Virus record (IMG/VR): IMGVR_UViG_3300020187_001966
Reading direction: 5' to 3' (one strand)
Origin: a virus
Taxonomy: Duplodnaviria > Caudoviricetes
DNA: 64,000 nt
The position numbers were made by a program, and so were the translations under genes. Positions 1-64,000 of the stretch are shown piece by piece. The notes beneath the pieces were generated by a model. The model ran no database searches, was not told the DNA's origin, and was given only the letters and a program-made list of their open reading frames with translations. Numbering within the stretch: position 1 is the first letter of the stretch; the number at the start of each line of letters is the position of its first letter.

Positions 1-2
1 TC

Positions 3-221
3 CGACCTGTATCAAAAGGCGGCAAGACATCCTGGGTCAATTGTATTACCGCATGTAAGCCTTGTAACTGGAGTAAAAGTGATAAAGTAGGACCAAATTG
101 GCGTCCGCTATATAAGCCTTACCAACCAGGATACTATGAACTTGTACGCAAACGTAAGCAATTAGATTTTGCTGTACGACATCCAAGCTGGTATCAGTGG
201 CTTGATTTAGAAGATACTTAA
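3..221 (+). CDS. HNH endonuclease, C-terminal part (gene starts before the window)
   Basis: Manual translation RPVSKGGKTSWVNCITACKPCNWSKSDK...EDT* fits the McrA-type HNH tail (P.SKGG...N...AC..CN..K). Confidence 0.75.
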   Translation, partial: RPVSKGGKTSWVNCITACKPCNWSKSDKVGPNWRPLYKPYQPGYYELVRKRKQLDFAVRHPSWYQWLDLEDT

Positions 222-323
222 AAACTTCTTGACAACTTATAACATTTATGTTAATATATTGAAGTTGTGTGACTGTTCACACACCGGGAGACATAACCCG
301 TAAAACCTAAAAGGAGATAAACT

Positions 324-554
324 ATGGATATTCTTAAAAAGATTAAAGGATGGGCTGCTGGCCTAACAGACTTGGGACTTTCAATTGTAGCACTACTGCT
401 AGTTGTTGAAGTACTAGGATTAGGAGCGATTCCGTTCTTCCCAGAAACAAGTGTAGTAAGCAACGTATCAGCGATGCTAGGCACACTAAGCGCAGAAGGC
501 CTAATGGGCTTGATTGCTATCTGGGTACTATATGCTATTTGGAATAGAAAATAG
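324..554 (+). CDS. small hypothetical membrane protein
   Basis: 76 aa, two hydrophobic segments, AAAGGA RBS. Confidence 0.7.
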   Translation: MDILKKIKGWAAGLTDLGLSIVALLLVVEVLGLGAIPFFPETSVVSNVSAMLGTLSAEGLMGLIAIWVLYAIWNRK

Positions 555-576
555 ACAGGATTTAATTTAAAAAAAA

Positions 577-649
577 TTATAACCTATTGAAAACGCAGGA
601 AACTTTTCCTGCGTTTTTGCTTGACACCAAGACGTTTTGGTGCTATAGT
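577..649 (+). repeat. dispersed early-promoter module copy 1 (AT-rich block, hairpin, TTGACA-17-TATAGT with palindromic spacer)
   Basis: TTGACA 621-626, spacer CCAAGACGTTTTGGTGC, TATAGT 644-649; hairpin CGCAGGA/TCCTGCG; near-identical at 18001 and 47826. Confidence 0.85.
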
Positions 650-679
650 CGTAGTATGATAACAAACAAGGAAACAAAA

Positions 680-1009
680 ATGATGCTTACAGGTTACACA
701 GAACAAAAAGTTATTGAAAACTTTGCTGACGCATATTTAGATGGAGATGTAGTTCGTTGGGTATCCAATGACCGTGTTCCATTTCTTGATATGGTAACTG
801 ACTTTGCAACATTAGGTTTGATTGCTGATTTTCAAGTTGAAATTTCTGAAAACACTCGTAAGATTGAACAGACATCATTCTTAAAAGAGTACATGATTTC
901 ACAAGCTAACCGTTCAGAAGAACAAAAGAACGAAGAGCGTATGATGGCGCAAGCAGCATTTGGTCCAGATACTAAAGTTGTTAACGTAATTACAGGAGAA
1001 GTTTTATAA
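680..1009 (+). CDS. hypothetical early phage protein
   Basis: Start moved to ATG 680 behind AAGGA (the listed 587 start overlaps the promoter); C-terminal AAFGP...VVNVITG motif. Confidence 0.7.
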   Translation: MMLTGYTEQKVIENFADAYLDGDVVRWVSNDRVPFLDMVTDFATLGLIADFQVEISENTRKIEQTSFLKEYMISQANRSEEQKNEERMMAQAAFGPDTKVVNVITGEVL

Positions 1010-1320
1010 TGTATAATATGGAAACTGCACTAGTTGACTATATCAACGCTCAACGCAAAGAAGCTGAAGAGTTTTCAAAGCAACCTGGTTGTTGGATGGG
1101 TATGATTCCTGCGGCAACTGAAACTGAGTATTGGAATGATCGTGTTCCTTCAGGTACTCTTAAAGAATATAACCGTATTCAACTTGTAGAAGATGCGTAC
1201 TATATTACTGCTGATTATGTCAGTAAAAGTTATGCCCGTTCTTTAGACTTTGCTAATTGGAAAGATAGTGCTATTGAACGTCACATTGAAAATATTTGTA
1301 GAGAAAAGGAAGCTGCGTAA
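1009..1320 (+). CDS. hypothetical protein
   Basis: ORF coupled to both neighbours by TAATG overlaps. Confidence 0.65.
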   Translation: MYNMETALVDYINAQRKEAEEFSKQPGCWMGMIPAATETEYWNDRVPSGTLKEYNRIQLVEDAYYITADYVSKSYARSLDFANWKDSAIERHIENICREKEAA

Positions 1321-1574
1321 TGACTATTGAATCACAACTACCAATTGATGTACTCAATAAAATTGAGAACGTATATGATGATGTACACGGCGGGCCATAT
1401 GATCGTGGTGGCGCTGACAGTTATTATGGACGATCTTTTGATCCACATTACTGGCCTCAAGGTACACAAAAAGGTGCTCGTGTTGAAATGAAAGACATGA
1501 CTCCACTGGAAATTACTGCCTATACCAAAGGCTTTAATGATAATGAAGACGCAGGTATGTTTAAGGAATGGTAA
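1320..1574 (+). CDS. hypothetical phage protein
   Basis: HGGPYDRGGADSYYGR motif, coupled ORF. Confidence 0.65.
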   Translation: MTIESQLPIDVLNKIENVYDDVHGGPYDRGGADSYYGRSFDPHYWPQGTQKGARVEMKDMTPLEITAYTKGFNDNEDAGMFKEW

Positions 1575-1632
1575 TTAATGCTTGACATTTGTAGTTTTAA
1601 TCTATATATTATTTAAGTAAGGAGTGTTTATT

Positions 1633-1857
1633 ATGGCTACATTTGAAATTGAAACAATTGAATACAACAGACACGGAAGTGTTAAAAAAGAATGTGAACT
1701 ATTTGGTAGTAAAAAAGAAGCTATCAATCATATGAGAAAGAAAATTAAAGATCGTCATGGCTTACTACAACGAGGTGAGATTAAAGACGGCGAAGTTAAA
1801 CTTCTCGATGACCGAGGAACTGTCCGACAGAAAATTAAATTTGGACAGATTATATAA
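1633..1857 (+). CDS. hypothetical protein
   Basis: AAGGAG RBS, promoter TTGACA...TATATT upstream. Confidence 0.6.
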   Translation: MATFEIETIEYNRHGSVKKECELFGSKKEAINHMRKKIKDRHGLLQRGEIKDGEVKLLDDRGTVRQKIKFGQII

Positions 1858-1881
1858 ACTCTTATACATGAGGCAAAGAGT

Positions 1882-2376
1882 ATGAAAAAACTTATTATGG
1901 CAGTTATGATGTTTTTCGCATTTACTCCAGTATCATCAGCAACAGACTTTAAGCTAATTGAAGAATTTCCTGAAGTACGCTGTATGGCATTAAACATCTA
2001 CTACGAAGCACGAGGAAGTAATTTAGCAGACAGAGCAGGTGTTGCTGATGTAGTTCTTAATCGTGTAAACGATATACGTTATCCCGATACAATCTGCGAA
2101 GTAGTCAAGCAGGGGTTACAAGATGATAACGGTAACATGCGCCGTAACAAGTGCCAATTTAGTTGGTACTGTGACGGCAAAGCAGATAACCCACAAAACC
2201 AAGATCTTTGGGTAGATGCTCAAACTCTTGCGTGGAACGTAGTTCAAAACGGCAAGCACCGTGGACTAACAGAAGGCGCAACACACTACCACGCTACATA
2301 TGTACAGCCTAATTGGGCGTCATCCTTACAGCTAGTAGGACGTATTGGTGCGCATATTTTTTATCGTTGGGAATGA
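1882..2376 (+). CDS. cell wall hydrolase, SleB/Hydrolase_2 family
   Basis: CMALNIYYEARG, VVLNRV, CQFSWYCDG, GATHYHA, IGAHIFY motifs; signal peptide. Confidence 0.9.
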   Translation: MKKLIMAVMMFFAFTPVSSATDFKLIEEFPEVRCMALNIYYEARGSNLADRAGVADVVLNRVNDIRYPDTICEVVKQGLQDDNGNMRRNKCQFSWYCDGKADNPQNQDLWVDAQTLAWNVVQNGKHRGLTEGATHYHATYVQPNWASSLQLVGRIGAHIFYRWE

Positions 2377-2382
2377 AAATAC

Positions 2383-2389
2383 ATAAATA
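2383..2389 (+). promoter_or_regulatory. T4-late-like promoter (ATAAATA)
   Basis: Motif recurs in front of many genes; here 5 nt before ATG 2395. Confidence 0.65.
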
Positions 2390-2394
2390 TATGT

Positions 2395-3090
2395 ATGAAA
2401 ATTAACGAAGTAATAAATCAACCACTTGAAGAAGGTCCAAACGACCCTCATATTTTTAAAGCAGTGTTTATGGCCGGTGGCCCAGGTTCTGGAAAGTCTT
2501 ATGTGGCTAGAAAGATGCTTGGATCTAGCGGCCTTAAATCTGTTAATAGTGATGAGATTTATGAATATTTGGCGCAGAAACAAGATATGGATCTTGGAGA
2601 TCCAGAAGTTGTTGGTAGTCAAGCAGGTCAAGAAGTACGTGATAAAGCCAAAGAGCTTACACAGAAAAGACGTACTCAATATTTAGATGGTCGTCTAGGT
2701 CTTGTTATTGATGGTACAGGCAAAGATGTTGCTAAAGTACAAAAAGATAGTAATGCGCTAAAGTCATTGGGATACGAAACAATGATGGTGTATGTAAACA
2801 CAAGTGAAGAAGTAGCACAAGAACGTAATAAGCAACGTGCTAGAAGTATTCCAGCTGAAATGGTTTCCAAAATGTGGAACCAAGTTCAACAAAATCTAAT
2901 GCAGTTTCAGCAAGTTTTTGGCGCCGCTGATTTCCATGTAGTTGATAACAGCGGGGGTCAAGAAAACCCAGCTCGTGAACAGAACTTTAATCAAGTATTC
3001 AAAAACGTACAAAAGTTTTTAACAACGCCGCCTAACGATCGGCGTGCGCAAAAATGGTTGGCTGCCCAAAAGCCTAATCAGGAACAATAA
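2395..3090 (+). CDS. P-loop kinase, zeta-toxin/AAA_33-like
   Basis: AVFMAGGPGSGKS Walker A, VIDGTG Walker B-like, RNKQRAR lid. Confidence 0.75.
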   Translation: MKINEVINQPLEEGPNDPHIFKAVFMAGGPGSGKSYVARKMLGSSGLKSVNSDEIYEYLAQKQDMDLGDPEVVGSQAGQEVRDKAKELTQKRRTQYLDGRLGLVIDGTGKDVAKVQKDSNALKSLGYETMMVYVNTSEEVAQERNKQRARSIPAEMVSKMWNQVQQNLMQFQQVFGAADFHVVDNSGGQENPAREQNFNQVFKNVQKFLTTPPNDRRAQKWLAAQKPNQEQ

Positions 3091-3091
3091 A

Positions 3092-3439
3092 ATGTACGAT
3101 TATAAATGTTTAACAATGCGAGTTATTGACGGCAGTACGATAGATGCTGAAATCGATCTTGGCTTTAATGTATTAGTACGACAACGTATTAAACTTCATG
3201 GAGTAAATGCTCCTGATATTAAAAGCTCTGATCCAAAAGAAAAAGAACGTGCGCAAAAAGCACGTAATCGACTAGCAGAGCTAGTTGGAAAAGAATTTTA
3301 CTGTCATACAATTATGAATAAGCGTGGCAAGGCTGGTAGAACTCTTGGACATGTCCATATTATGGACGCTAATGAAAACCGTATTGACGTAAATCAGATT
3401 CTTATAAACGAAGGCCTAGCCACTCGGTACGGAGATTAA
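3092..3439 (+). CDS. thermonuclease (SNase-like) family protein
   Basis: RVIDGSTIDAEIDLGF...RIKLHGVNAPDI...GKAGRTLG; catalytic motif partly degenerate (DGST rather than DGDT). Confidence 0.75.
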   Translation: MYDYKCLTMRVIDGSTIDAEIDLGFNVLVRQRIKLHGVNAPDIKSSDPKEKERAQKARNRLAELVGKEFYCHTIMNKRGKAGRTLGHVHIMDANENRIDVNQILINEGLATRYGD

Positions 3440-3442
3440 ATC

Positions 3443-5449
3443 ATGTTATTTGGTATTTTAACTTTATTAGTCGCACTAACTATCAGTGGAGTTGCGATTT
3501 ACTATAGTGTAGCAGGGCTAGTTGCTATATTTGCAGCAGCAAGTATTCCTATTATTATAATGGGCGGCGCACTAGAAATTGGCAAACTAGTGGCGGCTGT
3601 ATGGTTACACAAATATTGGGATCGAGCAGCCTGGTGGTTGAGAGTATATCTTAGTATAGCAGTACTAGTACTGATGTTTATTACAAGCATGGGTATCTTT
3701 GGATTCTTATCTAAAGCACATATTGAACAAACTGCCGCCGCTAATGAACAAGTGGCAACACTGGAAAGATTTGATGCGGAGATTGGCAGAGAACAAGAGA
3801 TTATTACTAGAGCTAATGAACGTATTGCCAAAGGAGAAGCTGATGCTGACAAAGAAGATGTTGGTATACAAGAAAAAATAGATAAAGAACAACAACGTAT
3901 TGATGGCGCATATACAAGACGTCAACCTAGCATACAAGAGCAACTTGATATTATTAGTGCCGCTGAACTAGCACTTGATGGAAGAGTTGCTGTATTTTCA
4001 GATGAAATAGCTAGCTTAGATACAGAAATAGTAAGATTAAATGGATTAATATCAGAGCTTAGAACACAGTTATCCAATACAAGTGTAGCAAGTGTAGAGG
4101 AACAAATACAGCCTTATAGAGATCAAATTACACAACTTGATAATGATATTACTAGACTAGACACCCAAGCGGCAGATTATGAAGCTCGTATTAGTGAACT
4201 AGTACCAGACTATAGTGCAGTTGATACACTAAAAGCACAAATTACAGCAATTGAGGAATCAATTGTTATTACCACAAACAAACTACAAAGTACAGAACGT
4301 GCTAAAATACAAGAAGGTCAGGCAGTAATTGGTGTTACTAGTGACGGACTATTTGGCAGTAATACAACTCGTGCGCTAAATGCTTGGGTAACAGCACAGC
4401 AAGAACGCATCGCACAATTACAATCACAAGAGACAGAACTAAGATCACAAGCACAATTAGTTATTAGTTCAGAGCGTGAACGTTTAACTGGCTTAGTTAC
4501 AGGGCTACGAGGATCACAAACAGAAAGTGTACAAGCACGTAAGCAAGGACTATTAGATACAATTGATCGTATTAGAAATGATGCGTCAAGTAGTTTACAA
4601 ACACAACGTGATAACATACAAACAAAAATTACTATAGTACTTGATACAGACATACCTGCTGTTAGAGAGCAACGTAAACTAGCACAGGATAGTATTACTG
4701 ATTTACGTAACTCACCAGATCGTAAAATTGAAAATGCGCAAGCAGAAATGGCTAGACTACGTGAACTAGCAGAAGCAGAGATTTTACAGTCACAAAGTGT
4801 TATTGAAAGATTACGTGCTGAAATTCAGATAGGCGATGATGTAGATTTAGATACATTAACTGACGCACAGTTAGCTAGAATTAAAACAGCAAACGATAAT
4901 ATTGACCGTATTACAAATGAAAAGTTTGCGCTACAAGCAGAAGCTAGAAAGCTAGAAGCAGAAGTAGGACCTGTTAAGTATTTGGCAGAGTTTATATACG
5001 AGGATGCTGATCGCACTACACTAGAAGATGCAGTACGTTGGGTAATACTCATTATTATATTTGTGTTTGATCCATTAGCAGTTGCACTACTAATTGCAGC
5101 ACAGTATATATTTGAATGGCGTAGAGCAGATCGAGGATTGCCGCCAAGAGATCCGCCACCAGTAAAAAAGCCTAAGCCTGTAGTTGAACCAATAGTGGAA
5201 GAAAAGCAGGAAAGCATACTACCAGAATTACAAGAAGTTACTAACAACACAGTAAAGACTCCTATGGCAAAAGTTGTTAAACCTAAGCCAGATAATAAAA
5301 AGGTTGACAAACCGCTATATGACCCGTATACTGATACAAGACCAACAAGTAAATTAAGCCCTAGTGAACGTAACGCAAGAACTGTCATATGGCCTGATGA
5401 TTATGATGGAAAGTTGGCTCCACCTAAACCATATAAAGAGGATGAGTAA
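3443..5449 (+). CDS. membrane-anchored long coiled-coil protein with central peptidoglycan-binding-like motif
   Basis: 3 N-terminal TM helices, about 430 aa heptad-rich region, C-terminal TM, Pro/Lys-rich tail. Confidence 0.65.
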   Translation: MLFGILTLLVALTISGVAIYYSVAGLVAIFAAASIPIIIMGGALEIGKLVAAVWLHKYWDRAAWWLRVYLSIAVLVLMFITSMGIFGFLSKAHIEQTAAANEQVATLERFDAEIGREQEIITRANERIAKGEADADKEDVGIQEKIDKEQQRIDGAYTRRQPSIQEQLDIISAAELALDGRVAVFSDEIASLDTEIVRLNGLISELRTQLSNTSVASVEEQIQPYRDQITQLDNDITRLDTQAADYEARISELVPDYSAVDTLKAQITAIEESIVITTNKLQSTERAKIQEGQAVIGVTSDGLFGSNTTRALNAWVTAQQERIAQLQSQETELRSQAQLVISSERERLTGLVTGLRGSQTESVQARKQGLLDTIDRIRNDASSSLQTQRDNIQTKITIVLDTDIPAVREQRKLAQDSITDLRNSPDRKIENAQAEMARLRELAEAEILQSQSVIERLRAEIQIGDDVDLDTLTDAQLARIKTANDNIDRITNEKFALQAEARKLEAEVGPVKYLAEFIYEDADRTTLEDAVRWVILIIIFVFDPLAVALLIAAQYIFEWRRADRGLPPRDPPPVKKPKPVVEPIVEEKQESILPELQEVTNNTVKTPMAKVVKPKPDNKKVDKPLYDPYTDTRPTSKLSPSERNARTVIWPDDYDGKLAPPKPYKEDE

Positions 5450-5455
5450 ACCCCA

Positions 5456-5872
5456 ATGAGGGAAAACAGTATATACCACATATCACCGCCAGACATGAAG
5501 TTATTAGATGCTGGTCCAGTTGTCACAGTTTTATCTAATAATAGTAAATTTTTAGATGACATTGAACGAGTACATGAAGCAATGTACAAAAGTGTACCTG
5601 TTGTAATTTATAATGCTAATGGACCAATTAATGATAACAACATAGCCTGGCTAATTAGTACAATGAGACTTAGTGACAATGTTTTTGTAGATTTGGACAC
5701 TGTTACACAAACTGAATTAGTAGCAAGTATACTAAACGAATCTAACACAATTTACTTTAGTAAAGAAGATCGTCAGTCTGATATATTAAAACTATTTAAT
5801 ATACGGAAAGAATATACAGTATATAGTGATACTGATGAATATATGATGATGATTACAAATGAATACATATAA
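5456..5872 (+). CDS. hypothetical protein
   Basis: 138 aa ORF in operon context. Confidence 0.6.
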   Translation: MRENSIYHISPPDMKLLDAGPVVTVLSNNSKFLDDIERVHEAMYKSVPVVIYNANGPINDNNIAWLISTMRLSDNVFVDLDTVTQTELVASILNESNTIYFSKEDRQSDILKLFNIRKEYTVYSDTDEYMMMITNEYI

Positions 5873-5910
5873 AGGAGAAAGTATGATTACCAAACAATAT
5901 ATAGGCCCAA

Positions 5911-6444
5911 ATGAAAAAATTTAGCAAACCAGAACCTAAAACACCTATTAACGGACAAATACGTTACAGTGAGTTAAGAGTAGTTGACGATCAAGGTCAA
6001 CTTGGAGTTATGCATAAGTCAAAAGCACTAAAAATTGCTGAGAGTAGAGGATTAGATTTAGTAGTAATAACTGAATCTGCCAAACCTCCTATCGCTAAGA
6101 TTTTAGATGCTAATAAATATCTCTACGAACAAAAGCGGCGTGAAAAAGATCTAGCCAAACGGCAACGTGAAAGCCGTATTGAAGTAAAAGAGATACAGTT
6201 TAAACCTAATATTGGTGATCATGATTTTGACACTAAACTAAAAAATATTGAAAAATTCCTTAGTAAAGGAAATAAAGTAAAACTAATGGTGCGTTTTAGA
6301 GGCCGAGAAAACGCAAATAAACAGGTAGGATTTGAGATACTTGCTCGTGTAGTAGATACACTTGAGGAAGTTGAATGGGATTCAAAGCCTAGTTTAAATG
6401 GTAATCGGCTAATAGGAATATTAAAACGAGGAAAAAATGGATAG
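5911..6444 (+). CDS. infC: translation initiation factor IF-3
   Basis: INGQI...LRVV, GLDLV...PPIAKILD, KEIQFKPNIGDHDF.TK, KVKLMVRFRGRE. Confidence 0.93.
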   Translation: MKKFSKPEPKTPINGQIRYSELRVVDDQGQLGVMHKSKALKIAESRGLDLVVITESAKPPIAKILDANKYLYEQKRREKDLAKRQRESRIEVKEIQFKPNIGDHDFDTKLKNIEKFLSKGNKVKLMVRFRGRENANKQVGFEILARVVDTLEEVEWDSKPSLNGNRLIGILKRGKNG

Positions 6445-6685
6445 AGATAATAGAAAACCAAGAAGACGAGAACAAAAAGAAAATAGAGGACTACAAGTAG
6501 ACGTACACAATAACGACATAGCTCGTGCGCTACGTAAACTAAAGAAAATGGTAAACAATGAAGGCTTGCTTAAAGAGCTTCGTGACCGTGAATATTTTGA
6601 GAAGCCAAGTCTAAAGCGTAAAAAGGCTAAAGCAGCGGCACGTAAACGCTGGCTAAAAGAACAACAAAAAAACTCCAATAGATAG
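6437..6685 (+). CDS. rpsU: ribosomal protein bS21
   Basis: ALRKLKK...EG...REYFEKPS.KRKKAKAAARKR. Confidence 0.92.
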   Translation: MDRDNRKPRRREQKENRGLQVDVHNNDIARALRKLKKMVNNEGLLKELRDREYFEKPSLKRKKAKAAARKRWLKEQQKNSNR

Positions 6686-6686
6686 C

Positions 6687-6715
6687 TTGACAATCAGTAC
6701 CGTATGTACTATATT
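6687..6715 (+). promoter_or_regulatory. sigma70-type promoter
   Basis: TTGACA-17 bp-TATATT. Confidence 0.7.
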
Positions 6716-6851
6716 AGTATTACGATAAGAAATGCCACTCAATGCGCTAGTCGTCAAGTGAGCAAGATAAGAAATACATATACAGAACTACGGGTTGCTA
6801 CGAAATAAGCACGTGGTGGGCGATAGTTAGCCTACCGACACATAAATAACT

Positions 6852-6907
6852 GTGGATGCCAATTATGGGTCCACAAAATACATCTTGCTTAATAAAGGAG
6901 ATATAAG
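6852..6907 (+). promoter_or_regulatory. ROSE-like RNA thermometer leader of hsp20
   Basis: Two hairpins; UCUUGCUU pairs with AAAGGAGAU (SD) with a bulged G; late promoter ATAAATA at 6842-6848. Confidence 0.6.
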
Positions 6908-7342
6908 ATGAATAGATTAACAACGATTGACTTGAATAAACTTACCCCTCACAGTGTTGGCTTAGAACGAATGTTTAACGACATGTTTAAGTACACTGAA
7001 CATCCACAAAATGCTGGGTACCCACCATACAATATTGTACAAGAGAAAAACCGTTTCCAAATTGAGATGGCATTAGCTGGTGTACGTATGGATGATATAG
7101 ATATTGAAGTCGCAGATGGTGAATTAACTATTACACATGACCCGGTTGAAGTTGAACCAAATGAATCAGTACGCTGGGTACATCGTGGAATTGCGCAACG
7201 TAAATTTAAGCGCAGTTTTACACTCGCTGATGATGTAGTGGTACAGGGTGCGAGGATGGAGAACGGCATGCTATATGTAGAGCTTGAACGTATCATTCCA
7301 GAAGAAAAGAAACCCAGAAAAATAGAAATTTCAGCAGTATAA
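6908..7342 (+). CDS. small heat shock protein Hsp20/IbpA family
   Basis: YPPYNIV, HRGIAQRKFKRSFTLAD, A.MENGMLYV.L.R.IPEEKKPRKIEI. Confidence 0.95.
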   Translation: MNRLTTIDLNKLTPHSVGLERMFNDMFKYTEHPQNAGYPPYNIVQEKNRFQIEMALAGVRMDDIDIEVADGELTITHDPVEVEPNESVRWVHRGIAQRKFKRSFTLADDVVVQGARMENGMLYVELERIIPEEKKPRKIEISAV

Positions 7343-7396
7343 AACTATAACACTAGGGGCGGTTAACGCCGCCCCACATAACAATTAGGTAAAGCA

Positions 7397-7696
7397 ATGA
7401 GTACAGAACTAGCATCTAAGATCGACACATCATGGATTTTCGCACATCCAAAAAAATACAAAGTTATTTTACTAAATGATGATCTAACTCCAATGGATTT
7501 TGTTATAGAAATTCTTATTGGTATTTTTAATAAATCAGAATCTGAAGCTCATCAAATTACACTAGCAGTACACAATACAGGTTCAGGTATTGCGGGTATT
7601 TTTAATTATGAAGTTGCTGAACAGAAATCACATGAAGCTACAACTATTAGTCGTAGTGCTGGGTTTCCATTAACTCTTAAAGTAGAGGAAGAATAA
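7397..7696 (+). CDS. clpS: ATP-dependent Clp protease adaptor ClpS
   Basis: [31 protein letters not shown]. Confidence 0.93.
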
Positions 7697-7697
7697 T

Positions 7698-8846
7698 ATG
7701 AGAATTGAAAATGAAGTACTGTTGGACTACAGCGATGTCTTGATTCGTCCAAAGCGTAGCACATTAGGCTCACGCAAAGAAGTAAACTTAGAACGTGAAT
7801 TTACATTCCGTAATTATAACAAACAAGACATTATGTCTGGAGAATATGATTGGAAAGGTGTTCCAATTATGGCAAGCAACATGGATGGTGTTGGTACATT
7901 TGAAATGGCAGACAAACTTGCTGAAGGCAACATCTTTACATGTCTAGTTAAAACATATAGTGAACAAGATTTAATCAAATACTTTACATCTGATTTACCT
8001 GAGCGTAGTGACTATGTTGCTATGAGTATTGGTATTCAGGATCGTGACTTAAACAAATTTGAAAAAGTTTATACAGTATGTAAAGAAAATTTAAAATACG
8101 TTTGTATTGATGTGGCAAACGGATACAGTCAACGTTTTGTGGAGTTTGTGGGAGAATTTAAATTCCGCTTTCCTAAAGTAGTAATTATTGCTGGTAATGT
8201 GGTTACGGCAGATCAAACGCAAGAGTTAATACTAAATGGAGCAGACATAGTTAAAGTTGGTATTGGACCAGGTAGTGTATGTACCACTCGTATTCAAACT
8301 GGTGTGGGATATCCACAGCTCAGTGCCGTTATTGAGTGCGCTGATGCCGCTCATGGCCTTGGTGGTCATATTATTGCTGACGGTGGGTGTACCTGTCCTG
8401 GCGATATTGCTAAGGCTTTTGCGGGCGGGGCCGACTTTGTAATGCTAGGCGGTATGCTTGCTGGACACGATGAAGGTGGTGGTGACGTAATTACCCGATA
8501 CTATGAAACTAGTGAACTAGAATATCAAGTTGGCGAGCATTTGGCCAATTGTGTACATAAAGTAGAAGAAAAACAATTCATAAAGTTCTACGGAATGAGC
8601 AGTGATGCGGCAAACACTAAACACTTTGGCGGACTTAAAGAGTATCGTTCAAGTGAAGGACGTGAAGTGCTTGTGCCTTATCGTGGTGAAATTGCTAGAA
8701 CTGTGCAAAACATTCTGGGCGGCGTTCGCAGTACATGTACATACGTTGGTGCCAATACACTAAAGCAACTGAGTAAATGTACAACATTTATTCGTGTAAA
8801 CAACCAGTTTAATAAAACGTATGAGTCTACTACCACCAAGTTATAG
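7698..8846 (+). CDS. guaC: GMP reductase
   Basis: [51 protein letters not shown]. Confidence 0.95.
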
Positions 8847-9044
8847 TAGCTGCGCAATAACGCACAGTTGCGTTAAACGCATATCGAGTCTACGCAAAAT
8901 GCAGTAGTAAATCACTGAAATCCATGTTAAATATAAGTGTGAACACAAAATAGTGTTTACACTTTTTTTATGAAATGACACCCTGAAAAGACGGGGGGTA
9001 TTGCTTTCCTCAAGCATTTTAAAACTTAATCAAGGAAAAACAAA

Positions 9045-9224
9045 ATGTTTAACGACACATTCAACGGTCTTGTAAGTTTACTTGGAAATCCACTTCCAAC
9101 ACGGAAGTTCGAAAAAGAGATGCTTACATACGCAAAAACAGAATACGGAAAAGATTGGCAGTTTGCTTATCAATATATGCTAGATCATTCAGGTTCAGCA
9201 CCTAACATGGGAGTACATCTCTAA
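9045..9224 (+). CDS. small hypothetical protein (59 aa)
   Basis: Manual translation MFNDTF...EYGKDWQFAY; AAGGA RBS; TAATG-coupled to next gene. Confidence 0.6.
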   Translation: MFNDTFNGLVSLLGNPLPTRKFEKEMLTYAKTEYGKDWQFAYQYMLDHSGSAPNMGVHL

Positions 9225-9481
9225 TGGCACATTATGTAATAGAAGCGTCAAGTTGGATTCAAGATGCAATCGAAGGATTCAATGACTTACGTAGAGCAAT
9301 GAAACTACGTGCAGAACGTAAAGCATCATACAAACAAACTTATAAAGAACTTAGCAAGTTAAACGACTATGAACTAAACGACATCGGCATTTGCCGTGGC
9401 GACATTAGAAACATTGCACGTGGTGATAGAACAATCAAACGTGGTATCGAAGTTAACGAAAACTTGAGAGGATCTATATAA
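9224..9481 (+). CDS. DUF1127 (YjiS-like) small protein
   Basis: ELSKLNDYELNDIGICRGDI motif. Confidence 0.85.
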   Translation: MAHYVIEASSWIQDAIEGFNDLRRAMKLRAERKASYKQTYKELSKLNDYELNDIGICRGDIRNIARGDRTIKRGIEVNENLRGSI

Positions 9482-9678
9482 TGACTGTAGCAACAATGAA
9501 ATCAAACACATGGGGAATTACATGTAAAACATGTGCCATTCTTTCAAAAGCAATTGTAGCAACTGGAATGTTTTTATGGGCATTTGGTGAGTCAGCTGGA
9601 AGAGCAAGAGCAGCAAGTGAATTATACCGTCAAGGGTATGTAGAAGAAGCAAGAAGATTAATGACGGAGAATAATTAA
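9481..9678 (+). CDS. small hypothetical protein
   Basis: Coupled ORF with [20 protein letters not shown] motif. Confidence 0.6.
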
Positions 9679-9899
9679 TGACTGGTGATATAGCAACGTT
9701 TGGCGCAATGATTGGCGCAGGGTTAGCAACAATTGGAATGGGCGGAGCAGCCATTGGTGTTGGAATGATTGTAGGTAGTGTACTTAAAGTAATGCCTAAG
9801 AAAAGTGACACAGGCACAATGTTTGTTGGTGTAGCATTTGCGGAAGCATTAGGAATATTTGCATTCTTAGTAGCACTGCTATTAATGTTTGCTGTCTAA
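9678..9899 (+). CDS. atpE: ATP synthase F0 subunit c-like protein with altered polar loop
   Basis: [17 protein letters not shown] glycine zipper; [20 protein letters not shown] helix with H+-binding Glu; loop lacks R-N/Q-P. Confidence 0.88.
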
Positions 9900-10120
9900 T
9901 GGTAGGTGATCAGCACATTGAAATATCAGCACAGGTAGTGCAGAAGTTAGGTTTCTATATGTTTGTAATTATGACTTCACTTATGGTAATATGTATAGCT
10001 TTTGGTTTCTATGCTGTTATTCAAAAATTTAACGAACCAAACTGGAAAGAAGTATGTATCGCAAAAGGCGGTGTGCCAGTACAATTAGAAAAGTCTTACT
10101 TCGACTGCAAAAAGATGTAA
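9899..10120 (+). CDS. small membrane protein
   Basis: One TM helix, coupled ORF. Confidence 0.55.
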   Translation: MVGDQHIEISAQVVQKLGFYMFVIMTSLMVICIAFGFYAVIQKFNEPNWKEVCIAKGGVPVQLEKSYFDCKKM

Positions 10121-10136
10121 CAAAGAGGAATATAAT

Positions 10137-10271
10137 ATGTTTACAAGATTTATGAAACTAATGGAATACAGAAGTTACTGTATGAGTATCAAGCAACTAC
10201 GAGACATGGGTATGAATGATAAAGCCAATGAAATCTCAGAGTTTAAACATAACATGTATAAAACAAGTTAA
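10137..10271 (+). CDS. small hypothetical protein (44 aa)
   Basis: Manual translation MFTRFMKLMEYRSYC..., GAGGA RBS. Confidence 0.5.
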   Translation: MFTRFMKLMEYRSYCMSIKQLRDMGMNDKANEISEFKHNMYKTS

Positions 10272-10351
10272 TGTTAGATCCAGATCACACATACACAAAG
10301 CCAAAAGGCGAGAAGAAAAAAGGCGGTAAGTAAGCCGCAGTACAACAGAGT

Positions 10352-10374
10352 AAAGCACCACAAGGTGCTTTTTT
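10352..10374 (+). terminator. intrinsic terminator
   Basis: AAAGCACC-ACAA-GGTGCTTT followed by T run. Confidence 0.75.
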
Positions 10375-10426
10375 CTTGACTAATTAACTATCAGTGCTAT
10401 AAATATAGTTAACACACGGAGGCTAT

Positions 10427-10645
10427 ATGCAACATTCTATTGAGGATCTTCTAAGAAGACTTGAAGTAATGAAAGACAAAGCTATTCTGTTACATCGAGT
10501 TCGTAATGAGTTTAGTGAAATATCATATAAAGATTATGACAAAGCAGCTTGTCAAAATATTATAGATGATATACAAGCAATGGCATTGGGCATTGCGAAT
10601 GATAAAGAAGGTACTGATATTATTACTGAGATGGAATATAAATGA
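10427..10645 (+). CDS. hypothetical protein
   Basis: GGAGG RBS, ATAAATA upstream. Confidence 0.65.
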   Translation: MQHSIEDLLRRLEVMKDKAILLHRVRNEFSEISYKDYDKAACQNIIDDIQAMALGIANDKEGTDIITEMEYK

Positions 10646-11196
10646 ACTTATCAGGTGATTTTTTAATCAGCATTCCAGCTGTAAATACTGGAACATTTAA
10701 TCGCAGTGTTGTTCTTATGAATAAGCACACTGGCGATGGAGCGTCTGGTTGGATAGTTAATAAACAATTAGATGATAAAATAACACAACGTTTACGCAAA
10801 GGTATGAATCTTACTCGTGACATACCATTATACTTTGGTGGTCCAGTAGACGTAAACAATGCTGTTGTTATACACAGTAATGATTTAAAATTACCTAGTA
10901 CAAGAAAACTTAATGATACACTAAGCATCACAAAAGACAAGAGTATTGTCAACGTAATGAACATTGGACAATTTCCTGAATACTGGAGAGTAATTGTTGG
11001 TAGAAGTTCATGGGGAGCAGGACAACTAGAAAGCGAAATACTTGGCAGCCGTACAAATGGCATTGGTACTTGGATGTCAATAGACTATACTGATCAGTTA
11101 ATGTGGCAAACAATGCCAAGTAATCAGTGGGAACGCAGTATTGAACTAAGTGCCACACAATTGACTAATAATATTTTAAAAATACCAAATATGTAA
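10642..11196 (+). CDS. YqgE/AlgH (DUF179) family protein
   Basis: FLISIP...FNRSVV...H...GASGWIVNK, LYFGGPV, GRSSWGAGQLESEI. Confidence 0.88.
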   Translation: MNLSGDFLISIPAVNTGTFNRSVVLMNKHTGDGASGWIVNKQLDDKITQRLRKGMNLTRDIPLYFGGPVDVNNAVVIHSNDLKLPSTRKLNDTLSITKDKSIVNVMNIGQFPEYWRVIVGRSSWGAGQLESEILGSRTNGIGTWMSIDYTDQLMWQTMPSNQWERSIELSATQLTNNILKIPNM

Positions 11197-11254
11197 TTAT
11201 GTTAGCGCCAGCGTCAACACAAATGTGTAAATACGATGTGGCAAGGAGATACAT

Positions 11255-11455
11255 ATGTGTTCACCAGAATTGCGTAAAGAAGCTAATAGACTAAACTGGA
11301 TGATTAAAGGTCAACTTATTGACTCGTCCGAATCAGACTCCACAGTTGAAAGAATTTATCATTCATATTTTCAAAGACTTTGGAATAACAACGAGAACTA
11401 CCTTCATGAAGAAGGCTTTACCCAAGCGTGGGAGCAGCAATATGGTAGCCAATAG
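11255..11455 (+). CDS. hypothetical protein
   Basis: AAGGAG RBS, GTAAATA upstream. Confidence 0.6.
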   Translation: MCSPELRKEANRLNWMIKGQLIDSSESDSTVERIYHSYFQRLWNNNENYLHEEGFTQAWEQQYGSQ

Positions 11456-11660
11456 AATAACAGAGCTAACTGAAGATGAACTAACATTTATGGAAGATTT
11501 ATTACTAACTGAGTTTAGTAAAGAAGCTGAAAAAGCAAAAACTTGGAAATCAAAAAACCATTACCAACTCCCACATGGAAAACAAAATAGAATACTAAGT
11601 TGTCTAAGCGCAGTTAGAAGTCAAAAACAACTTAAAAAGACATTAGCCACTAAGTGGTAA
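11442..11660 (+). CDS. hypothetical protein
   Basis: Likely ATG 11442 after GGAG; listed ORF starts at 11319. Confidence 0.5.
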   Translation: MVANRITELTEDELTFMEDLLLTEFSKEAEKAKTWKSKNHYQLPHGKQNRILSCLSAVRSQKQLKKTLATKW

Positions 11661-11661
11661 T

Positions 11662-11761
11662 TGGCTCTGGGGGTAGGATTCGAACCTACACGATAAATAT
11701 TTTGCGAACATCTACCACACGATAAACAGTCGTGCGTGTCTACCACTTTCACCACCCCAGA
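11662..11761 (-). tRNA. atypical tRNA, anticodon GUU (Asn), class-II long variable arm, CCA encoded
   Basis: TCTGGGG/CCCCAGA acceptor, G73, D arm GTG-AAAGTGGTAGA-CAC, anticodon arm CACGA-CTGTTTA-TCGTG, 10-bp V stem, T arm GTAGG-TTCGAAT-CCTAC. Confidence 0.9.
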
Positions 11762-11768
11762 TCAATTT

Positions 11769-12611
11769 TTAGGCGGCTTTGTCTAAACTTTGTAGTTTAT
11801 CCAGTGCGGCAATCATACGTGTCATGCCAATGCCACCACCTACTCTTTGGAAGAAGTCAAACTTGAGGAACTCTTCTAGTTCTGCTTCTACACGTTCTTT
11901 ACCAAACAATTTAAACAGCAGCTCAGCATAGTCTCCGTCTACAATACTGTGGAATGTATCACGCATCATATCAACATCACAACTACGTTCTGCTGATCCA
12001 ATAGTTTCCATACCACCTAAGATAACATCCATCTTCTTAGCAGTATTGCCATCATCGTTACGTGCCATGTTCCAGAAAGGTGATGTTAGTTCTGGGAAGT
12101 CTGTAATTAAACAACTACCAAAGTTCATATCCATTGCTAATTCGTGTTGTGCGTCCATTTCAGTTGATTGACTTACACCAAAGTGTTTTTGCCAGTCGCT
12201 GTATGTTTTTTCTGTTAGTGGGTCAAAGCCCAAGTAATCACATAGTTCAATTTCCATCTTTTTAAGATCATCTACATCGCCCGGCATCTCAAACTCAAAC
12301 ATTGGGAAGATAATGTCGTGTCTGCCTGGTATAGCGTTTGGTTCCTGTCTATAGGACGTTGACACACAAAAAAAGCCCTTACTATCGGGCTTGCTTAATA
12401 ATTCATGTTCTAACCACATCTGGCCTGTTTGCGGTAATGGCCAAACCTGGTCTGCGTAATTGTATGTTGCTACATTGAACGGATCTTCACATGCGGCAAG
12501 TATGCTTAGTCTATTTTGGGTATGTACTTCTAAGAAGCCTTTGTCCAAAAAAAATGACCTTAAAAGGCCAACTGTGTCTGTAAATTTTTGTGGGTTTATG
12601 AGTTGCGTCAT
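11769..12611 (-). CDS. class IIb aminoacyl-tRNA synthetase-like catalytic domain (Asp/Asn type) without anticodon-binding OB fold; AsnRS2/asparagine synthetase-like
   Basis: Motif 2 SYRQE...RH..FPMFEFE, MDVILGGMETIGSAER, motif 3 GGGIGMTRMI; only 280 aa. Confidence 0.85.
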   Translation of the reverse strand: MTQLINPQKFTDTVGLLRSFFLDKGFLEVHTQNRLSILAACEDPFNVATYNYADQVWPLPQTGQMWLEHELLSKPDSKGFFCVSTSYRQEPNAIPGRHDIIFPMFEFEMPGDVDDLKKMEIELCDYLGFDPLTEKTYSDWQKHFGVSQSTEMDAQHELAMDMNFGSCLITDFPELTSPFWNMARNDDGNTAKKMDVILGGMETIGSAERSCDVDMMRDTFHSIVDGDYAELLFKLFGKERVEAELEEFLKFDFFQRVGGGIGMTRMIAALDKLQSLDKAA

Positions 12612-12687
12612 CTTTTTTTCCTTTTCTGAAATTCAGCCTAAAAAAAATTAGCTCAAAAAAATTTGAGTGTGTTTTTTCTATCCAGTC

Positions 12688-12694
12688 TATTTAG
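12688..12694 (-). promoter_or_regulatory. late-type promoter CTAAATA for the aaRS-like/tRNA unit
   Basis: Reverse-strand CTAAATA about 77 nt upstream of start 12611. Confidence 0.55.
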
Positions 12695-12712
12695 TCTTTT
12701 CTATAATAAGGC

Positions 12713-12743
12713 TTGACATCCTCTTGTGTTTAGTATATAAATA
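12713..12743 (+). promoter_or_regulatory. tmRNA promoter (sigma70 and overlapping late motif)
   Basis: TTGACA 12713-12718, 17-bp spacer, TATAAA; full TATAAATA 12736-12743. Confidence 0.75.
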
Positions 12744-12746
12744 GAC

Positions 12747-13088
12747 TGTAACGTTGAAGTGATTTGACGACTATACTGGACCCGGGGGCGGTACCCGGCG
12801 ACTCCACCATAAACACATTAGGTTTGAAATATAACCTCTCTTTCCCGAGATGATAACTCGATATAGAGGACCTAGAAATAGGGTAAAGAATAAGAGTGCT
12901 AGTGTGTTTTTGATGGGGTCGAAATAGGATCGACAGGTAGGATAGATGAGTGGAGTTACCGGGATATAAGCGCCGTTACCGCGAATAAACTTTCTAAATG
13001 CAAACGCAAATAGAGCGCCAGAAATGGCTTTAGCTGCCTAATTAGGTAAGTGGGGGTTTGTAACGCACCTAGCAACAGAAGCGTTACA
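12747..13088 (+). ncRNA. ssrA: circularly permuted two-piece tmRNA
   Basis: Acceptor piece ends CGACTCC-A-CCA at 12809; 105-nt intervening segment; coding piece starts GGGGTCG at 12915 (G3-U70); tag ORF 13000-13041 ANANRAPEMALAA*. Confidence 0.95.
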
Positions 13089-13144
13089 CTATGACGGCTG
13101 AAACATAGGTTAAAGTACAGCCAACACAAAAGGAAACCTAATTA

Positions 13145-14224
13145 ATGAAATTATTAAAACTATTTTCCGCAACATTATTAATGTTGGGGTCTTTAGCTGT
13201 GTCAGCACAAGCAGATGCACCTAAGGATAACATCACGGTCGGATTTATTTACGTCGGACCAACTGGTGACCACGGATGGACATACCGTCACGATATTGGT
13301 CGTCAGCAAGTAGAAGAAGCATACGGCGACAGAGTAACAACACGATTTGTTGAAAGTGTAGCAGAAGGTGCTGACGCTGAACGTGTAATGACACAAATGG
13401 CACTACAGGGCGCAGACATTATTTTTGCGACATCATTTGGATATATGGATCCAATAATGAACGTAGCAAAGAAGTTTCCAAACGTAAAGTTTGAACATGC
13501 TACAGGTTATAAATCATCTGACAACGTTGCTAACTATGGTTTGAAACTATACCAAGCAAGACACGTACAAGGTGTTGTAGCAGGTATGATGACAAAAACA
13601 AACAAAATTTGTTATATTGCTTCATTCCCAATTCCAGAAGTTATGCGTGAGATTAACACGTTCTTCTTGGGTGCACGTAAGTACAATCCAGATGTAGAAC
13701 TATCAATTGCGTGGGTTTACACATGGTATGATCCAGGTAAAGAAAAAGATGCGGCAACAGCATTGATTGACCAAGGTTGTGACATTGTAGCACAGCATAC
13801 TGACTCACCTGCTCCACTACAATCAGCAGAACAAGCAGGCGTACTTGGATTTGGACAAGCAAGTGATCAAATGAAGTTTGCTCCTAACGCACAATTGACA
13901 GCAACTATTGACAATTGGGGTCCTTACTATATTAAGAAAGTAGGACAAGTACTAGACGGTACATGGGAAACAGGCGATTACTTTGGACACATGAACGAAG
14001 ACGCTGTACAAATGGCACCGTTTGCTAACATGCCAGCTGACGTACAAGCAGAAGCACAGCGTGTAAAAGATGCTATTAGCGCAGGTGAGTTATTTGGATT
14101 TACAGGTCCAATTAACAAGCAAGACGGAACAGTGTTCCTGAAAGAAGGCGAAGTAGCAACTAGACAGCAACTAGACACTATGATGTTCTATGTCGAAGGC
14201 ATTACATCAAAGGTACCTGGTTAA
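13145..14224 (+). CDS. BMP family ABC transporter substrate-binding protein (purine/nucleoside type)
   Basis: Signal peptide; VGFIYVGP.GDHGWTY.HD.GR, IFATSFGYMD, QHTDS. Confidence 0.92.
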   Translation: MKLLKLFSATLLMLGSLAVSAQADAPKDNITVGFIYVGPTGDHGWTYRHDIGRQQVEEAYGDRVTTRFVESVAEGADAERVMTQMALQGADIIFATSFGYMDPIMNVAKKFPNVKFEHATGYKSSDNVANYGLKLYQARHVQGVVAGMMTKTNKICYIASFPIPEVMREINTFFLGARKYNPDVELSIAWVYTWYDPGKEKDAATALIDQGCDIVAQHTDSPAPLQSAEQAGVLGFGQASDQMKFAPNAQLTATIDNWGPYYIKKVGQVLDGTWETGDYFGHMNEDAVQMAPFANMPADVQAEAQRVKDAISAGELFGFTGPINKQDGTVFLKEGEVATRQQLDTMMFYVEGITSKVPG

Positions 14225-15084
14225 TGATTCCAGTAATTGATTTACAAGCATCAGACGCTTTAGATCGCATTGACGAAGCCTACACAACAGTAGGCTTCGC
14301 AGTGTTTACAAATGCGTTAACTGAAACACATCAACAAGACATCAAGTCTTGGCAAGAACAAATGAAAGCATTCTTTGAACTGCCAATGGATAAAAAACAA
14401 AGTTATCCTTATAACGCAGATACTAACTTGGGTTATAGCATGGTAGGCGACGAAAACGTTGATCCTACAGCACCAAAAGATATCAAAGAAAGTTTTAACT
14501 ACAACAATACACGTATGCCAGAAGACCTTTGGCCTACAGAATTACCAGAGTTTAAAGCAACAGCCTTACAAAGTATTGACATTGCAGATAAACTTACTAT
14601 GAAAATATTATCTAAGTTTGATACTATTTTAGATAGTGGAACTACACTAGTAGATTCACATTTACAACCATTTAACACAACAAGAGTTATTCACTATCCA
14701 GCATATACTGGACCAGTACAAGATAAACAAATGCGTATAGGAGAACACAGTGACTACGGCACTATTACATTACTATGGCAGATTAATGATGTTCCTGGGC
14801 TTCAAGTCCAAGATCTCAAAGAAGAGTGGCACCCGGTCCCGTATGCGGATGATGGAGTAGTTGTTAACATTGGTGACTTACTACAGCGTTGGACTAACGA
14901 TTATTTTAAAAGTACTAAACATCGTGTAGTTAACAGTCATATACATCAACAAAGATATTCGATGCCACACTTTGTAGACCCAACACCCGGCACAATAGTA
15001 CAAAACTTACGTGACGAACAATCAAAATATGAGCCCATTGAGTCAAAAGAATATTTGATGTGGCGTCTAGCACAGAGTTATTAA
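14224..15084 (+). CDS. 2OG-Fe(II) oxygenase, IPNS/DIOX_N family
   Basis: IPVID, HSDYGTITLL, VNIGDLLQRWTND...STKHRV, RYS.P.F. Confidence 0.92.
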   Translation: MIPVIDLQASDALDRIDEAYTTVGFAVFTNALTETHQQDIKSWQEQMKAFFELPMDKKQSYPYNADTNLGYSMVGDENVDPTAPKDIKESFNYNNTRMPEDLWPTELPEFKATALQSIDIADKLTMKILSKFDTILDSGTTLVDSHLQPFNTTRVIHYPAYTGPVQDKQMRIGEHSDYGTITLLWQINDVPGLQVQDLKEEWHPVPYADDGVVVNIGDLLQRWTNDYFKSTKHRVVNSHIHQQRYSMPHFVDPTPGTIVQNLRDEQSKYEPIESKEYLMWRLAQSY

Positions 15085-15085
15085 A

Positions 15086-15601
15086 ATGAAACAATACATA
15101 ACAAGTTACCAAAACTTTCCAATTGATGGAATTGATTATAAGGATGTAGCAAGTTTATGCGCATCACAAGATGGTTACGCAGAAGCAAATAACTTTATAT
15201 ACAGTAACTTACTAAAATATTGTCCTGTAGATAAAATTATTGGTATTGATGCTCGTGGATTTATATTTGCTAGTGTGTTTGCTCATCGTACAAGAGGCCC
15301 ACTAGTACTAGCACGGAAACCTGGTAAACTTCCTGGTAAGATAGCTGAAAAAGAATACGATTTAGAATACGGAACAAATAAATTACAAATACAAGCAGAT
15401 AGTATTGAAGCAGGAGACCGTTGCCTTATTATTGATGACTTAATGGCAACTGGTGGCACAATGTGCGCAGTATTGGATTTAGTACAAGAATTAAATGCTT
15501 TTACTGTGGCAGTAGCAACTGTTATTGACCTACCTAAATTAGGTGGAAGCGACTTAGTAAAAGCTCGTGGTATACCATTTTACACAGGTGTTGAATACTA
15601 A
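15086..15601 (+). CDS. apt: adenine phosphoribosyltransferase
   Basis: IGIDARGFIF, ARKPGKLPG, YDLEYG, LIIDDLMATGGT. Confidence 0.92.
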   Translation: MKQYITSYQNFPIDGIDYKDVASLCASQDGYAEANNFIYSNLLKYCPVDKIIGIDARGFIFASVFAHRTRGPLVLARKPGKLPGKIAEKEYDLEYGTNKLQIQADSIEAGDRCLIIDDLMATGGTMCAVLDLVQELNAFTVAVATVIDLPKLGGSDLVKARGIPFYTGVEY

Positions 15602-16212
15602 TGCAACACAATACACATGGATTTGAGATAGAAGAAAACGAACATGATGTTGTTGATAAAGACTATCCAGAAATTAAAGCAAGAGTAGAACAAACTGAAT
15701 GGGTAGTAAAATTAAAAAACCAAGCAGGTGAAGAATGGAAAACAAAATGTACAGATCACTATGCTTGGAAAGCTGCAGAATATATTATGGAATTGGAGAA
15801 GCAACTAATGGTATTTAGAACAGGCGCAGACTTATTTGAAGTAGGTGACTTTACAAGTCACGCAGGAAATAAACTAGCATGGAAGATTGAGTGCGATGCT
15901 ATACGCCCAGAGTGGTGGGACGGATTAGCACGTATGATTATGGATTATCAAACAGAACCTTTTAGTAAGGTAGTTGGTATTCCACGTGGCGGAATGGCAT
16001 TAGCACACGCTATGGAAAAATATGTAACACCAGGCGATCATCCTTGGATGGTTGTGGATGATGTATATACTACAGGTACAAGTTTTAGAGAATTCTGTAC
16101 AGACAATCAAACAATGTTTGCATACAAGTGGTGCGCATTTGCTCGTAAGCCTATTGAAGGCAATGAGTCACATGACGTAAGAGCATTGTTTACTATGCCA
16201 CAAAGTACTTGA
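15601..16212 (+). CDS. phosphoribosyltransferase-like protein (PyrE-like domain) with extra N-terminal domain
   Basis: GDFTSHAG..L.WKIECDA, VGIPRGG, VVDDVYTTGTS PRPP loop. Confidence 0.75.
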   Translation: MQHNTHGFEIEENEHDVVDKDYPEIKARVEQTEWVVKLKNQAGEEWKTKCTDHYAWKAAEYIMELEKQLMVFRTGADLFEVGDFTSHAGNKLAWKIECDAIRPEWWDGLARMIMDYQTEPFSKVVGIPRGGMALAHAMEKYVTPGDHPWMVVDDVYTTGTSFREFCTDNQTMFAYKWCAFARKPIEGNESHDVRALFTMPQST

Positions 16213-16270
16213 CACATACTAAATACCACGCTATAATATAGCATACACACACACAGAAAAGGAGAACATT

Positions 16271-16627
16271 ATGTTCGATACAAAACAAATGACAGACATG
16301 GCTGAAAAATTCAGCGAGATCTATAAAAACACTGGACTAGATCCAGCAAAATTTACTGAAGCATTCAGTAAAATGACACCCCCAACTATGCCAACAATCA
16401 AGTCAAACAAAAATGGCTATGAGATCCGTACCAAAGTACTGGAGATGGCACAAAACAATGTATGGCAAGACTACCATGCCAAATGGGGAGCGTTTGAACA
16501 AACAGTAAAACGTGATAAGGATACTGGCGAAGTTGTGACAACTGTTACAATGCCAGAAGTACCAGGTGCTGATGCTGTACTGGAAGCAGCAGACAAGTTT
16601 TACAACTTTGTAAACGGTAAACGATAA
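16271..16627 (+). CDS. hypothetical phage protein
   Basis: AAAGGAG RBS; NKNGYEIRT..LEMA motif. Confidence 0.7.
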   Translation: MFDTKQMTDMAEKFSEIYKNTGLDPAKFTEAFSKMTPPTMPTIKSNKNGYEIRTKVLEMAQNNVWQDYHAKWGAFEQTVKRDKDTGEVVTTVTMPEVPGADAVLEAADKFYNFVNGKR

Positions 16628-16736
16628 TAACTTAGAGTAGCAGCTGCTACACTTTAACGCACGCCATCGCTATTAATTTATGTGCCTTGGCGTGCTATAT
16701 ATATATATTATATACTGACACAGAAAGGTCAACAAA

Positions 16737-17027
16737 ATGAGAGAATGGGTATTTAATTGCTGGAATGTAGTAATGGATCACGAAAGTAATCCACTAAGTA
16801 ATATTCCGGACTTTAGTACACGCCATATGATTATGCAAGTATTAGCATGGATGTGGTGTATCGTATTTGCCATCATCGTAGGTAGCATGTGGGCTGGCGT
16901 TATTAGTATGCTTCTACACGTATTACTACTCGCTGCAATCGCAATTACAGTAGCAACGTTTGAAACAGCCAAGCGTAAGCCAAATGTATTTGGTGCTTAT
17001 AATGGTCGAGCAAATGGTGGCGGATAA
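16737..17027 (+). CDS. hypothetical membrane protein
   Basis: Two TM segments, NPLSNIPD motif. Confidence 0.65.
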   Translation: MREWVFNCWNVVMDHESNPLSNIPDFSTRHMIMQVLAWMWCIVFAIIVGSMWAGVISMLLHVLLLAAIAITVATFETAKRKPNVFGAYNGRANGGG

Positions 17028-17030
17028 CAG

Positions 17031-17048
17031 TGTTACATAAATGTAACA
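17031..17048. promoter_or_regulatory. palindromic putative regulator site upstream of porin
   Basis: TGTTACAT-AA-ATGTAACA perfect inverted repeat, about 28 bp upstream of TTGACA 17076. Confidence 0.4.
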
Positions 17049-17188
17049 AGTACGACACTATTTTGCTTAATATCGTTGACAATATAGTATCCTGTGTTAT
17101 ATTAAGATAAGTAAATACACACACAAAAATTTACAATAAAAAAAGGGCACCACTAAGGTGCCCTAAGTTACGAAAGAGAATTATAATT

Positions 17189-17986
17189 ATGAAAAATACA
17201 ATCTTATCAATTGTAGCTGTATTTAGTACAGCAGGCTACGCAATGGCTGAAGAAGTTGCAGTAGCTAATCCAGTTACTTTAACTGGTGAAATCAAAACTA
17301 CAATCGCAGAAACAGCGGCTGACAAATACGGCGCAACAACAACATTTGGTTTAGATGTTGGTGTAACTGGCATCGCATTTGGTGGTCTAGATTTTGCTAC
17401 TGGAGCAGATGACAAACTAGCATTAGACGAATGGCATATTGGTGCTAACTTAGGTTTAGCAACTGTATCATACGGCGACCAAGGCAACAACTGGATTGGT
17501 GCTGAAGGCGAACAAACTATCGCAGATCCAGCAATGGGCGATAGTTTAAAAGTATCAGTTGGTGATGCAACAGTAGCACTAGGTATGACAGATGCAACAG
17601 CAGATGTAACAGACTTGTCAAACGTACAAGCAACATACACAATGGGCGTAGCAGATGACCTATCACTAACAGGCGCAGTTGACTATAACCTAGACAGTGA
17701 AACAACTATCCTTGGTGCAAGCCTAGGCGGTATTGACTTGGGTGTTGCAACGGCAAGTGGCGCATTTACATACGGACTAGACTCAGAAGCATGGGGATAC
17801 GAAGGTGTAGTAGCAACTGGCGGACTAACAGCATACATTAACGGTGACAACGTAGACGCACTACAAAACATCGGTGGTGGATATGATATGACTATCGCAA
17901 GCGGACTTGAGCTTGGTGCTGGAGTATCATATAACATGAACAGTGAAGAGTTCAAACCAAGTGTATCAGCATCATTTAGTTTCTAA
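17189..17986 (+). CDS. porin-like outer membrane beta-barrel protein
   Basis: Signal peptide, Gly/Ala/Thr/Asp-rich amphipathic strands, C-terminal SVSASFSF Bam signal. Confidence 0.75.
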   Translation: MKNTILSIVAVFSTAGYAMAEEVAVANPVTLTGEIKTTIAETAADKYGATTTFGLDVGVTGIAFGGLDFATGADDKLALDEWHIGANLGLATVSYGDQGNNWIGAEGEQTIADPAMGDSLKVSVGDATVALGMTDATADVTDLSNVQATYTMGVADDLSLTGAVDYNLDSETTILGASLGGIDLGVATASGAFTYGLDSEAWGYEGVVATGGLTAYINGDNVDALQNIGGGYDMTIASGLELGAGVSYNMNSEEFKPSVSASFSF

Positions 17987-18000
17987 AAACTAAAAAAAAA

Positions 18001-18073
18001 TTACAACCTATTGAAAGCGAAGGATTTTTTCCTTCGCTTTTTGCTTGACTCCAAGACGTTTTGGTGCTATATT
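18001..18073 (+). repeat. early-promoter module copy 2
   Basis: TTGACT 18045-18050, CCAAGACGTTTTGGTGC, TATATT; hairpin GCGAAGGA/TCCTTCGC. Confidence 0.85.
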
Positions 18074-18106
18074 AAGTGTATAAGTTAAACAAAACGGAGA
18101 AGCATA

Positions 18107-18268
18107 ATGCAACTCAAAGGCGCAATGACTGTTTTAAATCGCAGAGTTCAGTTTTATGGTAAAACATTTGATTGGTTAATTGAAGCAATGGATCAAGGCA
18201 TGGATGAAAACATGACAGTTACACAAGCATATAAAGTTTATAAACGTAATCAACGTAGATATACTTGA
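18107..18268 (+). CDS. small hypothetical early protein (53 aa)
   Basis: Manual translation MQLKGAMTVL...; GGAG RBS after promoter module. Confidence 0.55.
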   Translation: MQLKGAMTVLNRRVQFYGKTFDWLIEAMDQGMDENMTVTQAYKVYKRNQRRYT

Positions 18269-18324
18269 CAATTAACGTGATAAGTACTATATTATAAGTG
18301 TAACCAATTAAAAGGACTAATGTT

Positions 18325-18516
18325 ATGGACATGGAAACAACACAAGGACTATTTGCAGTGGGTATCGGAATTGTACTCTTCGGAATGGGTTACTGGAAGG
18401 GCAATCAAACTGGTTTGCAAAACGCTGTAGAAGCATTATTTAAAATGGGTGTTCTTGCTGTTGATGAAAATGACCAAGTAGTAGCAGGTCCTAAAATTAA
18501 TAAGTTCAAAATGTAA
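18325..18516 (+). CDS. small membrane protein
   Basis: N-terminal TM, AAAGGA RBS. Confidence 0.6.
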   Translation: MDMETTQGLFAVGIGIVLFGMGYWKGNQTGLQNAVEALFKMGVLAVDENDQVVAGPKINKFKM

Positions 18517-18647
18517 TACCTAATGACAAGAATTGATAGATAAGAAGTAAAACACAAAATTTATTATTAAAATGCTCTAGTGGAAACACTAGAGCATTTT
18601 TCTTGCGACCAATAAATATTGGTGAGTGAGAAAAGGACACACAATTA

Positions 18648-18992
18648 ATGGAAAATATAATATTTGGATTAGCAATGACTGCTCATTTAGGTCTTGCTGG
18701 TGAGTATAATGAAATACACCCACATGTACGTTATGAAAATGATAATGTAATTGCTGGAGCATTTGTAAATAGTATAGACAATATATCATTATATGCAGGT
18801 AGACGATTTGAACACGATAACTTTGGATTTGAATTGACAGCCACAACTGGATATCTTAGTTTAATAGTTCCCCAAGTACGTGGCACATACGATGTACATA
18901 ATAATGTAAGATTGTTTGTCGGAAATGCTGTTGAAAAAATACAAGGCAAAATTAAACCAGGAGCAGTTGTTGGTATCGAGCTATTATACTAA
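18648..18992 (+). CDS. small putative beta-rich envelope protein, paralog of 23194-23538
   Basis: AHLGLAGEYN..HPHVR shared with 23194; alternating aromatic strands. Confidence 0.65.
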   Translation: MENIIFGLAMTAHLGLAGEYNEIHPHVRYENDNVIAGAFVNSIDNISLYAGRRFEHDNFGFELTATTGYLSLIVPQVRGTYDVHNNVRLFVGNAVEKIQGKIKPGAVVGIELLY

Positions 18993-19014
18993 ATATAGTT
19001 GGAGACAACATTAC

Positions 19015-19500
19015 ATGAAAATACAACACGTAATTGGCATGTTATCCCTTACTTGGTTAAGTATGTTAGTACCAAGTACGGCGGCTGCCGACTTAACACA
19101 CAGTTTTAAAAACCCTAGTTTTAGTGGCATTGGGTATAGTGCCCACGTACTTAGTATTGAGCAATTGGGATTCAATAGACAAAAAGATATTGATGATGAA
19201 GCTCAACGTGAAGCTGATCGTATTGAGCGTGAACTTGAAAACACTACTCTCAATAAATTTATTAAAAACTTAGAATCAAGAATCTATGCTACACTGAGTA
19301 AACAAATGGTGGACAATATGTTTGCTGCTTGTGGTGAAGAAGGACAACCGGATTGTGCTAATAGTGGAACGACTGAAGTTGAAGGTGCTACTATTTCTTG
19401 GACCAAGGATGAGGCATCTGGCAGTATTACACTAATTATTGACGGCGCCGATGGTTATACAGAAATAACTATTCCAGGATCTGGGGAGTTTAACTTTTGA
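19015..19500 (+). CDS. csgF: curli assembly protein CsgF-like
   Basis: Signal peptide then DLTHSFKNPSFSGIG; directly upstream of csgG; ATG 19015 behind GGAG. Confidence 0.75.
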   Translation: MKIQHVIGMLSLTWLSMLVPSTAAADLTHSFKNPSFSGIGYSAHVLSIEQLGFNRQKDIDDEAQREADRIERELENTTLNKFIKNLESRIYATLSKQMVDNMFAACGEEGQPDCANSGTTEVEGATISWTKDEASGSITLIIDGADGYTEITIPGSGEFNF

Positions 19501-20315
19501 AGCTAATAACAACAATAATACTTACTGTATTTCTGGCTGGGTGTAGTAATTACAATCCAAAATTACCTAAACCATTACAACGTCCAGCAAACTTACAGGA
19601 AAACCCACTAGTAACAGAACTGAATCAGTTAAAGCCATTAAATGGTCCTGTTATGACTGTTGGAGTATATAGCTTTACAGATAAAACTGGACAACGTAAG
19701 CCAGCAGACAATATTGCTAACTTATCTAGCGCAGTAACACAGGGTGCTGAAGTTTGGGTAATAGATGCGTTGCTACAAGCAGGCGAAGGCACTTGGTTTG
19801 AGGTTGTGGAACGTGTAGGCATGGATAACGTTATTAAAGAACGTCAGTTAATACGTAACACAAGGCAAAATTATGAAGCAGAAGACGCTACCCCACTTCC
19901 GCCAATGAAGTTTGCTGGTATATTAGTTGAGGGTGGCATTGTAGGCTACGATTCAAATATTACCACAGGCGGAGCAGGTGCTAGATACTTTGGTCTTGGA
20001 TCAGCCGCAGAGTATCGTATTGATACAGTAACAGTTAGTATGCGATTAGTTAGCGTAAGCAGCGGCCGTGTATTGGTGAGTGTAGCCGCAGAAAAATCTA
20101 TTGCTAGTTATCGCACAGCTGGAGATGTATTTAAGTTTTTAGACCTTGGCACTAAAGCATTGGAAGTTGAAAGTGGTTACAGCGTAAACGAGCCAGTAAA
20201 CTATGCTGTAAGGGAAGCTATTGAAGCAGTAGTGATAGAAATTATATGTCAAGGTGTTGAATTGGGCTTATGGCAATGGGAAGAAAGCGAATCTCATCTA
20301 GAAGGTGAGCATTAA
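19497..20315 (+). CDS. csgG: curli secretion channel CsgG
   Basis: Lipobox LAGC; VYSFTDKTGQRKP, SSAVTQGA, FEVVERVG...KERQLIR, GGIVGYDSN..TGGAGARYFG. Confidence 0.92.
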   Translation: MKLITTIILTVFLAGCSNYNPKLPKPLQRPANLQENPLVTELNQLKPLNGPVMTVGVYSFTDKTGQRKPADNIANLSSAVTQGAEVWVIDALLQAGEGTWFEVVERVGMDNVIKERQLIRNTRQNYEAEDATPLPPMKFAGILVEGGIVGYDSNITTGGAGARYFGLGSAAEYRIDTVTVSMRLVSVSSGRVLVSVAAEKSIASYRTAGDVFKFLDLGTKALEVESGYSVNEPVNYAVREAIEAVVIEIICQGVELGLWQWEESESHLEGEH

Positions 20316-20530
20316 CTTAAAATGAAATGGATTTTAATATCATTAGCAGTTATAATAGGTGGTATAGTATATCATACATTACAATCACGTAGTCAAATAT
20401 TTTGGCAACAAGTTGGCCCCAATACAGATAAGGCGTTAAATCCAGATACCCATAATAACTAATATACTTTAGTATATCTGCCCAATTTCACCCACATTTC
20501 ACTAAATATAAGTGTGAGAGTGAGATCTAT

Positions 20531-21298
20531 ATGCAGAAAAAATTATTAAGTAGTGCCATAATGGCAATAGTGTTTACAACATTAGCATCGTTATCAGTAA
20601 TGGCTAATGAAATATATATAACACAAATTGGGGATAGTCTAGATTTAGATATCACTCAAGACGGACAAAACAACGAATTTGGAGACAGCACTACAGACGC
20701 TGGGCTCTATGGCGATAATATGGTGTTTAGTATAACACAAACTGGTGATACAAACACTATTGACGCAATTATTGCTGGTGACAGTTATACAGGTACCTGG
20801 GTGTTTACTGGAAATAGTAACAATGTTGACCTATTATGTGACAGCACAGCAACAATTGGTGGTGGCAATTGTGATAATGTAACATTAAATATTACTACAA
20901 CAGGTGATGACAACAACTATGACTTTAAGATTGGTGAAACTACTGATGGCGGTGATGCCACTGTTAACTTTACAATTGATGGTGATGACAACCTGATACA
21001 AATGGACTTGGATGGAACTGATGCTAATGTTACTGTAGAAATTGACAACAGCGCATCAACAGCAAGTGGATCAACAATTACAAGCGCAACTGATACTAAC
21101 CTAAGTACTAATTCTCCAGGTAACATTATTGATTTAAATATTGATGGTAATGGTGATACTTTAGGACACACTGTAACATTAGATATAACAGGTGGTGGTA
21201 GTGTATATACTATTACACAAAGTGGTATCTACGATAACCTAGTAGATATAACTTCAACTGGGGACGGTAACACAGTTGATATTACACAATCCGATTAA
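20531..21298 (+). CDS. curlin-like secreted repeat protein
   Basis: Signal peptide, NEIYITQIGD, repeated Q/T-x-G-D-x-N beta-arc units, Asp/Thr/Asn-rich. Confidence 0.7.
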   Translation: MQKKLLSSAIMAIVFTTLASLSVMANEIYITQIGDSLDLDITQDGQNNEFGDSTTDAGLYGDNMVFSITQTGDTNTIDAIIAGDSYTGTWVFTGNSNNVDLLCDSTATIGGGNCDNVTLNITTTGDDNNYDFKIGETTDGGDATVNFTIDGDDNLIQMDLDGTDANVTVEIDNSASTASGSTITSATDTNLSTNSPGNIIDLNIDGNGDTLGHTVTLDITGGGSVYTITQSGIYDNLVDITSTGDGNTVDITQSD

Positions 21299-22406
21299 AC
21301 TTATATGTATAATATTTGTTGCTCTAGCATACGTAAGTATAGCTAGGGCAACTCCTATTGGAGCGGTTGCTGAATCTTCTGGCACAAGTACAATTAAACG
21401 TGATAAAGAAGCATACACTGGCGAAGTAGGTCTTGGCTTACAAATGAACGATAATATTGCTACTGGTAAAGGTAAATTGCGTTTAGACTTTGTAGACGAT
21501 ACTAGAGTAGATGTTACTGAAAATAGTCGTATGACTATTGATGAGTTTATATACGATCCAGCTAGTGGAACAGGTGCTCTTAGTATGAAAGCAACACTAG
21601 GCGCAGTACGTTATGCTAGTGGACAAATAGCAAAGAATTCAAGACAACGAGTAAACATAAGAACGCCAAGTGCTAAAGTTACAGTGCGTGGTACAGACTT
21701 TATGATGATTGTAGATGAGATAGGCGGCAGTATGATAACACTATTGCCCAGTTGTGATGAAAGTGGATTATGTGTAACTGGTGAGATTAGTGTTGAGAGC
21801 GATGTGGGAATGGTTATTATGAATCAAGCATTCCAAACTACTATAGTTTCACACAGTGGTGCTGTTCCAAAGCCAGGAGTTGTACTAGACTTACCAGAAA
21901 ATATGCTTACAGCAATGTTAATTGTACGTAAAGTATCACCTTACACAGAAGAGATAATAAAACAAAAACCACCTACTGATATATTAGACATTGACTTTTT
22001 AGAGTTTGACGAACTAGACAGTGATCCATTAGTTGATGGTATTAAAAATATTTGGGTAACTGATTTAGATAACACAACTTACCTAAATTCAGAGTTTATA
22101 GATCAATTGGAAAAACAACTTGCTGAAATACTATCAAAATGGTTTGATAGTCTAGGAACACAAAATGTAGAGTTTTTTCAGGATAAGTTTTTTGGATTAG
22201 ATCCAGATACAAATATATTTTATGATGAGGAATATCCTTATTTTGTAGTAAGTCGCAAAGAAGGAGATCAACATTTCTTTCAATTAAATTTAAGCCAAAG
22301 TCACAGCTACAATGTAGACTTTGTTCAAGGAGGGTTTTATGAATACGGTTTTAAAGTGGGTGTTGGTTCCTCTAACAGTATTGTTATCAATCAAAACAAC
22401 TACTAG
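21276..22406 (+). CDS. FecR domain-containing protein
   Basis: LQMNDNIATGKG...F.DDT...VTENS, IRTPSAKVTVRGTDF; start uncertain. Confidence 0.8.
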   Translation: MILHNPIKLICIIFVALAYVSIARATPIGAVAESSGTSTIKRDKEAYTGEVGLGLQMNDNIATGKGKLRLDFVDDTRVDVTENSRMTIDEFIYDPASGTGALSMKATLGAVRYASGQIAKNSRQRVNIRTPSAKVTVRGTDFMMIVDEIGGSMITLLPSCDESGLCVTGEISVESDVGMVIMNQAFQTTIVSHSGAVPKPGVVLDLPENMLTAMLIVRKVSPYTEEIIKQKPPTDILDIDFLEFDELDSDPLVDGIKNIWVTDLDNTTYLNSEFIDQLEKQLAEILSKWFDSLGTQNVEFFQDKFFGLDPDTNIFYDEEYPYFVVSRKEGDQHFFQLNLSQSHSYNVDFVQGGFYEYGFKVGVGSSNSIVINQNNY

Positions 22407-23193
22407 TTGGGCAAATGAAATATGGATTAGACAAGTTGGTGATAATATAGATATGACTATCACTCAAGATGGCGCTAACAATAAGATAACTGGTTCGGGC
22501 GGTAAAGCTCAAGTAAGTGGTAACAACACAAGCACTACATATGCGCAAACAGGTGACAATAATCAAGTGTGGGCGTGGATGAGTTCTGGTAATGGAATAA
22601 ACAATGTGTCGCAAATAGGCGATAACAACTCAGCAAGTTTAGATTGCCATGGTAATAATTGTGTTATTGATATTGAACAAAATGGCAACTATAACTATGC
22701 ATATGCCGAACTAGGCAATGGTGGTGATTATAATCAAACTATTATTGTTGATCAAGATGGTAATTACAACTTTGCAAAAGTAGAAGCAAACGGTGATGAT
22801 AATACTATTACTGTAGACCAAGATGGTAACAATCATATAGTACATGGGTATGGCAACACACCAATAACTGGTGATAGAAATAACATTACACTTGTACAAG
22901 ATGGATCACAATACAATCAAGCTCAGGCGAAGGTTGTTGGAAATGATAATACAATAGATGGATATCAAGGTGGACAATATAACTTTGGTAGACTGGTACT
23001 AACGGGTAACGACCATGATGTGACGAGTTCACAGGAAGGTACTGGATCTCATAGTATGACTTTAGACCTCACCAATGGTGGTGGGGCGTATACTGTAAAT
23101 ACAACACAAGACAGCACAACTAATCAATCATACAGTTTAACAGGGATCTGTACAAACACAATAGGATGCGCTATTAGCGTAACACAAAATTAA
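22339..23193 (+). CDS. curlin-repeat protein (CsgA/CsgB-like)
   Basis: About 22-aa repeats Q.GDNN.A...Q.G..N; signal peptide; AAGGAGG RBS before ATG 22339. Confidence 0.8.
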   Translation: MNTVLKWVLVPLTVLLSIKTTTSWANEIWIRQVGDNIDMTITQDGANNKITGSGGKAQVSGNNTSTTYAQTGDNNQVWAWMSSGNGINNVSQIGDNNSASLDCHGNNCVIDIEQNGNYNYAYAELGNGGDYNQTIIVDQDGNYNFAKVEANGDDNTITVDQDGNNHIVHGYGNTPITGDRNNITLVQDGSQYNQAQAKVVGNDNTIDGYQGGQYNFGRLVLTGNDHDVTSSQEGTGSHSMTLDLTNGGGAYTVNTTQDSTTNQSYSLTGICTNTIGCAISVTQN

Positions 23194-23538
23194 ATGGAAA
23201 TATTATATGGAATAGCATTATCAGCACACTTGGGGTTAGCTGGTGATTACAACTTATCACACCCACACGTTAGACTACAAGACAATCAATTTATTACAGG
23301 TATATATGTTAACAGTATGAATGATATCAGTGTATATGGTGGTGTGAAGTTTGATTATGACAATTTTTGGGTAGAGGGCGCACTAGTTACTGGATACAAT
23401 AACAGTAATATTAGTCCATACATTAGAGTAGGCAAAGAAATTTATCAAGACAATAGTGTATTCGTCGCACCAGCTTTGGAATCATTTGGAGAAAACAATA
23501 TCGGTATAGTTATTGGAATTGAATTTTTAAGTAAATAA
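23194..23538 (+). CDS. small putative beta-rich envelope protein, paralog of 18648-18992
   Basis: AHLGLAGDYN..HPHVR, NSM..ISVYGG, ends GIEFL. Confidence 0.65.
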   Translation: MEILYGIALSAHLGLAGDYNLSHPHVRLQDNQFITGIYVNSMNDISVYGGVKFDYDNFWVEGALVTGYNNSNISPYIRVGKEIYQDNSVFVAPALESFGENNIGIVIGIEFLSK

Positions 23539-23701
23539 ACTTACTACAGATCCAGTGAGAGGGGCAAAATGTCGCATAACCAAAATCCCATGGACCCAAC
23601 AGACTGGCTATGGCTGTGTATAATGCTCGCAGCCATATGTACGTTTTGTATATGGGTGTTTATATAATAAATACTGGGAGAAAATATAAGGATGATAAAT
23701 T

Positions 23702-23956
23702 ATGGCACTGCCAAACTACGAACTAACAATACCATCTACAGAACAAAAGATATCTTACAGGCCCTTTCTTGCAGAAGAGCAAAAGGTATTATTAGAAACA
23801 TTAACTATTTCAATAGAGTCTCAAAACCCATTACAGATGTTTAACGCAATTGTTAATACTATTGATGCTTGTGTTACTTCTGATATTGAAGTGTCTCAAC
23901 TTTCAAAGTCTGATTTAAAATATATATTCACTCAAATTAAATCAAAGTCAGCATGA
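23702..23956 (+). CDS. T4 gp26-like baseplate hub assembly protein, N-terminal fragment only
   Basis: MALP.YELTIPST..KI.YRPFL.EEQK.LL...DLKYIF..IKSKS then stop; 84 aa. Confidence 0.7.
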   Translation: MALPNYELTIPSTEQKISYRPFLAEEQKVLLETLTISIESQNPLQMFNAIVNTIDACVTSDIEVSQLSKSDLKYIFTQIKSKSA

Positions 23957-24150
23957 CAACACGATTGAACGATACACCCAACAGCAGAAAATTGACCGCA
24001 GACGAAGAATTGCTAAAGTTAGAAAAAGTTTACATTCATCGTCACCGGCCAGGCAAGAAGATAAATCGTCCAAAGTATTGTCCAGTAGTGGAATTTATAC
24101 CAGGGGTTAAGAACCCAGACTATTATCAAAAGCCAATAAAGCCGTCATAG
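23953..24150 (+). CDS. hypothetical protein
   Basis: Coupled 65-aa ORF. Confidence 0.5.
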   Translation: MTTRLNDTPNSRKLTADEELLKLEKVYIHRHRPGKKINRPKYCPVVEFIPGVKNPDYYQKPIKPS

Positions 24151-24210
24151 AAAAGAATACAAGAAATGCTGAAATGGAACACATTAAAGCAAAACTAATG
24201 AGGAAAAAAC

Positions 24211-24615
24211 ATGAATACTAAATTTAGTATAGGTGTTGTAATTACAATAGTACTACAAGTTAGTGCGTTTGTATGGTGGACAGCACAACAAGCACAGACA
24301 ATTAGTCAACTCGAATCAGAGATGGCAGAACTTACAGCAAGAACAGAAGTTGAAAAAGAAGTTACATTAATTAACGATGTAAAGCAGTTACGTAAGGATT
24401 TAGATGACCTTAAAGCAAAAACACTTGACGGTATTTTAGAGATTGATAACATGCGTATTAGTGAAGACAATAGACTAGGTGAATATATTGACCGTAGATT
24501 GGCAGACCTAATTGGTGAATTACAAACTACATTCACAACACATGAGGTTTGGATAGACGAGCTTGAATTAGTAGATGACGAAATAAAAACACAGTTATCA
24601 GACCACCAGCATTAA
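24211..24615 (+). CDS. membrane-anchored coiled-coil protein
   Basis: N-terminal TM then heptads; GAGGA RBS. Confidence 0.65.
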   Translation: MNTKFSIGVVITIVLQVSAFVWWTAQQAQTISQLESEMAELTARTEVEKEVTLINDVKQLRKDLDDLKAKTLDGILEIDNMRISEDNRLGEYIDRRLADLIGELQTTFTTHEVWIDELELVDDEIKTQLSDHQH

Positions 24616-24624
24616 GGATTAATT

Positions 24625-26667
24625 ATGCGTAAGATATTATTCTCTCCAATATGGAGTGTGCTTGTACTACTACTTCTTACTTGGGTGTATAGTAGTAACC
24701 CAGTATTTCTAGATAGTTTAAGGTTGAGATACTTTGACCAACTAATAGTAAATCAAGAGCCAATTGAAAATAACATATACACTGTTAACATAGACGAAGC
24801 AAGTTTAGAAGAAAAAGGACAATGGCCCTGGCCACGTGGAGACTATAGTGAGTTAATTATAGACTTATATGACCGTGGTGCTGGCTTAGTTGTGTTTAAT
24901 GTACTAATGGCTGAAACTGATCGAGCAGGAGAGGATCAAGATTTAGCATTAACAATGCAACAGTTACCAGTTATCCTAAACATGCTGGGCGCAGATGAGA
25001 ATAAAAACGAAGCAATTAATCCTGGTGCTACTATTGTTAATAGTGACTTTATGTACCTTATACCCAGCCGTGAAGGTGTTATAGCAAACGTACCAGACAT
25101 AGAATTTTCATCAGTTGGCAGTGGCATCGTAGATACATTCCCAGAAGCTGATGGTGTAACAAGACGTATGCCAATGGTTATAGAAAGCCAAGGCACACTT
25201 TATCCAAGTGTTACAATGGAAGTATTACGAGTTATTGCTGGAGATCCTAGTTTTCAGATTAAGTTAAATGAATTTGGTGTTGACAAACTACGCATACCAC
25301 AGTTTGGTATTATACAAACAGATGGACTTGGGCGTGTTTGGATTGACTGGAGTCAAAAGAATAAAAGTTATAGCACAACAAACTTACCAGACGACTTTGA
25401 TGGCGGCATAGTATTTGTTGGCCCAACAGCGGCAGGTGTTTCACAGCCAGTAGCAACAGCGGCGGGCAGTATATACCCACACGAAATACATGCCACTATA
25501 CTTGGCACAGTGTTTAACAAAAGTAATATTGAACGACCTGCTTGGGCTTTTGATGCTGAAATGTTAGGCTTCTTATTAGTAGGACTTTTTGTTATTGTAC
25601 TAGCACGTTGGACTTATGCTGGCATTATAGTATTTGTAGTCGCAGTAGGTGGTTCAATATTTTATAGCATATATAGTTTTAATAACTATAACTATTTGAT
25701 TGATGGCGCTACATCTAGTGCCTTTTTAATACTAGTGGGCATGACTAGGTATATAGTTAAATTTGTAGATGAATTCCTACAAAAACAAGAAATTAAGAAA
25801 CAGTTTGGCGGATACGCATCACCTACAGTTGTTAAACTACTACAAGAAAATCCAGCACTCATTAAAGATGGTGTAAAGAAAGAAGTTAGTATCGTGTTTA
25901 GTGACTTGCGTGGCTTTACTCCACTAGGTGAGAGTTTTGGTGACGATGTAAAAGGCCTAACTAAAATAATGAATGGCTACATGGATAGTATTACACAGCC
26001 TGTATTAGACAGTGATGGAATGATTATTAAGTATATAGGCGATGCTAGTATGCACATACACAATGCGCCTATAGATGATCGTCACCATCCAAGAACCGCA
26101 GTACAATGTGGATTAGATATGTTAGCGGCAGTGGATAAATTTAATGAAGAAGTTATTATTCCACAAGGTAGACCAGCAGTAGGCATGGGCGCAGGTATCA
26201 ATACAGGACTTGGTTATATTGGTGAGATGGGATCAACAGCTAGACACAGTTATGATGTTTTGGGAGACGCAGTAAGTACTGCCGCACGTATTGAATCAAA
26301 ATGTAAAGAGTACGGATGTTTACTACTAGTAGGCGATGCTACATACCAAACAACTAAGTCAGACTTCTTTTACTTAAAGATAGATGACTTAGCAGTTAAA
26401 GGCAAGAGTGTTGGTGTTGGTATATGGACAGTATTAGATCAGAAGCGTCCAGCTTGGCGTAAAGCACAAAAGAAACACCAAGATATGTATGAAGACTATC
26501 TGGCGCAAAGATTTGATGACGCAATAGACAAGTGTAAGATGTTACATGATCACTTTGACGGACAAATGGCTGGCTACTATGATATGTGGATTGAGCGTTG
26601 TGAATTCCAAAAGACACAAGACTTACCTAAAGATTGGAATGGCGTGTTTTTTGCCCAAACCAAGTAA
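24625..26667 (+). CDS. CHASE2 domain class III adenylate/guanylate cyclase
   Basis: VNIDE.SL...GQWPWPR, DGVTRR, 3 TM, FSDLRGFT, KYIGDA, GINTG, YDVLGDAVSTAARIE. Confidence 0.93.
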   Translation: MRKILFSPIWSVLVLLLLTWVYSSNPVFLDSLRLRYFDQLIVNQEPIENNIYTVNIDEASLEEKGQWPWPRGDYSELIIDLYDRGAGLVVFNVLMAETDRAGEDQDLALTMQQLPVILNMLGADENKNEAINPGATIVNSDFMYLIPSREGVIANVPDIEFSSVGSGIVDTFPEADGVTRRMPMVIESQGTLYPSVTMEVLRVIAGDPSFQIKLNEFGVDKLRIPQFGIIQTDGLGRVWIDWSQKNKSYSTTNLPDDFDGGIVFVGPTAAGVSQPVATAAGSIYPHEIHATILGTVFNKSNIERPAWAFDAEMLGFLLVGLFVIVLARWTYAGIIVFVVAVGGSIFYSIYSFNNYNYLIDGATSSAFLILVGMTRYIVKFVDEFLQKQEIKKQFGGYASPTVVKLLQENPALIKDGVKKEVSIVFSDLRGFTPLGESFGDDVKGLTKIMNGYMDSITQPVLDSDGMIIKYIGDASMHIHNAPIDDRHHPRTAVQCGLDMLAAVDKFNEEVIIPQGRPAVGMGAGINTGLGYIGEMGSTARHSYDVLGDAVSTAARIESKCKEYGCLLLVGDATYQTTKSDFFYLKIDDLAVKGKSVGVGIWTVLDQKRPAWRKAQKKHQDMYEDYLAQRFDDAIDKCKMLHDHFDGQMAGYYDMWIERCEFQKTQDLPKDWNGVFFAQTK

Positions 26668-26721
26668 CTTTTTGTAGCAACTTCTAAATAAATAAAACTA
26701 TAGTTATTTGTGAGAGGATAC

Positions 26722-27207
26722 ATGATGCAGAATAATGAATATGACGTAGTCGTAATTAAAGTAGTGGATGGCGATACAGTAGACGTAGATATTGATCTAG
26801 GGTTTGGTGTTTGTTTAAAAGACGAGCGTGTGAGAATTATGGGCATTGATACGCCCGAGTCACGCACCAGTGATAGAGTAGAAGATTTGTTTGGCGAAGC
26901 AGCTAAAGCAAGACTTAAAGAACTTATGAAACACGGCGGCAAACTTATTACTACAGAAGATAAGCATGGCGAAGACATGAAGGGTAAGTTTGGGCGTATC
27001 CTTGGAGACTTTAAAGTAGACTACAATGGTGAGATGAAAAAAGTTACTGAGATCATGGAAGCAGAAGGACATTGCGTTCCTTACTTTGGTGGAAGTAAAG
27101 AAGAAACACAAGCCGCACACCAAGTAAACCGTGTACGTTTGCTAAACGAAGGTATTGTAACTCAAGAAGCATACGATGCCGCAGTTGAGAAGATGAAAAA
27201 TAAGTGA
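26722..27207 (+). CDS. thermonuclease (SNase-like) family protein
   Basis: KVVDGDTVDVDIDLGFG...RVRIMGIDTPESRT, GKFGRILG. Confidence 0.85.
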   Translation: MMQNNEYDVVVIKVVDGDTVDVDIDLGFGVCLKDERVRIMGIDTPESRTSDRVEDLFGEAAKARLKELMKHGGKLITTEDKHGEDMKGKFGRILGDFKVDYNGEMKKVTEIMEAEGHCVPYFGGSKEETQAAHQVNRVRLLNEGIVTQEAYDAAVEKMKNK

Positions 27208-27285
27208 TTAAAAAACTAGGTATACTAGCGTTTGCATTTTTCTTTATAAAGGGGCTAATTTGGTTAGCCCTTTTATACTTTGGTG

Positions 27286-27651
27286 CTACATGGCTAATAC
27301 CAGGATAAAGTAAGTGGTATAGTGTGCTATTTGATCTATAGTAGCATACTTCCAATACTTTTTATTTCTATGTGTAACTTTATTACGTTCTGCTATCCAA
27401 TGTTTAGTATAGTCGATAATAAAATGTAACACAAAATCTAGTAAGGCAAGCCATAGTGCCTTGCCAACACCTACTAGCAGTAGTGCTACAAAAAATGTTA
27501 GCACTGCATGGTGCGAACAATGTATCCATAGTCTAGGTTTAGTTAATTGTGTCTTTGTTCCGTGTTTATCATCAGTAAGTTCAGCCTGAAGGAATAAATC
27601 TGCTATGGCATGTTTTACTGTTAGTAGGAAAAAGAATGTTAGTGCTGTCAT
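27286..27651 (-). CDS. DUF3307 family membrane protein
   Basis: KHAIADLFLQ, HCSHHA, HFIIDY.K, DQIAH. Confidence 0.8.
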   Translation of the reverse strand: MTALTFFFLLTVKHAIADLFLQAELTDDKHGTKTQLTKPRLWIHCSHHAVLTFFVALLLVGVGKALWLALLDFVLHFIIDYTKHWIAERNKVTHRNKKYWKYATIDQIAHYTTYFILVLAM

Positions 27652-28013
27652 TTATTTTGTTCTTCTTTATATATTTTTTTAAGATCTTCTAGTGAGTGTA
27701 ATTTTTCATTATCAGTTTCACTAAGTCCAGCTTCTTTAATTATTTCACGAAGTTCAGCAATCTTGTTTTGGTTTATCTCTTGTTGTTCTTTTAATGTTAA
27801 AACTACATTTAGTTTTTGGTTAAGACGGATTAGATCGTTATCTAACATACGTATACGATCAATTAGCCCAATAAGAACACCTTGTGCTTGTCCAATAACT
27901 GGGTCGATAGTTTCTGTTACCCATTTCCAGATAAAGAATATGAAATATCCAAGGCCCATAGCGGCAACAATAGGAAACCCATATTGACTAATTAATTCAG
28001 CAATATTTCCCAT
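27648..28013 (-). CDS. small membrane protein, paralog of 28973-29251
   Basis: GFPIV.A...GYF.F TM then coiled coil. Confidence 0.7.
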   Translation of the reverse strand: MGNIAELISQYGFPIVAAMGLGYFIFFIWKWVTETIDPVIGQAQGVLIGLIDRIRMLDNDLIRLNQKLNVVLTLKEQQEINQNKIAELREIIKEAGLSETDNEKLHSLEDLKKIYKEEQNK

Positions 28014-28591
28014 TACATCTCCCTACAATTACCAAAGTGATAACGTTTCATATTGTGTCCTTGTTTACCTTGTTTACCACAATGTGGGCAAGTTACAATA
28101 GGTTTGGCAGCACGAGCCGCCGCCAACTTAGCTTTAACTTCAGGACGATTCAACGCCTCTGTCACCGCAGCTTGGTGTGCTTCAGTCTTTGGACGAACCC
28201 CACAAGCATTGGAATTACCTATTAGTTTTGGATTTGGTTTACCTAACTTACTTTTAGAAATGTTTTGTCTATGCTCGTCTGTTTTAGACACACCTTTTTT
28301 GGCACCTACATTAGATCCTACTACCCAAGGTTTGCTCATGCCTTTATGTGCTTCGCTAATTTTGCGCTTATGCTCTTCACTTTTTGGCATTGACATTAGT
28401 TCATACATAATTTCATCATGTCCTATTAATCCAGCTAACCCCTTCCACGCAAGTTTATCTTGAGTTCTACCATATGTTTCGTATAGTTCTCGATGTGCTT
28501 GTGCGTGTTCTTCTACAGTTAGTTCTATTAAGTTAGCTGGATCATCAGACCCGCCAGCATGTTTTGGAATAATATGATGTTTATGTTTCAT
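28013..28591 (-). mobile_element. free-standing HNH homing endonuclease with NUMOD3-like repeats
   Basis: HKHHIIPKHAGGSDD..NLIELT.EEH..AH; SEEHKRKISEAHKG; C-terminal CPHC zinc finger. Confidence 0.85.
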
Positions 28592-28635
28592 ACACTTATT
28601 TATCTTTTTACTTTGTCTGGCAGTGGTGTTGGATG

Positions 28636-28806
28636 TTATGCTATATCGTCTCTATCTTCACCAATTTTGGTAAGCCATCCATTTTCGTTAACACGAAAAA
28701 TGTCGCCTGGTTTATACAAGCCTTTATCCATTACTTCTGTGGGAGTATCGCCAACAACAGTAAAACTATCGCCTGCTTGGTTAATTGTGTAATCTACCCA
28801 CATCAT
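28636..28806 (-). CDS. tiny hypothetical protein (56 aa), paralog of 28806-28973
   Basis: Manual translation MMWVDYTI...KPGDIFRVNENGWLTKIGED. Confidence 0.55.
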   Translation of the reverse strand: MMWVDYTINQAGDSFTVVGDTPTEVMDKGLYKPGDIFRVNENGWLTKIGEDRDDIA

Positions 28807-28973
28807 TATTGTTCACCGATTAGTTCAAAGTAACCATTGGGTCCTACACGATATGTATCTCCAATTTTTAGTTCTACGTCATCAATAACAAAAAATTTGT
28901 CATCAGGGTCTTTGTCTTTAAGAATACGAAATCCGTTTTGAAATTTCATTAGTAATAGGTCTTTCCACATCAT
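28806..28973 (-). CDS. tiny hypothetical protein (55 aa)
   Basis: Manual translation MMWKDLLL...KIGDTYRVGPNGYFELIGEQ; TAATG-coupled. Confidence 0.55.
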   Translation of the reverse strand: MMWKDLLLMKFQNGFRILKDKDPDDKFFVIDDVELKIGDTYRVGPNGYFELIGEQ

Positions 28974-29251
28974 TAGTCTTTCCTTGCGTCATTTTTGCCA
29001 TCAGCCCGTGCAATCCTATCCACGTCTGGTCGCAACCCTAGAGCATTACTCATTAGTGTATCAATACGTATGACATCATGATTCATTGTTTGTACACGAT
29101 TGTCTAGGCCCATAATGATACCCTTTAAACCATTGACACTTCCAGTAACACCTGCTAGTATAAACTTCAATGTTAAAAACACAAAGTAACCAGCAGCTAG
29201 TGCGCCAACGATTGGAAACCCTACCTCTGCAATTAGTCCGAATATTTCCAT
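28973..29251 (-). CDS. small membrane protein, paralog of 27648-28013
   Basis: GFPIVGALAAGYFVF TM; D.R.....HD.IRID. Confidence 0.7.
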   Translation of the reverse strand: MEIFGLIAEVGFPIVGALAAGYFVFLTLKFILAGVTGSVNGLKGIIMGLDNRVQTMNHDVIRIDTLMSNALGLRPDVDRIARADGKNDARKD

Positions 29252-29412
29252 TCCATTTCACCCTCACAGTTAAATGCTACTGTTATTTATGAAAGAAAGT
29301 ATTAAATAAAGTATGAGCGAGAAAACTCCAAATACGCCTACGCCCACACCGTCTGATGACCCGTGTGATGATGTTACTGGCACAGATCTTTCTAAATGGT
29401 GTAAGAAAACAC

Positions 29413-29441
29413 TTGACAAGTAATACGTCTTACTATATACT
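29413..29441 (+). promoter_or_regulatory. sigma70 promoter with ACGT-centred palindromic spacer
   Basis: TTGACA-AGTAATACGTCTTACTA-TATACT. Confidence 0.75.
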
Positions 29442-29616
29442 ATGGTAGTAAACAAGGAGAAATTCATATGTCATTACCAAAGAAGCTACCCGCAAACTTT
29501 ATAGAAACGTATTATGAAAATTGTAAAGAGCGTGAACTTTATAAAGACCCTATATTAACTAAAGAACAATACTGGGAAATTTGGATTAAAATGACAGAAC
29601 ATGAGGAATCAAGAAA

Positions 29617-30132
29617 ATGAATAAACTAATTATTGCAGGAATTATTGCCCTATTTGCGACAACCGCAAATGCTAACAGCTACAGAGTACAAGGAAAAATT
29701 ATTGAAATTGTACCAGTATATACAAAAGTAAATCAACAGACACCAGTAGAAAAATGTCGTGATATTGAAGTACCAATTTATGGACGCACTGGCGGCAATG
29801 CTGGTGAAGGTGCCTTGGGTGGTATGATTATCGGCGGTGTACTAGGTAAAGTACTGGGCGGTAACGACGGAGGTGCTGCAGCTGGTGCTATCCTTGGTGG
29901 TGTTGTAGGCGCTAATAATTCACAAGGACAACGTCGAATTACTGGATATCGTACAGAGTATCAGTGTACTACAACTTATCGTAATTCTTCTAAGTCAATT
30001 ATTAACGAGTACGACATTGTATATCGTGTAGATGGCCAACGAATCACTGTACGAGTTAATCGTGCTGTTGGGCAAAATGCTTATGTTGGACAACGTAAAG
30101 ATTTCCGTGTAAATTATCAACTTTTAAATTGA
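29617..30132 (+). CDS. glycine zipper 2TM domain secreted protein
   Basis: Signal peptide; GALGGMIIGGVLGKVLGGNDGGAAAGAILGGVVG. Confidence 0.8.
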   Translation: MNKLIIAGIIALFATTANANSYRVQGKIIEIVPVYTKVNQQTPVEKCRDIEVPIYGRTGGNAGEGALGGMIIGGVLGKVLGGNDGGAAAGAILGGVVGANNSQGQRRITGYRTEYQCTTTYRNSSKSIINEYDIVYRVDGQRITVRVNRAVGQNAYVGQRKDFRVNYQLLN

Positions 30133-30189
30133 CATCTGTGTCAATATACGCTATAACGTAAGAAACAATAATTTACGCTGGAGAGTAAT

Positions 30190-30420
30190 ATGAATAACAA
30201 AGTTGTATATGCGAATGAAGCTACTATCACTAGTACACGTACTGGTACAGAAGTTGTAGCTGAGATTGATAACTTTAAATTTGAACAATACTTGGATGCC
30301 TTTATTGCCACTAACAAAATACCAATGCGTTGGAATGGCAAAGTATATGTAGGTAATGTTAGTGGTATGGAATTTACAACAGATGGCCCAAAAGAGTCTG
30401 TAAAGTTTAATCGGAGGTAA
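30190..30420 (+). CDS. hypothetical phage protein
   Basis: GGAG RBS, TTGACA-17-TATAAC promoter upstream. Confidence 0.65.
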   Translation: MNNKVVYANEATITSTRTGTEVVAEIDNFKFEQYLDAFIATNKIPMRWNGKVYVGNVSGMEFTTDGPKESVKFNRR

Positions 30421-30424
30421 TAGT

Positions 30425-30775
30425 ATGACAATGCATTTAGTTGGTCCACATATGACCACAACAAAGTATAATCGTAAACAGAAAAAGCCTAATGCTAAAC
30501 TAACAAAAGCACACGCTGAACATGAGAAATGGCTCAAGTCAATAGGTGTTGGTAAAACAAAAGCTCGTAATACAAATACTATTCCAGACTATTCAACCAA
30601 GGATACAGTTGAACTCAGCAATAAGGTTGCTGGACATGGGCCTGCTCGAGAAAGTATGACCTACAGTGGAGAGCGTCAGTTAGTTGGTATTGCTACAATG
30701 CACAAAAGTAATATGGTTCCTATCTTCGCCGATAGGAAAGAAGACGCCAAAGATATAGCGAGTATGAGACGATAA
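30425..30775 (+). CDS. hypothetical phage protein
   Basis: GIATMHKSNMVPIF motif; GGAGG RBS. Confidence 0.7.
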   Translation: MTMHLVGPHMTTTKYNRKQKKPNAKLTKAHAEHEKWLKSIGVGKTKARNTNTIPDYSTKDTVELSNKVAGHGPARESMTYSGERQLVGIATMHKSNMVPIFADRKEDAKDIASMRR

Positions 30776-31321
30776 ATGATTAGACCAGGTATACATGCTA
30801 CTATTGATTTAGAAACACTTGACACCCTACCTAGTGCTACAGTACTAAGTGTAGGCGGTGTTAAGTTTCGTCCAGACAGTAGTGATGATCCATATGATAG
30901 ATTTTACATGAAAATCTTAGTTGATGATCAAGACAAATTAGGTCGTACTGCTAGTGACGATACAGTTGAATGGTGGGGCAAACAAGACCCTGTCGCAATG
31001 AATGAAGCATTTGATCAAACTGGTGCTGTCACAGTTACAGAGTTCTTAGCCGCACTTAATAAATGGATTGTTGGTGTAGATACATTTTGGGGTCAAGGCT
31101 ATGGCTTTGATTATACCATACTTGAGAATATGTATCGTGCTAGTGGACGTAATGTGCCTTGGTACTTCTGGCAAGTATTGGACTCACGTACATTAATACA
31201 AATGTTACGTGAAGATCCACGTAAGCAATTTCAAACAAACTTACATAAAGCAGATGATGATGCTTATTATCAATCAAAAGCAATTCAGATTGCACTAAAA
31301 GATCTAGGAGTATTTAGATGA
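30776..31321 (+). CDS. DEDD 3'-5' exonuclease (DexA/Rv2179c-like)
   Basis: IDLETL, LSVGGVKF, WGQGYGFD..IL, DSRT, H.ADDDA. Confidence 0.85.
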   Translation: MIRPGIHATIDLETLDTLPSATVLSVGGVKFRPDSSDDPYDRFYMKILVDDQDKLGRTASDDTVEWWGKQDPVAMNEAFDQTGAVTVTEFLAALNKWIVGVDTFWGQGYGFDYTILENMYRASGRNVPWYFWQVLDSRTLIQMLREDPRKQFQTNLHKADDDAYYQSKAIQIALKDLGVFR

Positions 31322-31478
31322 TAAGATGGTATGATTATGTAGCTAGCATATGCTTGGCATATTCCATCTTATTTAAATTTTTTAACATACCTGTTATTGA
31401 CGCAGTACTAGCATATGGATTATGGGTAGGCTGGAGAGATTATTATTGTGAATATAGAAAACAAATGGAGAACAACAC

Positions 31479-32066
31479 ATGGCATTAGTGCCCATCGTAA
31501 TTGATAAAACAAGTGCAGGTGAACGTAGTTATGATATCTACAGTCGCTTGTTAAAAGACCGTGTAGTAATGCTTAATGGTCAAGTAGAAGACTATATGGC
31601 TAATTTAATTGTAAGTCAGTTATTGTTTCTGGAAAGTGAAAATCCAGATGCTGACATTACATTGTATATTAACAGCCCTGGTGGTGTTATTACTAGTGGC
31701 ATGAGCATTTATGATACAATGCAGTACATTAAACCAGACGTAGTAACAGTTGTAAACGGTCAAGCATGTAGTATGGGAAGTTTCCTAGCACAGGCTGGAG
31801 CAACTGGTAAGCGTATGGTATTACCAAATAGTCGTACAATGATCCATCAACCAAGCGGTGGTGCCAGAGGCATGCAAAGTGATATTGAGATCCAGTACAA
31901 AGAGATTACACACATGAAAAAACAGTTGACAAATCTGTATGTTAAGCATAATACTAGTGGTAAGACATATGAAGATTTTGAACGTGACATGGATCGTGAT
32001 ACATTTTTAACAGCACAAGAAGCAGTTGACTACGGTCTAGCTGATCGTGTAATTGAACAAAGATAA
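31479..32066 (+). CDS. clpP: ATP-dependent Clp protease proteolytic subunit
   Basis: [23 protein letters not shown] (Ser), MIHQPSGG (His), DRD (Asp). Confidence 0.97.
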
Positions 32067-32135
32067 GTAAGTATAGTGGACTTCACAGGATCGCCCCACT
32101 CTAAATACTCCGTCCTTGTAATATAGGAGAAGAAT

Positions 32136-32585
32136 ATGCCGCATTTAAGCACAAAAACATACGGACACAACATCGGACTATCAGCGGTGTTCCGTCAGCC
32201 ACACGCAGATCATTCACACTGTAGATTCTTACATGGATACAGTTTGGGATTTAAGTTTACATTTGGTTGTGATGAACTAGATCATCGTAATTGGGCTGTA
32301 GACTTTGGTGGACTAAAGCCACTAAAGAAATGGTTAGAAGATACATTTGATCACAAGACAGTAATTGATCGTGAAGATCCATTCTTGTATAAGTTCGCAG
32401 AACTTGAGAACATGGGACTAGCAGAAATTACAGTACTAGATGGGGTTGGAGCAGAGAAGTTTGCTGAACACGCATTTAACTTCGCAAACAAACTTATTAG
32501 AGAAGCAACAGATAATCGTTGCTATTGTGTAGAAGCAGAGTGTAGTGAGCATGGAGCAAACAGTGCTATCTATCGACCTGGCTGA
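32136..32585 (+). CDS. queD: 6-carboxy-5,6,7,8-tetrahydropterin synthase
   Basis: HCRFLHGYS, VDFGGLK, FDHK, VEAECSE. Confidence 0.88.
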   Translation: MPHLSTKTYGHNIGLSAVFRQPHADHSHCRFLHGYSLGFKFTFGCDELDHRNWAVDFGGLKPLKKWLEDTFDHKTVIDREDPFLYKFAELENMGLAEITVLDGVGAEKFAEHAFNFANKLIREATDNRCYCVEAECSEHGANSAIYRPG

Positions 32586-32811
32586 GTTAGAATGGTGTGC
32601 TAATTGGAAAACAGAACATGGATATTATTGTACTGTAATACTTAGAGACAACAGCCGATATAGTAAACCAAGAGGAGTTCATCTTTTACTTGATGAACTC
32701 TTTGGTACTAACTATGGAGGTTTTAGATATAATGATAGTACAAATGGAGTAGAAATTTGGTTCAAGAAGAAACAGGACATGTTGACATTCAAGATGTTGA
32801 CAAAACCCTAA
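32545..32811 (+). CDS. hypothetical protein
   Basis: ORF in operon context. Confidence 0.45.
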   Translation: MSMEQTVLSIDLAELEWCANWKTEHGYYCTVILRDNSRYSKPRGVHLLLDELFGTNYGGFRYNDSTNGVEIWFKKKQDMLTFKMLTKP

Positions 32812-33104
32812 TACACGATAAAATAGTAGCAAACTTAAAAGAAGTTTATGATCCGGAGATTCCTGTTAATATCTACGATCTAGGATTAATATATAATATT
32901 GATATAAATAATCAGCTATGTAAAATTACAATGAGCTTAACAAGTGCGTTTTGCCCTGCGGCAGACGATATTATTGCAGATGTACAAAGCGCCTCAAATT
33001 CAGTAGACGGTGTTGACGATGTTGATGTAAACATTACATTTGATCCACAATGGGGTCCTGAAATGATGAGTGAAGATTGTAAACTAATACTAGGAATATT
33101 TTAA
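32757..33104 (+). CDS. DUF59/SufT-like Fe-S cluster assembly protein
   Basis: LKEVYDPEIPVNIYDLGLIY, MSLTSAFCP, FDPQW.PEMMS; start uncertain. Confidence 0.88.
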   Translation: MVQEETGHVDIQDVDKTLIHDKIVANLKEVYDPEIPVNIYDLGLIYNIDINNQLCKITMSLTSAFCPAADDIIADVQSASNSVDGVDDVDVNITFDPQWGPEMMSEDCKLILGIF

Positions 33105-33113
33105 GGAGTAAAA

Positions 33114-33425
33114 ATGTTTGATAAATTAAAAAAACTAATGGGTATAGCATATCCATTATCAGGTGGACCAGAACCAGTAATAACTGATGCATCTGAAGCA
33201 AAACAAAAAATTAAAAATGCTGAAAAAATTACAACTGTTACAGTAAAACCTAAGAAGCCAACAACACAAAAACCTAAAGGCGAAACAAAAGCATCATTAG
33301 GAAAAATGACAAAGAAAGATATTGACGACCTAGCTAAAGAAAAGTTTGGTGTAGAATTAGATCGCCGTTTAACTAAAGATAAAATGATCGTTGAATTTAT
33401 AGCCACACAAAAGAAAGCAAAATAG
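33114..33425 (+). CDS. hypothetical Lys-rich protein
   Basis: AAGGAG RBS; MTKKDID..A....GVELDRR.TK..M motif. Confidence 0.65.
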   Translation: MFDKLKKLMGIAYPLSGGPEPVITDASEAKQKIKNAEKITTVTVKPKKPTTQKPKGETKASLGKMTKKDIDDLAKEKFGVELDRRLTKDKMIVEFIATQKKAK

Positions 33426-33428
33426 TAT

Positions 33429-33764
33429 ATGACGTATATTGTCAATGACGCATGTATTATGTGTAAGTATACAGACTGTGTAGAAGTTTGTCCAGTAGAC
33501 TGTTTTTATGAAGGTGAAAACATGCTTGTAATTAATCCAGAAGAATGTATTGATTGCGGCGTTTGTGAGCCAGAATGCCCAGCAGATGCGATTCAACCTG
33601 ATACAGCACATGGCGCCGCCGCTTGGGTTGAGACTAATCAAAAGTATGCTGACATCTGGCCAGTAATTTTTGAGCAAAAAGATCCATTACCTGATGCTGA
33701 AAAATGGGATGGCGTTGAAGGTAAATGGGAACACTTTAGTGAAAATCCTGGAGAAGGTTCTTAA
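33429..33764 (+). CDS. fdxA: 7Fe ferredoxin FdxA type
   Basis: [51 protein letters not shown]. Confidence 0.95.
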
Positions 33765-33777
33765 AATAAATAACATT

Positions 33778-34083
33778 ATGAAATTAACTATATCAGACTC
33801 AGCAAAACAATATCTTAATAAGATGATTGAAAACGAAAACAAACGCTATGTTACACTAGATGTTAAAGGCGGCGGTTGTAGTGGCTTTCGATATGAATGG
33901 AACTTCAGTGATGAAGTATCGGGCAATTTAATTGACGATATTTTAGTTATTGATGTAATGGCTGAGATGTTTTTATTTGGATGTACAGTTGACTATGTAC
34001 AAGAATTAGGCGGCAGTTACCTTACTGTTGTTAACCCTAACGCAACTGCTAGTTGCGGCTGTGGCGAATCGTTCGCAGTTTAA
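33778..34083 (+). CDS. IscA/HesB A-type Fe-S carrier
   Basis: [25 protein letters not shown]; ATG 33778 lies 5 nt after TAAATA. Confidence 0.92.
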
Positions 34084-34097
34084 TAAACGAGGAAAAT

Positions 34098-35042
34098 ATG
34101 AAAATAATTACAGGAAGTAGCAATACTGCTTTTGCTAAAGCGGTTGCTGATCATTGCTTCACTGAGTTAGTTCCAGCAGAACTAAATCGGTTTAGTGATG
34201 GAGAAATATGTGTAGAAGTACATGAGAACATTCGTGGTGCGGATGTTTTTTTAGTGAATAGCACTTGTACACCAGTTAACGATAGTTTAATGGAAATGCT
34301 GATAATGATTGATACTGCCAAGCGTAGTAGTGCTAGTCGTATTACGGCAGTTATCCCTTACTTTGGGTACGCACGCCAAGATCGTAAAAGTGCTTCAAGA
34401 ACACCCATTACTGCCAAACTAGTTGCTGACTTACTAACTACAGCAGGTGCAGATCGTGTACTCACAATGGATTTACACGCAGGACAGATTCAAGGCTTTT
34501 TTGATATTCCAGTGGACGATTTAACAAGCCGTGTAGTGTTTGCTAAAGACATTAAAAAACAATTTTACAAAGACGGCAGTGACATCAATACTGTAGAGAC
34601 AGTATTTGTTTCACCAGACGCAGGCGGTGCTGTAAGAGCTCGTAAGTTTGCTGATATGTTCCATGGCGATATTGCTATTGTAGACAAACGTAGACCTCGA
34701 GCAGGTGTTAGTGAAGTAATGGCACTGATTGGTGATGTTAAAGGTAAACATGCTATCCTAGTAGATGATATTGTTGATAGTGGAGGCACACTATGTAAAG
34801 CCGCAGAAGCTATCTTGGATGCTGGCGCACTAAGTGTTAGAGCATACATTACACATGGTGTACTAAGCAATGGTGCTAGTAAAAAGATTGAAGCTAGTAA
34901 ACTAGAAGAATTAGTTATCAGTGATAGTATTCCTTATGATGGCAAAAGTACAAAAGTTAGACAAGTAAGTTTAGCACCATTATTTGGCGAAGCAATGCGC
35001 CGTATTACAAATGAAGAAAGTGTGAGTAGTTTATTCCAATGA
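34098..35042 (+). CDS. prs: ribose-phosphate pyrophosphokinase
   Basis: [44 protein letters not shown]. Confidence 0.97.
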
Positions 35043-35377
35043 AATATGTAATTGATATCGACGGCACCATCTGTAAAGAAGTGATTATACCTGGCACTGG
35101 TGGAAAGAAAGACTACGCTAAACATATTCCTATGCTGGATCGTATTGCAAAAGTAAACGCATTGTATGATGCAGGACATACTATTAAATATATGACAGCA
35201 CGAGGTTGTGTGAGCAAAATTGATTATTATGATTTAACTAAAGATCAATTAATAAACTGGGGTGCAAAGCACCATGAACTAAGTGTTGGCGAAAAAGAAA
35301 ACTATGATATTTGGATTGACGACAAAGCGTTTTGGAGTGAAAACTTCTTTCGTAGTACAGGCGAATCTTATGAGTGA
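35039..35377 (+). CDS. small HAD-like phosphatase
   Basis: [21 protein letters not shown]. Confidence 0.8.
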
Positions 35378-35705
35378 TTACACATGCGACAACTGGGTAG
35401 TTATTAAGATGAAAGGCGATGATCCTCACTATCGTCTTCTTGTTGGAACATCCGGTGGTTACTTAGATGGCGACAGTTGGCGTATGAACAGTGGCATTAC
35501 AAAGGTAGAAGAGGACGAAGCATTCTATTACTTCTCTGGTTCTAGTGGGTCTCGATATCGTTGTTGTAACTTTACATCAGCGGCGTACACACTGAGAATG
35601 AACAATGCTGGTATTTGGGATCAGCTTCAGCAAATTCACGGCGACAAAGTTGAGATGATGCCAGAAGATACAGACTGGATGAATATGGATTGGATTATTA
35701 AATGA
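35370..35705 (+). CDS. hypothetical phage protein
   Basis: DNWVVIK...GTSGGYLDGDSWRMNSGI motif. Confidence 0.7.
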   Translation: MSDYTCDNWVVIKMKGDDPHYRLLVGTSGGYLDGDSWRMNSGITKVEEDEAFYYFSGSSGSRYRCCNFTSAAYTLRMNNAGIWDQLQQIHGDKVEMMPEDTDWMNMDWIIK

Positions 35706-35950
35706 GCTATAAGATCGAAGCCGCCTCTAAAGAAGAATGGGCTGAAAGAGCCTTATCTGGTGAGAAGAAGTTGACTGGCTTGAAAGATAGTGTTAGAGAG
35801 TTGTTTAGTCTTCTTGACGCTACTGAGGAAACTGACGAAGGTAGAGTACACCGACCAGTTCAAATAGTTTGTGTACGTACTGATATGTTGATCAAACTTG
35901 AAAACGTCTTGGCTACATTAAAAAGCACAATGGAAGAGGATATGAAATGA
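35702..35950 (+). CDS. hypothetical protein
   Basis: Coupled ORF. Confidence 0.55.
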   Translation: MSYKIEAASKEEWAERALSGEKKLTGLKDSVRELFSLLDATEETDEGRVHRPVQIVCVRTDMLIKLENVLATLKSTMEEDMK

Positions 35951-36135
35951 GTAAAGTATTAATGTGTGATCCGCCCAGCGGTTGGAAGTATGGATTTCCC
36001 AAACCAATGCCAAGCACCTTGGGAGAAGACGAAAGTATCTTTCCGTGGTTGTTGAGCGAAGGTTACCCACAGGCAGAGATTGATGCTTGTGGCAAACATT
36101 TCTATTGTAGGTATTGGGAGGCAGACGATGAGTAA
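35947..36135 (+). CDS. hypothetical protein
   Basis: DPPSGWKYGFPK motif; coupled. Confidence 0.6.
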   Translation: MSKVLMCDPPSGWKYGFPKPMPSTLGEDESIFPWLLSEGYPQAEIDACGKHFYCRYWEADDE

Positions 36136-36631
36136 AGTACAGAAGTTTCGTAGTAAAATTGATAACTTCTTTGGCTGGGTAAAAGTTACTGAGCTAGTGG
36201 AACTTGACGAGATTGACGTTAGCGAAGATCCAGTACGTCCAGAGCTTGATGTAGAATGGCGCACAAGTTATGGACGTAAAATATACGGATTAAAATACCA
36301 AGACGAGATTGAAGGTATTATATGTATTGCGTATACTAATGATGTTCCTTCAAGTGTTAAAGAGCTAGACTTAATGAGTCAAAACGCACACTTTAAAAAA
36401 GATGCTGACACAGCAATTGCTTATACAGTATGGAGTCGCAAACGTGGCGCTGGTAAAGAGATCATAGGCAAAGTTGGCGACATGATGAAGCAATCAACTA
36501 ATGTACAAAATTTAGTAACACTAAGTCCACTAACACCTATGGCTACACATTTTCATATACGTAATGGAGCAAAACAAATTGCTATCAACACTACTACACA
36601 AAACTTCAAGTACGACTTAACACAAGGATAG
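36128..36631 (+). CDS. hypothetical protein, weakly GNAT-like
   Basis: EDPVRPEL, AYTVWSRKRGAG, VTLSP.T.MA..FH. Confidence 0.6.
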   Translation: MSKVQKFRSKIDNFFGWVKVTELVELDEIDVSEDPVRPELDVEWRTSYGRKIYGLKYQDEIEGIICIAYTNDVPSSVKELDLMSQNAHFKKDADTAIAYTVWSRKRGAGKEIIGKVGDMMKQSTNVQNLVTLSPLTPMATHFHIRNGAKQIAINTTTQNFKYDLTQG

Positions 36632-36635
36632 AATT

Positions 36636-37442
36636 ATGGATCATAGATTTATAGCGGCAATGGATCACAGTGGTGGTTCAACAGGTGGTGTACTAGAACG
36701 TTATGGACGTGAGTACACAGAAGATAACAAAATGGAACGTGTACACGAAATGCGTATGCGTATGGTTAACTCACCTGACTTCAACGATAAAAACATTTGG
36801 GCGGCAATACTATACCAAGACACAGTTACTCGTGGCATGGTAAATGTCCTGGATGAAAAAGGTATTGACACGTTCCTAAAGATTGACAGTGGCTGTGAAG
36901 AAAGTGGTATGCTTAAACAGTTTCCAGTAAAACAAATGTTAGAGTGGGCTACAAACGGTATTGGTCCTAAGATTTATGGTACAAAGATGCGTAGCATTGT
37001 TAAAGGGGGAAGTATGGTACATCCTGTACTCAAACAACAGTTTACACTTGCTCGTACTATTTGGGAGCATGGGCTTGTACCAATCATTGAGCCCGAAGTA
37101 CCTATCGACAATCCTGTTAAAGCTAAAGTTGAATCAGCTCTTATGTATCACTTACAAGAGTTTCTGGATGAGTTTCCAGGTAAATGTATTCTTAAACTAA
37201 CACCACCAGAAGTACCCAACTTGTATCACAACCTTACAGTATTTCCTAATGTAGAACGTGTTGTGTTCCTAAGTGGCGGATATGCTACACAAGAAGCATG
37301 TCGTAGGTTAGGCGCTAACGCAGACGTTACTGCTAGTTTTTCGAGAGCATTGAGTGAAGGTTTAAACTATCACTTGACAGACGCTGAGTTTAATGCTAAG
37401 ATTAAGCAGAACATTAAAATGATAACAGAGGCAAATAAATGA
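36636..37442 (+). CDS. class I fructose-bisphosphate aldolase (bacterial Fda type)
   Basis: FIAAMDHSGGST, FLKIDSG, GTKMRSIV, PIIEPEV, LKLT, FLSGGY, ASFSRAL. Confidence 0.9.
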   Translation: MDHRFIAAMDHSGGSTGGVLERYGREYTEDNKMERVHEMRMRMVNSPDFNDKNIWAAILYQDTVTRGMVNVLDEKGIDTFLKIDSGCEESGMLKQFPVKQMLEWATNGIGPKIYGTKMRSIVKGGSMVHPVLKQQFTLARTIWEHGLVPIIEPEVPIDNPVKAKVESALMYHLQEFLDEFPGKCILKLTPPEVPNLYHNLTVFPNVERVVFLSGGYATQEACRRLGANADVTASFSRALSEGLNYHLTDAEFNAKIKQNIKMITEANK

Positions 37443-37795
37443 CAAATCCATTCAAAGACATCGAAACATTTGGTACAGCATGTGACCAACCACCAAGTGA
37501 AGCAAACTACAAAATGTATCTCGATCTAATCCGTGAGGAAACAGACGAGCTAGAAGAAGCTATCCAAGACAACGACAAAGTCGAACAACTTGACGCACTT
37601 ATTGACATCTTAGTTGTTACTATGGGCGCAGTACGTGCCGCAGGTTGGGACGGAGAAGCAGCCTGGAAAGAAGTAATGGATACAAACTTTGCTAAGATTG
37701 ATCCAACTACAAACAAAGTGATCAAACGTGCTGATGGGAAGGTGTTAAAACCGTCAAATTGGTCTCCGCCTAACTTAGCACAATTTATCAAATAA
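37439..37795 (+). CDS. all-alpha NTP pyrophosphohydrolase (MazG/PRA-PH-like)
   Basis: [34 protein letters not shown]. Confidence 0.85.
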
Positions 37796-38426
37796 TAGTA
37801 TATCTATTTTTATATAATTTGTTAGTATTATATCTAACAGCCCAAAATAGCCCTTTGCGATTTATTCCCAAGGGGCTTATTTTTTCTTCAAAGTTGTATA
37901 TATTAAATTTAATAGTGCTATTAGTATGCGTATCTAATAGCGTATATTCTTTAACATCTAACTGTCTTTCTTTGTTTCTACGCTTTACACCTTCTGATAT
38001 TTTTTTAGAAACTTCTTTAGAAGTAGTATTACCGTAATTCCAGTGATTCTCGCCTACTCTGTTTTCTAGTTGCTCTTGACTAAATTTGTATCCTTTTAGT
38101 CTGCCTTTGTTGGCGATAGAAATTTTATTCTTCGCTTCCTCTGGCATTATCCATCCTGCATTGCCATCGCCGCCATCTGTTTTATTGCGCAATATGCCAG
38201 TGCCGTTATCTATGCGTCCGTGCCATTTTATTAGACGTCTTTCTAACGCTAACGCACCTACATCTGTTAGATTAGATTCTAAAATGATAATGTTAGAAAA
38301 GTCTTTTTTTGGAAAGACAGTTCTATCTGTTTTAGCCCACGCCCTTTTGCCGCAGCCTTTGCCTATATAATACGGTGTGCCGTCATCACGAATATACGCA
38401 TAGACATAAAATTTAGTTAAATACAT
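37788..38426 (-). mobile_element. free-standing GIY-YIG homing endonuclease with NUMOD3-like repeats
   Basis: FYVYAY...[26 protein letters not shown]; opposite strand to neighbours. Confidence 0.88.
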
Positions 38427-38837
38427 TTGCTGATACTCCTTGTTAGTATTAGAGTAGTTGGAGTTGCCGCTCGCGAACTACACTTATATTTATACAAAAG
38501 ATAAAAAAGAACAGGTTAGAAGTGCTAAAGCCAGAAGGTTGGCAAGCACCACAACTAGCACAGTTTATCAAATAAAAAAGGAAATATAATGTTTTTTGCA
38601 TCAGTAGCTACAGGCGCATTTATAGGTGGCCTTATTGGAACTAAAGTAGTTGATACAACTAAAACTGAAGGTGAACTAGGTGTATTAGCTTGGGGATTAG
38701 TTGGTGTTATTGCGGGTTCTGTTATTGCATCTCTATTAGGTATTGTATAGGTTTGTTGAGTAATAAATAATTTTTGTAATACAACAGTATTATATTTGTG
38801 AGCGACGGGGTAAAGCCGTCAAGCAAAGGAGATTATT

Positions 38838-39797
38838 ATGGACGCACTCACTTTATGGAGCCTTGTTGGCTTCTTATTCGCAGCTTATGCTGTGATAGCA
38901 AACGATTCAGTACAGACTCTCGGTACATGGATGGCATCAAACAATGAGAGATTTAGTTATAAAGTATTATGGGGAGCCGCAAGCGCAGTATTACTTGCTA
39001 CACTCTGGTATGGCTGGCATGTAAATGGTGGAGACATCAGTTACGGCAGACTAAACAAGATCCCATGGCAAGAAGTACAATGGTATCATGCTGCGGCACC
39101 GGGCATACTTGTATTACTAACACGCAAAGGTGTACCTGTATCAACTAGCTTCCTAGTACTAAGTGCTTTCGCAAGTACATTTGTATTAGAGAAGATGCTT
39201 ATGAAAAGTATAATGGGTTATGGTATTGCGGCAATGTTCGCATACTTTGCTTGGTACTTTATTAGCAGATGGATGGACGAAACAGCACCAGTTGCTGAAA
39301 AGAATAAAAATTACTGGCGCATAGCACAGTGGGTAGCAACAGGCGGATTATGGTGGACTTGGTTGTCACATGACATGGCCAACATTGCTGTATTCCTTCC
39401 ACGTGAAGTACCAGTAGACCTTATGGTATTAATCAGCTTTGTATTTGTTGGCGGCTTGTTCTTTATGTTTAGAGAACGTGGCGGTAAGATACAAGAGATT
39501 GTATTAGAAAAACACAACACCAGATACGTAAGGTCAGCAACGCTGATTGATCTATTCTATTGGTTGTGCTTGTACTTCTTCAAAGAGCTGAACGATATAC
39601 CAATGTCAACTACTTGGGTGTTTGTTGGTATGTTAGCAGGACGTGAACTTGCTATTGCCAGCTTCACAGGTAAGCGTAAGTTCAAGAGTGTATTTCCGCT
39701 AGTAGCAAGAGACTTTCAGAAGATGATGATTGGTCTAGGTGCCTCAGTGGCTATTGTTCTAACAATACATTATGTGTTAGTACCAAACGGACTATAA
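38838..39797 (+). CDS. PiT/PHO4-like anion (phosphate) transporter
   Basis: Multi-TM; IANDSVQTLGT and HDMANIA resemble PiT signatures; PVSTS, PMSTTWVFVG. Confidence 0.65.
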   Translation: MDALTLWSLVGFLFAAYAVIANDSVQTLGTWMASNNERFSYKVLWGAASAVLLATLWYGWHVNGGDISYGRLNKIPWQEVQWYHAAAPGILVLLTRKGVPVSTSFLVLSAFASTFVLEKMLMKSIMGYGIAAMFAYFAWYFISRWMDETAPVAEKNKNYWRIAQWVATGGLWWTWLSHDMANIAVFLPREVPVDLMVLISFVFVGGLFFMFRERGGKIQEIVLEKHNTRYVRSATLIDLFYWLCLYFFKELNDIPMSTTWVFVGMLAGRELAIASFTGKRKFKSVFPLVARDFQKMMIGLGASVAIVLTIHYVLVPNGL

Positions 39798-39810
39798 AAT
39801 AAAACAAGAT

Positions 39811-39848
39811 AATGTCCCTATCGCTAAATAGTAGCAGATAGGGGCATT
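39811..39848 (+). promoter_or_regulatory. 12-bp hairpin enclosing a late promoter and masking the RBS
   Basis: AATGTCCCTATC / GATAGGGGCATT arms; CTAAATA 39824-39830 in the loop. Confidence 0.65.
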
Positions 39849-39854
39849 TATATA

Positions 39855-40865
39855 ATGGGCACAAAACAAATAATTTCAAAGAATATTTCGGCTGATAGTA
39901 CACAGTACATTGGTAAAGATGGTGAACTGTGGGTAGACACAGTCACAAACAAGATGAAGATAAGTGACGGAACAACACCAGGCGGTGTTGATTTAGCAGG
40001 TGGTGGCGGTGGTGGCGGTGCTACAACTTGGGCAGCTATTACTGACATTAATAATGCTAACGGACCAGGAAAAGTTGCCATTGGACGAAACGCCGGCAGT
40101 GTAAACCAAGGTACCGAAACTGTAGCAATTGGTGACGATGCAGGTAAAACCAATCAAGGTAACAACTCGTATGCATTGGGTAACAACGCAGGCGCAACCG
40201 ACCAAGGCGCAAGTTCTGTAGCAATTGGCGATGTAGCAGCTTCGAATACTCAAGGCACCTTATCGGTGGCAATTGGTGCGAATGCAGGTACAACAACTCA
40301 AGGCCAACAAGCAATAGCAATTGGGGGTGGAGCAGGTTTTACAAATCAAAGTACAAAAGCAGTAGCAGTTGGCTTTGCCGCAGGTGTTACAAATCAAGGC
40401 GAAGACTCAGTAGCAATTGGTTTCGAAGCAGGTGAAATAACTCAAGGCACAAAAGCAGTAGGAATTGGATATCGAGCTGGTGAAACCACACAAGGAAACA
40501 GTACAGTAGCAATTGGTGATAGTGCAGGTGAAACAACACAATCACAGCATGGAGTGGCAATTGGCGCACTAGCAGGCCAAACTACACAAGGAGAAAGTTC
40601 AGTAGCAATTGGTAAAAATGCAGGTAAAGTAAACCAAGGATCAAGTGCGATAGCAATAGGTAATCTCGCAGGCGTGAACAACCAGCACAACAACTCAATT
40701 GTAATTGCAGCCTCAGGCTCAGAGTTAGAAACAGCCCAAACAGGTCAGTTTATGGTTAAACCAGTTAGAAACTATAGTAATGCAGCCGCATTGCCATCAG
40801 GATTTAAGCAAGTTGCTTACAATCCAACAACAGGCGAATTTGTCTATTATGGTTCTGCAGGATAA
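39855..40865 (+). CDS. fibre/adhesin-like protein with YadA-head-like 15-aa repeats
   Basis: About 15 tandem QG.x(S/A)VAIG..AG.T units. Confidence 0.75.
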   Translation: MGTKQIISKNISADSTQYIGKDGELWVDTVTNKMKISDGTTPGGVDLAGGGGGGGATTWAAITDINNANGPGKVAIGRNAGSVNQGTETVAIGDDAGKTNQGNNSYALGNNAGATDQGASSVAIGDVAASNTQGTLSVAIGANAGTTTQGQQAIAIGGGAGFTNQSTKAVAVGFAAGVTNQGEDSVAIGFEAGEITQGTKAVGIGYRAGETTQGNSTVAIGDSAGETTQSQHGVAIGALAGQTTQGESSVAIGKNAGKVNQGSSAIAIGNLAGVNNQHNNSIVIAASGSELETAQTGQFMVKPVRNYSNAAALPSGFKQVAYNPTTGEFVYYGSAG

Positions 40866-40891
40866 TAATTAACAACATAAACTAAATTAAG

Positions 40892-40924
40892 ATAGGGCGG
40901 ATTTAATCCCGCCCTATTTTTTTG
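40892..40924. terminator. terminator between convergent genes
   Basis: ATAGGGCGG...CCGCCCTAT stem with T run. Confidence 0.75.
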
Positions 40925-40926
40925 AC

Positions 40927-41685
40927 TTACTGTAACTTTTCTAAGTTAGCAATATAATTTGTCATACTGTGGTCACTAAAGTTATCGATACCGCCTTGCT
41001 TTAGGCCCATCCACATTCCACGCCAGCGATCTTTAACACGGCGGGTTCCTTTAAGATTTGGCTTATAGTCGCCATTTGAATCTATGTAGTGTTCACAACC
41101 ATCATGTTTGTAACCCATAATAGCAAGTGGTACACGGGTAACAATATCATTGTTATTAACCCAACGTTGGTGTTTACAGTTTAAACTCTTGATAAACTTT
41201 CTCCAACCTGTACGTGGTGATCCGTATGTATACACTTCAGCAATGTTTGGCATAAGTGGATCGTCTTCACAACGGCTAGCCATAATAGTTGTCATTGCGG
41301 CACCTAAACTGTGTCCACAAAACCATGCTGTACGTTTCTTACCACACTCACGTAAATCTTCCATAACCATTGGCCATAGTTCGTCTACTTCTGTTTTAAA
41401 GCCAACGTGTACACGGCCAACAGTTTCTGCCATTACTGGAGCTGCTTTTAAGTCTGCTTTAATATCGTTAAACTCATTTGGTTGTGTTCCACGACAAGCG
41501 ATAACAATGTCTGCTTTGTTCATAAAGCGATATGCTTGAGCACCGCCATTGTTGTAAAATTCTATAGTAGTAAAACCTAATGCTTTTGCATCTTTTTTAA
41601 CTTGTTTTGTATCATCACTGTATGCTATACTTGCTAGTTTAGCAAATAGTAGACTACGTTGTTCAAAATTCATGTCTGTAATCAT
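40927..41685 (-). CDS. class 3 lipase / alpha-beta hydrolase
   Basis: ACRGT, VHVGF, GHSLGAA nucleophile elbow, TYGSPR, NNNDIVTRVP, DHSM; start ATG 41685 behind GAGAGGG. Confidence 0.9.
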   Translation of the reverse strand: MITDMNFEQRSLLFAKLASIAYSDDTKQVKKDAKALGFTTIEFYNNGGAQAYRFMNKADIVIACRGTQPNEFNDIKADLKAAPVMAETVGRVHVGFKTEVDELWPMVMEDLRECGKKRTAWFCGHSLGAAMTTIMASRCEDDPLMPNIAEVYTYGSPRTGWRKFIKSLNCKHQRWVNNNDIVTRVPLAIMGYKHDGCEHYIDSNGDYKPNLKGTRRVKDRWRGMWMGLKQGGIDNFSDHSMTNYIANLEKLQ

Positions 41686-41767
41686 AATAGTTTCCCTCTC
41701 ACTACAAATATTTATTGACAAATGCCAAAAAAGTGTATATACTGTTAGTTAAATATTAGGAGAATCT

Positions 41768-42523
41768 ATGAACATTTTAATCGCAGGCTACGGATTTGTA
41801 GGACATGCTCATAAAAAACTATTGAGTGAAACACACTCAGTTAGAATATATGATCCACATAAAAATTATCCATGGACAGATAATCCAGTGGATGCGTGTA
41901 TCATTAGTGTAAGTACACCTCCTGCTGATGATGGCAGTTGTGATGTAAGTAATGTTTGTGATGTGATTAGTCTGTTATCTGAAATGACACCAATCTTAAT
42001 TAAAAGTACACTAAGTTTAGAAGGTTGGCGTAAAATTAAGTTTATGTATCCTAATCATTTAATTGCGTTTAGTCCAGAGTTCTTACGTGCCGCAACTGCT
42101 GACGAAGACTTCTATAATACTAGAGAGATTTACATGGGCGGTGATAGAAAATCATTCTGGCACACATTGTTCTCTATAGCATTTAAAGATGATAAATTTA
42201 CTACGATACATGTTGATGTGGAAGAACTCATATTAACAAAATGTTTCCGTAATGCGTACTTAGCAACTAAGGTATCCTTCTTTAATCAGATACACGATCT
42301 ATGCGAGGCAACTGGTGTAAACGCAAACATGGTACTACATCTTGTAGGTGAAGATACTCGCATAGGTAGTAGTCACACAGAAGTAACAGAACAGCGTGGT
42401 TTTGGTGGTCATTGTTTTCCTAAAGACACAAGCGCCATTATTAAAACAGGTGAAAAGTATAATACAGACTTGACTTTGATCCGTAATGCTGTAGAGTATA
42501 ATAAAAGTATAAGGAGAGACTAA
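41768..42523 (+). CDS. UDP-glucose/GDP-mannose dehydrogenase-like, lacking C-terminal domain
   Basis: IAGYGFVG, IKST, FSPEFLR, GFGGHCFPKD; 251 aa. Confidence 0.85.
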   Translation: MNILIAGYGFVGHAHKKLLSETHSVRIYDPHKNYPWTDNPVDACIISVSTPPADDGSCDVSNVCDVISLLSEMTPILIKSTLSLEGWRKIKFMYPNHLIAFSPEFLRAATADEDFYNTREIYMGGDRKSFWHTLFSIAFKDDKFTTIHVDVEELILTKCFRNAYLATKVSFFNQIHDLCEATGVNANMVLHLVGEDTRIGSSHTEVTEQRGFGGHCFPKDTSAIIKTGEKYNTDLTLIRNAVEYNKSIRRD

Positions 42524-42783
42524 TGTTTGTAAATTATGACGGCATGACTGTTGATCAGATGCTGGAAAAACAAATTGAGCTAAAGCGTAAAGTAGCGCAA
42601 GCACATCAAAGTGGCATGAGTCCAGGTATAATTGGACAAATGCAAAATATGTTGGATGTATTAATGGTTGAGTATCAATCTCGAATAGCAAGTGATGCTG
42701 AAAAGTTGAAACGTGAACGTGCTGTTGAAGATGGCAGAGATCCCGATGCTGACAATGTAATGAATATTGGCGATGTTGAATAG
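42523..42783 (+). CDS. hypothetical protein
   Basis: AAGGAG RBS, coupled. Confidence 0.6.
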   Translation: MFVNYDGMTVDQMLEKQIELKRKVAQAHQSGMSPGIIGQMQNMLDVLMVEYQSRIASDAEKLKRERAVEDGRDPDADNVMNIGDVE

Positions 42784-43279
42784 CGATAACGAAATCATTA
42801 TTAATGAAGATAAACTTGTAGAATTATTTCTACAGGGTAAACAAGTACACACGGTGACAATGGAAAATACAGTAAGTGTTGATAGATACAATCAGTTTTG
42901 TAGTTTGTTTCTAATTGATGAAAACATAAACGTAGAATTGCCAAATAATGGATTAGATAAGTATAATAAAGAGCTAGTTGATAATTGGTTTATGCCTGAC
43001 GAATACAAAAAAATTAACATAATTGATCACTTACTAAGTAAAACAAAAAATGAAGCTGAGTATCAACGTGTTGTTACAGAACTTACAGAGTTTGAAGAAC
43101 GTGGGTTGCTGTCACTATTACAGTATATGATGTATTTTGTTGAGTTAATGCGTGAAAACGATGTTGTAATGGGTGTAGGACGTGGATCAAGTGTTGCTAG
43201 TTATGTGTTATATCTTCTTGGTGTACACAAGATAGATAGTATTAAATACAACTTAGATTATAGGGAATTCTTTAGATGA
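42767..43279 (+). CDS. stand-alone fragment similar to DNA polymerase III alpha (DnaE)
   Basis: RV..EL..F...G...Y...MRENDVVMGVGRGSSVASYVLYLLGVHKIDSIKYNLDYREFFR. Confidence 0.75.
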   Translation: MAMLNSDNEIIINEDKLVELFLQGKQVHTVTMENTVSVDRYNQFCSLFLIDENINVELPNNGLDKYNKELVDNWFMPDEYKKINIIDHLLSKTKNEAEYQRVVTELTEFEERGLLSLLQYMMYFVELMRENDVVMGVGRGSSVASYVLYLLGVHKIDSIKYNLDYREFFR

Positions 43280-43674
43280 GAAGTGTAAAAACTGCAAGAG
43301 GTAGAATGATTGACATGGCTGCTCTTGCCGCAAAAAATGAGACTGCTAGATCAGTTGGCAACGTATTAATGAATGCCAGAGGTGATAGATTAAATAGTGA
43401 CGGTACTGTAAAGTATACTGCTCAGGAGATTGCTCAAGCAGATGCGGCCCAACGGACACCAGCTACAACAACACCAATTAGTGATCCAAAACCAATTATG
43501 TCTACTCCAGCGCCAGAGCCAGCGCCAGTAGAAGAAACAGTACTAGAACCAGTAGTAGAACCTGAACCAGAAGCAGTAAGTAAAATTACTAGAACAAGAG
43601 ATGATGGTTCAAAATACGCAGAGATTGAATACGATGACGGTTCAATTGAAACATTAGAATTAGATGAGGAATAA
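43276..43674 (+). CDS. hypothetical protein with Pro/Glu-rich linker
   Basis: Coupled ORF. Confidence 0.6.
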   Translation: MRSVKTARGRMIDMAALAAKNETARSVGNVLMNARGDRLNSDGTVKYTAQEIAQADAAQRTPATTTPISDPKPIMSTPAPEPAPVEETVLEPVVEPEPEAVSKITRTRDDGSKYAEIEYDDGSIETLELDEE

Positions 43675-43998
43675 ATGAGACAAGTAAGAGCAACAGCAAC
43701 AAGTGTATTAGGATTTTTTGTAAACCCTCCAGGACAACATACACTTAATAGTGGACTAATTATCTTGAATGATGATGGTGAAACTCGTGGTATTAAATCA
43801 AGATACTTTGAAGTACATGATGTTGGTAGTAGAACAGAAGTTGCTAACGATGTTAAAAAAGGTGATATTGTCTGTGTAGCACACGGACGTTGGAGTCGTG
43901 GATTTAATGTCGACGATACTGATAATAGAAAACTATACGCACTAGACGCCAAAGATATCATGGGTGTGTATCATGGAGATGTTAGTAACATTGAATAG
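43675..43998 (+). CDS. GroES-like co-chaperonin
   Basis: SGLII mobile-loop-like segment, V..VG...VKKGD.V, DIMGV; divergent. Confidence 0.55.
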   Translation: MRQVRATATSVLGFFVNPPGQHTLNSGLIILNDDGETRGIKSRYFEVHDVGSRTEVANDVKKGDIVCVAHGRWSRGFNVDDTDNRKLYALDAKDIMGVYHGDVSNIE

Positions 43999-44000
43999 AT

Positions 44001-44234
44001 ATGAGTAATATTATAGATTTTCCAACAGGGTTTGAATTTAAAGTACTGTTTGAACTACCTGAAGATAAAATACTACATATGAATAAAACTAAATCTGATA
44101 ACTGTCAAATTGAAATAGATGGACAATACGGTACAGCGATTGTTGATGCGTTAAATGATAATAGAGCAATTGATATATTACTAAAAGTATTTCCAGCGGC
44201 AATAATTATAAAGGCAATAAAACAAAATGAGTAG
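44001..44234 (+). CDS. hypothetical protein
   Basis: ORF in operon context. Confidence 0.5.
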   Translation: MSNIIDFPTGFEFKVLFELPEDKILHMNKTKSDNCQIEIDGQYGTAIVDALNDNRAIDILLKVFPAAIIIKAIKQNE

Positions 44235-44397
44235 TTTTAGCGCACATTTAGAATACATCTTTCATATTACTTGTAATCATTGCAAGTGTTACTTTAGTTA
44301 CGCAGTGATGCAAAAGAAGTTTAAAATCGACAGAGGACATTGGTATTGTCCAAAGTGCGGTGCTAAAGGAAGTATTAAACTTGAAGAAGAGATATAA
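44227..44397 (+). CDS. small zinc-ribbon protein (56 aa)
   Basis: Manual translation with CNHC and CPKC. Confidence 0.55.
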   Translation: MSSFSAHLEYIFHITCNHCKCYFSYAVMQKKFKIDRGHWYCPKCGAKGSIKLEEEI

Positions 44398-44590
44398 TAA
44401 TTTTAAACTTTGGTATGTACATTTACGTGCTGAAGGTCTGAGATTGTATGGATATCCTAGATACTACACCAGGTGGAAATGTTTTCAATGGGCATTTAGT
44501 AACAGTGGCACACATAATATAGACGGGTCGTATTTTACGCTCGACAAACCTAAAAATAATGTTATAGTAAAAGAAAAAGTGGAAAAGTAA
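44360..44590 (+). CDS. hypothetical protein
   Basis: ORF fills the gap before the clamp loader. Confidence 0.4.
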   Translation: MLKEVLNLKKRYNNFKLWYVHLRAEGLRLYGYPRYYTRWKCFQWAFSNSGTHNIDGSYFTLDKPKNNVIVKEKVEK

Positions 44591-45505
44591 ATGAAAGAAT
44601 TATGGGTAGAAAAGTATCGTCCCAAGACTTTGTCTGAATATGTATTCAAGAATGATGGTCAAAAGAATCTTATTAATGGTTGGGTAACTGACAAAAGTAT
44701 TCCACATTTAATGTTTGCTGGAAGTGCTGGTACAGGTAAAACTACACTAGCAAAAGTCCTTATTAATGAACTAGGTGTACAACCAGCAGATGTATTGTAT
44801 ATCAACGCTAGTCGTGATAACGGTATTGAATATGTACGCAACAAGATTACTAACTTTGGTGATACAATGCCTTGGGGAGACTTTAAGGTTGTACTACTAG
44901 ACGAGGCTGATTACTTGTCTCCAGAAGCACAAGCGGCGTTACGTGGTGTAATGGAACAAAACCATCAGAGTGTACGTTTTATACTTACATGTAATTATGA
45001 TAATAAAATTATTCCAGCACTTAAAAGTCGTTGTCAAGTATTTCAGATCCAGAAACAAGACGAGACAGAGTTTTTTAATCGCATGGTAACCATACTTGAT
45101 GCTGAAGGTGTTACATATGATCCTTATATGTTGGGATCGTTTGTTGTAGCTACACAGCCAGACATGCGTAAAACTATCAATAACCTACAATCAAATGTTA
45201 TGGATGGTGTACTAACACAGCCTGAAGAAGGTGGTGACGACAGTGCTTGGTTAATTAAAATGGTAGACTTGTTTAAGAGTGGCGATATACGCAGTGCCCG
45301 TAAATTAATTATTGCTAATGCTAGACCAACTGACTACGAAGGCATCTTTAGAAAGCTATATGAGAATATAGACTGGTTTGGTGACACTCCAGATAAACAA
45401 GATGAAGCTGTTATTGTTATTCGTAATGGACTAGTTAAACATATGAGTGTAGCAGATGTTGAAATTAATCTGAGTGCTACATTAATTGAACTGCAAATGA
45501 TATGA
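44591..45505 (+). CDS. clamp loader AAA+ subunit (RFC small / T4 gp44-like)
   Basis: LWVEKYRP, GSAGTGKT, INAS, LDEAD, AQAALR, LKSRC (SRC motif). Confidence 0.93.
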   Translation: MKELWVEKYRPKTLSEYVFKNDGQKNLINGWVTDKSIPHLMFAGSAGTGKTTLAKVLINELGVQPADVLYINASRDNGIEYVRNKITNFGDTMPWGDFKVVLLDEADYLSPEAQAALRGVMEQNHQSVRFILTCNYDNKIIPALKSRCQVFQIQKQDETEFFNRMVTILDAEGVTYDPYMLGSFVVATQPDMRKTINNLQSNVMDGVLTQPEEGGDDSAWLIKMVDLFKSGDIRSARKLIIANARPTDYEGIFRKLYENIDWFGDTPDKQDEAVIVIRNGLVKHMSVADVEINLSATLIELQMI

Positions 45506-46044
45506 ATAAAGTAATCTTTGTTGCCCTAGCTGAAGAATTTCCTCGCAAAATGGCTCCCAAAGGTTTTAACGTTGTGTATACTGGTATCGGTAAAGTTAAC
45601 GCTACGCTAGCAGTAACACAATACTTGACTGCTAATCCACATGTTACGGCTGTTTATAATTATGGAACAGCAGGTGCTAGTGATGATAGTGTAGCAGGCG
45701 AGCTACTAGGAGTATGTAGTTTAATAGAACGAGATATGGATATCACGGCGCTTGGACTTCCGTTATATGTAACTGAAAAAGATCAAGAACAACATTTTTA
45801 CACTAGTAATCGTCAAACAAGTATTATATGTGGTACTGGTGATAGCTTTGCTAGACCAAATTTACCATATCATATTGTAGACATGGAAGCATATGCCATT
45901 GGCAGAGTGTGTGAACACTTTGGTATTCCAGAGTTTTATTGTTTTAAATATATCAGCGATACAAATAATGACTTAGATCCAGGTAAAGCCTGGAAGCAAA
46001 ATGTATCTAAAGGTGCCAAAAAATTTAGAAAAATCTTCGATTAA
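45502..46044 (+). CDS. MTA/SAH nucleosidase-like (PNP_UDP_1) protein
   Basis: TGIGKVNA, NYGTAG, TGDSF, VDMEAYAI, KYISD. Confidence 0.85.
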   Translation: MNKVIFVALAEEFPRKMAPKGFNVVYTGIGKVNATLAVTQYLTANPHVTAVYNYGTAGASDDSVAGELLGVCSLIERDMDITALGLPLYVTEKDQEQHFYTSNRQTSIICGTGDSFARPNLPYHIVDMEAYAIGRVCEHFGIPEFYCFKYISDTNNDLDPGKAWKQNVSKGAKKFRKIFD

Positions 46045-46163
46045 TCTTAAAAAACCGGTTGACAACTAATCCTTTATATCGTATATTGTAATTGTAGCTA
46101 ATGATAGTTACAGATGCTCATTCCAGAGCAATATAACATAAACCGTAAAAGGATATACTAACT

Positions 46164-47381
46164 ATGCAATTTATGCAATCAACACGCACAGAAAATGCGA
46201 CATACGCCGCAGGTGTCAACGACAAGTTTAATACAGACAAAGATGACATCCTAACATTAGAAAAACGATTCACAGAATCACTAATGGCAAAAGATCCAGA
46301 TTTAGCTGAATGGCTAACAGGAATGTTACAAGAATTCCGGGATCGTTACCCCCAATATGAAAAGTTTACAGACATGTACCCAGATATGGTACAGATGGCT
46401 CCTAACAAAAAGGACCGTATTACACTTGGGCAACTACTAATTAATGCTACTATCCAGCGAGAAACAGACATTGACTGGATTGTAGATATTCTCGGCAAAT
46501 TTGACCCGTTCTTTGTAAACATCATCCGTATCTACCCTAGTGAACAAAATGACAAGTATCTTATTTGGGATGGTGCACACACAACATATACACTAATTTG
46601 TTTAGCTATGTATGCATTTGGCATGTCATGGGAAGAAGCAATGGAACTTGAAGTACCAGTTGCTATCTATCCAGGCAAGCGAGTTGCTAAACTACGCCAA
46701 CGTTTTATTGGTGTACACGACAACACAATGACTAAACCTCTTGACAAGATTGACTTGTACATGCAGTATGTATGGGCAGTACGTAACAACGGAGATACTG
46801 ATCCTTGGTCAATGCGTTTTGAAGAGATTCAAACTGCAATGGAAGAGTTTAATTGCTTCTTTACACACAACAAGTTTGGTGACACTGGACAGCCAGGTGC
46901 TATTAGCCGTCCTTCAGAAATCTTCCCTACAGGACGTGATGTTAACAAATGGAAAAGCAGTGTACTACGTCGAGTATTCCAGTATCATACACTAAGCAAT
47001 CCAGATGCGCCAGTTGAACCCCTAGAAATTGACAACATGGCACACATCTTCCGTGCTTGTGATCAACAGGGCATTGTAGTTGATGATGATTATGTTAAGG
47101 CTGTTGTAAAATACTTAGGTGTTGTAACAAACAATACTTGGGCAAAAGGCTATAACCAAACTCGCAACCGGAAACACAAAATGATTATGGATGCTTACCA
47201 GGGTTGGTTAAAGCGTCAGCATTATCGTATTCGTGAGAACTACAATACACGTTGTAACCAAACAGAAGTTGCGCCAACTTGGTTGTGTCAAGCAATAGAG
47301 GCTGCAGGCTTCCCATTCGAATTGCCAGTGTTTATTGGCAAGTATGCATACGAGTTTAATGCAAAAGAATTGGGGGTGTAA
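46164..47381 (+). CDS. ParB/DGQHR-like domain protein
   Basis: IQRE...I..I...FDP...IRIY...YLIWDGAHT; own promoter TTGACA near 46063. Confidence 0.5.
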   Translation: MQFMQSTRTENATYAAGVNDKFNTDKDDILTLEKRFTESLMAKDPDLAEWLTGMLQEFRDRYPQYEKFTDMYPDMVQMAPNKKDRITLGQLLINATIQRETDIDWIVDILGKFDPFFVNIIRIYPSEQNDKYLIWDGAHTTYTLICLAMYAFGMSWEEAMELEVPVAIYPGKRVAKLRQRFIGVHDNTMTKPLDKIDLYMQYVWAVRNNGDTDPWSMRFEEIQTAMEEFNCFFTHNKFGDTGQPGAISRPSEIFPTGRDVNKWKSSVLRRVFQYHTLSNPDAPVEPLEIDNMAHIFRACDQQGIVVDDDYVKAVVKYLGVVTNNTWAKGYNQTRNRKHKMIMDAYQGWLKRQHYRIRENYNTRCNQTEVAPTWLCQAIEAAGFPFELPVFIGKYAYEFNAKELGV

Positions 47382-47382
47382 T

Positions 47383-47823
47383 ATGAGTTTACGTGATCCC
47401 AAAATGGATATGCTAAAGGAGGGGTTATCTCTCCGGAAGGCAAGAAAGACTCGTTGCACGATTGATGGCTGTAACAACTTTTTAACAGCATACCAAGGAC
47501 CAGGTAGTGATACACTGTGTCGTGAACATCAGAAAAACTTATCTGATTACGGCGGTATGGCAACTACTAAAAAAGTATACAGCCACAGTCGTGAGACACA
47601 TTGTGAAAGTTGTGGTTACACACCATATAACGATGAACAGATTCAAGCAGTAGAAGATCTTAAAATGCGCAATCAGATTATTCGTTATGTATTGCATGTA
47701 GATCATATTGATGGCAATCATTTGAACAATGCGCCTGAAAACTTACAAACACTGTGCAGTCGTTGCCACAGTATTAAGACAGTTATTAATGGCGATACAC
47801 TGACACCACGTATAGCAGTATAA
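47383..47823 (+). CDS. HNH endonuclease with Cys-rich N-terminus
   Basis: CTIDGC, LCREH, CESCG, LHVDHIDGNHLNNAPENLQTLCSRCH. Confidence 0.85.
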   Translation: MSLRDPKMDMLKEGLSLRKARKTRCTIDGCNNFLTAYQGPGSDTLCREHQKNLSDYGGMATTKKVYSHSRETHCESCGYTPYNDEQIQAVEDLKMRNQIIRYVLHVDHIDGNHLNNAPENLQTLCSRCHSIKTVINGDTLTPRIAV

Positions 47824-47825
47824 AA

Positions 47826-47898
47826 TTATAAACTATTGAAAAGGCAGAAAACTTTTTTGCCTTTTCCTGTTGACACCAAGACGTTTTGGTGCTATATT
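47826..47898 (+). repeat. early-promoter module copy 3
   Basis: TTGACA 47870-47875, CCAAGACGTTTTGGTGC, TATATT; hairpin AGGCAGAAA/TTTTGCCT. Confidence 0.85.
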
Positions 47899-47924
47899 AT
47901 AATGGTAACAAAGAGGAAATTAAT

Positions 47925-48356
47925 ATGTTTGATCAAACTGTAAAATTTGAAGATGTAAGCGCAGAAACAATCGCAATGGAAGATGTTGTATTTACAGACG
48001 TAGATGCTGATACACTATCAATGGAGTATTGGAACGACATGCAAACTGAACTAGGATATGAGACTGTATGGTCCATGTGGGAGTTTTCAGATATTGACCA
48101 AAACATTTTCAACGAGGGTGTTAAGCGTATTTGCTATAGATTTTATGATCAAGCATCAACTGTTGAAGAACTACAAAACAACACTGCTAAAGAAATTGAA
48201 GTGAGCGCATTTGCTCCAAGTGGTAGTGTTCGTGATATATGGCGTGCTGCTGAGTCTTGTTACCAACAAGCAAAACAACTTGGTGATTGGCATGTCTTCA
48301 TTGAAGATTGTGAAGTTCGTGAAGATGGATCATATGAACTTTGGATGGGATCATGA
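47925..48356 (+). CDS. hypothetical early protein
   Basis: ATG 47925 after GAGGA; acidic. Confidence 0.65.
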   Translation: MFDQTVKFEDVSAETIAMEDVVFTDVDADTLSMEYWNDMQTELGYETVWSMWEFSDIDQNIFNEGVKRICYRFYDQASTVEELQNNTAKEIEVSAFAPSGSVRDIWRAAESCYQQAKQLGDWHVFIEDCEVREDGSYELWMGS

Positions 48357-48589
48357 AAATCCAAATCGACGGATTAAATGATAAGCAAGTCCAGATGCTA
48401 GATAAACTTTGGACTTGTGATACCACTGATGATGTGTTGGAATGGATGAACACACTCAGCAAAGAAGATTTTTTTATGGCAGTCACACTTCAGGAAATGA
48501 TACTTGACGAAATGCTAACAATGCCTGCTGAAGAAAACGTTAGCGATGCTCGTAAAATGTTATCAGATATTGGAATAAAATGTACATAA
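48353..48589 (+). CDS. hypothetical protein
   Basis: Coupled ORF. Confidence 0.6.
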   Translation: MKIQIDGLNDKQVQMLDKLWTCDTTDDVLEWMNTLSKEDFFMAVTLQEMILDEMLTMPAEENVSDARKMLSDIGIKCT

Positions 48590-48701
48590 TTACTGGCTTC
48601 TTTCCTGATAGAATAGTTCGCAAAGTCTTTAATGACATTTGTGACGCAATAGAGTATCGTGACGATTTAGATGCTCACTATATAAAGGTTCTATAGGAAA
48701 C

Positions 48702-49022
48702 ATGCTAGATGATCATGCCGCAGAAAAGTTTGCTGAAAACATAAACATGATGGTGCCTTGGTATCTCATGGCATCATATGCTTACTACAAAGAGGATGAT
48801 GCTATTTTGTCGGATGGCTTCTTTGACGAAATGGGCAAGACAATGTTGGCTGTTTGGGACGACATTGAACACTTCCACAAAGAACATATTAGTAAGGGCG
48901 ACTTAGAAGCAGGCACTTTCTTGGGCAAGTATCCAAGTCGTGTAGAAGGTGGTCTTAATAGTCTTAGAGAAACTTACTTTACTAAAGACGGAAAATTAAG
49001 AAAAAAACCGAAAAAAAAGTAA
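48702..49022 (+). CDS. protein resembling NAD-dependent DNA ligase domain Ia
   Basis: YAYY..DDAILSDGFFD resembles YY..D.P.ISD.EYD. Confidence 0.5.
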   Translation: MLDDHAAEKFAENINMMVPWYLMASYAYYKEDDAILSDGFFDEMGKTMLAVWDDIEHFHKEHISKGDLEAGTFLGKYPSRVEGGLNSLRETYFTKDGKLRKKPKKK

Positions 49023-49030
49023 ATTAGGGC

Positions 49031-49059
49031 TTGACAACCAAGACGTCTTACTGTATAGT
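49031..49059 (+). promoter_or_regulatory. sigma70 promoter containing perfect palindrome AAGACGTCTT
   Basis: TTGACA-ACCAAGACGTCTTACTG-TATAGT. Confidence 0.8.
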
Positions 49060-49097
49060 ATATGTATAAGTTAAGCAAATACGGAGTGAGAACCAAG

Positions 49098-49442
49098 ATG
49101 CAAAATGAAATTCAAAAACTAATCCAAAAAGCTAAAGAAGATTACACTAAGTTTGTAATGTCCGGTGGACGTGGTATGCCAGATCCAGATAGTTACTTTG
49201 GTAAAACACTTGCTAACTTTGAAAATAGTTTTGAGATCAAAGAAGGCAGCAAATATATTAAACTTGTCCGTGATGGTGGTGTTTGGGGCTTTATTGTTAA
49301 AACTGATAATGATAAACTGTTCCAAAAAGGTGATATTTTGAAAGCGGCTGGTTACAATACACCTGCTCGTAACAAAGCACGTGGTAACATTTTTGCTGAT
49401 TCATTCAGTGTTGCTTGGACTGGTCCACATTACTTGAACTAA
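49098..49442 (+). CDS. hypothetical early phage protein
   Basis: GSKYIKL...VWGF.V...GDILKAAG...PA.N.ARGNI...WTGPHYL. Confidence 0.7.
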   Translation: MQNEIQKLIQKAKEDYTKFVMSGGRGMPDPDSYFGKTLANFENSFEIKEGSKYIKLVRDGGVWGFIVKTDNDKLFQKGDILKAAGYNTPARNKARGNIFADSFSVAWTGPHYLN

Positions 49443-49845
49443 GGAGTCGCAAATGACACCAGTACTTTACATAATGACTGATTATATTAAATGCGAAGTT
49501 GATGCTAATGGTTCTAAGTTTTATTACTTAAATGATGAACTCCATCGTGAAGATGGACCAGCCATTGAGCATAGTAGTGGTAAGAAGTATTGGTGGTTAA
49601 ATGGTAAACGCTTAACAGAAGAAGAGTTTAATAAGCGTATGGTACCTACAGTAGAAATGACTATGGATATTATTGACTTGCCAACGCTGGAACAGCAAGT
49701 AAGCAACGACATTGCAACTGCACAGGTAACTGTTGCTGAATTTTGGCAATGGTTGCTGAACGATGAAAATCAACACAATCCAATGGAGTGTTTGTAATGT
49801 ATCAACGATATGAAGACTGGTCCACATTACTTGAACTAAGGAGTC
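49418..49845 (+). repeat. 31-bp perfect direct repeat (49418-49448, 49815-49845) flanking one gene
   Basis: GACTGGTCCACATTACTTGAACTAAGGAGTC twice. Confidence 0.92.
49453..49797 (+). CDS. LHREDGPA-repeat family protein, probably chimeric
   Basis: ELHREDGPAIE..SG.K.WWLNGK..TEEEF. Confidence 0.65.
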   Translation: MTPVLYIMTDYIKCEVDANGSKFYYLNDELHREDGPAIEHSSGKKYWWLNGKRLTEEEFNKRMVPTVEMTMDIIDLPTLEQQVSNDIATAQVTVAEFWQWLLNDENQHNPMECL

Positions 49846-49849
49846 TTAA

Positions 49850-50371
49850 ATGACTATTGTAGAGAAAGCATATACTTTTGCAACGGCGGCTCATGCTGCT
49901 GTTGGACAAAAGCGCAAGTATGATGGTGCTGACTATATTGTTCACCCTACTCGTGTTGCGAATCTTGTCAAACAATACGGCGGTACTGATACTATGATAG
50001 CCGCCGCATACTTACACGATGTTGTGGAGGACACAGATGTTACTATGGATGTTATCACTAGCCTGTTCGGCAGTATTGTTGCAAAATATGTTGATGATCT
50101 CACAGACGTCAGTAAGCCTGGCGATGGTAACCGTGAAGCACGTAAAACCATAGACAGGCAACACACCGCAAATGCGACAGCTGACTCGCAGTTCATAAAG
50201 TGTGCTGACATTATAGACAACGCATATGACATCGCTGATAACGATCCTAGTTTCTGGAGAGTTTACCGTCGTGAAATGTCACTGTTGTTGGACGAAATGG
50301 TTCGTGTTAAAGACACACCAATATACCTAGATGCTCGTTGGGCACTGGAAGAAAAACAGTTGACAGCATAG
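49850..50371 (+). CDS. HD domain protein, (p)ppGpp hydrolase (SpoT/Mesh1-like) type
   Basis: A..FA..AH..QKRK...YIVHP, AAYLHDVVEDT, IKCADIIDN. Confidence 0.85.
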   Translation: MTIVEKAYTFATAAHAAVGQKRKYDGADYIVHPTRVANLVKQYGGTDTMIAAAYLHDVVEDTDVTMDVITSLFGSIVAKYVDDLTDVSKPGDGNREARKTIDRQHTANATADSQFIKCADIIDNAYDIADNDPSFWRVYRREMSLLLDEMVRVKDTPIYLDARWALEEKQLTA

Positions 50372-50594
50372 CATTTATTTGTTATGCTGTTGATATTAAT
50401 TCAATTAAAAGGAAAATAAAATGTCTAACTATGTAGCAACGCTCGTAAAAACTGACTTTAATCAAGCTGGTCCATTAGAGACTAAGATTTATATAGAACA
50501 GAATGATTATAATTCTCGAGCACTTCTTGAGAATCAATATTCTGGATACAAAGTTGTATCAGTAACTGTTAATAATTAATAAAAGGAAAATAAA

Positions 50595-50777
50595 ATGACT
50601 GATGTAGTTTTTGATATTGAAACAATCCAAAATGTTCTTATCGCCTGGGAGGAAGGCGCATCAGACGAGAAGAGAATGGCTCGCCAATCACTTCGCAGTA
50701 TGCTTGTACGTAAGCAAGCAGAGCTAGATGAGTTCGAACGGAACGCACCTGGTTATCAAATTGAAATGGAAATGTAA
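50595..50777 (+). CDS. hypothetical protein
   Basis: AAAGGA RBS. Confidence 0.55.
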   Translation: MTDVVFDIETIQNVLIAWEEGASDEKRMARQSLRSMLVRKQAELDEFERNAPGYQIEMEM

Positions 50778-50788
50778 AGGAACCTCCC

Positions 50789-51064
50789 ATGCTAAATTTA
50801 ATTCGTAATCTATCAGATAATACTCGCATTTATGTATATGCGTTCAGCTATGTACTAGGATTTATGCTGTTTATTGGCACAATTACACTAGCAGTAGATG
50901 CTGTGAACACATATAGTTCAAATCCTGAGTTTATTATCTACGGCACACTAATTATTTGGTTTGCTTATATTGGTATTAGTATAGCAATCAGCAGTGCTAA
51001 ATCCAAAGTAAAGGCTGAAGCTCGTCGTGAACGTGATATTATTAATAAAATATCTGATGTATGA
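50789..51064 (+). CDS. small membrane protein
   Basis: Two TM helices. Confidence 0.6.
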   Translation: MLNLIRNLSDNTRIYVYAFSYVLGFMLFIGTITLAVDAVNTYSSNPEFIIYGTLIIWFAYIGISIAISSAKSKVKAEARRERDIINKISDV

Positions 51065-51330
51065 TCATTGATTGGTCCATAGATGAAGTAAAGGCTCATG
51101 TAGATAAAATCGCATGGGCCGAATCAGACCCACGTATGGATGGTTTTGTAACGTGGAGATGTAAAAAAGATTTATATGAACTATTATGGTATCTAGAAGA
51201 TAAACTAGAACGTTGTAGTACATATAGTACAGAGGAAGAAAACCTCATAAAAAATAGACGTGAACATAAAATTATCAACAAACTTGAAAGCAGCATCAAT
51301 AATGAAAATCCAGGATATCGACGGCGTTAA
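51061..51330 (+). CDS. hypothetical protein
   Basis: DPRMDGF..W.CKKDLY motif; coupled. Confidence 0.6.
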   Translation: MIIDWSIDEVKAHVDKIAWAESDPRMDGFVTWRCKKDLYELLWYLEDKLERCSTYSTEEENLIKNRREHKIINKLESSINNENPGYRRR

Positions 51331-51404
51331 AATTAGCGAGATTCTACAAAACTATAATCACCCAATGTTCGAGAGAGCATTTCAAATGATCGAGGAAGAG
51401 AACT

Positions 51405-51698
51405 TTGAAACAGACGGAAACACCAATCAACACACTACAACAACTGATGGCAATAACCGCCGAAGAGTGCGGAGAATTGACCCAAGTATGCATGAAGTAT
51501 TTGAGGCGTTACGAGAATATTGAACAGATTGATGACAAATATCGTCAAAAACTACTTGAAGAAGTAGGCGATGTTTACTGTATGATTGATTTGTTAATTG
51601 ATCATGGACTAGTTGGAGAAGCTGAAATCTACCAACGCAGTCAAATTAAACGTGAAAAACTTAAAACATGGAGTACCCTAATCAATGACACAGAATGA
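51405..51698 (+). CDS. MazG-like nucleotide pyrophosphohydrolase domain protein
   Basis: ITAEECGEL...LLEEVGDVYCMIDLL. Confidence 0.75.
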   Translation: MKQTETPINTLQQLMAITAEECGELTQVCMKYLRRYENIEQIDDKYRQKLLEEVGDVYCMIDLLIDHGLVGEAEIYQRSQIKREKLKTWSTLINDTE

Positions 51699-51870
51699 TG
51701 GACGTATCGGTTACCGAGAATTAATTAACTTTTTTAAGGAAAGCGCACGAAAGCTAGACGCAAATGGCGAAGAAGATTGTGCTTTCTACTTTGAACAAGT
51801 TAGTGAGTACCTAACTCGTAATCCACATAAAGGTTTACAAGAGAAACCCGAGCGTATTTTAGGACTTTAA
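51685..51870 (+). CDS. hypothetical protein
   Basis: Overlapping coupled ORF. Confidence 0.55.
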   Translation: MTQNDGRIGYRELINFFKESARKLDANGEEDCAFYFEQVSEYLTRNPHKGLQEKPERILGL

Positions 51871-51999
51871 TTTAAATTAATTTGAATTATTTTATAACCT
51901 GTTGTTTTCATTGAAAACATTTGTTCTGTTTTCTGTTGACATCTTGGTCTAGAACTGCTAGAACATGTATATAAGTTAGTTAAACAGAAAGATTACAAT

Positions 52000-52242
52000 A
52001 TGTCAAATTACGCAACATTACAAGAATCAATTAACACTGCAACTTTCGATTCAGATAACTGGAACGCTGATGGTAGCATTAACTGGAGTTTTGTTGACGC
52101 AGATGCGTTTGATGAGTGTAATAAATTGTTTGACGGCACAAAGGCTTTTTACGCCGCATTTGATGAAATTGTAAACGTTATAATTGCTGAAATGCGTGAA
52201 GAAGCTGAGTCAGAAGCACGTTTTGAAATGGCAACATCATAA
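52000..52242 (+). CDS. hypothetical early protein
   Basis: NWNADGSINWSFVDAD motif; downstream of TTGACA promoter near 51945. Confidence 0.65.
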   Translation: MSNYATLQESINTATFDSDNWNADGSINWSFVDADAFDECNKLFDGTKAFYAAFDEIVNVIIAEMREEAESEARFEMATS

Positions 52243-52523
52243 TGACTAAACGTGTTAATGACATGGATGTTTTTGAAAAGAGCATCCGAGACAATCCACA
52301 TCACTATAATGTAGTATTGTTTCAGCCAGTAACAAACAGTCGTATTGGCAAGAGCTTTGATACTATTAGTGAAGCAATTGAATATGGTACAAACATTGTA
52401 TCAGATGAAAATAAAGTTAGAGCCGCAATGGTTTATGCCATTGATAAAGATAATCACCACGCACTATGTGGTACAGTTAACCGTTTTAATAAAACATACA
52501 AAGAAGTGGAAGTAAGAATATGA
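52242..52523 (+). CDS. hypothetical protein
   Basis: Coupled ORF. Confidence 0.6.
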   Translation: MTKRVNDMDVFEKSIRDNPHHYNVVLFQPVTNSRIGKSFDTISEAIEYGTNIVSDENKVRAAMVYAIDKDNHHALCGTVNRFNKTYKEVEVRI

Positions 52524-52804
52524 TTGATGCAGCAGCAGTTGGACGTTACATGAGCGATTTGTCTTATAGAACAACAGAAAATCTTGAGCTAGCAAATATG
52601 CTAAGCCGTATATCAGATGAACTAGAAACATTTGGTACTACTGTCTTTGCTAAACGTTGGAACGATTTTACTCGTATTGAAAAGCAACTTATTATTCAAT
52701 GTAAGAAAACAATGGAAAATGAACAGGAGAAATGGAATGATATGGGACAAACTGGCCCTGTGCCAGAAACAGATAGTGGACGTCCTCGATGCACACTGCC
52801 ATGA
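52520..52804 (+). CDS. hypothetical protein
   Basis: Coupled ORF. Confidence 0.5.
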   Translation: MIDAAAVGRYMSDLSYRTTENLELANMLSRISDELETFGTTVFAKRWNDFTRIEKQLIIQCKKTMENEQEKWNDMGQTGPVPETDSGRPRCTLP

Positions 52805-53420
52805 AGATAATGAACCAGGGCTAGACTATTTTAATAGAGACGGCTGGGTAAACCGTGTATGGGCTAACGATAATATTCGTAGAGCCCATATTGACGTTGT
52901 AGATGCTAGAGAGAGTCGAGGACTTTGGATGATGCACGTATGTATATTTCCAGTCCTAAACAACGATGCTCCTATCTATGGCTTTGATGTTATTGCTGGT
53001 AAACGTAAGATAACTGGAGCGTTCCATGATTTCTCTCCTAGTAGTAATCGAGAGCATAATATGATACAAGGGTATTTTGACAGTGTTGATCACTTTGTAC
53101 CCAAAAAGCAACGTGAACTGCCTGAGTGGGCTCGTAATATCTTTACAAGTAAAATGCTTGCCGCTGGTAACGTTACTGATGAAGCTGAAGTAGATGAAAT
53201 TATTCGTATTGCTACAGATAATTTAACAGCATATTTAAGCGAGGTTGGCGAATATACAGCAGGCGAACGTGACCCAGCGGTAATTAAGGCACAAAACTAT
53301 TATTGTGATAATCAGAAGCTAAATCCACACACTGCTAATGTAATGAAGTCACTTGGATTGCCAGAAGAAGATGTAGAACTTTTTTGTAATAATATGCTTT
53401 TTCCTAAAATTAGCACTTGA
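52737..53420 (+). CDS. ferredoxin-dependent bilin reductase (PcyA/PcyX-like)
   Basis: RRAHIDVVD, MMHVCIFP, PIYGFDVI, AFHDFSP, RELPEWA.NIF, QNYYC..Q..NPHT. Confidence 0.85.
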   Translation: MIWDKLALCQKQIVDVLDAHCHEDNEPGLDYFNRDGWVNRVWANDNIRRAHIDVVDARESRGLWMMHVCIFPVLNNDAPIYGFDVIAGKRKITGAFHDFSPSSNREHNMIQGYFDSVDHFVPKKQRELPEWARNIFTSKMLAAGNVTDEAEVDEIIRIATDNLTAYLSEVGEYTAGERDPAVIKAQNYYCDNQKLNPHTANVMKSLGLPEEDVELFCNNMLFPKIST

Positions 53421-53445
53421 CAACCAAGGCGTCTTACTGTATAGT
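53417..53445 (+). promoter_or_regulatory. sigma70 promoter with palindromic spacer variant
   Basis: TTGACA-ACCAAGGCGTCTTACTG-TATAGT. Confidence 0.78.
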
Positions 53446-53477
53446 ATAAGAGTAAATTAAGAAGAAAGATTAATAAT

Positions 53478-54053
53478 ATGAATAAGAATATAGTACTAAC
53501 AGATATCGATGGTGTAATGCTTGATTGGGAGGCTGCGTTTCATGATTGGATGGAAAGCAAAGGCTTCCAACGTAATAGTATTGCTACGTATGACATGCAT
53601 GTTGTATATGGGCAAAAGCGTAACCATATCAAAGCATTGATCTCAGAGTTTAACAATAGTGCTTGGATGTGTTGCTTAAAGCCATTACGTGATGTACAAT
53701 ATGGTGTTGAGCAACTTGTTAAAGCAGGTTATCGTTTTGGAGCCATTACTAGTTTGAGCTTAGATCCTTATGCTAAGGAACTTCGTACACAGAACTTGGT
53801 TAACTTGTTTGGTGATGTATTCGACTTTGTTACATGTCTAGATACTGGAGCAGATAAAGACGAAGCTCTACTACCTTATAAAGATAGTGGACTGTTTTGG
53901 ATTGAAGACAAGCCTGAGAATGCCAAATTAGGTGCAGACCTTGGCTTAAAGAGTTTGTTGATACGACACGAACACAATGCTTGGTTCGATTATGACGGTG
54001 TTAAGAAAGTAGACACATGGGCTCAGGTGTATAATACTATTGTTAAATCTTAA
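53478..54053 (+). CDS. HAD-family 5'(3')-nucleotidase-like protein
   Basis: LTDIDGVMLDW, AITS, WIEDKPEN. Confidence 0.8.
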   Translation: MNKNIVLTDIDGVMLDWEAAFHDWMESKGFQRNSIATYDMHVVYGQKRNHIKALISEFNNSAWMCCLKPLRDVQYGVEQLVKAGYRFGAITSLSLDPYAKELRTQNLVNLFGDVFDFVTCLDTGADKDEALLPYKDSGLFWIEDKPENAKLGADLGLKSLLIRHEHNAWFDYDGVKKVDTWAQVYNTIVKS

Positions 54054-54779
54054 TTATTCGCCATAAATGTTTAGTACATCTACAACAGCAGGATGTCTTT
54101 CAACATCTTGTTTTGTAAAATGTACGCATTTGATTGTATTGTGTTTGTCGGTTAGTTTGGTTGTAAAGTCTTTTAGACCATTATTATCATATCCTCTATC
54201 ATGTTGTGCTAAGTCTCCTGTAACAACGATTTTAGAACCAGTACCAATACGTGTTAGTAACATTTTCATTTGTTCTGGTGTAGCATTTTGCATTTCGTCT
54301 GCTACAATCCAGCACTGTTTGAATGTTCTACCACGCATATAAGCTAGTGGGGCGATCTCGATCTCTTTGTTCTCGATCATCTTTTCCACTTGCTTTGGAT
54401 CCCAATGTTCTTCTAATACGTCGAATATTGGTCGTGTCCAGGGTGCCATCTTATCTTTAAGACTGCCGGGTAGGAACCCGTGTTGTTCGTCAACGCTTAC
54501 AGCAGGACGTGTGATTACTATTTTACTAATCTCACCCGACTCAAACTTCTGAATGCCCATTTGGACAGCCAGCATGGTTTTACCTGTTCCAGCAGGACCA
54601 GTTGCAAATGCTATTGGTGTTTGGGTGTCGTCTAATATCGCAATGTAATCTTCCTGATGTACATTACGTGGTAAAATAGTTATCTTCTTTTTGCGATATG
54701 TCTGTAGTTCTACAACCATATTGTTAAAATTTGCCTTGCTATTTTGTTTTCTCGCTCTTCTTGACATGTAGTGCTCCAT
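54054..54779 (-). CDS. phoH: PhoH family ATPase
   Basis: TGPAGTGKT, ITRPAV, GFLPG, PLAYMRGRTF, DEMQN, GDLAQHD. Confidence 0.95.
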   Translation of the reverse strand: MEHYMSRRARKQNSKANFNNMVVELQTYRKKKITILPRNVHQEDYIAILDDTQTPIAFATGPAGTGKTMLAVQMGIQKFESGEISKIVITRPAVSVDEQHGFLPGSLKDKMAPWTRPIFDVLEEHWDPKQVEKMIENKEIEIAPLAYMRGRTFKQCWIVADEMQNATPEQMKMLLTRIGTGSKIVVTGDLAQHDRGYDNNGLKDFTTKLTDKHNTIKCVHFTKQDVERHPAVVDVLNIYGE

Positions 54780-54843
54780 TGGTTAAAGCTGAGCCCAATG
54801 TGTCCACAAGAGTATTTATTAAAGGAGCATAAATAATACTAAG

Positions 54844-55386
54844 ATGAGTACAGATATTGAACAATTAAAGAATACCCTAGATGGTATTATAGATTCAACT
54901 AACAGCTTAAATGTGTTGATTGAATTCGAGGAAGTTTTGGATAATTTACATATGTACAGTTATAAGAACTGGGAATATGGTGAAGTAATAGCAGGACCAG
55001 ACGTAAGTAGATATTGGATTACAGTAACACTAATGTATCCAAAAAACTTAATGCCTGACCCTGATGCGGCATTAAGATTAATCAAACACGGAGCAAAAGT
55101 TTATTACAAAAAGGATGAACTTATTGAACCAGTTAAAATTACATCACCAGATGATCTTGGCGAAATAGATACTGACACAGGTAAACGTAAGCCAAAGAAA
55201 AAAACTACACCAATTTGGTTAGTGACAATTGAAATGCCACGTGACTTTGTTAGTGAGTTTGATAGTAGTAAAGTTACAATTAATGGCGTTGATATTGATA
55301 TGAGCGATGTTGATAGTGCTTATGACACTGATTACGATAATGACATTGCTCCTAATAAAGAAGATTTAACAGGTGGTTTAGAATGA
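54844..55386 (+). CDS. conserved hypothetical late protein
   Basis: YKNW..GEV..GP.V.RYW...MPDPDAA.RL; ATAAATA upstream. Confidence 0.7.
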   Translation: MSTDIEQLKNTLDGIIDSTNSLNVLIEFEEVLDNLHMYSYKNWEYGEVIAGPDVSRYWITVTLMYPKNLMPDPDAALRLIKHGAKVYYKKDELIEPVKITSPDDLGEIDTDTGKRKPKKKTTPIWLVTIEMPRDFVSEFDSSKVTINGVDIDMSDVDSAYDTDYDNDIAPNKEDLTGGLE

Positions 55387-55856
55387 CAGTAAAATATGGT
55401 GAAATGGAGAACTTAGTAACTCCAACAATTAGTATTGACCAGTATACTCCCAAGATTGGCGAATCAAATGAAACAGTTGTTGTTGCGTTTGAAGTTAAAT
55501 TTGAGCAACCAGCAAGAGATCTAAGTAACTTAATTGAAACTGACGTAACTGAACATCTAGATGTAGACGTTAGTGAAGGTCCAAACGGTCAAGGAAACAC
55601 AATGGTGTTTGTTGAATTTAATCGTGACTCAGGACTATATGAAAAAATTATGAATATTGTTAAAGTTGCTAGTCAAGTAACTGGTATTACAGAGTGGAAA
55701 TATAATTACTACAAAGGTGATAGCGCAATTGATTTAACAGAAGATAACTTATCTAGTACAGTGGTTAATAATTCAGAAAAATATGTACTAAAGTATCCTC
55801 CAGCACCAGAAATTGATGAGTCACTTGAAAGAGTTCGTAGCCTCGCCGGACTGTAA
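55383..55856 (+). CDS. hypothetical late protein
   Basis: Coupled acidic ORF. Confidence 0.65.
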   Translation: MTVKYGEMENLVTPTISIDQYTPKIGESNETVVVAFEVKFEQPARDLSNLIETDVTEHLDVDVSEGPNGQGNTMVFVEFNRDSGLYEKIMNIVKVASQVTGITEWKYNYYKGDSAIDLTEDNLSSTVVNNSEKYVLKYPPAPEIDESLERVRSLAGL

Positions 55857-55874
55857 CTGGAATAGGTATAAGTA

Positions 55875-56357
55875 ATGAGACTAGCAGGATTGTTATTAAT
55901 TGTTATCGCTGTAATGGGCGGTATAGGGTATTGGTATTATACTGATACTCAAGCTCGCATGGCCGTACTACAAGAGAATAACGCCAAACTAGAAATAGCA
56001 GTACAAACTAACGAACAAGCACTGGAAAGTTTACAAGCAGATTATGCTAGAGTCAATACAGAGTTGTCTCAAATAAATGAAGCATATACACAAATACGTA
56101 GACAGAATCAAGAGCTAGCAAACAAGTTAGAAAAGATAGACCTAACAGCTGCGGCACTTGCTAATCCTGAAGGTATTGAACGTGCTGTTAACCGTGGGAC
56201 TGAAAACGCAGGAAGATGTTTTGAAATCTTGAGTGGAAGCCCACTAACCGAAAAAGAAAAGAATGCAGAAAATGAAATCAGTTTTAACAAAGAGTGCCCT
56301 TGGCTTTGGCCTGGTCATACTCCTAACAGCGTGTTCTCAGCCCCAACAAACGATTGA
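55875..56357 (+). CDS. i-spanin (Rz)-like protein
   Basis: N-terminal TM, long coiled coil, C-terminal Cys, overlaps a lipoprotein gene. Confidence 0.55.
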   Translation: MRLAGLLLIVIAVMGGIGYWYYTDTQARMAVLQENNAKLEIAVQTNEQALESLQADYARVNTELSQINEAYTQIRRQNQELANKLEKIDLTAAALANPEGIERAVNRGTENAGRCFEILSGSPLTEKEKNAENEISFNKECPWLWPGHTPNSVFSAPTND

Positions 56358-56667
56358 GATAAGCGCAAAACCAATCCAACGACCTGAGCTAACATTGCCA
56401 GCAGTTGATGAACTCAATTTAAAAGAAGTCAACTGGGTTGTTATTAACGAAGATAATTTGGATTCAGTAATAGCTACACTAGCACAGAGCGGAAAGCCAT
56501 TTGCTATCTATGGACTTACTGGTGATGGCTATGCTAATCTTGGATTAAACTTTAGTGACATTCGTGCGCTAGTACAACAACAGCAAGCAATCATTGCGGC
56601 ATACGAAGGCTATTACAAAGAATCAGATGCGGCAATAGCGGAACATAATCAAACAGTAGATGACTAA
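56272..56667 (+). CDS. o-spanin (Rz1)-like lipoprotein
   Basis: Lipobox LTAC, Pro-rich start, overlaps upstream gene. Confidence 0.55.
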   Translation: MKSVLTKSALGFGLVILLTACSQPQQTIEISAKPIQRPELTLPAVDELNLKEVNWVVINEDNLDSVIATLAQSGKPFAIYGLTGDGYANLGLNFSDIRALVQQQQAIIAAYEGYYKESDAAIAEHNQTVDD

Positions 56668-57424
56668 TCCTTATAGTGTCTTGGGTGTCAGCCAAACTGC
56701 GTCCGAAGATGAAATCAAACAAGCATATCGTAAATTAGCTAAACAACATCACCCTGACCGTGGCGGCGATGAAGAAAAGTTTAAGACTATTAACGAGGCT
56801 TACGATAATATCAAAAATCCCCCACAACAAGATCGATCTCAAGGGTTTCATAACCAAAATGATATGCGTGGATTTGAGGATCTATTTAAACAACACTTTA
56901 ACTTTACACAGCGACAACCACGTAATCAAGACATACATATTACATACCATGTAACACTAGAAGAACTAATCAGCAATACTCCAAAAGATATTGAAGTAAA
57001 ACACAACAATGAAGTTCGCAACTTAACTATAACTATACCTGCTGGTATATATGATGGTGTTGAAGTAAAGTATACTGGATTTGGACAAATATCACAACCA
57101 GGTATTCCAGGAAATCTAATTGTACGATATCGTTTAAAAAGACATCCAATATTTGTCGTAGAAGAGTTTAATTTAACAAAACAGTTAAATATTAGTATAA
57201 GAGAAGCGATGTTAGGAACAGAAAAGATTATTACAACACTTGATAACAGAAGTATAAAACTAAAGATTAACCCAGGTACACAATCTAAAACACGATTACG
57301 AATACCAGAGTGTGGACTGCCACGTCGTGGAAATTCCAATGGAAATTTGTATGTAGAAATAATGGTAGATATTCCAAAACTAACTGAACAAGACTTAAAT
57401 AAATTGCTTAAAGATGTAATCTAG
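56660..57424 (+). CDS. DnaJ/CbpA-class co-chaperone without zinc finger
   Basis: NPY.VLGV...EIKQAYRKLAKQHHPD; C-terminal IPAG...G.L.V...G.LYV. Confidence 0.9.
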   Translation: MTNPYSVLGVSQTASEDEIKQAYRKLAKQHHPDRGGDEEKFKTINEAYDNIKNPPQQDRSQGFHNQNDMRGFEDLFKQHFNFTQRQPRNQDIHITYHVTLEELISNTPKDIEVKHNNEVRNLTITIPAGIYDGVEVKYTGFGQISQPGIPGNLIVRYRLKRHPIFVVEEFNLTKQLNISIREAMLGTEKIITTLDNRSIKLKINPGTQSKTRLRIPECGLPRRGNSNGNLYVEIMVDIPKLTEQDLNKLLKDVI

Positions 57425-57484
57425 CTGTTGACATCTGACGTAAGATACACTATATTAATATTAATAAAGATAAAAGGATTATAA

Positions 57485-59719
57485 ATGTCACAAAACGACC
57501 CAAAAATAGAAGCACTAGTAGAACGCCTATTTCAATTGACTCGAGGGTACAAACATGAATATGTTACACTAGAACATCTACTAGCTATATTGCTGGAAAC
57601 AGAAGAAGTACAGGATATTTTCTATGATATTGACAAAGATCCAAAGGTAACTAGAGATCTAGTTATCACTTATCTAGAAACTGAAGTTGATAGTATTGAC
57701 AAGGAAGAGTTTCAACCACAAAAGACAGTTATGCTAGAGCGTGTGTTTAATCGTGCGTTTACACAAGCAATGTTTAATGGTAGACAGAAACTTGACCCAC
57801 GTGACTTGCTTATTAGTATCTTAACAGAAGAGCAATCGCCATCTGTTGTATTGCTAAATCAACTTGACATTACTAGAGAAGACTTAATCTCATATCTAAC
57901 TAATGAAGCAACTGAAGAAGCAGAAGCTAATACTCGTGATAAACCATTAAAGCAAGAACGTATACTAGAAAAGTTTTGTGACAATCTAAATATGTTAGCT
58001 AATAATGGTGAAATTGATCCTATGATTGGTCGAGAAACTGAGCTTGAGCAACTTGTACAAACTATTGCTAGACGTAAAAAGAACAACGTTATCCTAGTAG
58101 GCGAAAGTGGTGTTGGTAAAACTGCTATTGCTGAAGGACTAGCACATCTAATTAATGAAGATCGTGTTCCGGATGTTATTAAAGACAATACTATCTATAG
58201 TTTGGATATTGGTTCACTACTAGCAGGTACTAAGTTTAGAGGTGACTTTGAAGAACGTCTTAAAGAAGTTTTGGATGTACTAGAGCGCCGTGACGATGCT
58301 ATCTTGTTTATTGATGAGATTCATATGATTATGGGAGCAGGCAGTGCTGGACAAGGAGCAATGGACGTTGCTAACTTACTAAAGCCAGCATTACAAAAAG
58401 GCAAACTACGTTGTATTGGTAGTACAACATATGACGAGTATCGTGAAACCTTTGAAAAAGACAAAGCACTTAATCGTCGTTTTTATAAAGTAGATATTCC
58501 AGAGCCCACAGTGGGGGATGCTAAACGTATTGTACGTGCTGCTATTCCAGCATATGAATTATATCATGAACTAGCATACGACCAAAAGGCATTGGATGGT
58601 GCTGTTGACTTAACACACCAATACTGGCACAACCGTCAGTTACCAGATAAAGCATTTGATGCTCTGGATGCGGCGGCGGCAAGACAAGCATTACTACCAA
58701 TAGAAGATCGTAAGAGTGTACTAGAGCTTGATGACATCCGTTATGAGGTTGCTAAACTAACACGCATTCCAGTAGATCAATTAGTGCTAACAAAAGACAG
58801 TGAGTACAAAACTGAAAAGCCAGTTGATATTGAACGTATTGTTACATCAAAAGTATTTGGACAAGACGAAGCTATTACAAGACTAGCAGATAGTATCTAC
58901 ATTGCTAAAGCAGGACTTAAAGATCCAAACAAACCAGTTGGCAGTTACTTGTTTACAGGACCAACAGGTGTAGGTAAAACAGAAACAGCAAAACAACTTA
59001 GTGATGCTATGAGTATGCCACTTGTACGTTTTGATATGAGTGAATACCAAGAGCGTCATACAGTTGCTAAACTAATTGGTGCGCCTCCAGGATACGTAGG
59101 TTATGGCGAAGGTGGACAAGGCAGTGGGTTGCTGGTAAACAAACTAGAAGAAAATCCAAACTGTATCTTGTTGCTAGATGAGATTGAAAAGGCACACCCA
59201 GATGTAAGTAATGTATTGCTACAACTTATGGACAATGGTATGATTACAAATAGTGAAGGCAAAAGTGTTAGCGCACGTAATGCGATTGTTATCTTAACCA
59301 GTAACTTAGGTGCTAGAGATGCTGAACGTAATACAATTGGGTTTGGTGATAACGATAATACAACAGCAAGTAATGAAGCAGTTAAACGTTTCTTTAGTCC
59401 AGAGTTTCGTAACCGCTTAGACGCAGTTGTACAGTTTAATAAACTAGATAAGACATTAATGAAACAAGTTACTAATAAGTTTATTAAAGAGTTGCGTGAT
59501 ATGTTAACACCACGTGGTGTGGCAATGTCGCATAGTACACAAGTTCTTGATTGGTTAACTGATAATGGATTTACTCCTAGTATGGGAGCAAGACCAATGG
59601 CACGTTTAATTAATGAAAAGATTAAAAAGCCACTTGCTAAAACATTACTATTTGGTAACGACATTACTAAAGTACACCTAGAGATTGTTGATGATGAGAT
59701 TGTGATTCAAACAAGTTAA
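57485..59719 (+). CDS. clpA: ATP-dependent Clp protease ATP-binding subunit, ClpA type
   Basis: HEYVTLEHLL N-domain; GESGVGKT and GPTGVGKT Walker A; IGFG ClpP-docking loop; GARPM; 744 aa. Confidence 0.92.
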   Translation: MSQNDPKIEALVERLFQLTRGYKHEYVTLEHLLAILLETEEVQDIFYDIDKDPKVTRDLVITYLETEVDSIDKEEFQPQKTVMLERVFNRAFTQAMFNGRQKLDPRDLLISILTEEQSPSVVLLNQLDITREDLISYLTNEATEEAEANTRDKPLKQERILEKFCDNLNMLANNGEIDPMIGRETELEQLVQTIARRKKNNVILVGESGVGKTAIAEGLAHLINEDRVPDVIKDNTIYSLDIGSLLAGTKFRGDFEERLKEVLDVLERRDDAILFIDEIHMIMGAGSAGQGAMDVANLLKPALQKGKLRCIGSTTYDEYRETFEKDKALNRRFYKVDIPEPTVGDAKRIVRAAIPAYELYHELAYDQKALDGAVDLTHQYWHNRQLPDKAFDALDAAAARQALLPIEDRKSVLELDDIRYEVAKLTRIPVDQLVLTKDSEYKTEKPVDIERIVTSKVFGQDEAITRLADSIYIAKAGLKDPNKPVGSYLFTGPTGVGKTETAKQLSDAMSMPLVRFDMSEYQERHTVAKLIGAPPGYVGYGEGGQGSGLLVNKLEENPNCILLLDEIEKAHPDVSNVLLQLMDNGMITNSEGKSVSARNAIVILTSNLGARDAERNTIGFGDNDNTTASNEAVKRFFSPEFRNRLDAVVQFNKLDKTLMKQVTNKFIKELRDMLTPRGVAMSHSTQVLDWLTDNGFTPSMGARPMARLINEKIKKPLAKTLLFGNDITKVHLEIVDDEIVIQTS

Positions 59720-59759
59720 CCCCGTTTCTAATAAATACTACTATAACAGGAGTATTAAA

Positions 59760-59924
59760 ATGGCACACTTAAATGAAACACACTTTGTTGTAAAAGTAAG
59801 TGAACTACTACGAGATAACCAAGAAGCACATACAATTCTTGATGAGGAAACAATAAATAGTATTGAGCAAGTCATCCAGGAATTAGCGGGTGCAGGTAAA
59901 GTAGTAGAAATTATAAAAGAATGA
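59760..59924 (+). CDS. small hypothetical late protein (54 aa)
   Basis: Manual translation MAHLNETHFVVKVSELL...; AGGAG RBS, ATAAATA upstream. Confidence 0.6.
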   Translation: MAHLNETHFVVKVSELLRDNQEAHTILDEETINSIEQVIQELAGAGKVVEIIKE

Positions 59925-60331
59925 GTACAACAAGTATTAATATATTACCAAGCCAGGCAGTTTTAAGCTACACTGGTGATAAAGTCAAAGCAGATGGTTA
60001 TTATGGCCAAACTGATGGGCTACACACAATCTCGGCAAGAGTAACAAACTTTGTAGGCAGGATTTATTTGGAGGGCAGTTTAGCAACTGACCCTACCAAT
60101 ACTGATTGGTTTCCAATTTACTTAACTAGTGGACAAAGCTACAGACAGTATCCAGTTTTAGCTGCACCAAGTGGAGTAAACAACCTAGGAGATACAACTA
60201 CAGAAGCATGGACGTTCCGTTCAAATTTACTTTGGATTAGAGCCCGTGTTGATCGTAGTTATATTGATCCAGCCCCAACTTATGACGTTGCACTACATGG
60301 TACAGTGGATAAGATTCTCCTAAACCTATAA
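59921..60331 (+). CDS. hypothetical, probable virion protein
   Basis: KADGYYG...GLHT...GSLA..P...DWF; coupled. Confidence 0.6.
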   Translation: MSTTSINILPSQAVLSYTGDKVKADGYYGQTDGLHTISARVTNFVGRIYLEGSLATDPTNTDWFPIYLTSGQSYRQYPVLAAPSGVNNLGDTTTEAWTFRSNLLWIRARVDRSYIDPAPTYDVALHGTVDKILLNL

Positions 60332-60361
60332 ATAGTATATAATACAATTAACAGTTTAGGA
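60318..60361 (+). promoter_or_regulatory. hairpin enclosing late promoter and masking RBS
   Basis: TCCTAAAC / GTTTAGGA arms; TATAAATA 60327-60334 in the loop. Confidence 0.6.
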
Positions 60362-60368
60362 ACGATCA

Positions 60369-61298
60369 ATGCCAATATATGCACAAAGCTCAACATTACG
60401 ATCATTATTGATTCCTTTAGTAGACATCGATCAAACAACGATTGCAAATGAAGACCTCCTGCAATACAACTCTACTACGGGAAAGTTTGAAAACAAACCG
60501 CTATCCAGCGGTGGCGCCGCCGTCATTACTACAGCAAGTAATGTTGGCACAGGTGCTACGGTATTCAAACAAAAGACTCTTCAAAATTTAGAATTTAAAT
60601 CAATTACAGCGGGTGCTGGTATCACATTAGTGGCTAATGCCAACGATGTAGAAATTAGCTCTACGGGGGTGCTTGATACTGCCAGTAATTTAGGCGCAGG
60701 TCAAGAAGTATTCAGCAGCAAGGTTGCTGGAGACTTTCAGTTTAGAACGATAAACGAAGGTATAGGTAATATTAACTTTACTGTATCAACTGTTGCTAAT
60801 GAAATAAGATTTGTTAACACTGCTGAAATTAATACTGCCAGTAACAGAGGCGGCGGCGCAACATTATTTGCTGCGAAAACCGGAGCTGATTTAGAGTTTA
60901 AAAGTATTATAGCTGGTAATAACATAACAGTCACAAGTGATGCTAATGAAGTTACTATTAACAGTCAAGCACAGATACAAGATTCATCTGCTTACCAAAT
61001 TACAGCAGCATTTGACGGTAATGGTAACTTACAATCAATTAGTGATTTGCCAGCAGGATGGACAAGCGCAGTTGTTGGTAACAAAGCAACTATAACACAC
61101 ACTGAAAACAAGATGGTTAAAAACATAACTTATTGGGGCAAAGATGCCACACTGGGATGGCAGCTACGTTTTCCAAACGCTGGTTTCCAAGCTACTGTGC
61201 CAGTTGGTTCAGAGAATAGTAAGTTTATTGTTGACCTTAACGCTAGTGTGGCAGGAGCCGATACGAGTAGTACAGCAAAAATAAATGTGATCTTCTAA
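60369..61298 (+). CDS. fibre-like virion protein with three ~48-aa repeats
   Basis: TASN.G.G...F..K....L.F..I..G..I repeated three times. Confidence 0.65.
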   Translation: MPIYAQSSTLRSLLIPLVDIDQTTIANEDLLQYNSTTGKFENKPLSSGGAAVITTASNVGTGATVFKQKTLQNLEFKSITAGAGITLVANANDVEISSTGVLDTASNLGAGQEVFSSKVAGDFQFRTINEGIGNINFTVSTVANEIRFVNTAEINTASNRGGGATLFAAKTGADLEFKSIIAGNNITVTSDANEVTINSQAQIQDSSAYQITAAFDGNGNLQSISDLPAGWTSAVVGNKATITHTENKMVKNITYWGKDATLGWQLRFPNAGFQATVPVGSENSKFIVDLNASVAGADTSSTAKINVIF

Positions 61299-61299
61299 T

Positions 61300-63300
61300 A
61301 TGAGCTTAATTAAGCCACCCAAGTTATTACCAATCCGCTTCAATTTAATTAGCATTGCGGATCCCGACGCTGCAGGGCGGGAGTATCGCTATAATGCGTC
61401 ACTATCACTTATTAATCCACAAACACACAGTGATAGTACACAAGGTAGTTTTTACAACTTAACTGACTTAAATGTTGGTGACTATGTAAGTACTAATGGC
61501 GGCGGTAAGATACTCAAAGTTGTCGACATTACGGCACAAACAAGTCAAAATGCGACTATTATCGCAGAAGATGAACTAAGATTAAACCAACAACAAGACA
61601 CAAGTGGTAACTCACAAGGATACATTCCTAGTAGTGAAGGCATTGTATTTGAAGTTAGTGAAGGACGTCCAATCCTTTTTCCATACACGCAATACAGTGA
61701 ATCAATTGTTGGATTTATTAAAACAGCGGCTGCTGAGATTATTAGTAAGTTTTCCTACTTACGTCAAGACAAATTAATAAGCATTGAGCAAGCAGGTAGC
61801 ATAGCACTAGGACTGGCTGTTGGTGACATTGTTACATGGGACGATACTACTAATCTTTGGAAACTACTAACTGCAACTGATACAGCTTGTGGTGTTGTGG
61901 TTGAGACTGCTAATCCTGTTCCAAACGCATTTAGAATTAACCCATTTGGTGATACAATTGATATTGATTTGCCAGATGATGGAAGTGGCAACTTATATTA
62001 CTACTGGGATACAGCTAATCCTGGCAAATTAACACAAACAATACCAGTTGGGCAAAAACCATCACCAGTCTTCTTAAAAATAGATAACAAAAAAGCAATA
62101 CATTTTGATGGTGCTATTGTTATCGCCCCAACTAATATAGTTACAATAGACACTACTCAGACAATCACTGGCAAAAAGACATTTGCCAACACTACAATAT
62201 TTGAACAAACTATAACAGTGGCTGGTGATATTGAAGCAGATAGTGATTTAACAGTAGACGGCAACACGGCACTCAACGGCACACTTGATGTTACTGGAAT
62301 TAGTACACTTGGTGTACTTGGTGCTGGAGAAACAACACTAACAAGTGCCACAGTAAGTGACTTAACCGACAACCGCATTGTTATTGCGGGAGTAGATGGC
62401 GCCATTGAAGACGACGCTAATCTAACATTCGATGGCACAGATTTAACTCTTGGTGCTAACACTAATTTACTAGTAGGTGGAAATGTAGGTATTACTGGAA
62501 ACTTAGTAATTTCAGGTGAAACTACAACTGTAAACACAACTAATACTGTTGTAACTGATCAGCTAATTGAACTTAATCAAGGTTATGCTGGTCCGCCAAT
62601 GTCTGCTGACAGTGGTATTGTTATTAACCGTGGACCAGAAGACAACGTGTTTGTTGGTTGGGATGAAACATCAAATGAATTTACTGTTGGTACTGGGACA
62701 TTTAACGGCTCTTCAACTGGAACGTTAATTACTTTTGATGCTAATGTACGGTTTGCTGGTATCAAAAGCAGTACACTAACTGATAATAGAATACTAATTT
62801 CTGGTGCCAATGGCATCATTGAAGACGATACTAACCTTACTTGGGATGGCACAGATTTAAGTGTAACTGGTGCTGGTGTAGCTTTTACAACTGGTAAAAT
62901 TGGTGTTGGTAACCAACTTAGTGCTAATGTAGATCATACTATGTATGTACTATACGCAGCAACTACAGACGCAACACCAACTCAGTTAAATCTAAGTGTG
63001 GGCGTATCTAAAATAGCAATTGCAATTAATACTACAATGCAGTTTGAAGCAACTATTGTTGGAAGACAAACTGGCGGTACAACACATTGTAGTTATAAGA
63101 TCACTGGTGTTATTGATAATCCTGGTGGTACTGCTACTTTAGTTAATACAGTAACAGAAACTATTTTAGCAGAAGATGAAGAAAGTTGGGTCGCCACAGC
63201 AGCACCAACAGGTGAAAGTCTAACTATAACAGTAACTGGCGAGGCGGCAACGAATATTCGTTGGGTTGCCTTTGTTAAAACTACAAGTATTTCATTCTAA
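61300..63300 (+). CDS. large fibre/baseplate-like virion protein
   Basis: Thr/Gly-rich; duplicated LTDNRI.I.G..G.IEDD.NLT(F/W)DG block; V.D..IELN...DSGI.INRG. Confidence 0.65.
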   Translation: MSLIKPPKLLPIRFNLISIADPDAAGREYRYNASLSLINPQTHSDSTQGSFYNLTDLNVGDYVSTNGGGKILKVVDITAQTSQNATIIAEDELRLNQQQDTSGNSQGYIPSSEGIVFEVSEGRPILFPYTQYSESIVGFIKTAAAEIISKFSYLRQDKLISIEQAGSIALGLAVGDIVTWDDTTNLWKLLTATDTACGVVVETANPVPNAFRINPFGDTIDIDLPDDGSGNLYYYWDTANPGKLTQTIPVGQKPSPVFLKIDNKKAIHFDGAIVIAPTNIVTIDTTQTITGKKTFANTTIFEQTITVAGDIEADSDLTVDGNTALNGTLDVTGISTLGVLGAGETTLTSATVSDLTDNRIVIAGVDGAIEDDANLTFDGTDLTLGANTNLLVGGNVGITGNLVISGETTTVNTTNTVVTDQLIELNQGYAGPPMSADSGIVINRGPEDNVFVGWDETSNEFTVGTGTFNGSSTGTLITFDANVRFAGIKSSTLTDNRILISGANGIIEDDTNLTWDGTDLSVTGAGVAFTTGKIGVGNQLSANVDHTMYVLYAATTDATPTQLNLSVGVSKIAIAINTTMQFEATIVGRQTGGTTHCSYKITGVIDNPGGTATLVNTVTETILAEDEESWVATAAPTGESLTITVTGEAATNIRWVAFVKTTSISF

Positions 63301-63357
63301 TCGGATAAATAAATGTAGGCGGATATATAACCGCACTAATTTTTTAGGAGAAAAGCA

Positions 63358-63639
63358 ATGGCTTTAACAACAACAGCAACAACAAAAGCAGGCAACGGCT
63401 TAGGTTCAAGAACAACAGTACTAGTAACAGACGCAGCAGTAGCAGACGCAGCTGGAGCGGCAGCAATTGAAGCGGCACTAACAGTAGACGGCGGAACAGT
63501 AGCAGGTATCGCAGGAACAGCAAACGGCGGCGGTGTTATGCACTTCGCAGTACAAGGCGGACCAGACGTTTCAGCTTACTCAGCTACAGTAAAAGGACAA
63601 GCACTTAGTGCAGTAGTTACTTTTGAAGCAGACGCATAA
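63358..63639 (+). CDS. small Ala/Thr/Gly-rich, probably abundant virion protein
   Basis: Strong GCA/ACA codon bias, AGGAG RBS, late promoter, own terminator. Confidence 0.65.
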   Translation: MALTTTATTKAGNGLGSRTTVLVTDAAVADAAGAAAIEAALTVDGGTVAGIAGTANGGGVMHFAVQGGPDVSAYSATVKGQALSAVVTFEADA

Positions 63640-63664
63640 GTTACTTAGTTAACTGACAGAGATT

Positions 63665-63697
63665 AAAAGCCTCGCTATCATTAGCGGGGCTTTTTTT
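63665..63697 (+). terminator. intrinsic terminator
   Basis: AAAAGCCTCGCTA-TCAT-TAGCGGGGCTTTT plus T run. Confidence 0.8.
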
Positions 63698-63734
63698 ATA
63701 TAAATACGTGTATACAAACATAGGAGTTATTATT

Positions 63735-64000
63735 ATGGTAACAAGAAATTCAACAAACAAAATCGAATTTAATACACAAGAATGGGGTGCTCCAGTATCA
63801 TACTTTACTATTGATACAGGTGCTTCATTAGCAACAGAAACTAATCCAGGCGAAGCAGTAGAAGCTATTGTAGAACTTATTGCTCGTAAAGGTACAATTT
63901 TAGCCATGGGAGCAGAATTAACTGGTGCGTTTCGTGTAGCAATTGAAAACAATGCTTGGTCAGCAGGAAATTTACAAACTGAACTACAAGGACTAGGCGC
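63735..64000 (+). CDS. hypothetical late protein, runs off the window
   Basis: TATAAATA 63699-63706, AGGAG RBS, open frame MVTRNSTNKIEF... Confidence 0.6.
   Translation, partial: MVTRNSTNKIEFNTQEWGAPVSYFTIDTGASLATETNPGEAVEAIVELIARKGTILAMGAELTGAFRVAIENNAWSAGNLQTELQGLG

What the first reader, a model, noticed from the sequence alone, without database searches (positions are those of the whole stretch)
11662..12611. Anticodon-domain-less Asp/Asn synthetase paralog paired with a long-variable-arm 'tRNA-Asn' on a tRNA-Leu-like body
Seen: a 280-aa class IIb aaRS catalytic core (motifs 2 and 3, no OB-fold anticodon domain) ends 7 nt before a 100-nt tRNA on the same strand. The tRNA has anticodon GUU, U1-A72 and G73, which are Asn-type marks. 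It also has a 10-bp variable stem, a Leu-like D loop (AAAGUGGUAGA), an A15-U48 pair and U at position 37. Established: tRNA-Asn normally has a short variable loop and A37 (t6A). Long arms are typical of Leu/Ser/Tyr/Sec. LeuRS needs A73. Bacterial GatCAB reads U1-A72. Truncated class II paralogs are known as asparagine synthetases (archaeal AsnRS2) or protein ligases (EpmA). Inference: this may be a dedicated phage enzyme-tRNA pair in which the V arm replaces anticodon recognition. Options are direct charging, amidation of Asp on the tRNA, a non-ribosomal aminoacyl donor, or an anticodon-nuclease-resistant or decoy tRNA.
Basis: partly seen in the sequence, partly recalled or inferred. Interest (0 to 1): 0.9.

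Follow-up and report, generated by a model that had tools for sequence, protein, structure and literature searches.

The report
Phage mini-AsnRS with its own tRNA
A marine phage carries a stripped-down asparagine-type tRNA-charging enzyme joined to an oddly built asparagine tRNA, a pairing kept in hundreds of ocean phages but never tested, which may be a natural private enzyme-tRNA pair.

Summary
ORF 11769-12611 (-) is a 280-aa class IIb synthetase core with no anticodon-binding domain. Seven bases after its stop lies a real 100-nt tRNA (11662-11761, -). It has anticodon GUU, U1-A72, G73, CCA, U37 and a 25-nt variable arm on a tRNA-Leu-like body.

The pairing is not chance. About 150 related loci in two marine T4-like phage clades, including Prochlorococcus phages P-SSM2, P-SSM5 and P-SSM7, keep the tRNA 4-11 nt downstream. 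A search that started from the tRNA found the enzyme upstream in 78 of 78 loci. The cloverleaf shows strong compensatory change, while GUU, U1-A72 and G73 never vary.

The enzyme's pocket is Asn-type, not Asp-type, and all catalytic residues are intact. The tRNA-linked enzymes form one clade inside a wider uncharacterised family. That family occurs in CPR bacteria, DPANN archaea, Chlamydiota, Bacteroidota and huge phages, has no linked tRNA and mostly coexists with normal AsnRS.

Best reading (about 50%): a dedicated Asn-charging pair that does not read the anticodon. Main rival: an asparagine synthetase that merely travels with a tRNA. I found no paper describing it. This scan has flagged the same cassette on other DNA.

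The parts
11769..12611 (-). Free-standing AsnRS-like class IIb catalytic core, 280 aa, with motifs 1-3 and no anticodon-binding domain
   Evidence: ORF. Pfam PF00152 only, E 7.6e-17. All NCBIfam matches fall far below cut-off: asnS 29 vs 342.6 bits, AS-A 23.9 vs 389, EpmA 13.6 vs 286.9. A family profile hits AsnRS structures best, 8.9e-14. AF2 model has pLDDT 95.2. Foldseek finds AsnRS/AspRS cores at TM 0.73-0.78. The residues are Asn-type: QTGQMWLE and FEFE.
11762..11768 (-). 7-nt spacer between the stop codon and tRNA position 1; the two genes are probably one transcript cut by RNase P
   Evidence: Read from the sequence. The spacing is 4-11 nt in nearly all related loci. Co-transcription and the cut are inferred.
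11662..11761 (-). Type II (long variable arm) tRNA with anticodon GUU, U1-A72, G73 and an encoded CCA (11662-11664)
   Evidence: Rfam tRNA 47.1 bits. ARAGORN gene call. Cloverleaf covariation in 45 distinct homologs: 96.2% paired, 19 pairs with compensatory change, 0 of 500 shuffles as high.
11725..11727 (-). Anticodon GUU (positions 34-36), in loop CUGUUUA with U37
   Evidence: Sequence. G34, U35 and U36 are invariant in every related tRNA seen, while positions 32, 33, 37 and 38 vary.
11692..11716 (-). Variable arm: 25 nt with a stem of 9 clear pairs (a tenth is weakly supported) and a loop containing GCAA
   Evidence: Sequence. The arm is present in all relatives but ranges from about 10 nt (stem of about 3 bp) to about 27 nt. 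Stem pairs covary: 87% of cells are paired and 5 of 10 pairs change on both sides.

Best explanation
The two genes form one cassette that marine T4-like phages carry as a self-contained unit for decoding asparagine codons.

Shown:
- The enzyme is the bare catalytic core of the AsnRS branch of class IIb synthetases. Its ATP-binding and amino-acid-binding residues are intact and its pocket is Asn-type.
- The RNA is a genuine, selected tRNA. It combines the Asn anticodon GUU and an Asn-type acceptor end (U1-A72, G73) with a tRNA-Leu-like body that has a long variable arm.
- In this phage clade neither gene occurs without the other.

Inferred mechanism:
1. Both genes are transcribed together, and RNase P frees the tRNA 7 nt after the stop codon.
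2. The enzyme forms Asn-AMP and transfers Asn to the 3' end of its partner tRNA. It recognises the acceptor end, and perhaps the body or variable arm, because it has no domain to read the anticodon.
3. The long arm, which faces the side from which class IIb enzymes approach, keeps the host's full-length AspRS or AsnRS off this tRNA.
4. Asn-tRNA(GUU) then reads AAC and AAU on host ribosomes.

This would give the phage a one-step supply of Asn-tRNA that does not depend on the host's two-step route (non-discriminating AspRS plus GatCAB) or on host tRNA-Asn.
For: Linkage:
- The tRNA lies 4-11 nt after the stop in 76 of 80 loci at 80-99% identity.
- It is present in 73 of 73 cyanophage-clade loci with enough downstream DNA.
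- It is present in isolates P-SSM7, P-SSM2 and P-SSM5.
- In the reverse direction, 78 of 78 loci found with a tRNA-only pattern have the enzyme directly upstream.
- The tRNA-linked enzymes form one clade with SH-aLRT 95.
- It is the only match to the tRNA model in the 252-kb P-SSM2 genome and the only tRNA in this 64-kb window. It therefore travels with the enzyme, not with a tRNA array.

tRNA function: all four standard stems pair in 100% of cells and show compensatory changes. GUU, U1-A72, G73 and the tertiary bases are invariant. CCA is encoded in the pelagimyophage-like clade but not in the cyanophage clade.

Enzyme:
- The motif 2 Arg, the RH pair, the AER Arg and the motif 3 GGGIGxTR are invariant.
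- At the three positions that separate AsnRS from AspRS, the family has the AsnRS state. These are L67 and E68 in QTGQMWLE (AsnRS QSSQLYLE or QSGQLYGE; AspRS QSPQLFKQ) and E106 (AsnRS E; AspRS D).
- The family profile hits AsnRS structures best, and the family is sister to AsnRS when the tree is rooted on AspRS.
- E. coli AsnA lacks these motifs and barely aligns: hhalign E 0.014, probability 3%.

Host side: only 3 of 121 sampled alphaproteobacterial genomes have an AsnRS above the curated cut-off (one of the 121, G037, is unpublished). The class suggested by the phage's alpha-type tmRNA therefore mostly uses the indirect route.
Against: - No activity has been measured.
- The enzyme has no RNA-binding appendage. 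It is strongly acidic: 25 K/R against 47 D/E, net -22. The tRNA-linked clade averages -19 against -11.6 for tRNA-less homologs, and no basic residue is specific to the tRNA-linked clade.
- Homologs with identical catalytic residues occur without any linked type II tRNA in huge phages and in CPR, DPANN, Chlamydiota, Dependentiae, Bacteroidota and alphaproteobacterial MAGs. They sit beside a full AsnRS in 4 of 5 genomes tested. The family's ancestral job is therefore probably not housekeeping tRNA charging.
- The only characterised free-standing Asx-type cores (AsnA, archaeal AS-AR) are asparagine synthetases (PMC9437257).
- U37 rules out t6A37, and some lineages have C33. Both are odd for an efficient decoder.
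- Asn codon use in the window is ordinary: 5.5% of codons, AAT 408 and AAC 348.
- Host identity is inferred. The nearest isolates infect SAR11 and OM43 and lack the cassette.
Confidence: 0.5

Rival explanations
1. The enzyme is a tRNA-independent asparagine synthetase (Asp + ATP + NH3 to Asn), like AsnA or archaeal AS-AR. The tRNA is a separate passenger charged by a host enzyme. The cassette simply bundles Asn supply with an Asn tRNA.
For: - All characterised free-standing Asx-type cores are asparagine synthetases (PMC9437257).
- Cellular and huge-phage homologs have no linked tRNA.
- In 4 of 5 cellular genomes they coexist with a full AsnRS. Two of those five (a Chlamydia and an Absconditabacterales genome) have AsnRS but no AsnA or AsnB above cut-off, so they need some source of Asn.
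- The protein is very acidic with no RNA-binding appendage.
- A Glu/Arg pocket could in principle hold the alpha-amino-acid end of a flipped Asp (inference).
Against: - It does not explain why the tRNA has a type II body, or why enzyme and tRNA are inseparable in both directions.
- The family is not AsnA: hhalign E 0.014, and the QxGQ..LE and ExE motifs are absent.
- It scores far below the AS-A models, 23.9 vs 389 bits, and hits AS-AR 3P8T only at 1.2e-4 against 8.9e-14 for AsnRS.
- In hosts without AsnRS (3 of 121 Alphaproteobacteria have one) free Asn cannot feed translation, so bundling it with a tRNA-Asn would make little sense.
Confidence: 0.22
2. The main value of the pair is to survive tRNA-targeting conflict. 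The tRNA would be a nuclease-resistant or otherwise host-independent replacement for host tRNA-Asn, with loop positions 32, 33, 37 and 38 changing to escape anticodon nucleases. The enzyme would be needed because the altered tRNA is no longer a host substrate. This is a purpose layered on the charging model rather than a different chemistry.
For: - GUU is invariant, but the flanking loop positions vary between lineages: CUGUUUA, CUGUUAA, CUGUUCA, UUGUUUC, CUGUUUC and CCGUUUA.
- Phage tRNAs are proposed to evade host anticodon nucleases through loop mutations (PMC10264068).
- The cassette is retained even in phages with no other tRNA.
Against: - No nuclease that targets tRNA-Asn is known in the likely hosts.
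- No defence or counter-defence gene is consistently nearby.
- The loop variation could equally be relaxed constraint.
Confidence: 0.12
3. The enzyme loads Asp (like a non-discriminating AspRS) onto the tRNA, or amidates Asp already on it. Host GatCAB, which reads U1-A72, or the enzyme itself then completes Asn-tRNA.
For: - U1-A72, the bacterial GatCAB determinant (established knowledge), is invariant, as is G73.
- The likely host class mostly lacks AsnRS and so has the GatCAB route.
Against: - The pocket lacks the AspRS Lys and has the AsnRS states at all three discriminating positions, in every member examined.
- U1-A72 and G73 are also ordinary features of bacterial tRNA-Asn charged directly.
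Confidence: 0.08
4. The tRNA is charged with another amino acid by a host type II enzyme (LeuRS or SerRS) and deliberately misreads Asn codons, or it donates an amino acid outside the ribosome.
For: - The body is tRNA-Leu-like.
- G73 together with a long arm are features of bacterial tRNA-Ser (established knowledge).
- Dedicated pairs of a synthetase paralog and an anomalous tRNA that cause mistranslation exist: ProRSx with tRNAProX (PMC10404621).
Against: - G73 removes the A73 that LeuRS needs.
- The acceptor stem is not Ser-like.
- No conserved third gene (transferase or carrier) accompanies the cassette.
- The adjacent enzyme has an Asn-type pocket.
Confidence: 0.04

Closest known systems
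Asparaginyl-tRNA synthetase (class IIb), catalytic domain; e.g. PDB 2XTI/2XGT, 8H53, 1X54
   Same: Same fold (Foldseek TM 0.71-0.78). It is the best profile match, 8.9e-14. Motifs 1-3 are present, and the Asn-type residues L/E after QxGQ and E in the second motif 2 strand are shared. The family is sister to AsnRS in the tree.
   Different: It has no N-terminal OB-fold anticodon-binding domain or hinge. Identity is about 17-20%. It scores 29 bits against the 342.6-bit asnS cut-off. The branch is long. Its partner tRNA has a long variable arm.
Asparagine synthetase A: E. coli AsnA (PDB 11AS/12AS) and archaeal AS-AR / 'AsnRS2' (PDB 3P8T)
   Same: Both are free-standing class II Asx-type catalytic cores of about 290-330 aa with no tRNA-binding domain. 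This is the only characterised function for such cores (PMC9437257).
   Different: AsnA aligns only marginally (hhalign E 0.014) and lacks the QxGQ..LE and ExE motifs. AS-AR is a weak hit, 1.2e-4, and the NCBIfam AS-A models score 24 vs 389 bits. Neither enzyme is linked to a tRNA gene.
EpmA (PoxA/GenX), the LysRS-like EF-P lysyl ligase
   Same: It is a class IIb core without an anticodon-binding domain that was redirected to a new acceptor.
   Different: It is LysRS-derived. The match here is only 13.6-14.4 bits against cut-offs of 264-287. It acts on a protein rather than a tRNA, and no EF-P-related gene sits beside this cassette.
ProRSx with tRNAProX in Streptomyces and relatives (PMC10404621)
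   Same: A synthetase paralog is encoded next to an anomalous tRNA whose anticodon does not match its body, and the two work as a dedicated pair.
   Different: That system uses a full-length ProRS isoform and causes deliberate mistranslation. Here the enzyme is truncated, and its pocket and the anticodon agree on Asn.
Bacterial type II tRNA-Leu
   Same: It shares the 3-bp D stem, a D loop of the AAUUGGUAGA type, A15-U48 and the long variable arm. The covariance model of the phage tRNAs scores tRNA-Leu at 51-63 bits in huge phages, above canonical tRNA-Asn at 44-49 bits.
   Different: The anticodon is GUU rather than a Leu anticodon. It has G73 instead of A73, U1-A72, and U37.
Phage tRNAs with anticodon-loop changes proposed to escape host anticodon nucleases (PMC10264068)
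   Same: It is phage-encoded, the anticodon is kept, and the neighbouring loop positions are altered or variable.
   Different: Those tRNAs have normal bodies and rely on host synthetases. This one has a changed body and its own enzyme.

Membership tests
Canonical AsnRS (class IIb) | Class II catalytic core with motifs 1, 2 and 3 | tested here: met
   Pfam PF00152. The SYRxE, RH, AER and GGGIGxTR residues are invariant. The fold matches AsnRS/AspRS cores.
Canonical AsnRS (class IIb) | N-terminal OB-fold anticodon-binding domain | tested here: not met
   The protein is 280 aa and the core match starts at residue 14. The AF2 model shows a single domain. Full AsnRS in the same analysis are 468-506 aa.
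Canonical AsnRS (class IIb) | Asn-type rather than Asp-type pocket residues | tested here: met
   L67 and E68 match AsnRS L/G-E, where AspRS has K-Q. E106 matches AsnRS E, where AspRS has D. This holds in all 89 non-degenerate members checked.
Canonical AsnRS (class IIb) | Score above the curated asnS model cut-off | tested here: not met
   TIGR00457 scores 29.1 bits against a cut-off of 342.6. NF003037 scores 27.6 against 414.
Canonical AsnRS (class IIb) | Aminoacylates tRNA-Asn with Asn | not testable with these tools
   Needs an enzyme assay.
Asparagine synthetase A (AsnA / archaeal AS-AR) | Free-standing Asx-type core without a tRNA-binding domain | tested here: met
Asparagine synthetase A (AsnA / archaeal AS-AR) | Sequence membership (curated models, AsnA motifs) | tested here: not met
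   NF005055 scores 23.9 vs 389 bits. AS-AR 3P8T is hit only at 1.2e-4. E. coli AsnA gives hhalign E 0.014 and has HSLAKWKR and DQWDWE where this family has QTGQMWLE and FEFE.
Asparagine synthetase A (AsnA / archaeal AS-AR) | Converts Asp + NH3 + ATP to Asn | not testable with these tools
   Needs an assay or complementation of an asnA asnB mutant.
EpmA / PoxA / GenX | LysRS-type core scoring above the curated cut-off | tested here: not met
   TIGR00462 scores 13.6 vs 286.9 bits. NF006828 scores 14.4 vs 264.
Bacterial tRNA-Asn | GUU anticodon, U1-A72 and G73 | tested here: met
   Seen in the sequence and invariant in all aligned relatives.
Bacterial tRNA-Asn | Short (4-5 nt) variable loop and A37 | tested here: not met
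   The variable arm is 25 nt and position 37 is U. Relatives have arms of about 10-27 nt and U, A or C at position 37.
Type II tRNA (Leu/Ser/Tyr class) | Variable arm forming its own stem-loop, with a 3-bp D stem | tested here: met
   The covariance model scores tRNA-Leu best elsewhere.
Type II tRNA (Leu/Ser/Tyr class) | Anticodon for Leu, Ser or Tyr (or Sec) | tested here: not met
   GUU is invariant.
Dedicated synthetase-paralog/tRNA pair (as ProRSx-tRNAProX) | Enzyme and anomalous tRNA genes adjacent and co-inherited | tested here: met
Dedicated synthetase-paralog/tRNA pair (as ProRSx-tRNAProX) | The enzyme specifically charges the partner tRNA | not testable with these tools
   Needs aminoacylation assays.

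The most novel reading that the evidence does not exclude
A natural synthetase-tRNA pair that does not read the anticodon. A 280-aa AsnRS core would recognise a tRNA-Leu-shaped tRNA(GUU) only through its acceptor end and body. The pair would be insulated from host class IIb enzymes by the long arm. Abundant ocean phages would use it to keep reading Asn codons independently of the host's AspRS/GatCAB route or of attacks on host tRNA-Asn. If so, it would be the smallest known class II synthetase that works in translation, and a ready-made orthogonal pair whose anticodon could be changed freely.
Probability: 0.4. Interest if true: 0.9.

Novelty: new variant of a known kind. Interest (0 to 1): 0.78.

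Why it matters
If the enzyme charges its partner, this is a natural example of something thought to need engineering: a minimal synthetase that ignores the anticodon and serves one private tRNA.

- It would show how a class IIb core can pick a tRNA without its OB domain.
- It would explain a type II tRNA-Asn, a combination not expected in bacteria or phages.
- It would offer a compact pair for genetic-code expansion, because the anticodon could be changed without losing charging.

Ecologically the gene is very common. At least 8000 clusters at 90% identity were scored. It sits in cultured Prochlorococcus phages that can be studied at the bench.

The wider family is itself uncharacterised. It keeps all catalytic residues in CPR bacteria, DPANN archaea, Chlamydiota, Dependentiae and Bacteroidota. 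Settling the chemistry here would annotate hundreds of 'amino acid--tRNA ligase-related' genes.

If it turns out to be an asparagine synthetase, it is a third, independent derivation of that enzyme from a synthetase. That would be worth knowing, but less surprising.

Tried and rejected
- ARAGORN's call of tRNA-Asp(atc). Rejected: it needs a G-U-rich stem, whereas the GUU fold has a perfect stem that covaries in relatives.
- Pseudogene or chance tRNA-like hairpin. Rejected on covariation and invariant tertiary bases.
- RNA evidence. Contigs from three metatranscriptome studies cover the gene and tRNA without differences; X8 and X16 each bridge 11300 to about 11870. Contigs in RNA libraries can come from DNA and show no ends, strand or processing, so I draw no conclusion about expression.
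- Promoter and terminator scan of 11300-13300. Two promoter-like sites were found against 5.2 expected by chance, and there is no terminator after the tRNA. Not informative.
- Viral-contig scans with divergent queries P0220 and P0163 found nothing. Alignment A1 was too diverse for a genome scan.
- Huge phages LR756501 and LR756508 were searched whole for a type II tRNA(GUU). Only tRNA-Leu, tRNA-Ser, other long tRNAs and one canonical tRNA-Asn turned up.
- Search for basic or other residues specific to the tRNA-linked clade. Only eight mostly hydrophobic differences appeared, none basic.
- Codon-supply idea. Asn use in the window is unremarkable.
- Residue-level comparison with archaeal AS-AR. 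I could not obtain an alignment. AsnA was not found in 26 Bacteroidota genomes searched, so E. coli AsnA was used instead.
- AsnRS status of Prochlorococcus hosts. Not determined: no cyanobacterial genome handle was reachable, and the literature searches gave nothing usable.
- Literature. I found no paper describing the pair. Sullivan et al. 2010 only list 'tRNA ligase' (T4-GC 194) in two of the 16 cyanophage genomes, sizes 741 and 798 bp (PMC3037559); the strain names are not shown in the passage retrieved.
Full report
**What is there**

On the minus strand, ORF 11769-12611 encodes 280 aa. Its only Pfam match is the class II D/K/N synthetase core, E 7.6e-17, covering residues 14-278. Every curated NCBIfam model is hit far below its cut-off: asnS 29 vs 343 bits, non-discriminating aspS 27 vs 368, asparagine synthetase A 24 vs 389, EpmA 14 vs 287. 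PHROGs files the protein under phrog_29758, 'unknown function'.

Seven bases after the stop codon a tRNA begins at 11761 and runs to 11662. Rfam scores it at 47.1 bits against a gathering score of 29. Read from the sequence, it has:
- acceptor stem UCUGGGG/CCCCAGA (U1-A72), then G73 and an encoded CCA
- a 3-bp D stem with loop AAAGUGGUAGA
- a perfect anticodon stem with loop CUGUUUA, so GUU with U37
- A15 and U48
- a 25-nt variable arm with a stem of 9 clear pairs (a tenth pair is weakly supported)
- a standard T arm

ARAGORN finds the same gene but labels it tRNA-Asp(atc) through a poorer fold.

**Setting**

The window looks like part of a large marine myophage:
- GC is about 0.37, and genes are small, dense and mostly on the plus strand.
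- Auxiliary metabolic genes are present.
- A permuted alpha-type tmRNA lies just upstream on the other strand.
- Protein similarity points to the OM43 phage Melnitz and Pelagibacter phage HTVC008M.

No whole genome is held for the window. Marine metagenomes from many studies hold the stretch.

**The pairing is conserved**

The nearest cultured relatives of the enzyme are the 'tRNA ligase' genes of Prochlorococcus phages P-SSM7, P-SSM2 and P-SSM5, at 65-68% identity. In each, an 85-88-nt tRNA-Asn(GUU) follows within about 8 nt, also with loop CUGUUUA, U1-A72 and G73.

IMG/VR holds at least 596 relatives.
- Of the 80 closest to this window, 76 have the tRNA 4-11 nt downstream. One more is cut by the contig end, and three lack it within 320 nt.
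- Of the 80 closest to P-SSM7, all 73 with enough downstream DNA have it.
- A search that used only a pattern from the tRNA returned 80 loci. All 78 with enough upstream DNA carry the enzyme gene directly upstream.

In this lineage, then, neither gene is found without the other. In P-SSM2 (252 kb) it is the only hit to the tRNA model. In this window it is the only tRNA.

**The tRNA is functional**

Across 45 distinct sequences, 96.2% of cells pair and 19 of 30 pairs show changes on both sides. No shuffle out of 500 reaches this, and sliding the partners drops pairing to 40-60%. The acceptor, D, anticodon and T stems pair in 100% of cells.

U1-A72, G73, G34-U35-U36, U8, A14, G18G19 and the T-loop bases never vary.

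What does vary is unusual:
- Position 37 is U in most sequences, and A or C in some.
- Position 33 is C in several lineages.
- Positions 32 and 38 change.
- The variable arm ranges from about 10 to about 27 nt.

CCA is encoded in the pelagimyophage-like clade and absent in the cyanophage clade.

A covariance model of these tRNAs scores tRNA-Leu best in genomes that lack the cassette, at 51-63 bits. Canonical tRNA-Asn reaches 44-49 bits. This supports a Leu-like body.

**The enzyme**

An AlphaFold model built with 37 diverse homologs has pLDDT 95. It superposes on AsnRS and AspRS catalytic domains at TM 0.71-0.78. A family profile hits AsnRS structures best (8.9e-14 to 9e-11). Archaeal and eukaryotic AspRS come next, then archaeal AS-AR at 1.2e-4 and EpmA-like proteins at about 1e-4.

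The residues that bind ATP are invariant: the motif 2 Arg, the RH pair and the motif 3 Arg.

Three positions separate AsnRS from AspRS in the real sequences I fetched from genomes that hold a family member. At all three, the family has the AsnRS state:

| Position | This family | AsnRS | AspRS |
|---|---|---|---|
| After QxGQ | QTGQMWLE | QSSQLYLE / QSGQLYGE | QSPQLFKQ |
| Second motif 2 strand | FEFE | IEPE / VEAE | IDVE |

From memory, these correspond to K198, Q199 and D233 of E. coli AspRS.

E. coli AsnA barely aligns (hhalign E 0.014, probability 3%). It has different residues at these motifs.

**The wider family**

At least 8000 clusters at 90% identity matched, and 446 clusters at 50% identity match at E below 1e-10. 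Most members are 260-300 aa.

Relatives at 42-59% identity lie in ordinary chromosomal neighbourhoods. The lineages are Weeksellaceae/Moheibacter, Chitinophagales, CPR bacteria, DPANN archaea, Chlamydiota, Dependentiae and alphaproteobacterial MAGs. NCBI names them 'amino acid--tRNA ligase-related protein'. They keep every catalytic residue but have no linked type II tRNA.

I tested five such genomes:
- four have a full AsnRS
- three have AsnB
- none has AsnA
- four have GatB

Huge phages LR756501 and LR756508 and two IMG/VR relatives also lack the tRNA.

In a tree rooted on AspRS, the family is sister to AsnRS on a long branch. The tRNA-linked enzymes form one clade (SH-aLRT 95) nested among tRNA-less members. 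So a marine myophage lineage took up a pre-existing cellular enzyme and coupled it once to a remodelled tRNA.

**How it most likely works**

The charging model explains the most features together:
- the inseparable pair
- the Asn-type pocket matched with an Asn anticodon and an Asn-type acceptor end
- a tRNA body that full-length class IIb enzymes, which approach from the variable-loop side (established structural knowledge), should not tolerate
- an enzyme that has lost exactly the domain that would collide with the long arm

Only 3 of 121 sampled alphaproteobacterial genomes have a canonical AsnRS. That tally includes the unpublished genome G037 among the 118 without one; it would be 3 of 120 without it. 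A host of that class would therefore make Asn-tRNA by the two-step AspRS/GatCAB route, and a one-step phage supply would be independent of it.

This purpose is inferred. The host is not known, and the tmRNA type is not a safe guide, because Melnitz carries an alpha-type tmRNA but infects OM43 (PMC9004378).

**What argues against it**

- The protein is very acidic (net -22) and shows no basic residues specific to the tRNA-linked clade.
- The tRNA-less homologs with identical active sites suggest the ancestral activity does not need this tRNA.
- The only characterised free-standing Asx cores are asparagine synthetases (PMC9437257).
- A Glu/Arg pocket might also hold a flipped aspartate.
- U37 and C33 are poor features for a decoder.

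I therefore put the charging model at about 0.5 and the synthetase-plus-passenger model at about 0.2. The nuclease-evasion purpose, Asp charging and other uses share the rest.

**Known or new**

The genes have sat in public records since 2005-2010, labelled 'tRNA ligase' and 'tRNA-Asn'. I found no paper that notes the missing domain, the type II body or the pairing.

Other windows of this scan raised the same cassette, and three follow-up agents reached similar verdicts. These are not independent evidence.

I rate it a new variant of a known kind: a synthetase paralog with a dedicated tRNA.

Noticed in passing
window 12688-13132 (+): A permuted (two-piece) alpha-type tmRNA with tag ANANRAPEMALAA. 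It is transcribed away from the cassette across an intergenic region of roughly 80-100 bp. Rfam alpha_tmRNA scores 127 bits. RNA-library contigs pile up on its conserved parts, mostly from other organisms' tmRNAs.
   Followed up: partly
window 9678-9899 (+): A 73-aa ORF matches ATP synthase subunit c (Pfam ATP-synt_C, 2.1e-11), which is odd cargo for a phage. It sits in a run of small hydrophobic ORFs.
   Followed up: no
window 7698-8846, 10642-11196, 13145-16212, 24625-26667, 34053-35042, 57485-59719: A dense set of host-like genes: IMPDH/GMP reductase, AlgH-like DUF179, a Bmp/PnrA-type substrate-binding protein, a 2OG-Fe(II) oxygenase, a phosphoribosyltransferase, an adenylate/guanylate cyclase-like protein (51% identical to Melnitz), PRPP synthase and a 744-aa ATP-dependent protease.
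   Followed up: partly
L096:119-217 and L096:913-1011 (huge phage LR756508, about 9.4-10.3 kb): Two 99-nt tRNAs with long variable arms whose anticodon loops read CUUUGGA (UGG, Pro) and CUUCGAA (UCG, Arg). These are further examples of long arms on tRNAs that normally have short ones.
   Followed up: no
L255:1429-2316 and L255:2521-2593 (MAG 'bacterium C24_maxbin.066'): A cellular-type family member (42% identity) is followed by a terminator-like hairpin. About 205 nt later lies a canonical 73-nt tRNA-Asn(GUU) with U1-A72, G73 and A37. This may be chance: it is 1 of about 70 tRNA-less loci.
   Followed up: partly
L086:3001-3849 and L087:3001-3870 (P0220, P0196): Divergent chromosomal homologs (34-38% identity) lie beside lpxB/rpmB/rpmG or ftsA/ftsZ. 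They have lost catalytic residues: the AER Arg is His, or the motif 3 Arg is missing. They are probably no longer adenylate-forming enzymes.
   Followed up: partly
L182-L188, L199 (genome contigs): Cassette-bearing phage contigs are binned into MAGs labelled Flavobacteriaceae, Legionellales, Neomarinimicrobiota, Poseidoniia and others. This is likely mis-binning of phage DNA, so those labels say nothing about hosts.
   Followed up: no
L083:409-1287; L076: In a few relatives the enzyme's reading frame runs on into, or well past, the usual stop, so the ORF overlaps the start of the tRNA. tRNA processing would then cut inside the coding region.
   Followed up: no

What the first reader, a model, noticed from the sequence alone, without database searches (positions are those of the whole stretch)
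18648..26667. Curli-type secretion locus interleaved with a FecR-domain gene and followed by a CHASE2 nucleotide cyclase
Seen: csgF-like, csgG, curlin-like, FecR-domain, curlin-repeat, then within 1.5 kb a CHASE2 class III cyclase, with late-type promoters at several points. No csgE, csgC or csgD is recognisable. Established: CsgG/CsgF export amyloid curli. As I recall, csgFG clusters were reported in marine pelagimyophage genomes. FecR-domain proteins and CHASE2 cyclases form trans-envelope signalling sets in alphaproteobacteria. Inference: a phage surface-fibre system may be wired to cAMP/cGMP signalling, for example sensing contact or secondary infection, aggregating infected cells, or shielding receptors.
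Basis: partly seen in the sequence, partly recalled or inferred. Interest (0 to 1): 0.72.

Follow-up and report, generated by a model that had tools for sequence, protein, structure and literature searches.

The report
Known phage curli–FecR–cyclase module
An uncultured marine T4-like phage carries the already published "viral curli" cassette (outer-membrane pore, two fibre subunits, a FecR-fold protein and a membrane receptor cyclase); the genes and their linkage are real, and the new detail is that the FecR protein ends in a curlin-type module, so it may physically link the fibre to the cyclase.

Summary
The gene calls hold: CsgF, lipoprotein CsgG, two Sec-exported curlin paralogs, a FecR-fold protein between them, and a CHASE2 class III cyclase 1.4 kb downstream. 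Two details fail. The ORF at 18648 is not csgF but a leaderless 8-stranded beta-barrel, with a paralog at 23194. Late-promoter motifs occur at chance frequency.

The cassette is syntenic in Melnitz, HTVC008M and IMG/VR contigs: FecR follows csgG in 59/59 loci, the cyclase in 37/38. It was described, FecR and cyclase included, by Wittmers et al. 2022 (PMC9599517). This scan has also noted it before on other DNA (68 notes, at least 46 genomes). It is a new member of a known kind.

What I add:
- The FecR protein is a chimera. It has a PupR-like FecR domain, a poorly modelled segment with a conserved acidic Leu-rich motif, and a C-terminal module homologous to the curlin C-termini (hhalign E 8e-6; shuffles far lower).
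- In the alphaproteobacteria sampled, FecR and CHASE2 cyclase are never near csgG. There the FecR domain heads giant RTX/cadherin adhesins beside the cyclase.
- Most phage cyclases carry a derived active-site pair (Asp544/Ser551, against Ser or Thr with Asn in 84/84 bacterial relatives).

Function remains untested. Fibre-to-cyclase coupling is inference.

The parts
18648..18992 (+). p114a: leaderless 114-aa predicted 8-stranded beta-barrel. Not csgF. Paralog of 23194-23538.
   Evidence: No Pfam or NCBIfam hit. 44% identical to p114b, E 1e-30. The fold was predicted on its paralog. ATAAATA lies 36 nt upstream.
19015..19500 (+). CsgF homolog with a Sec signal peptide. The mature N-terminus carries an F-x-N-P-x-F-x-G type motif. 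Its stop overlaps the csgG start (TTGA).
   Evidence: PF10614, E 1.2e-12, 48.6 bits against a cut-off of 25.8. N-terminus read. No direct phmmer hit to solved CsgF.
19497..20315 (+). CsgG outer-membrane lipoprotein pore (lipobox LAGC). In the constriction loop the Asn is kept, E. coli Phe becomes Leu and Tyr becomes Ala.
   Evidence: PF03783, E 9.5e-52. E 3.5e-49 to E. coli CsgG structures 3X2R/6L7A, with alignment.
20322..20462 (+). 46-aa ORF with one hydrophobic helix. It is uncertain whether it is a real gene.
   Evidence: Hydropathy segment 1-22. Only a sub-threshold Pfam hit.
20531..21298 (+). cur1: Sec-exported curlin-family subunit with degenerate repeats.
   Evidence: Signal peptide. 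Paralog of cur2, E 4e-18. The phage cur1 HMM hits curlins in 7/7 alphaproteobacterial csgFG loci. Contigs from RNA libraries of two studies cover 20585-21295.
21276..22406 (+). FecR-curlin chimera. Signal peptide; FecR beta-domain (about 29-217); low-confidence segment 219-270 with a conserved acidic Leu-rich motif; helix 272-300; C-terminal beta-hairpin module 307-373 homologous to the curlin C-termini. Overlaps cur1 by 23 nt and cur2 by 68 nt.
   Evidence: PF04773, E 9.3e-8. AF2 model, pLDDT 73. PupR CCSSD Z 15.4 and BDI_1681 Z 14. hhalign to the cur1 C-terminus Prob 84%, E 8e-6, score 36, against at most 14 in 40 shuffles. The C-terminal HMM hits only FecR and curlin families among viral ORFs.
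22339..23193 (+). cur2: Sec-exported curlin-repeat subunit with about ten Q-x-G-x-x-N type repeats. AGGAGG lies 6 nt before ATG 22339.
   Evidence: PF07012, E 6.6e-12. E 1.1e-12 to the chain of PDB entry 8C50, deposited as a curlin associated repeat-containing protein. Sub-threshold CsgA/CsgB NCBIfam hits at 2e-9 and 2e-10. Upstream sequence.
23194..23538 (+). p114b: second copy of the leaderless 8-stranded beta-barrel. Starts directly after the cur2 stop.
   Evidence: AF2 pLDDT 87.8, pTM 0.78, eight strands. Best PDB matches are OmpA-TM, NspA, OmpX, Ail, PagP and designed TM barrels, TM 0.4-0.6. AFDB cluster relatives have 20-30 extra N-terminal residues.
23702..23956 (+). 84-aa N-terminal fragment of a T4-type baseplate protein. 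A remnant inside the variable insert between cur2 and the cyclase.
   Evidence: PF12322, E 7.9e-15, profile positions 2-77 of 219. Matches the baseplate genes of Melnitz and HTVC008M.
23953..24150 (+). 65-aa basic ORF of unknown function in the insert.
   Evidence: No Pfam hit. Weak relatives before the cyclase in L010, L021 and L076.
24211..24615 (+). 134-aa protein with one N-terminal TM helix. The remainder looks coiled-coil-like to my eye on the sequence (untested). It ends 10 nt before the cyclase gene.
   Evidence: Hydropathy segment 3-25. Only sub-threshold Pfam hits. No relatives in the fetched loci.
24625..26667 (+). CHASE2 receptor class III nucleotide cyclase. N-terminal TM helix, periplasmic CHASE2 (about 25-325), a hydrophobic TM cluster beginning near residue 306, the cyclase domain (418-595) and a conserved C-terminal extension.
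   Evidence: PF05226, E 4.2e-38 and PF00211, E 2.4e-16. Alignment to CyaB 3R5G and Cya2 2W01. Catalytic residues D427, K469, D473, D544 and R555 kept, with S551 in place of Asn. Hydropathy.

Best explanation
This is one more copy of the published viral type VIII secretion ('phage curli') module of marine T4-like phages. During infection the phage makes a CsgG lipoprotein pore with CsgF in the host outer membrane. It exports two curlin-family subunits (cur1, cur2) through Sec and then through the pore, which gives the infected cell curli-type fibres that these streamlined hosts reportedly do not encode (reported for Pelagibacter and OM43; this phage's host is unknown). Built into the same co-transcribed block is a two-part envelope sensor taken from a different alphaproteobacterial system: a periplasmic FecR-fold protein and a CHASE2 receptor cyclase. 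The FecR protein is not an iron regulator. It has no anti-sigma domain, and its C-terminus is a curlin-type module. I infer that it binds to, or is templated by, the curlin subunits or the fibre, and reports their state to the periplasmic CHASE2 domain, which controls cAMP (or related cNMP) synthesis in the cytoplasm. No phage-encoded cNMP receptor was found, so the signal would act on host proteins. Shown: gene identities, export signals, conserved linkage, the chimeric build of the FecR protein, separate bacterial origins of the two halves, and presence in RNA libraries. Inferred: fibre formation, FecR-CHASE2 contact, the nucleotide made, and the benefit to the phage.
For: Sec or lipoprotein signals on CsgF, CsgG, cur1, the FecR protein and cur2 are read from the sequence. 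The same order is annotated in Melnitz and HTVC008M. In IMG/VR loci found through CsgG, FecR lies within 4 kb downstream in 59/59 and the cyclase within 11 kb in 37/38; 43 distinct FecR sequences were recovered. Gene overlaps cur1/FecR (23 nt), FecR/cur2 (68 nt) and csgF/csgG (TTGA) point to coupled expression. Phage curlin HMMs hit the curlins of 7/7 alphaproteobacterial csgFG loci. The FecR fold matches PupR at Z 15.4. The FecR C-terminus is homologous to the curlin C-termini and its terminal I-x-I-x-Q is invariant or nearly so in 42 sequences. FecR/CHASE2 pairing in bacteria: 27/80 loci, PMC5192318 and PMC5498481. In those bacteria the FecR domain heads RTX, cadherin or Big_9 giant proteins, so it is likewise joined to an adhesin-type protein that is presumably surface-exposed (RTX repeats; type I secretion genes stand beside some of these cyclases). 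The cyclase keeps D427, K469, D473, D544 and R555, and Ser551 is conserved in 26/31 phage sequences down to 39% identity, which argues for selection rather than decay. Near-identical DNA occurs in at least 8 marine or estuary studies, and contigs from four RNA libraries of three studies lie on the block. The cassette with FecR and the cyclase is published: PMC9599517.
Against: No experiment anywhere shows fibres. Buchholz et al. saw no clumping of Melnitz-infected OM43 cells (PMC9004378). The canonical transition-state Asn of the cyclase is Ser, so activity and product are uncertain. No cNMP-binding domain was found in Melnitz, HTVC008M or three large related contigs, so the receptor is unknown. 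A 1.4-kb variable insert that holds a baseplate gene fragment separates cur2 from the cyclase here, so the cyclase need not share the curlin transcript. RNA-library contigs cannot exclude carried-over DNA. The similarity between the FecR C-terminus and the curlins is weak at sequence level (hmmsearch E 1e-4 to 5e-3).
Confidence: 0.6

Rival explanations
1. Two co-inherited but functionally separate modules. The T8SS makes fibres or a pore, with the FecR protein acting only as a periplasmic curlin chaperone or adaptor in place of the missing CsgE or CsgC. The CHASE2 cyclase independently senses an unrelated envelope cue.
For: CsgE and CsgC are absent, so an adaptor is needed. The FecR C-terminus resembles curlins, which suits a subunit-binding chaperone. 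A variable 0-7 kb insert lies between cur2 and the cyclase across loci. Wittmers et al. report that podophage versions often lack the cyclase (PMC9599517).
Against: FecR-domain proteins and CHASE2 receptors are neighbours in unrelated bacteria that have no curli (PMC5192318), so the pair predates its union with the T8SS. The cyclase follows in 37/38 myophage-type loci.
Confidence: 0.2
2. Pore-only reading (Buchholz et al. 2022). CsgG/CsgF is a repurposed gated pore, pinholin or secretin that times lysis or moves small molecules, and no fibre is made.
For: No aggregation was seen in Melnitz infections (PMC9004378). A possible late-promoter-like motif stands before the block at 18612.
Against: That paper assumed csgA and csgB are missing. 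Two Sec-exported curlin paralogs are present here and in every relative. They match bacterial curlins and the curlin-repeat protein chain of PDB entry 8C50. Keeping two substrates and CsgF is hard to explain for a bare pore.
Confidence: 0.1
3. Iron or cofactor reading. FecR is a ferric-citrate-type regulator and the channel imports siderophores or cofactors, an alternative raised in PMC9599517.
For: The Pfam family name. The fold is shared with the PupR and FecR anti-sigma periplasmic domains.
Against: The protein has a signal peptide in place of a cytoplasmic anti-sigma domain plus TM helix. No ECF sigma factor or TonB-dependent transducer is in the block. Its bacterial relatives head RTX or cadherin adhesins or sit beside CHASE2 receptors, not iron loci.
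Confidence: 0.04
4. The repeat proteins are virion beta-helix fibres, not secreted substrates.
For: Repeat-rich beta proteins are common in tail fibres. A baseplate gene fragment lies nearby.
Against: Both carry N-terminal Sec-type signal peptides followed by a shared mature N-terminus. They sit between csgG and the cyclase in all relatives. They are homologous to curlins of bacterial csgFG loci.
Confidence: 0.03

Closest known systems
Viral T8SS/curli module of pelagiphages and methylophages (HTVC008M KC465899; Melnitz MZ577097; HTVC023P-type podophages; Zaragoza-Solas 2020 PMC7029224, Buchholz 2022 PMC9004378, Wittmers 2022 PMC9599517)
   Same: Same genes in the same order: csgF, csgG, curlin, FecR, curlin, adenylate cyclase. 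About 70% nucleotide identity to Melnitz over parts of the block. CsgE, CsgC and CsgD are lacking.
   Different: This copy adds two leaderless beta-barrel paralogs that flank the curli genes (found only in a small subclade). It also has a 1.4-kb insert with a baseplate fragment and a TM protein (its soluble part coiled-coil-like by eye, untested) before the cyclase. 'CHASE2' occurs in none of the three papers' main texts, and 'C-terminal' not at all in Wittmers et al., so neither the CHASE2 domain nor the curlin-like C-terminus of the FecR protein appears to be described there.
Bacterial curli systems (E. coli CsgBAC/DEFG; alphaproteobacterial csgFG-curlin loci)
   Same: CsgG lipoprotein pore (E 3.5e-49 to E. 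coli CsgG), CsgF, and curlin-repeat substrates with signal peptides. Phage curlin HMMs hit the curlins of alphaproteobacterial loci.
   Different: No CsgE, CsgC, CsgD or recognisable CsgH. FecR and the CHASE2 cyclase are absent from 7/7 sampled bacterial csgFG loci. The genes are encoded by a lytic phage.
FecR-domain / CHASE2 receptor gene pairs of proteobacteria (Burkholderia LysM-FecR + CHASE2 histidine kinase; P. aeruginosa homologs; S. meliloti smc02177 + CyaD1; alphaproteobacterial loci L084-L153)
   Same: A secreted FecR-fold protein is encoded next to a CHASE2 membrane receptor. The closest bacterial cyclases (about 30% identity, full length including the C-terminal extension) are alphaproteobacterial.
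   Different: In the bacteria the FecR domain is fused to LysM, or heads 900-1900-aa RTX/cadherin/Big_9 proteins, sometimes with type I secretion genes alongside. In the phage it is fused to a curlin-type module and embedded in a T8SS. The bacterial cyclases have Ser or Thr at 544 with Asn551, whereas most phage ones have Asp544 with Ser551.
FecR/PupR anti-sigma regulators of cell-surface signalling
   Same: The periplasmic beta-domain fold (PupR CCSSD Z 15.4, rmsd 2.6 over 134 residues; BDI_1681 Z 14).
   Different: No cytoplasmic anti-sigma domain and no partner sigma factor or TonB-dependent transducer. The C-terminal domain is different.

Membership tests
Type VIII (curli) secretion system | CsgG-family outer-membrane lipoprotein | tested here: met
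   PF03783, E 9.5e-52, covering 5-208 of 210. Lipobox LAGC. E 3.5e-49 to solved E. coli CsgG.
Type VIII (curli) secretion system | CsgF accessory protein adjacent to csgG | tested here: met
   PF10614, E 1.2e-12, above the curated cut-off. Signal peptide present. Stop and start overlap with csgG.
Type VIII (curli) secretion system | Sec-exported curlin-repeat substrate(s) | tested here: met
   cur2: PF07012, E 6.6e-12 and E 1.1e-12 to the 8C50 chain, deposited as a curlin associated repeat-containing protein. cur1 is its paralog. Both have signal peptides. Their HMMs hit bacterial curlins.
Type VIII (curli) secretion system | Substrates form extracellular amyloid fibres | not testable with these tools
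   Needs Congo red/ThT, EM or cryo-ET. Buchholz et al. saw no clumping (PMC9004378).
Type VIII (curli) secretion system | CsgE, CsgC and CsgD (enterobacterial accessory and regulatory set) | tested here: not met
   No hit in any ORF of the block. No CsgE or CsgC in five related records. These genes are also missing from many non-gammaproteobacterial curli loci (Dueholm 2012, as cited in PMC7029224), so they do not define the system at large.
Viral T8SS module (Wittmers et al. 2022) | Order csgF-csgG-curlin-FecR-(curlin)-adenylate cyclase on a phage genome | tested here: met
   Phage context is shown by T4-type genes and by similarity to Melnitz and HTVC008M.
FecR-type anti-sigma factor | N-terminal cytoplasmic anti-sigma domain plus a single TM helix | tested here: not met
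   Only PF04773 at residues 59-150. The N-terminus is a cleavable-looking signal peptide.
FecR-type anti-sigma factor | Adjacent ECF sigma factor and TonB-dependent transducer | tested here: not met
   None among the neighbouring ORFs.
FecR-type anti-sigma factor | Periplasmic FecR beta-domain fold | tested here: met
   PupR CCSSD Z 15.4; BDI_1681 Z 14.
Class III nucleotide cyclase | Six canonical catalytic residues (two metal Asp, Lys and Asp/Ser/Thr for the base, Asn and Arg for the transition state) | tested here: inconclusive
   D427, K469, D473, D544 and R555 are present, but Asn is replaced by Ser551. The replacement is conserved in 26/31 phage homologs and absent from 84 bacterial ones. 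Activity must be measured.
CHASE2 receptor | Extracytoplasmic CHASE2 domain between an N-terminal TM helix and a TM cluster | tested here: met
   PF05226, E 4.2e-38, covering 4-254 of 257. Hydrophobic segments at 3-23 and from about 306.
RTX-adhesin periplasmic retention module (MpIBP RIN, LapA type) | Fold like RIN (PDB 5IX9) at the N-terminus of a protein that crosses an outer-membrane pore | tested here: inconclusive
   Z 7.1, rmsd 2.3, 73 of 76 residues, on model residues 25-120. That is below the level at which a shared arrangement is safe. Identity of 5IX9 taken from PMC5550230.
Small 8-stranded outer-membrane beta-barrels (OmpA-TM/OmpX/PagP type), for p114a and p114b | Eight-stranded barrel fold | tested here: met
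   AF2 pLDDT 87.8 with eight strands. Foldseek probability about 1.0 to OmpA-TM, NspA, OmpX, Ail and PagP, but TM only 0.4-0.6.
Small 8-stranded outer-membrane beta-barrels (OmpA-TM/OmpX/PagP type), for p114a and p114b | N-terminal signal peptide for Sec/BAM delivery | tested here: not met
   The ORFs start at strand 1 and no upstream in-frame extension is possible. Cellular structural relatives carry 20-30 extra N-terminal residues.

The most novel reading that the evidence does not exclude
The FecR protein may be a trans-pore tether that turns the phage fibre into a contact or load sensor. On this reading the folded FecR domain stays in the periplasm, as the N-terminal retention domain of RTX adhesins does. 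The conserved acidic linker threads the CsgG/CsgF channel. The curlin-type C-terminal module is templated into the cur1/cur2 fibre outside. Fibre growth or pulling would then be passed through the FecR domain to the CHASE2 ectodomain and converted into a cyclic-nucleotide signal in the infected cell. The derived Asp544/Ser551 active site might also change which nucleotide is made. The same logic, a FecR domain at the periplasmic end of a surface filament beside a CHASE2 receptor, would then explain the giant FecR-RTX adhesin/cyclase pairs of alphaproteobacteria.
Probability: 0.15. Interest if true: 0.75.

Novelty: new member of a known kind. Interest (0 to 1): 0.3.

Why it matters
The cassette is reported as abundant in ocean viromes: about 0.1% of assembled viral proteins and present at all 65 GOV2.0 stations (PMC9599517). 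This variant recurs near-identically in marine and estuary metagenomes from 2014 to 2025. It would give infected cells of streamlined bacteria a surface structure that they reportedly do not encode themselves (Pelagibacter and OM43; the host of this phage is unknown), so its function bears on aggregation, superinfection and carbon export.

As a discovery, the finding itself is not new. What may help is the architectural reading. FecR here is not an iron regulator. It is the periplasmic half of a FecR/CHASE2 sensor pair, and in phages it has been fused to a curlin-type module. That gives a concrete, testable link between fibre and cyclase. It also points to an unstudied bacterial pairing of FecR-headed RTX adhesins with CHASE2 cyclases.

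Tried and rejected
1. Complex prediction of the CHASE2 ectodomain (residues 22-330, alignment A1) with the FecR protein (26-376, alignment A2). The verdict was 'no answer', score 0.00 in two runs. This is no evidence either way.

2. Strict T4 late-promoter search (TATAAATA): none in the block, 6 in the window against 8.8 expected. Sigma-70-like sites are at chance level, 42 against 39.7. Terminator-like sites number 10 against 4.2 expected, but none sits convincingly at a gene end.

3. phmmer of CsgF against solved structures gave no CsgF hit. The Pfam profile was needed.

4. NCBIfam gave nothing for CsgF, the cyclase, p114 or the 134-aa TM protein.

5. Phage-derived HMMs for CsgF, CsgG, the curlins and p114 found nothing within 10 kb of 80 bacterial cyclase loci. 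No CsgG was found in five of those genomes.

6. The FecR C-terminal HMM found no bacterial ORF in the fetched loci.

7. No whole genome is held for the window, so the window's own genome could not be searched for a cNMP receptor. Five relatives had none.

8. The VIA second look tested only residues 25-217 of the FecR model well.

9. The ESM Atlas lead from p114 to PagP (0.92, 163 shared features) falls below the level the tool treats as reliable.

10. RNA-library contigs of X10 and X12 cover the whole block at flat depth, so they cannot separate transcription from carried-over DNA.

Full report
**What the window is**

Plus-strand coding predominates and GC is 35-40%. Matches include PHROG families (dehydrogenase, PRPP synthase, a Lon-like protease) and a permuted tmRNA. 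The block shows about 70% nucleotide identity to Methylophilales phage Melnitz and 67% to Pelagibacter phage HTVC008M. Together these place the window in an uncultured T4-like marine myophage. No whole genome is held for it. Related IMG/VR contigs reach 237-300 kb.

**The observation**

Pfam confirms most of the listed genes:
- CsgF: ORF 18916-19500; the signal peptide and the conserved mature N-terminal motif fit a start at ATG 19015.
- CsgG: 19497-20315, with lipobox LAGC and E 3.5e-49 to E. coli CsgG structures.
- A FecR-domain protein: 21276-22406.
- A curlin-repeat protein: 22339-23193.
- A CHASE2 plus class III cyclase protein: 24625-26667.

The first 'curlin-like' gene (20531-21298) falls below Pfam's cut-off. 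It is nevertheless a clear paralog of the second (E 4e-18). Both curlins begin, after a Sec-type signal peptide, with the same mature N-terminus. The second curlin matches the chain of PDB entry 8C50, deposited as a curlin associated repeat-containing protein, at E 1.1e-12.

No CsgE, CsgC or CsgD is present in the block. The complete records of five relatives also lack CsgE and CsgC.

Two details do not hold:
- The ORF at the stated start (18648-18992) is not CsgF-like. It is 44% identical to the ORF at 23194-23538. Both are leaderless 114-aa proteins, and the copy that was folded (p114b) gives with good confidence (pLDDT 87.8) an eight-stranded beta-barrel of the OmpA-TM/OmpX/PagP type.
- The 'late promoters' are not above chance. 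No TATAAATA lies in the block. Three ATAAATA sites do, but the window holds fewer of these than shuffles do.

**Linkage**

Melnitz and HTVC008M have the same six genes in the same order, annotated as such in GenBank. I fetched 76 IMG/VR loci through CsgG (44-78% identity). Among them:
- A FecR homolog follows csgG within 4 kb in 59 of 59 loci with enough sequence.
- The cyclase follows within 11 kb in 37 of 38.
- 43 distinct FecR sequences were recovered.

The distance between the second curlin and the cyclase varies because of inserts. Here the insert is 1.4 kb. It holds the second barrel gene, an N-terminal fragment of a T4 baseplate gene (PF12322, profile positions 2-77 of 219), a 65-aa ORF and a 134-aa single-TM protein. 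Within the core the genes overlap: csgF/csgG (TTGA), cur1/FecR (23 nt) and FecR/cur2 (68 nt, with AGGAGG before the cur2 ATG).

**Prior knowledge**

- Zaragoza-Solas et al. 2020 reported csgFG in pelagimyophages and proposed 'sibling capture' (PMC7029224).
- Buchholz et al. 2022 described the Melnitz genes, assumed csgA and csgB were missing, and proposed a lysis-timing pore (PMC9004378).
- Wittmers et al. 2022 described the full cassette in podo- and myophages: CsgF, CsgG, CsgA/B, FecR, a second CsgA/B and an adenylate cyclase. They traced its alphaproteobacterial affinities, its presence at all 65 GOV2.0 stations and its expression, and stated that FecR and the cyclase are not part of bacterial T8SS operons (PMC9599517).

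None of the three papers' main texts contains 'CHASE2', and they read FecR as an iron regulator. This scan has itself noted the cassette 68 times in at least 46 genomes, with the same verdict. The finding is therefore a further member of a known module.

**Where the two halves come from**

The closest bacterial relatives of the cyclase are full-length alphaproteobacterial CHASE2 cyclases at about 30% identity, in Bradyrhizobium, Terasakiella, Thalassospira and Rhodospirillales MAGs. None of these 80 loci has CsgG, CsgF or curlins within 10 kb. A FecR-like ORF lies within 10 kb in 27 of them and within 1.5 kb in 16.

These bacterial FecR proteins are mostly 900-1900 aa. The FecR domain sits at the N-terminus, followed by RTX repeats, cadherin-like, Big_9, Laminin_G or BapA-prefix domains. 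Several of the closest cyclases sit beside type I secretion ABC/HlyD genes.

Conversely, seven alphaproteobacterial loci with strong CsgG matches have CsgF and curlins that the phage curlin HMMs recognise (E 1e-6 to 1e-35). None has FecR or a cyclase within 10 kb. Within these samples, the union of the T8SS with the FecR/CHASE2 pair is specific to phages.

**The FecR protein**

The AlphaFold model (pLDDT 73) shows these parts:
- A signal-peptide helix.
- A beta-domain at residues 29-217. It matches the periplasmic domains of PupR (Z 15.4) and BDI_1681 (Z 14). Its first half matches, more weakly, the periplasmic retention domain RIN of the Marinomonas RTX adhesin (5IX9, Z 7.1).
- A low-confidence segment at 219-270 that carries a conserved acidic Leu-rich motif.
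- A helix at 272-300.
- A C-terminal module of beta-hairpins at 307-373.

Profile-profile comparison aligns this C-terminal module end-to-end with the last roughly 70 residues of cur1 (Prob 84%, E 8e-6, score 36) and of cur2 (E 1.2e-4, score 31). Forty column shuffles scored at most 14, and the reversed profile scored 12-17.

An HMM of the module, searched against all ORFs of the viral loci, hits only FecR-family and curlin-family proteins. All three proteins end in the same hydrophobic-x-hydrophobic-x-Gln strand, which is invariant or nearly so in 42 FecR homologs. Two first-stage notes of this scan had guessed this from sequence (e1-5320905, e1-5400949); here it passes a control.

There is no anti-sigma domain, no sigma factor and no TonB-dependent transducer, so the protein is not a FecR-type regulator in the iron sense.

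**The cyclase**

Alignment to CyaB (3R5G) and Cya2 (2W01) shows both metal-binding Asp, the Lys, the Arg and an Asp at the base-specifying position. The transition-state Asn is Ser551.
- Among 31 distinct phage homologs, 26 share Asp544 with Ser551.
- Five (the HTVC008M type) have Ser544 with Asn551.
- All 84 bacterial relatives have Ser or Thr at 544 with Asn551.

The pair is therefore a derived, conserved change in one phage lineage, not decay. Activity and product need measuring. No cNMP-binding domain is encoded by Melnitz, HTVC008M or three large related contigs, so any receptor would be the host's.

**Occurrence and expression**

Near-identical DNA is held by runs of at least eight marine or estuary studies from 2014 to 2025. 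Two metatranscriptome runs of one study cover the whole block at flat depth, which cannot exclude DNA. In two other studies the longest RNA-library contigs cover cur1 almost exactly (20585-21295). This is a weak hint that cur1 is the most abundant message.

**Reading**

The best-supported explanation is that the phage equips the infected cell with a curli-type secretion pore and two fibre subunits. The FecR/CHASE2 pair is an envelope sensor recruited to this machine, and the curlin-type tail of the FecR protein is the physical link.

In both the bacterial systems and the phage, the FecR domain is joined to an adhesin- or fibre-type protein (presumed surface-exposed in the bacteria) and encoded beside the CHASE2 receptor. 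This parallel is the main argument for coupling, and it is inference. The complex prediction gave no answer.

The rivals are listed with their tests: separate modules with FecR acting as a curlin chaperone, a pore-only lysis timer, an iron regulator, and virion fibres. The boldest reading still open is a trans-pore tether that makes the fibre a contact or load sensor. I put it at about 15%.

**Verdict**

The novelty is that of a further member of a known module with some new architectural detail. Function is still unknown experimentally.

Noticed in passing
window 18648-18992 and 23194-23538: Two paralogous leaderless 114-aa predicted 8-stranded beta-barrels flank the curli genes. Relatives occur only in a small subclade, at varying places in the cassette (after cur2, before csgF, or before the cyclase). 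Cellular structural relatives have an extra 20-30 N-terminal residues. How a barrel without a signal peptide would reach a membrane is unexplained.
   Followed up: partly
window 23702-23956: An 84-aa ORF is the N-terminal third of a T4-type baseplate protein (PF12322, E 7.9e-15), stranded between cur2 and the cyclase with an ATAAATA motif 35 nt upstream. In Melnitz and HTVC008M the full baseplate gene lies a few kb beyond the cyclase on the other strand, so this looks like a rearrangement scar.
   Followed up: partly
L084-L153 (bacterial loci), e.g. L084:5090-9883, L131:4670-9868, L115:2964-6740: In alphaproteobacteria, giant RTX/cadherin/Big_9 proteins with an N-terminal FecR domain are encoded directly upstream of CHASE2 adenylate cyclases. 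Other close cyclases sit beside type I secretion ABC/HlyD genes (L079, L081, L083, L089). A full-text search for 'CHASE2' together with 'RTX adhesin' found no paper.
   Followed up: partly
window 24625-26667, residues 544 and 551; loci L004-L076: There is a co-varying active-site pair in the phage cyclases. Asp544/Ser551 occurs in 26 of 31 phage sequences, against Ser544/Asn551 in the HTVC008M type and Ser or Thr with Asn in all 84 bacterial relatives.
   Followed up: yes
window 22576-23104: In RNA-library run X10 a 529-nt contig of a variant cur2 (20 differences) has depth 188, against about 25 for the rest of the block. This may be a related strain's highly expressed curlin or an assembly effect.
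   Followed up: no
window 26710-27207: A staphylococcal-nuclease-like gene (PF00565, E 4.9e-9) follows the cyclase. Its homolog sits on either side of the cassette in relatives (L003, L004, L010, L017, L070).
   Followed up: no
window 57485-59719: A 744-aa ATP-dependent protease gene (phrog_4871, E 1.9e-246), unusual cargo for a phage.
   Followed up: no
window 20322-20462: A 46-aa single-helix ORF lies between csgG and cur1. Several close relatives have a gap of about 380 nt at the same place, so it may be a conserved micro-gene.
   Followed up: no
L014 and L076 (IMG/VR contigs of 237 kb and 300 kb): Some carriers of the cassette are contigs far larger than Melnitz or HTVC008M (141-147 kb). 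CheckV estimates them as 67-86% complete, so the module also lives in jumbo-sized relatives.
   Followed up: no
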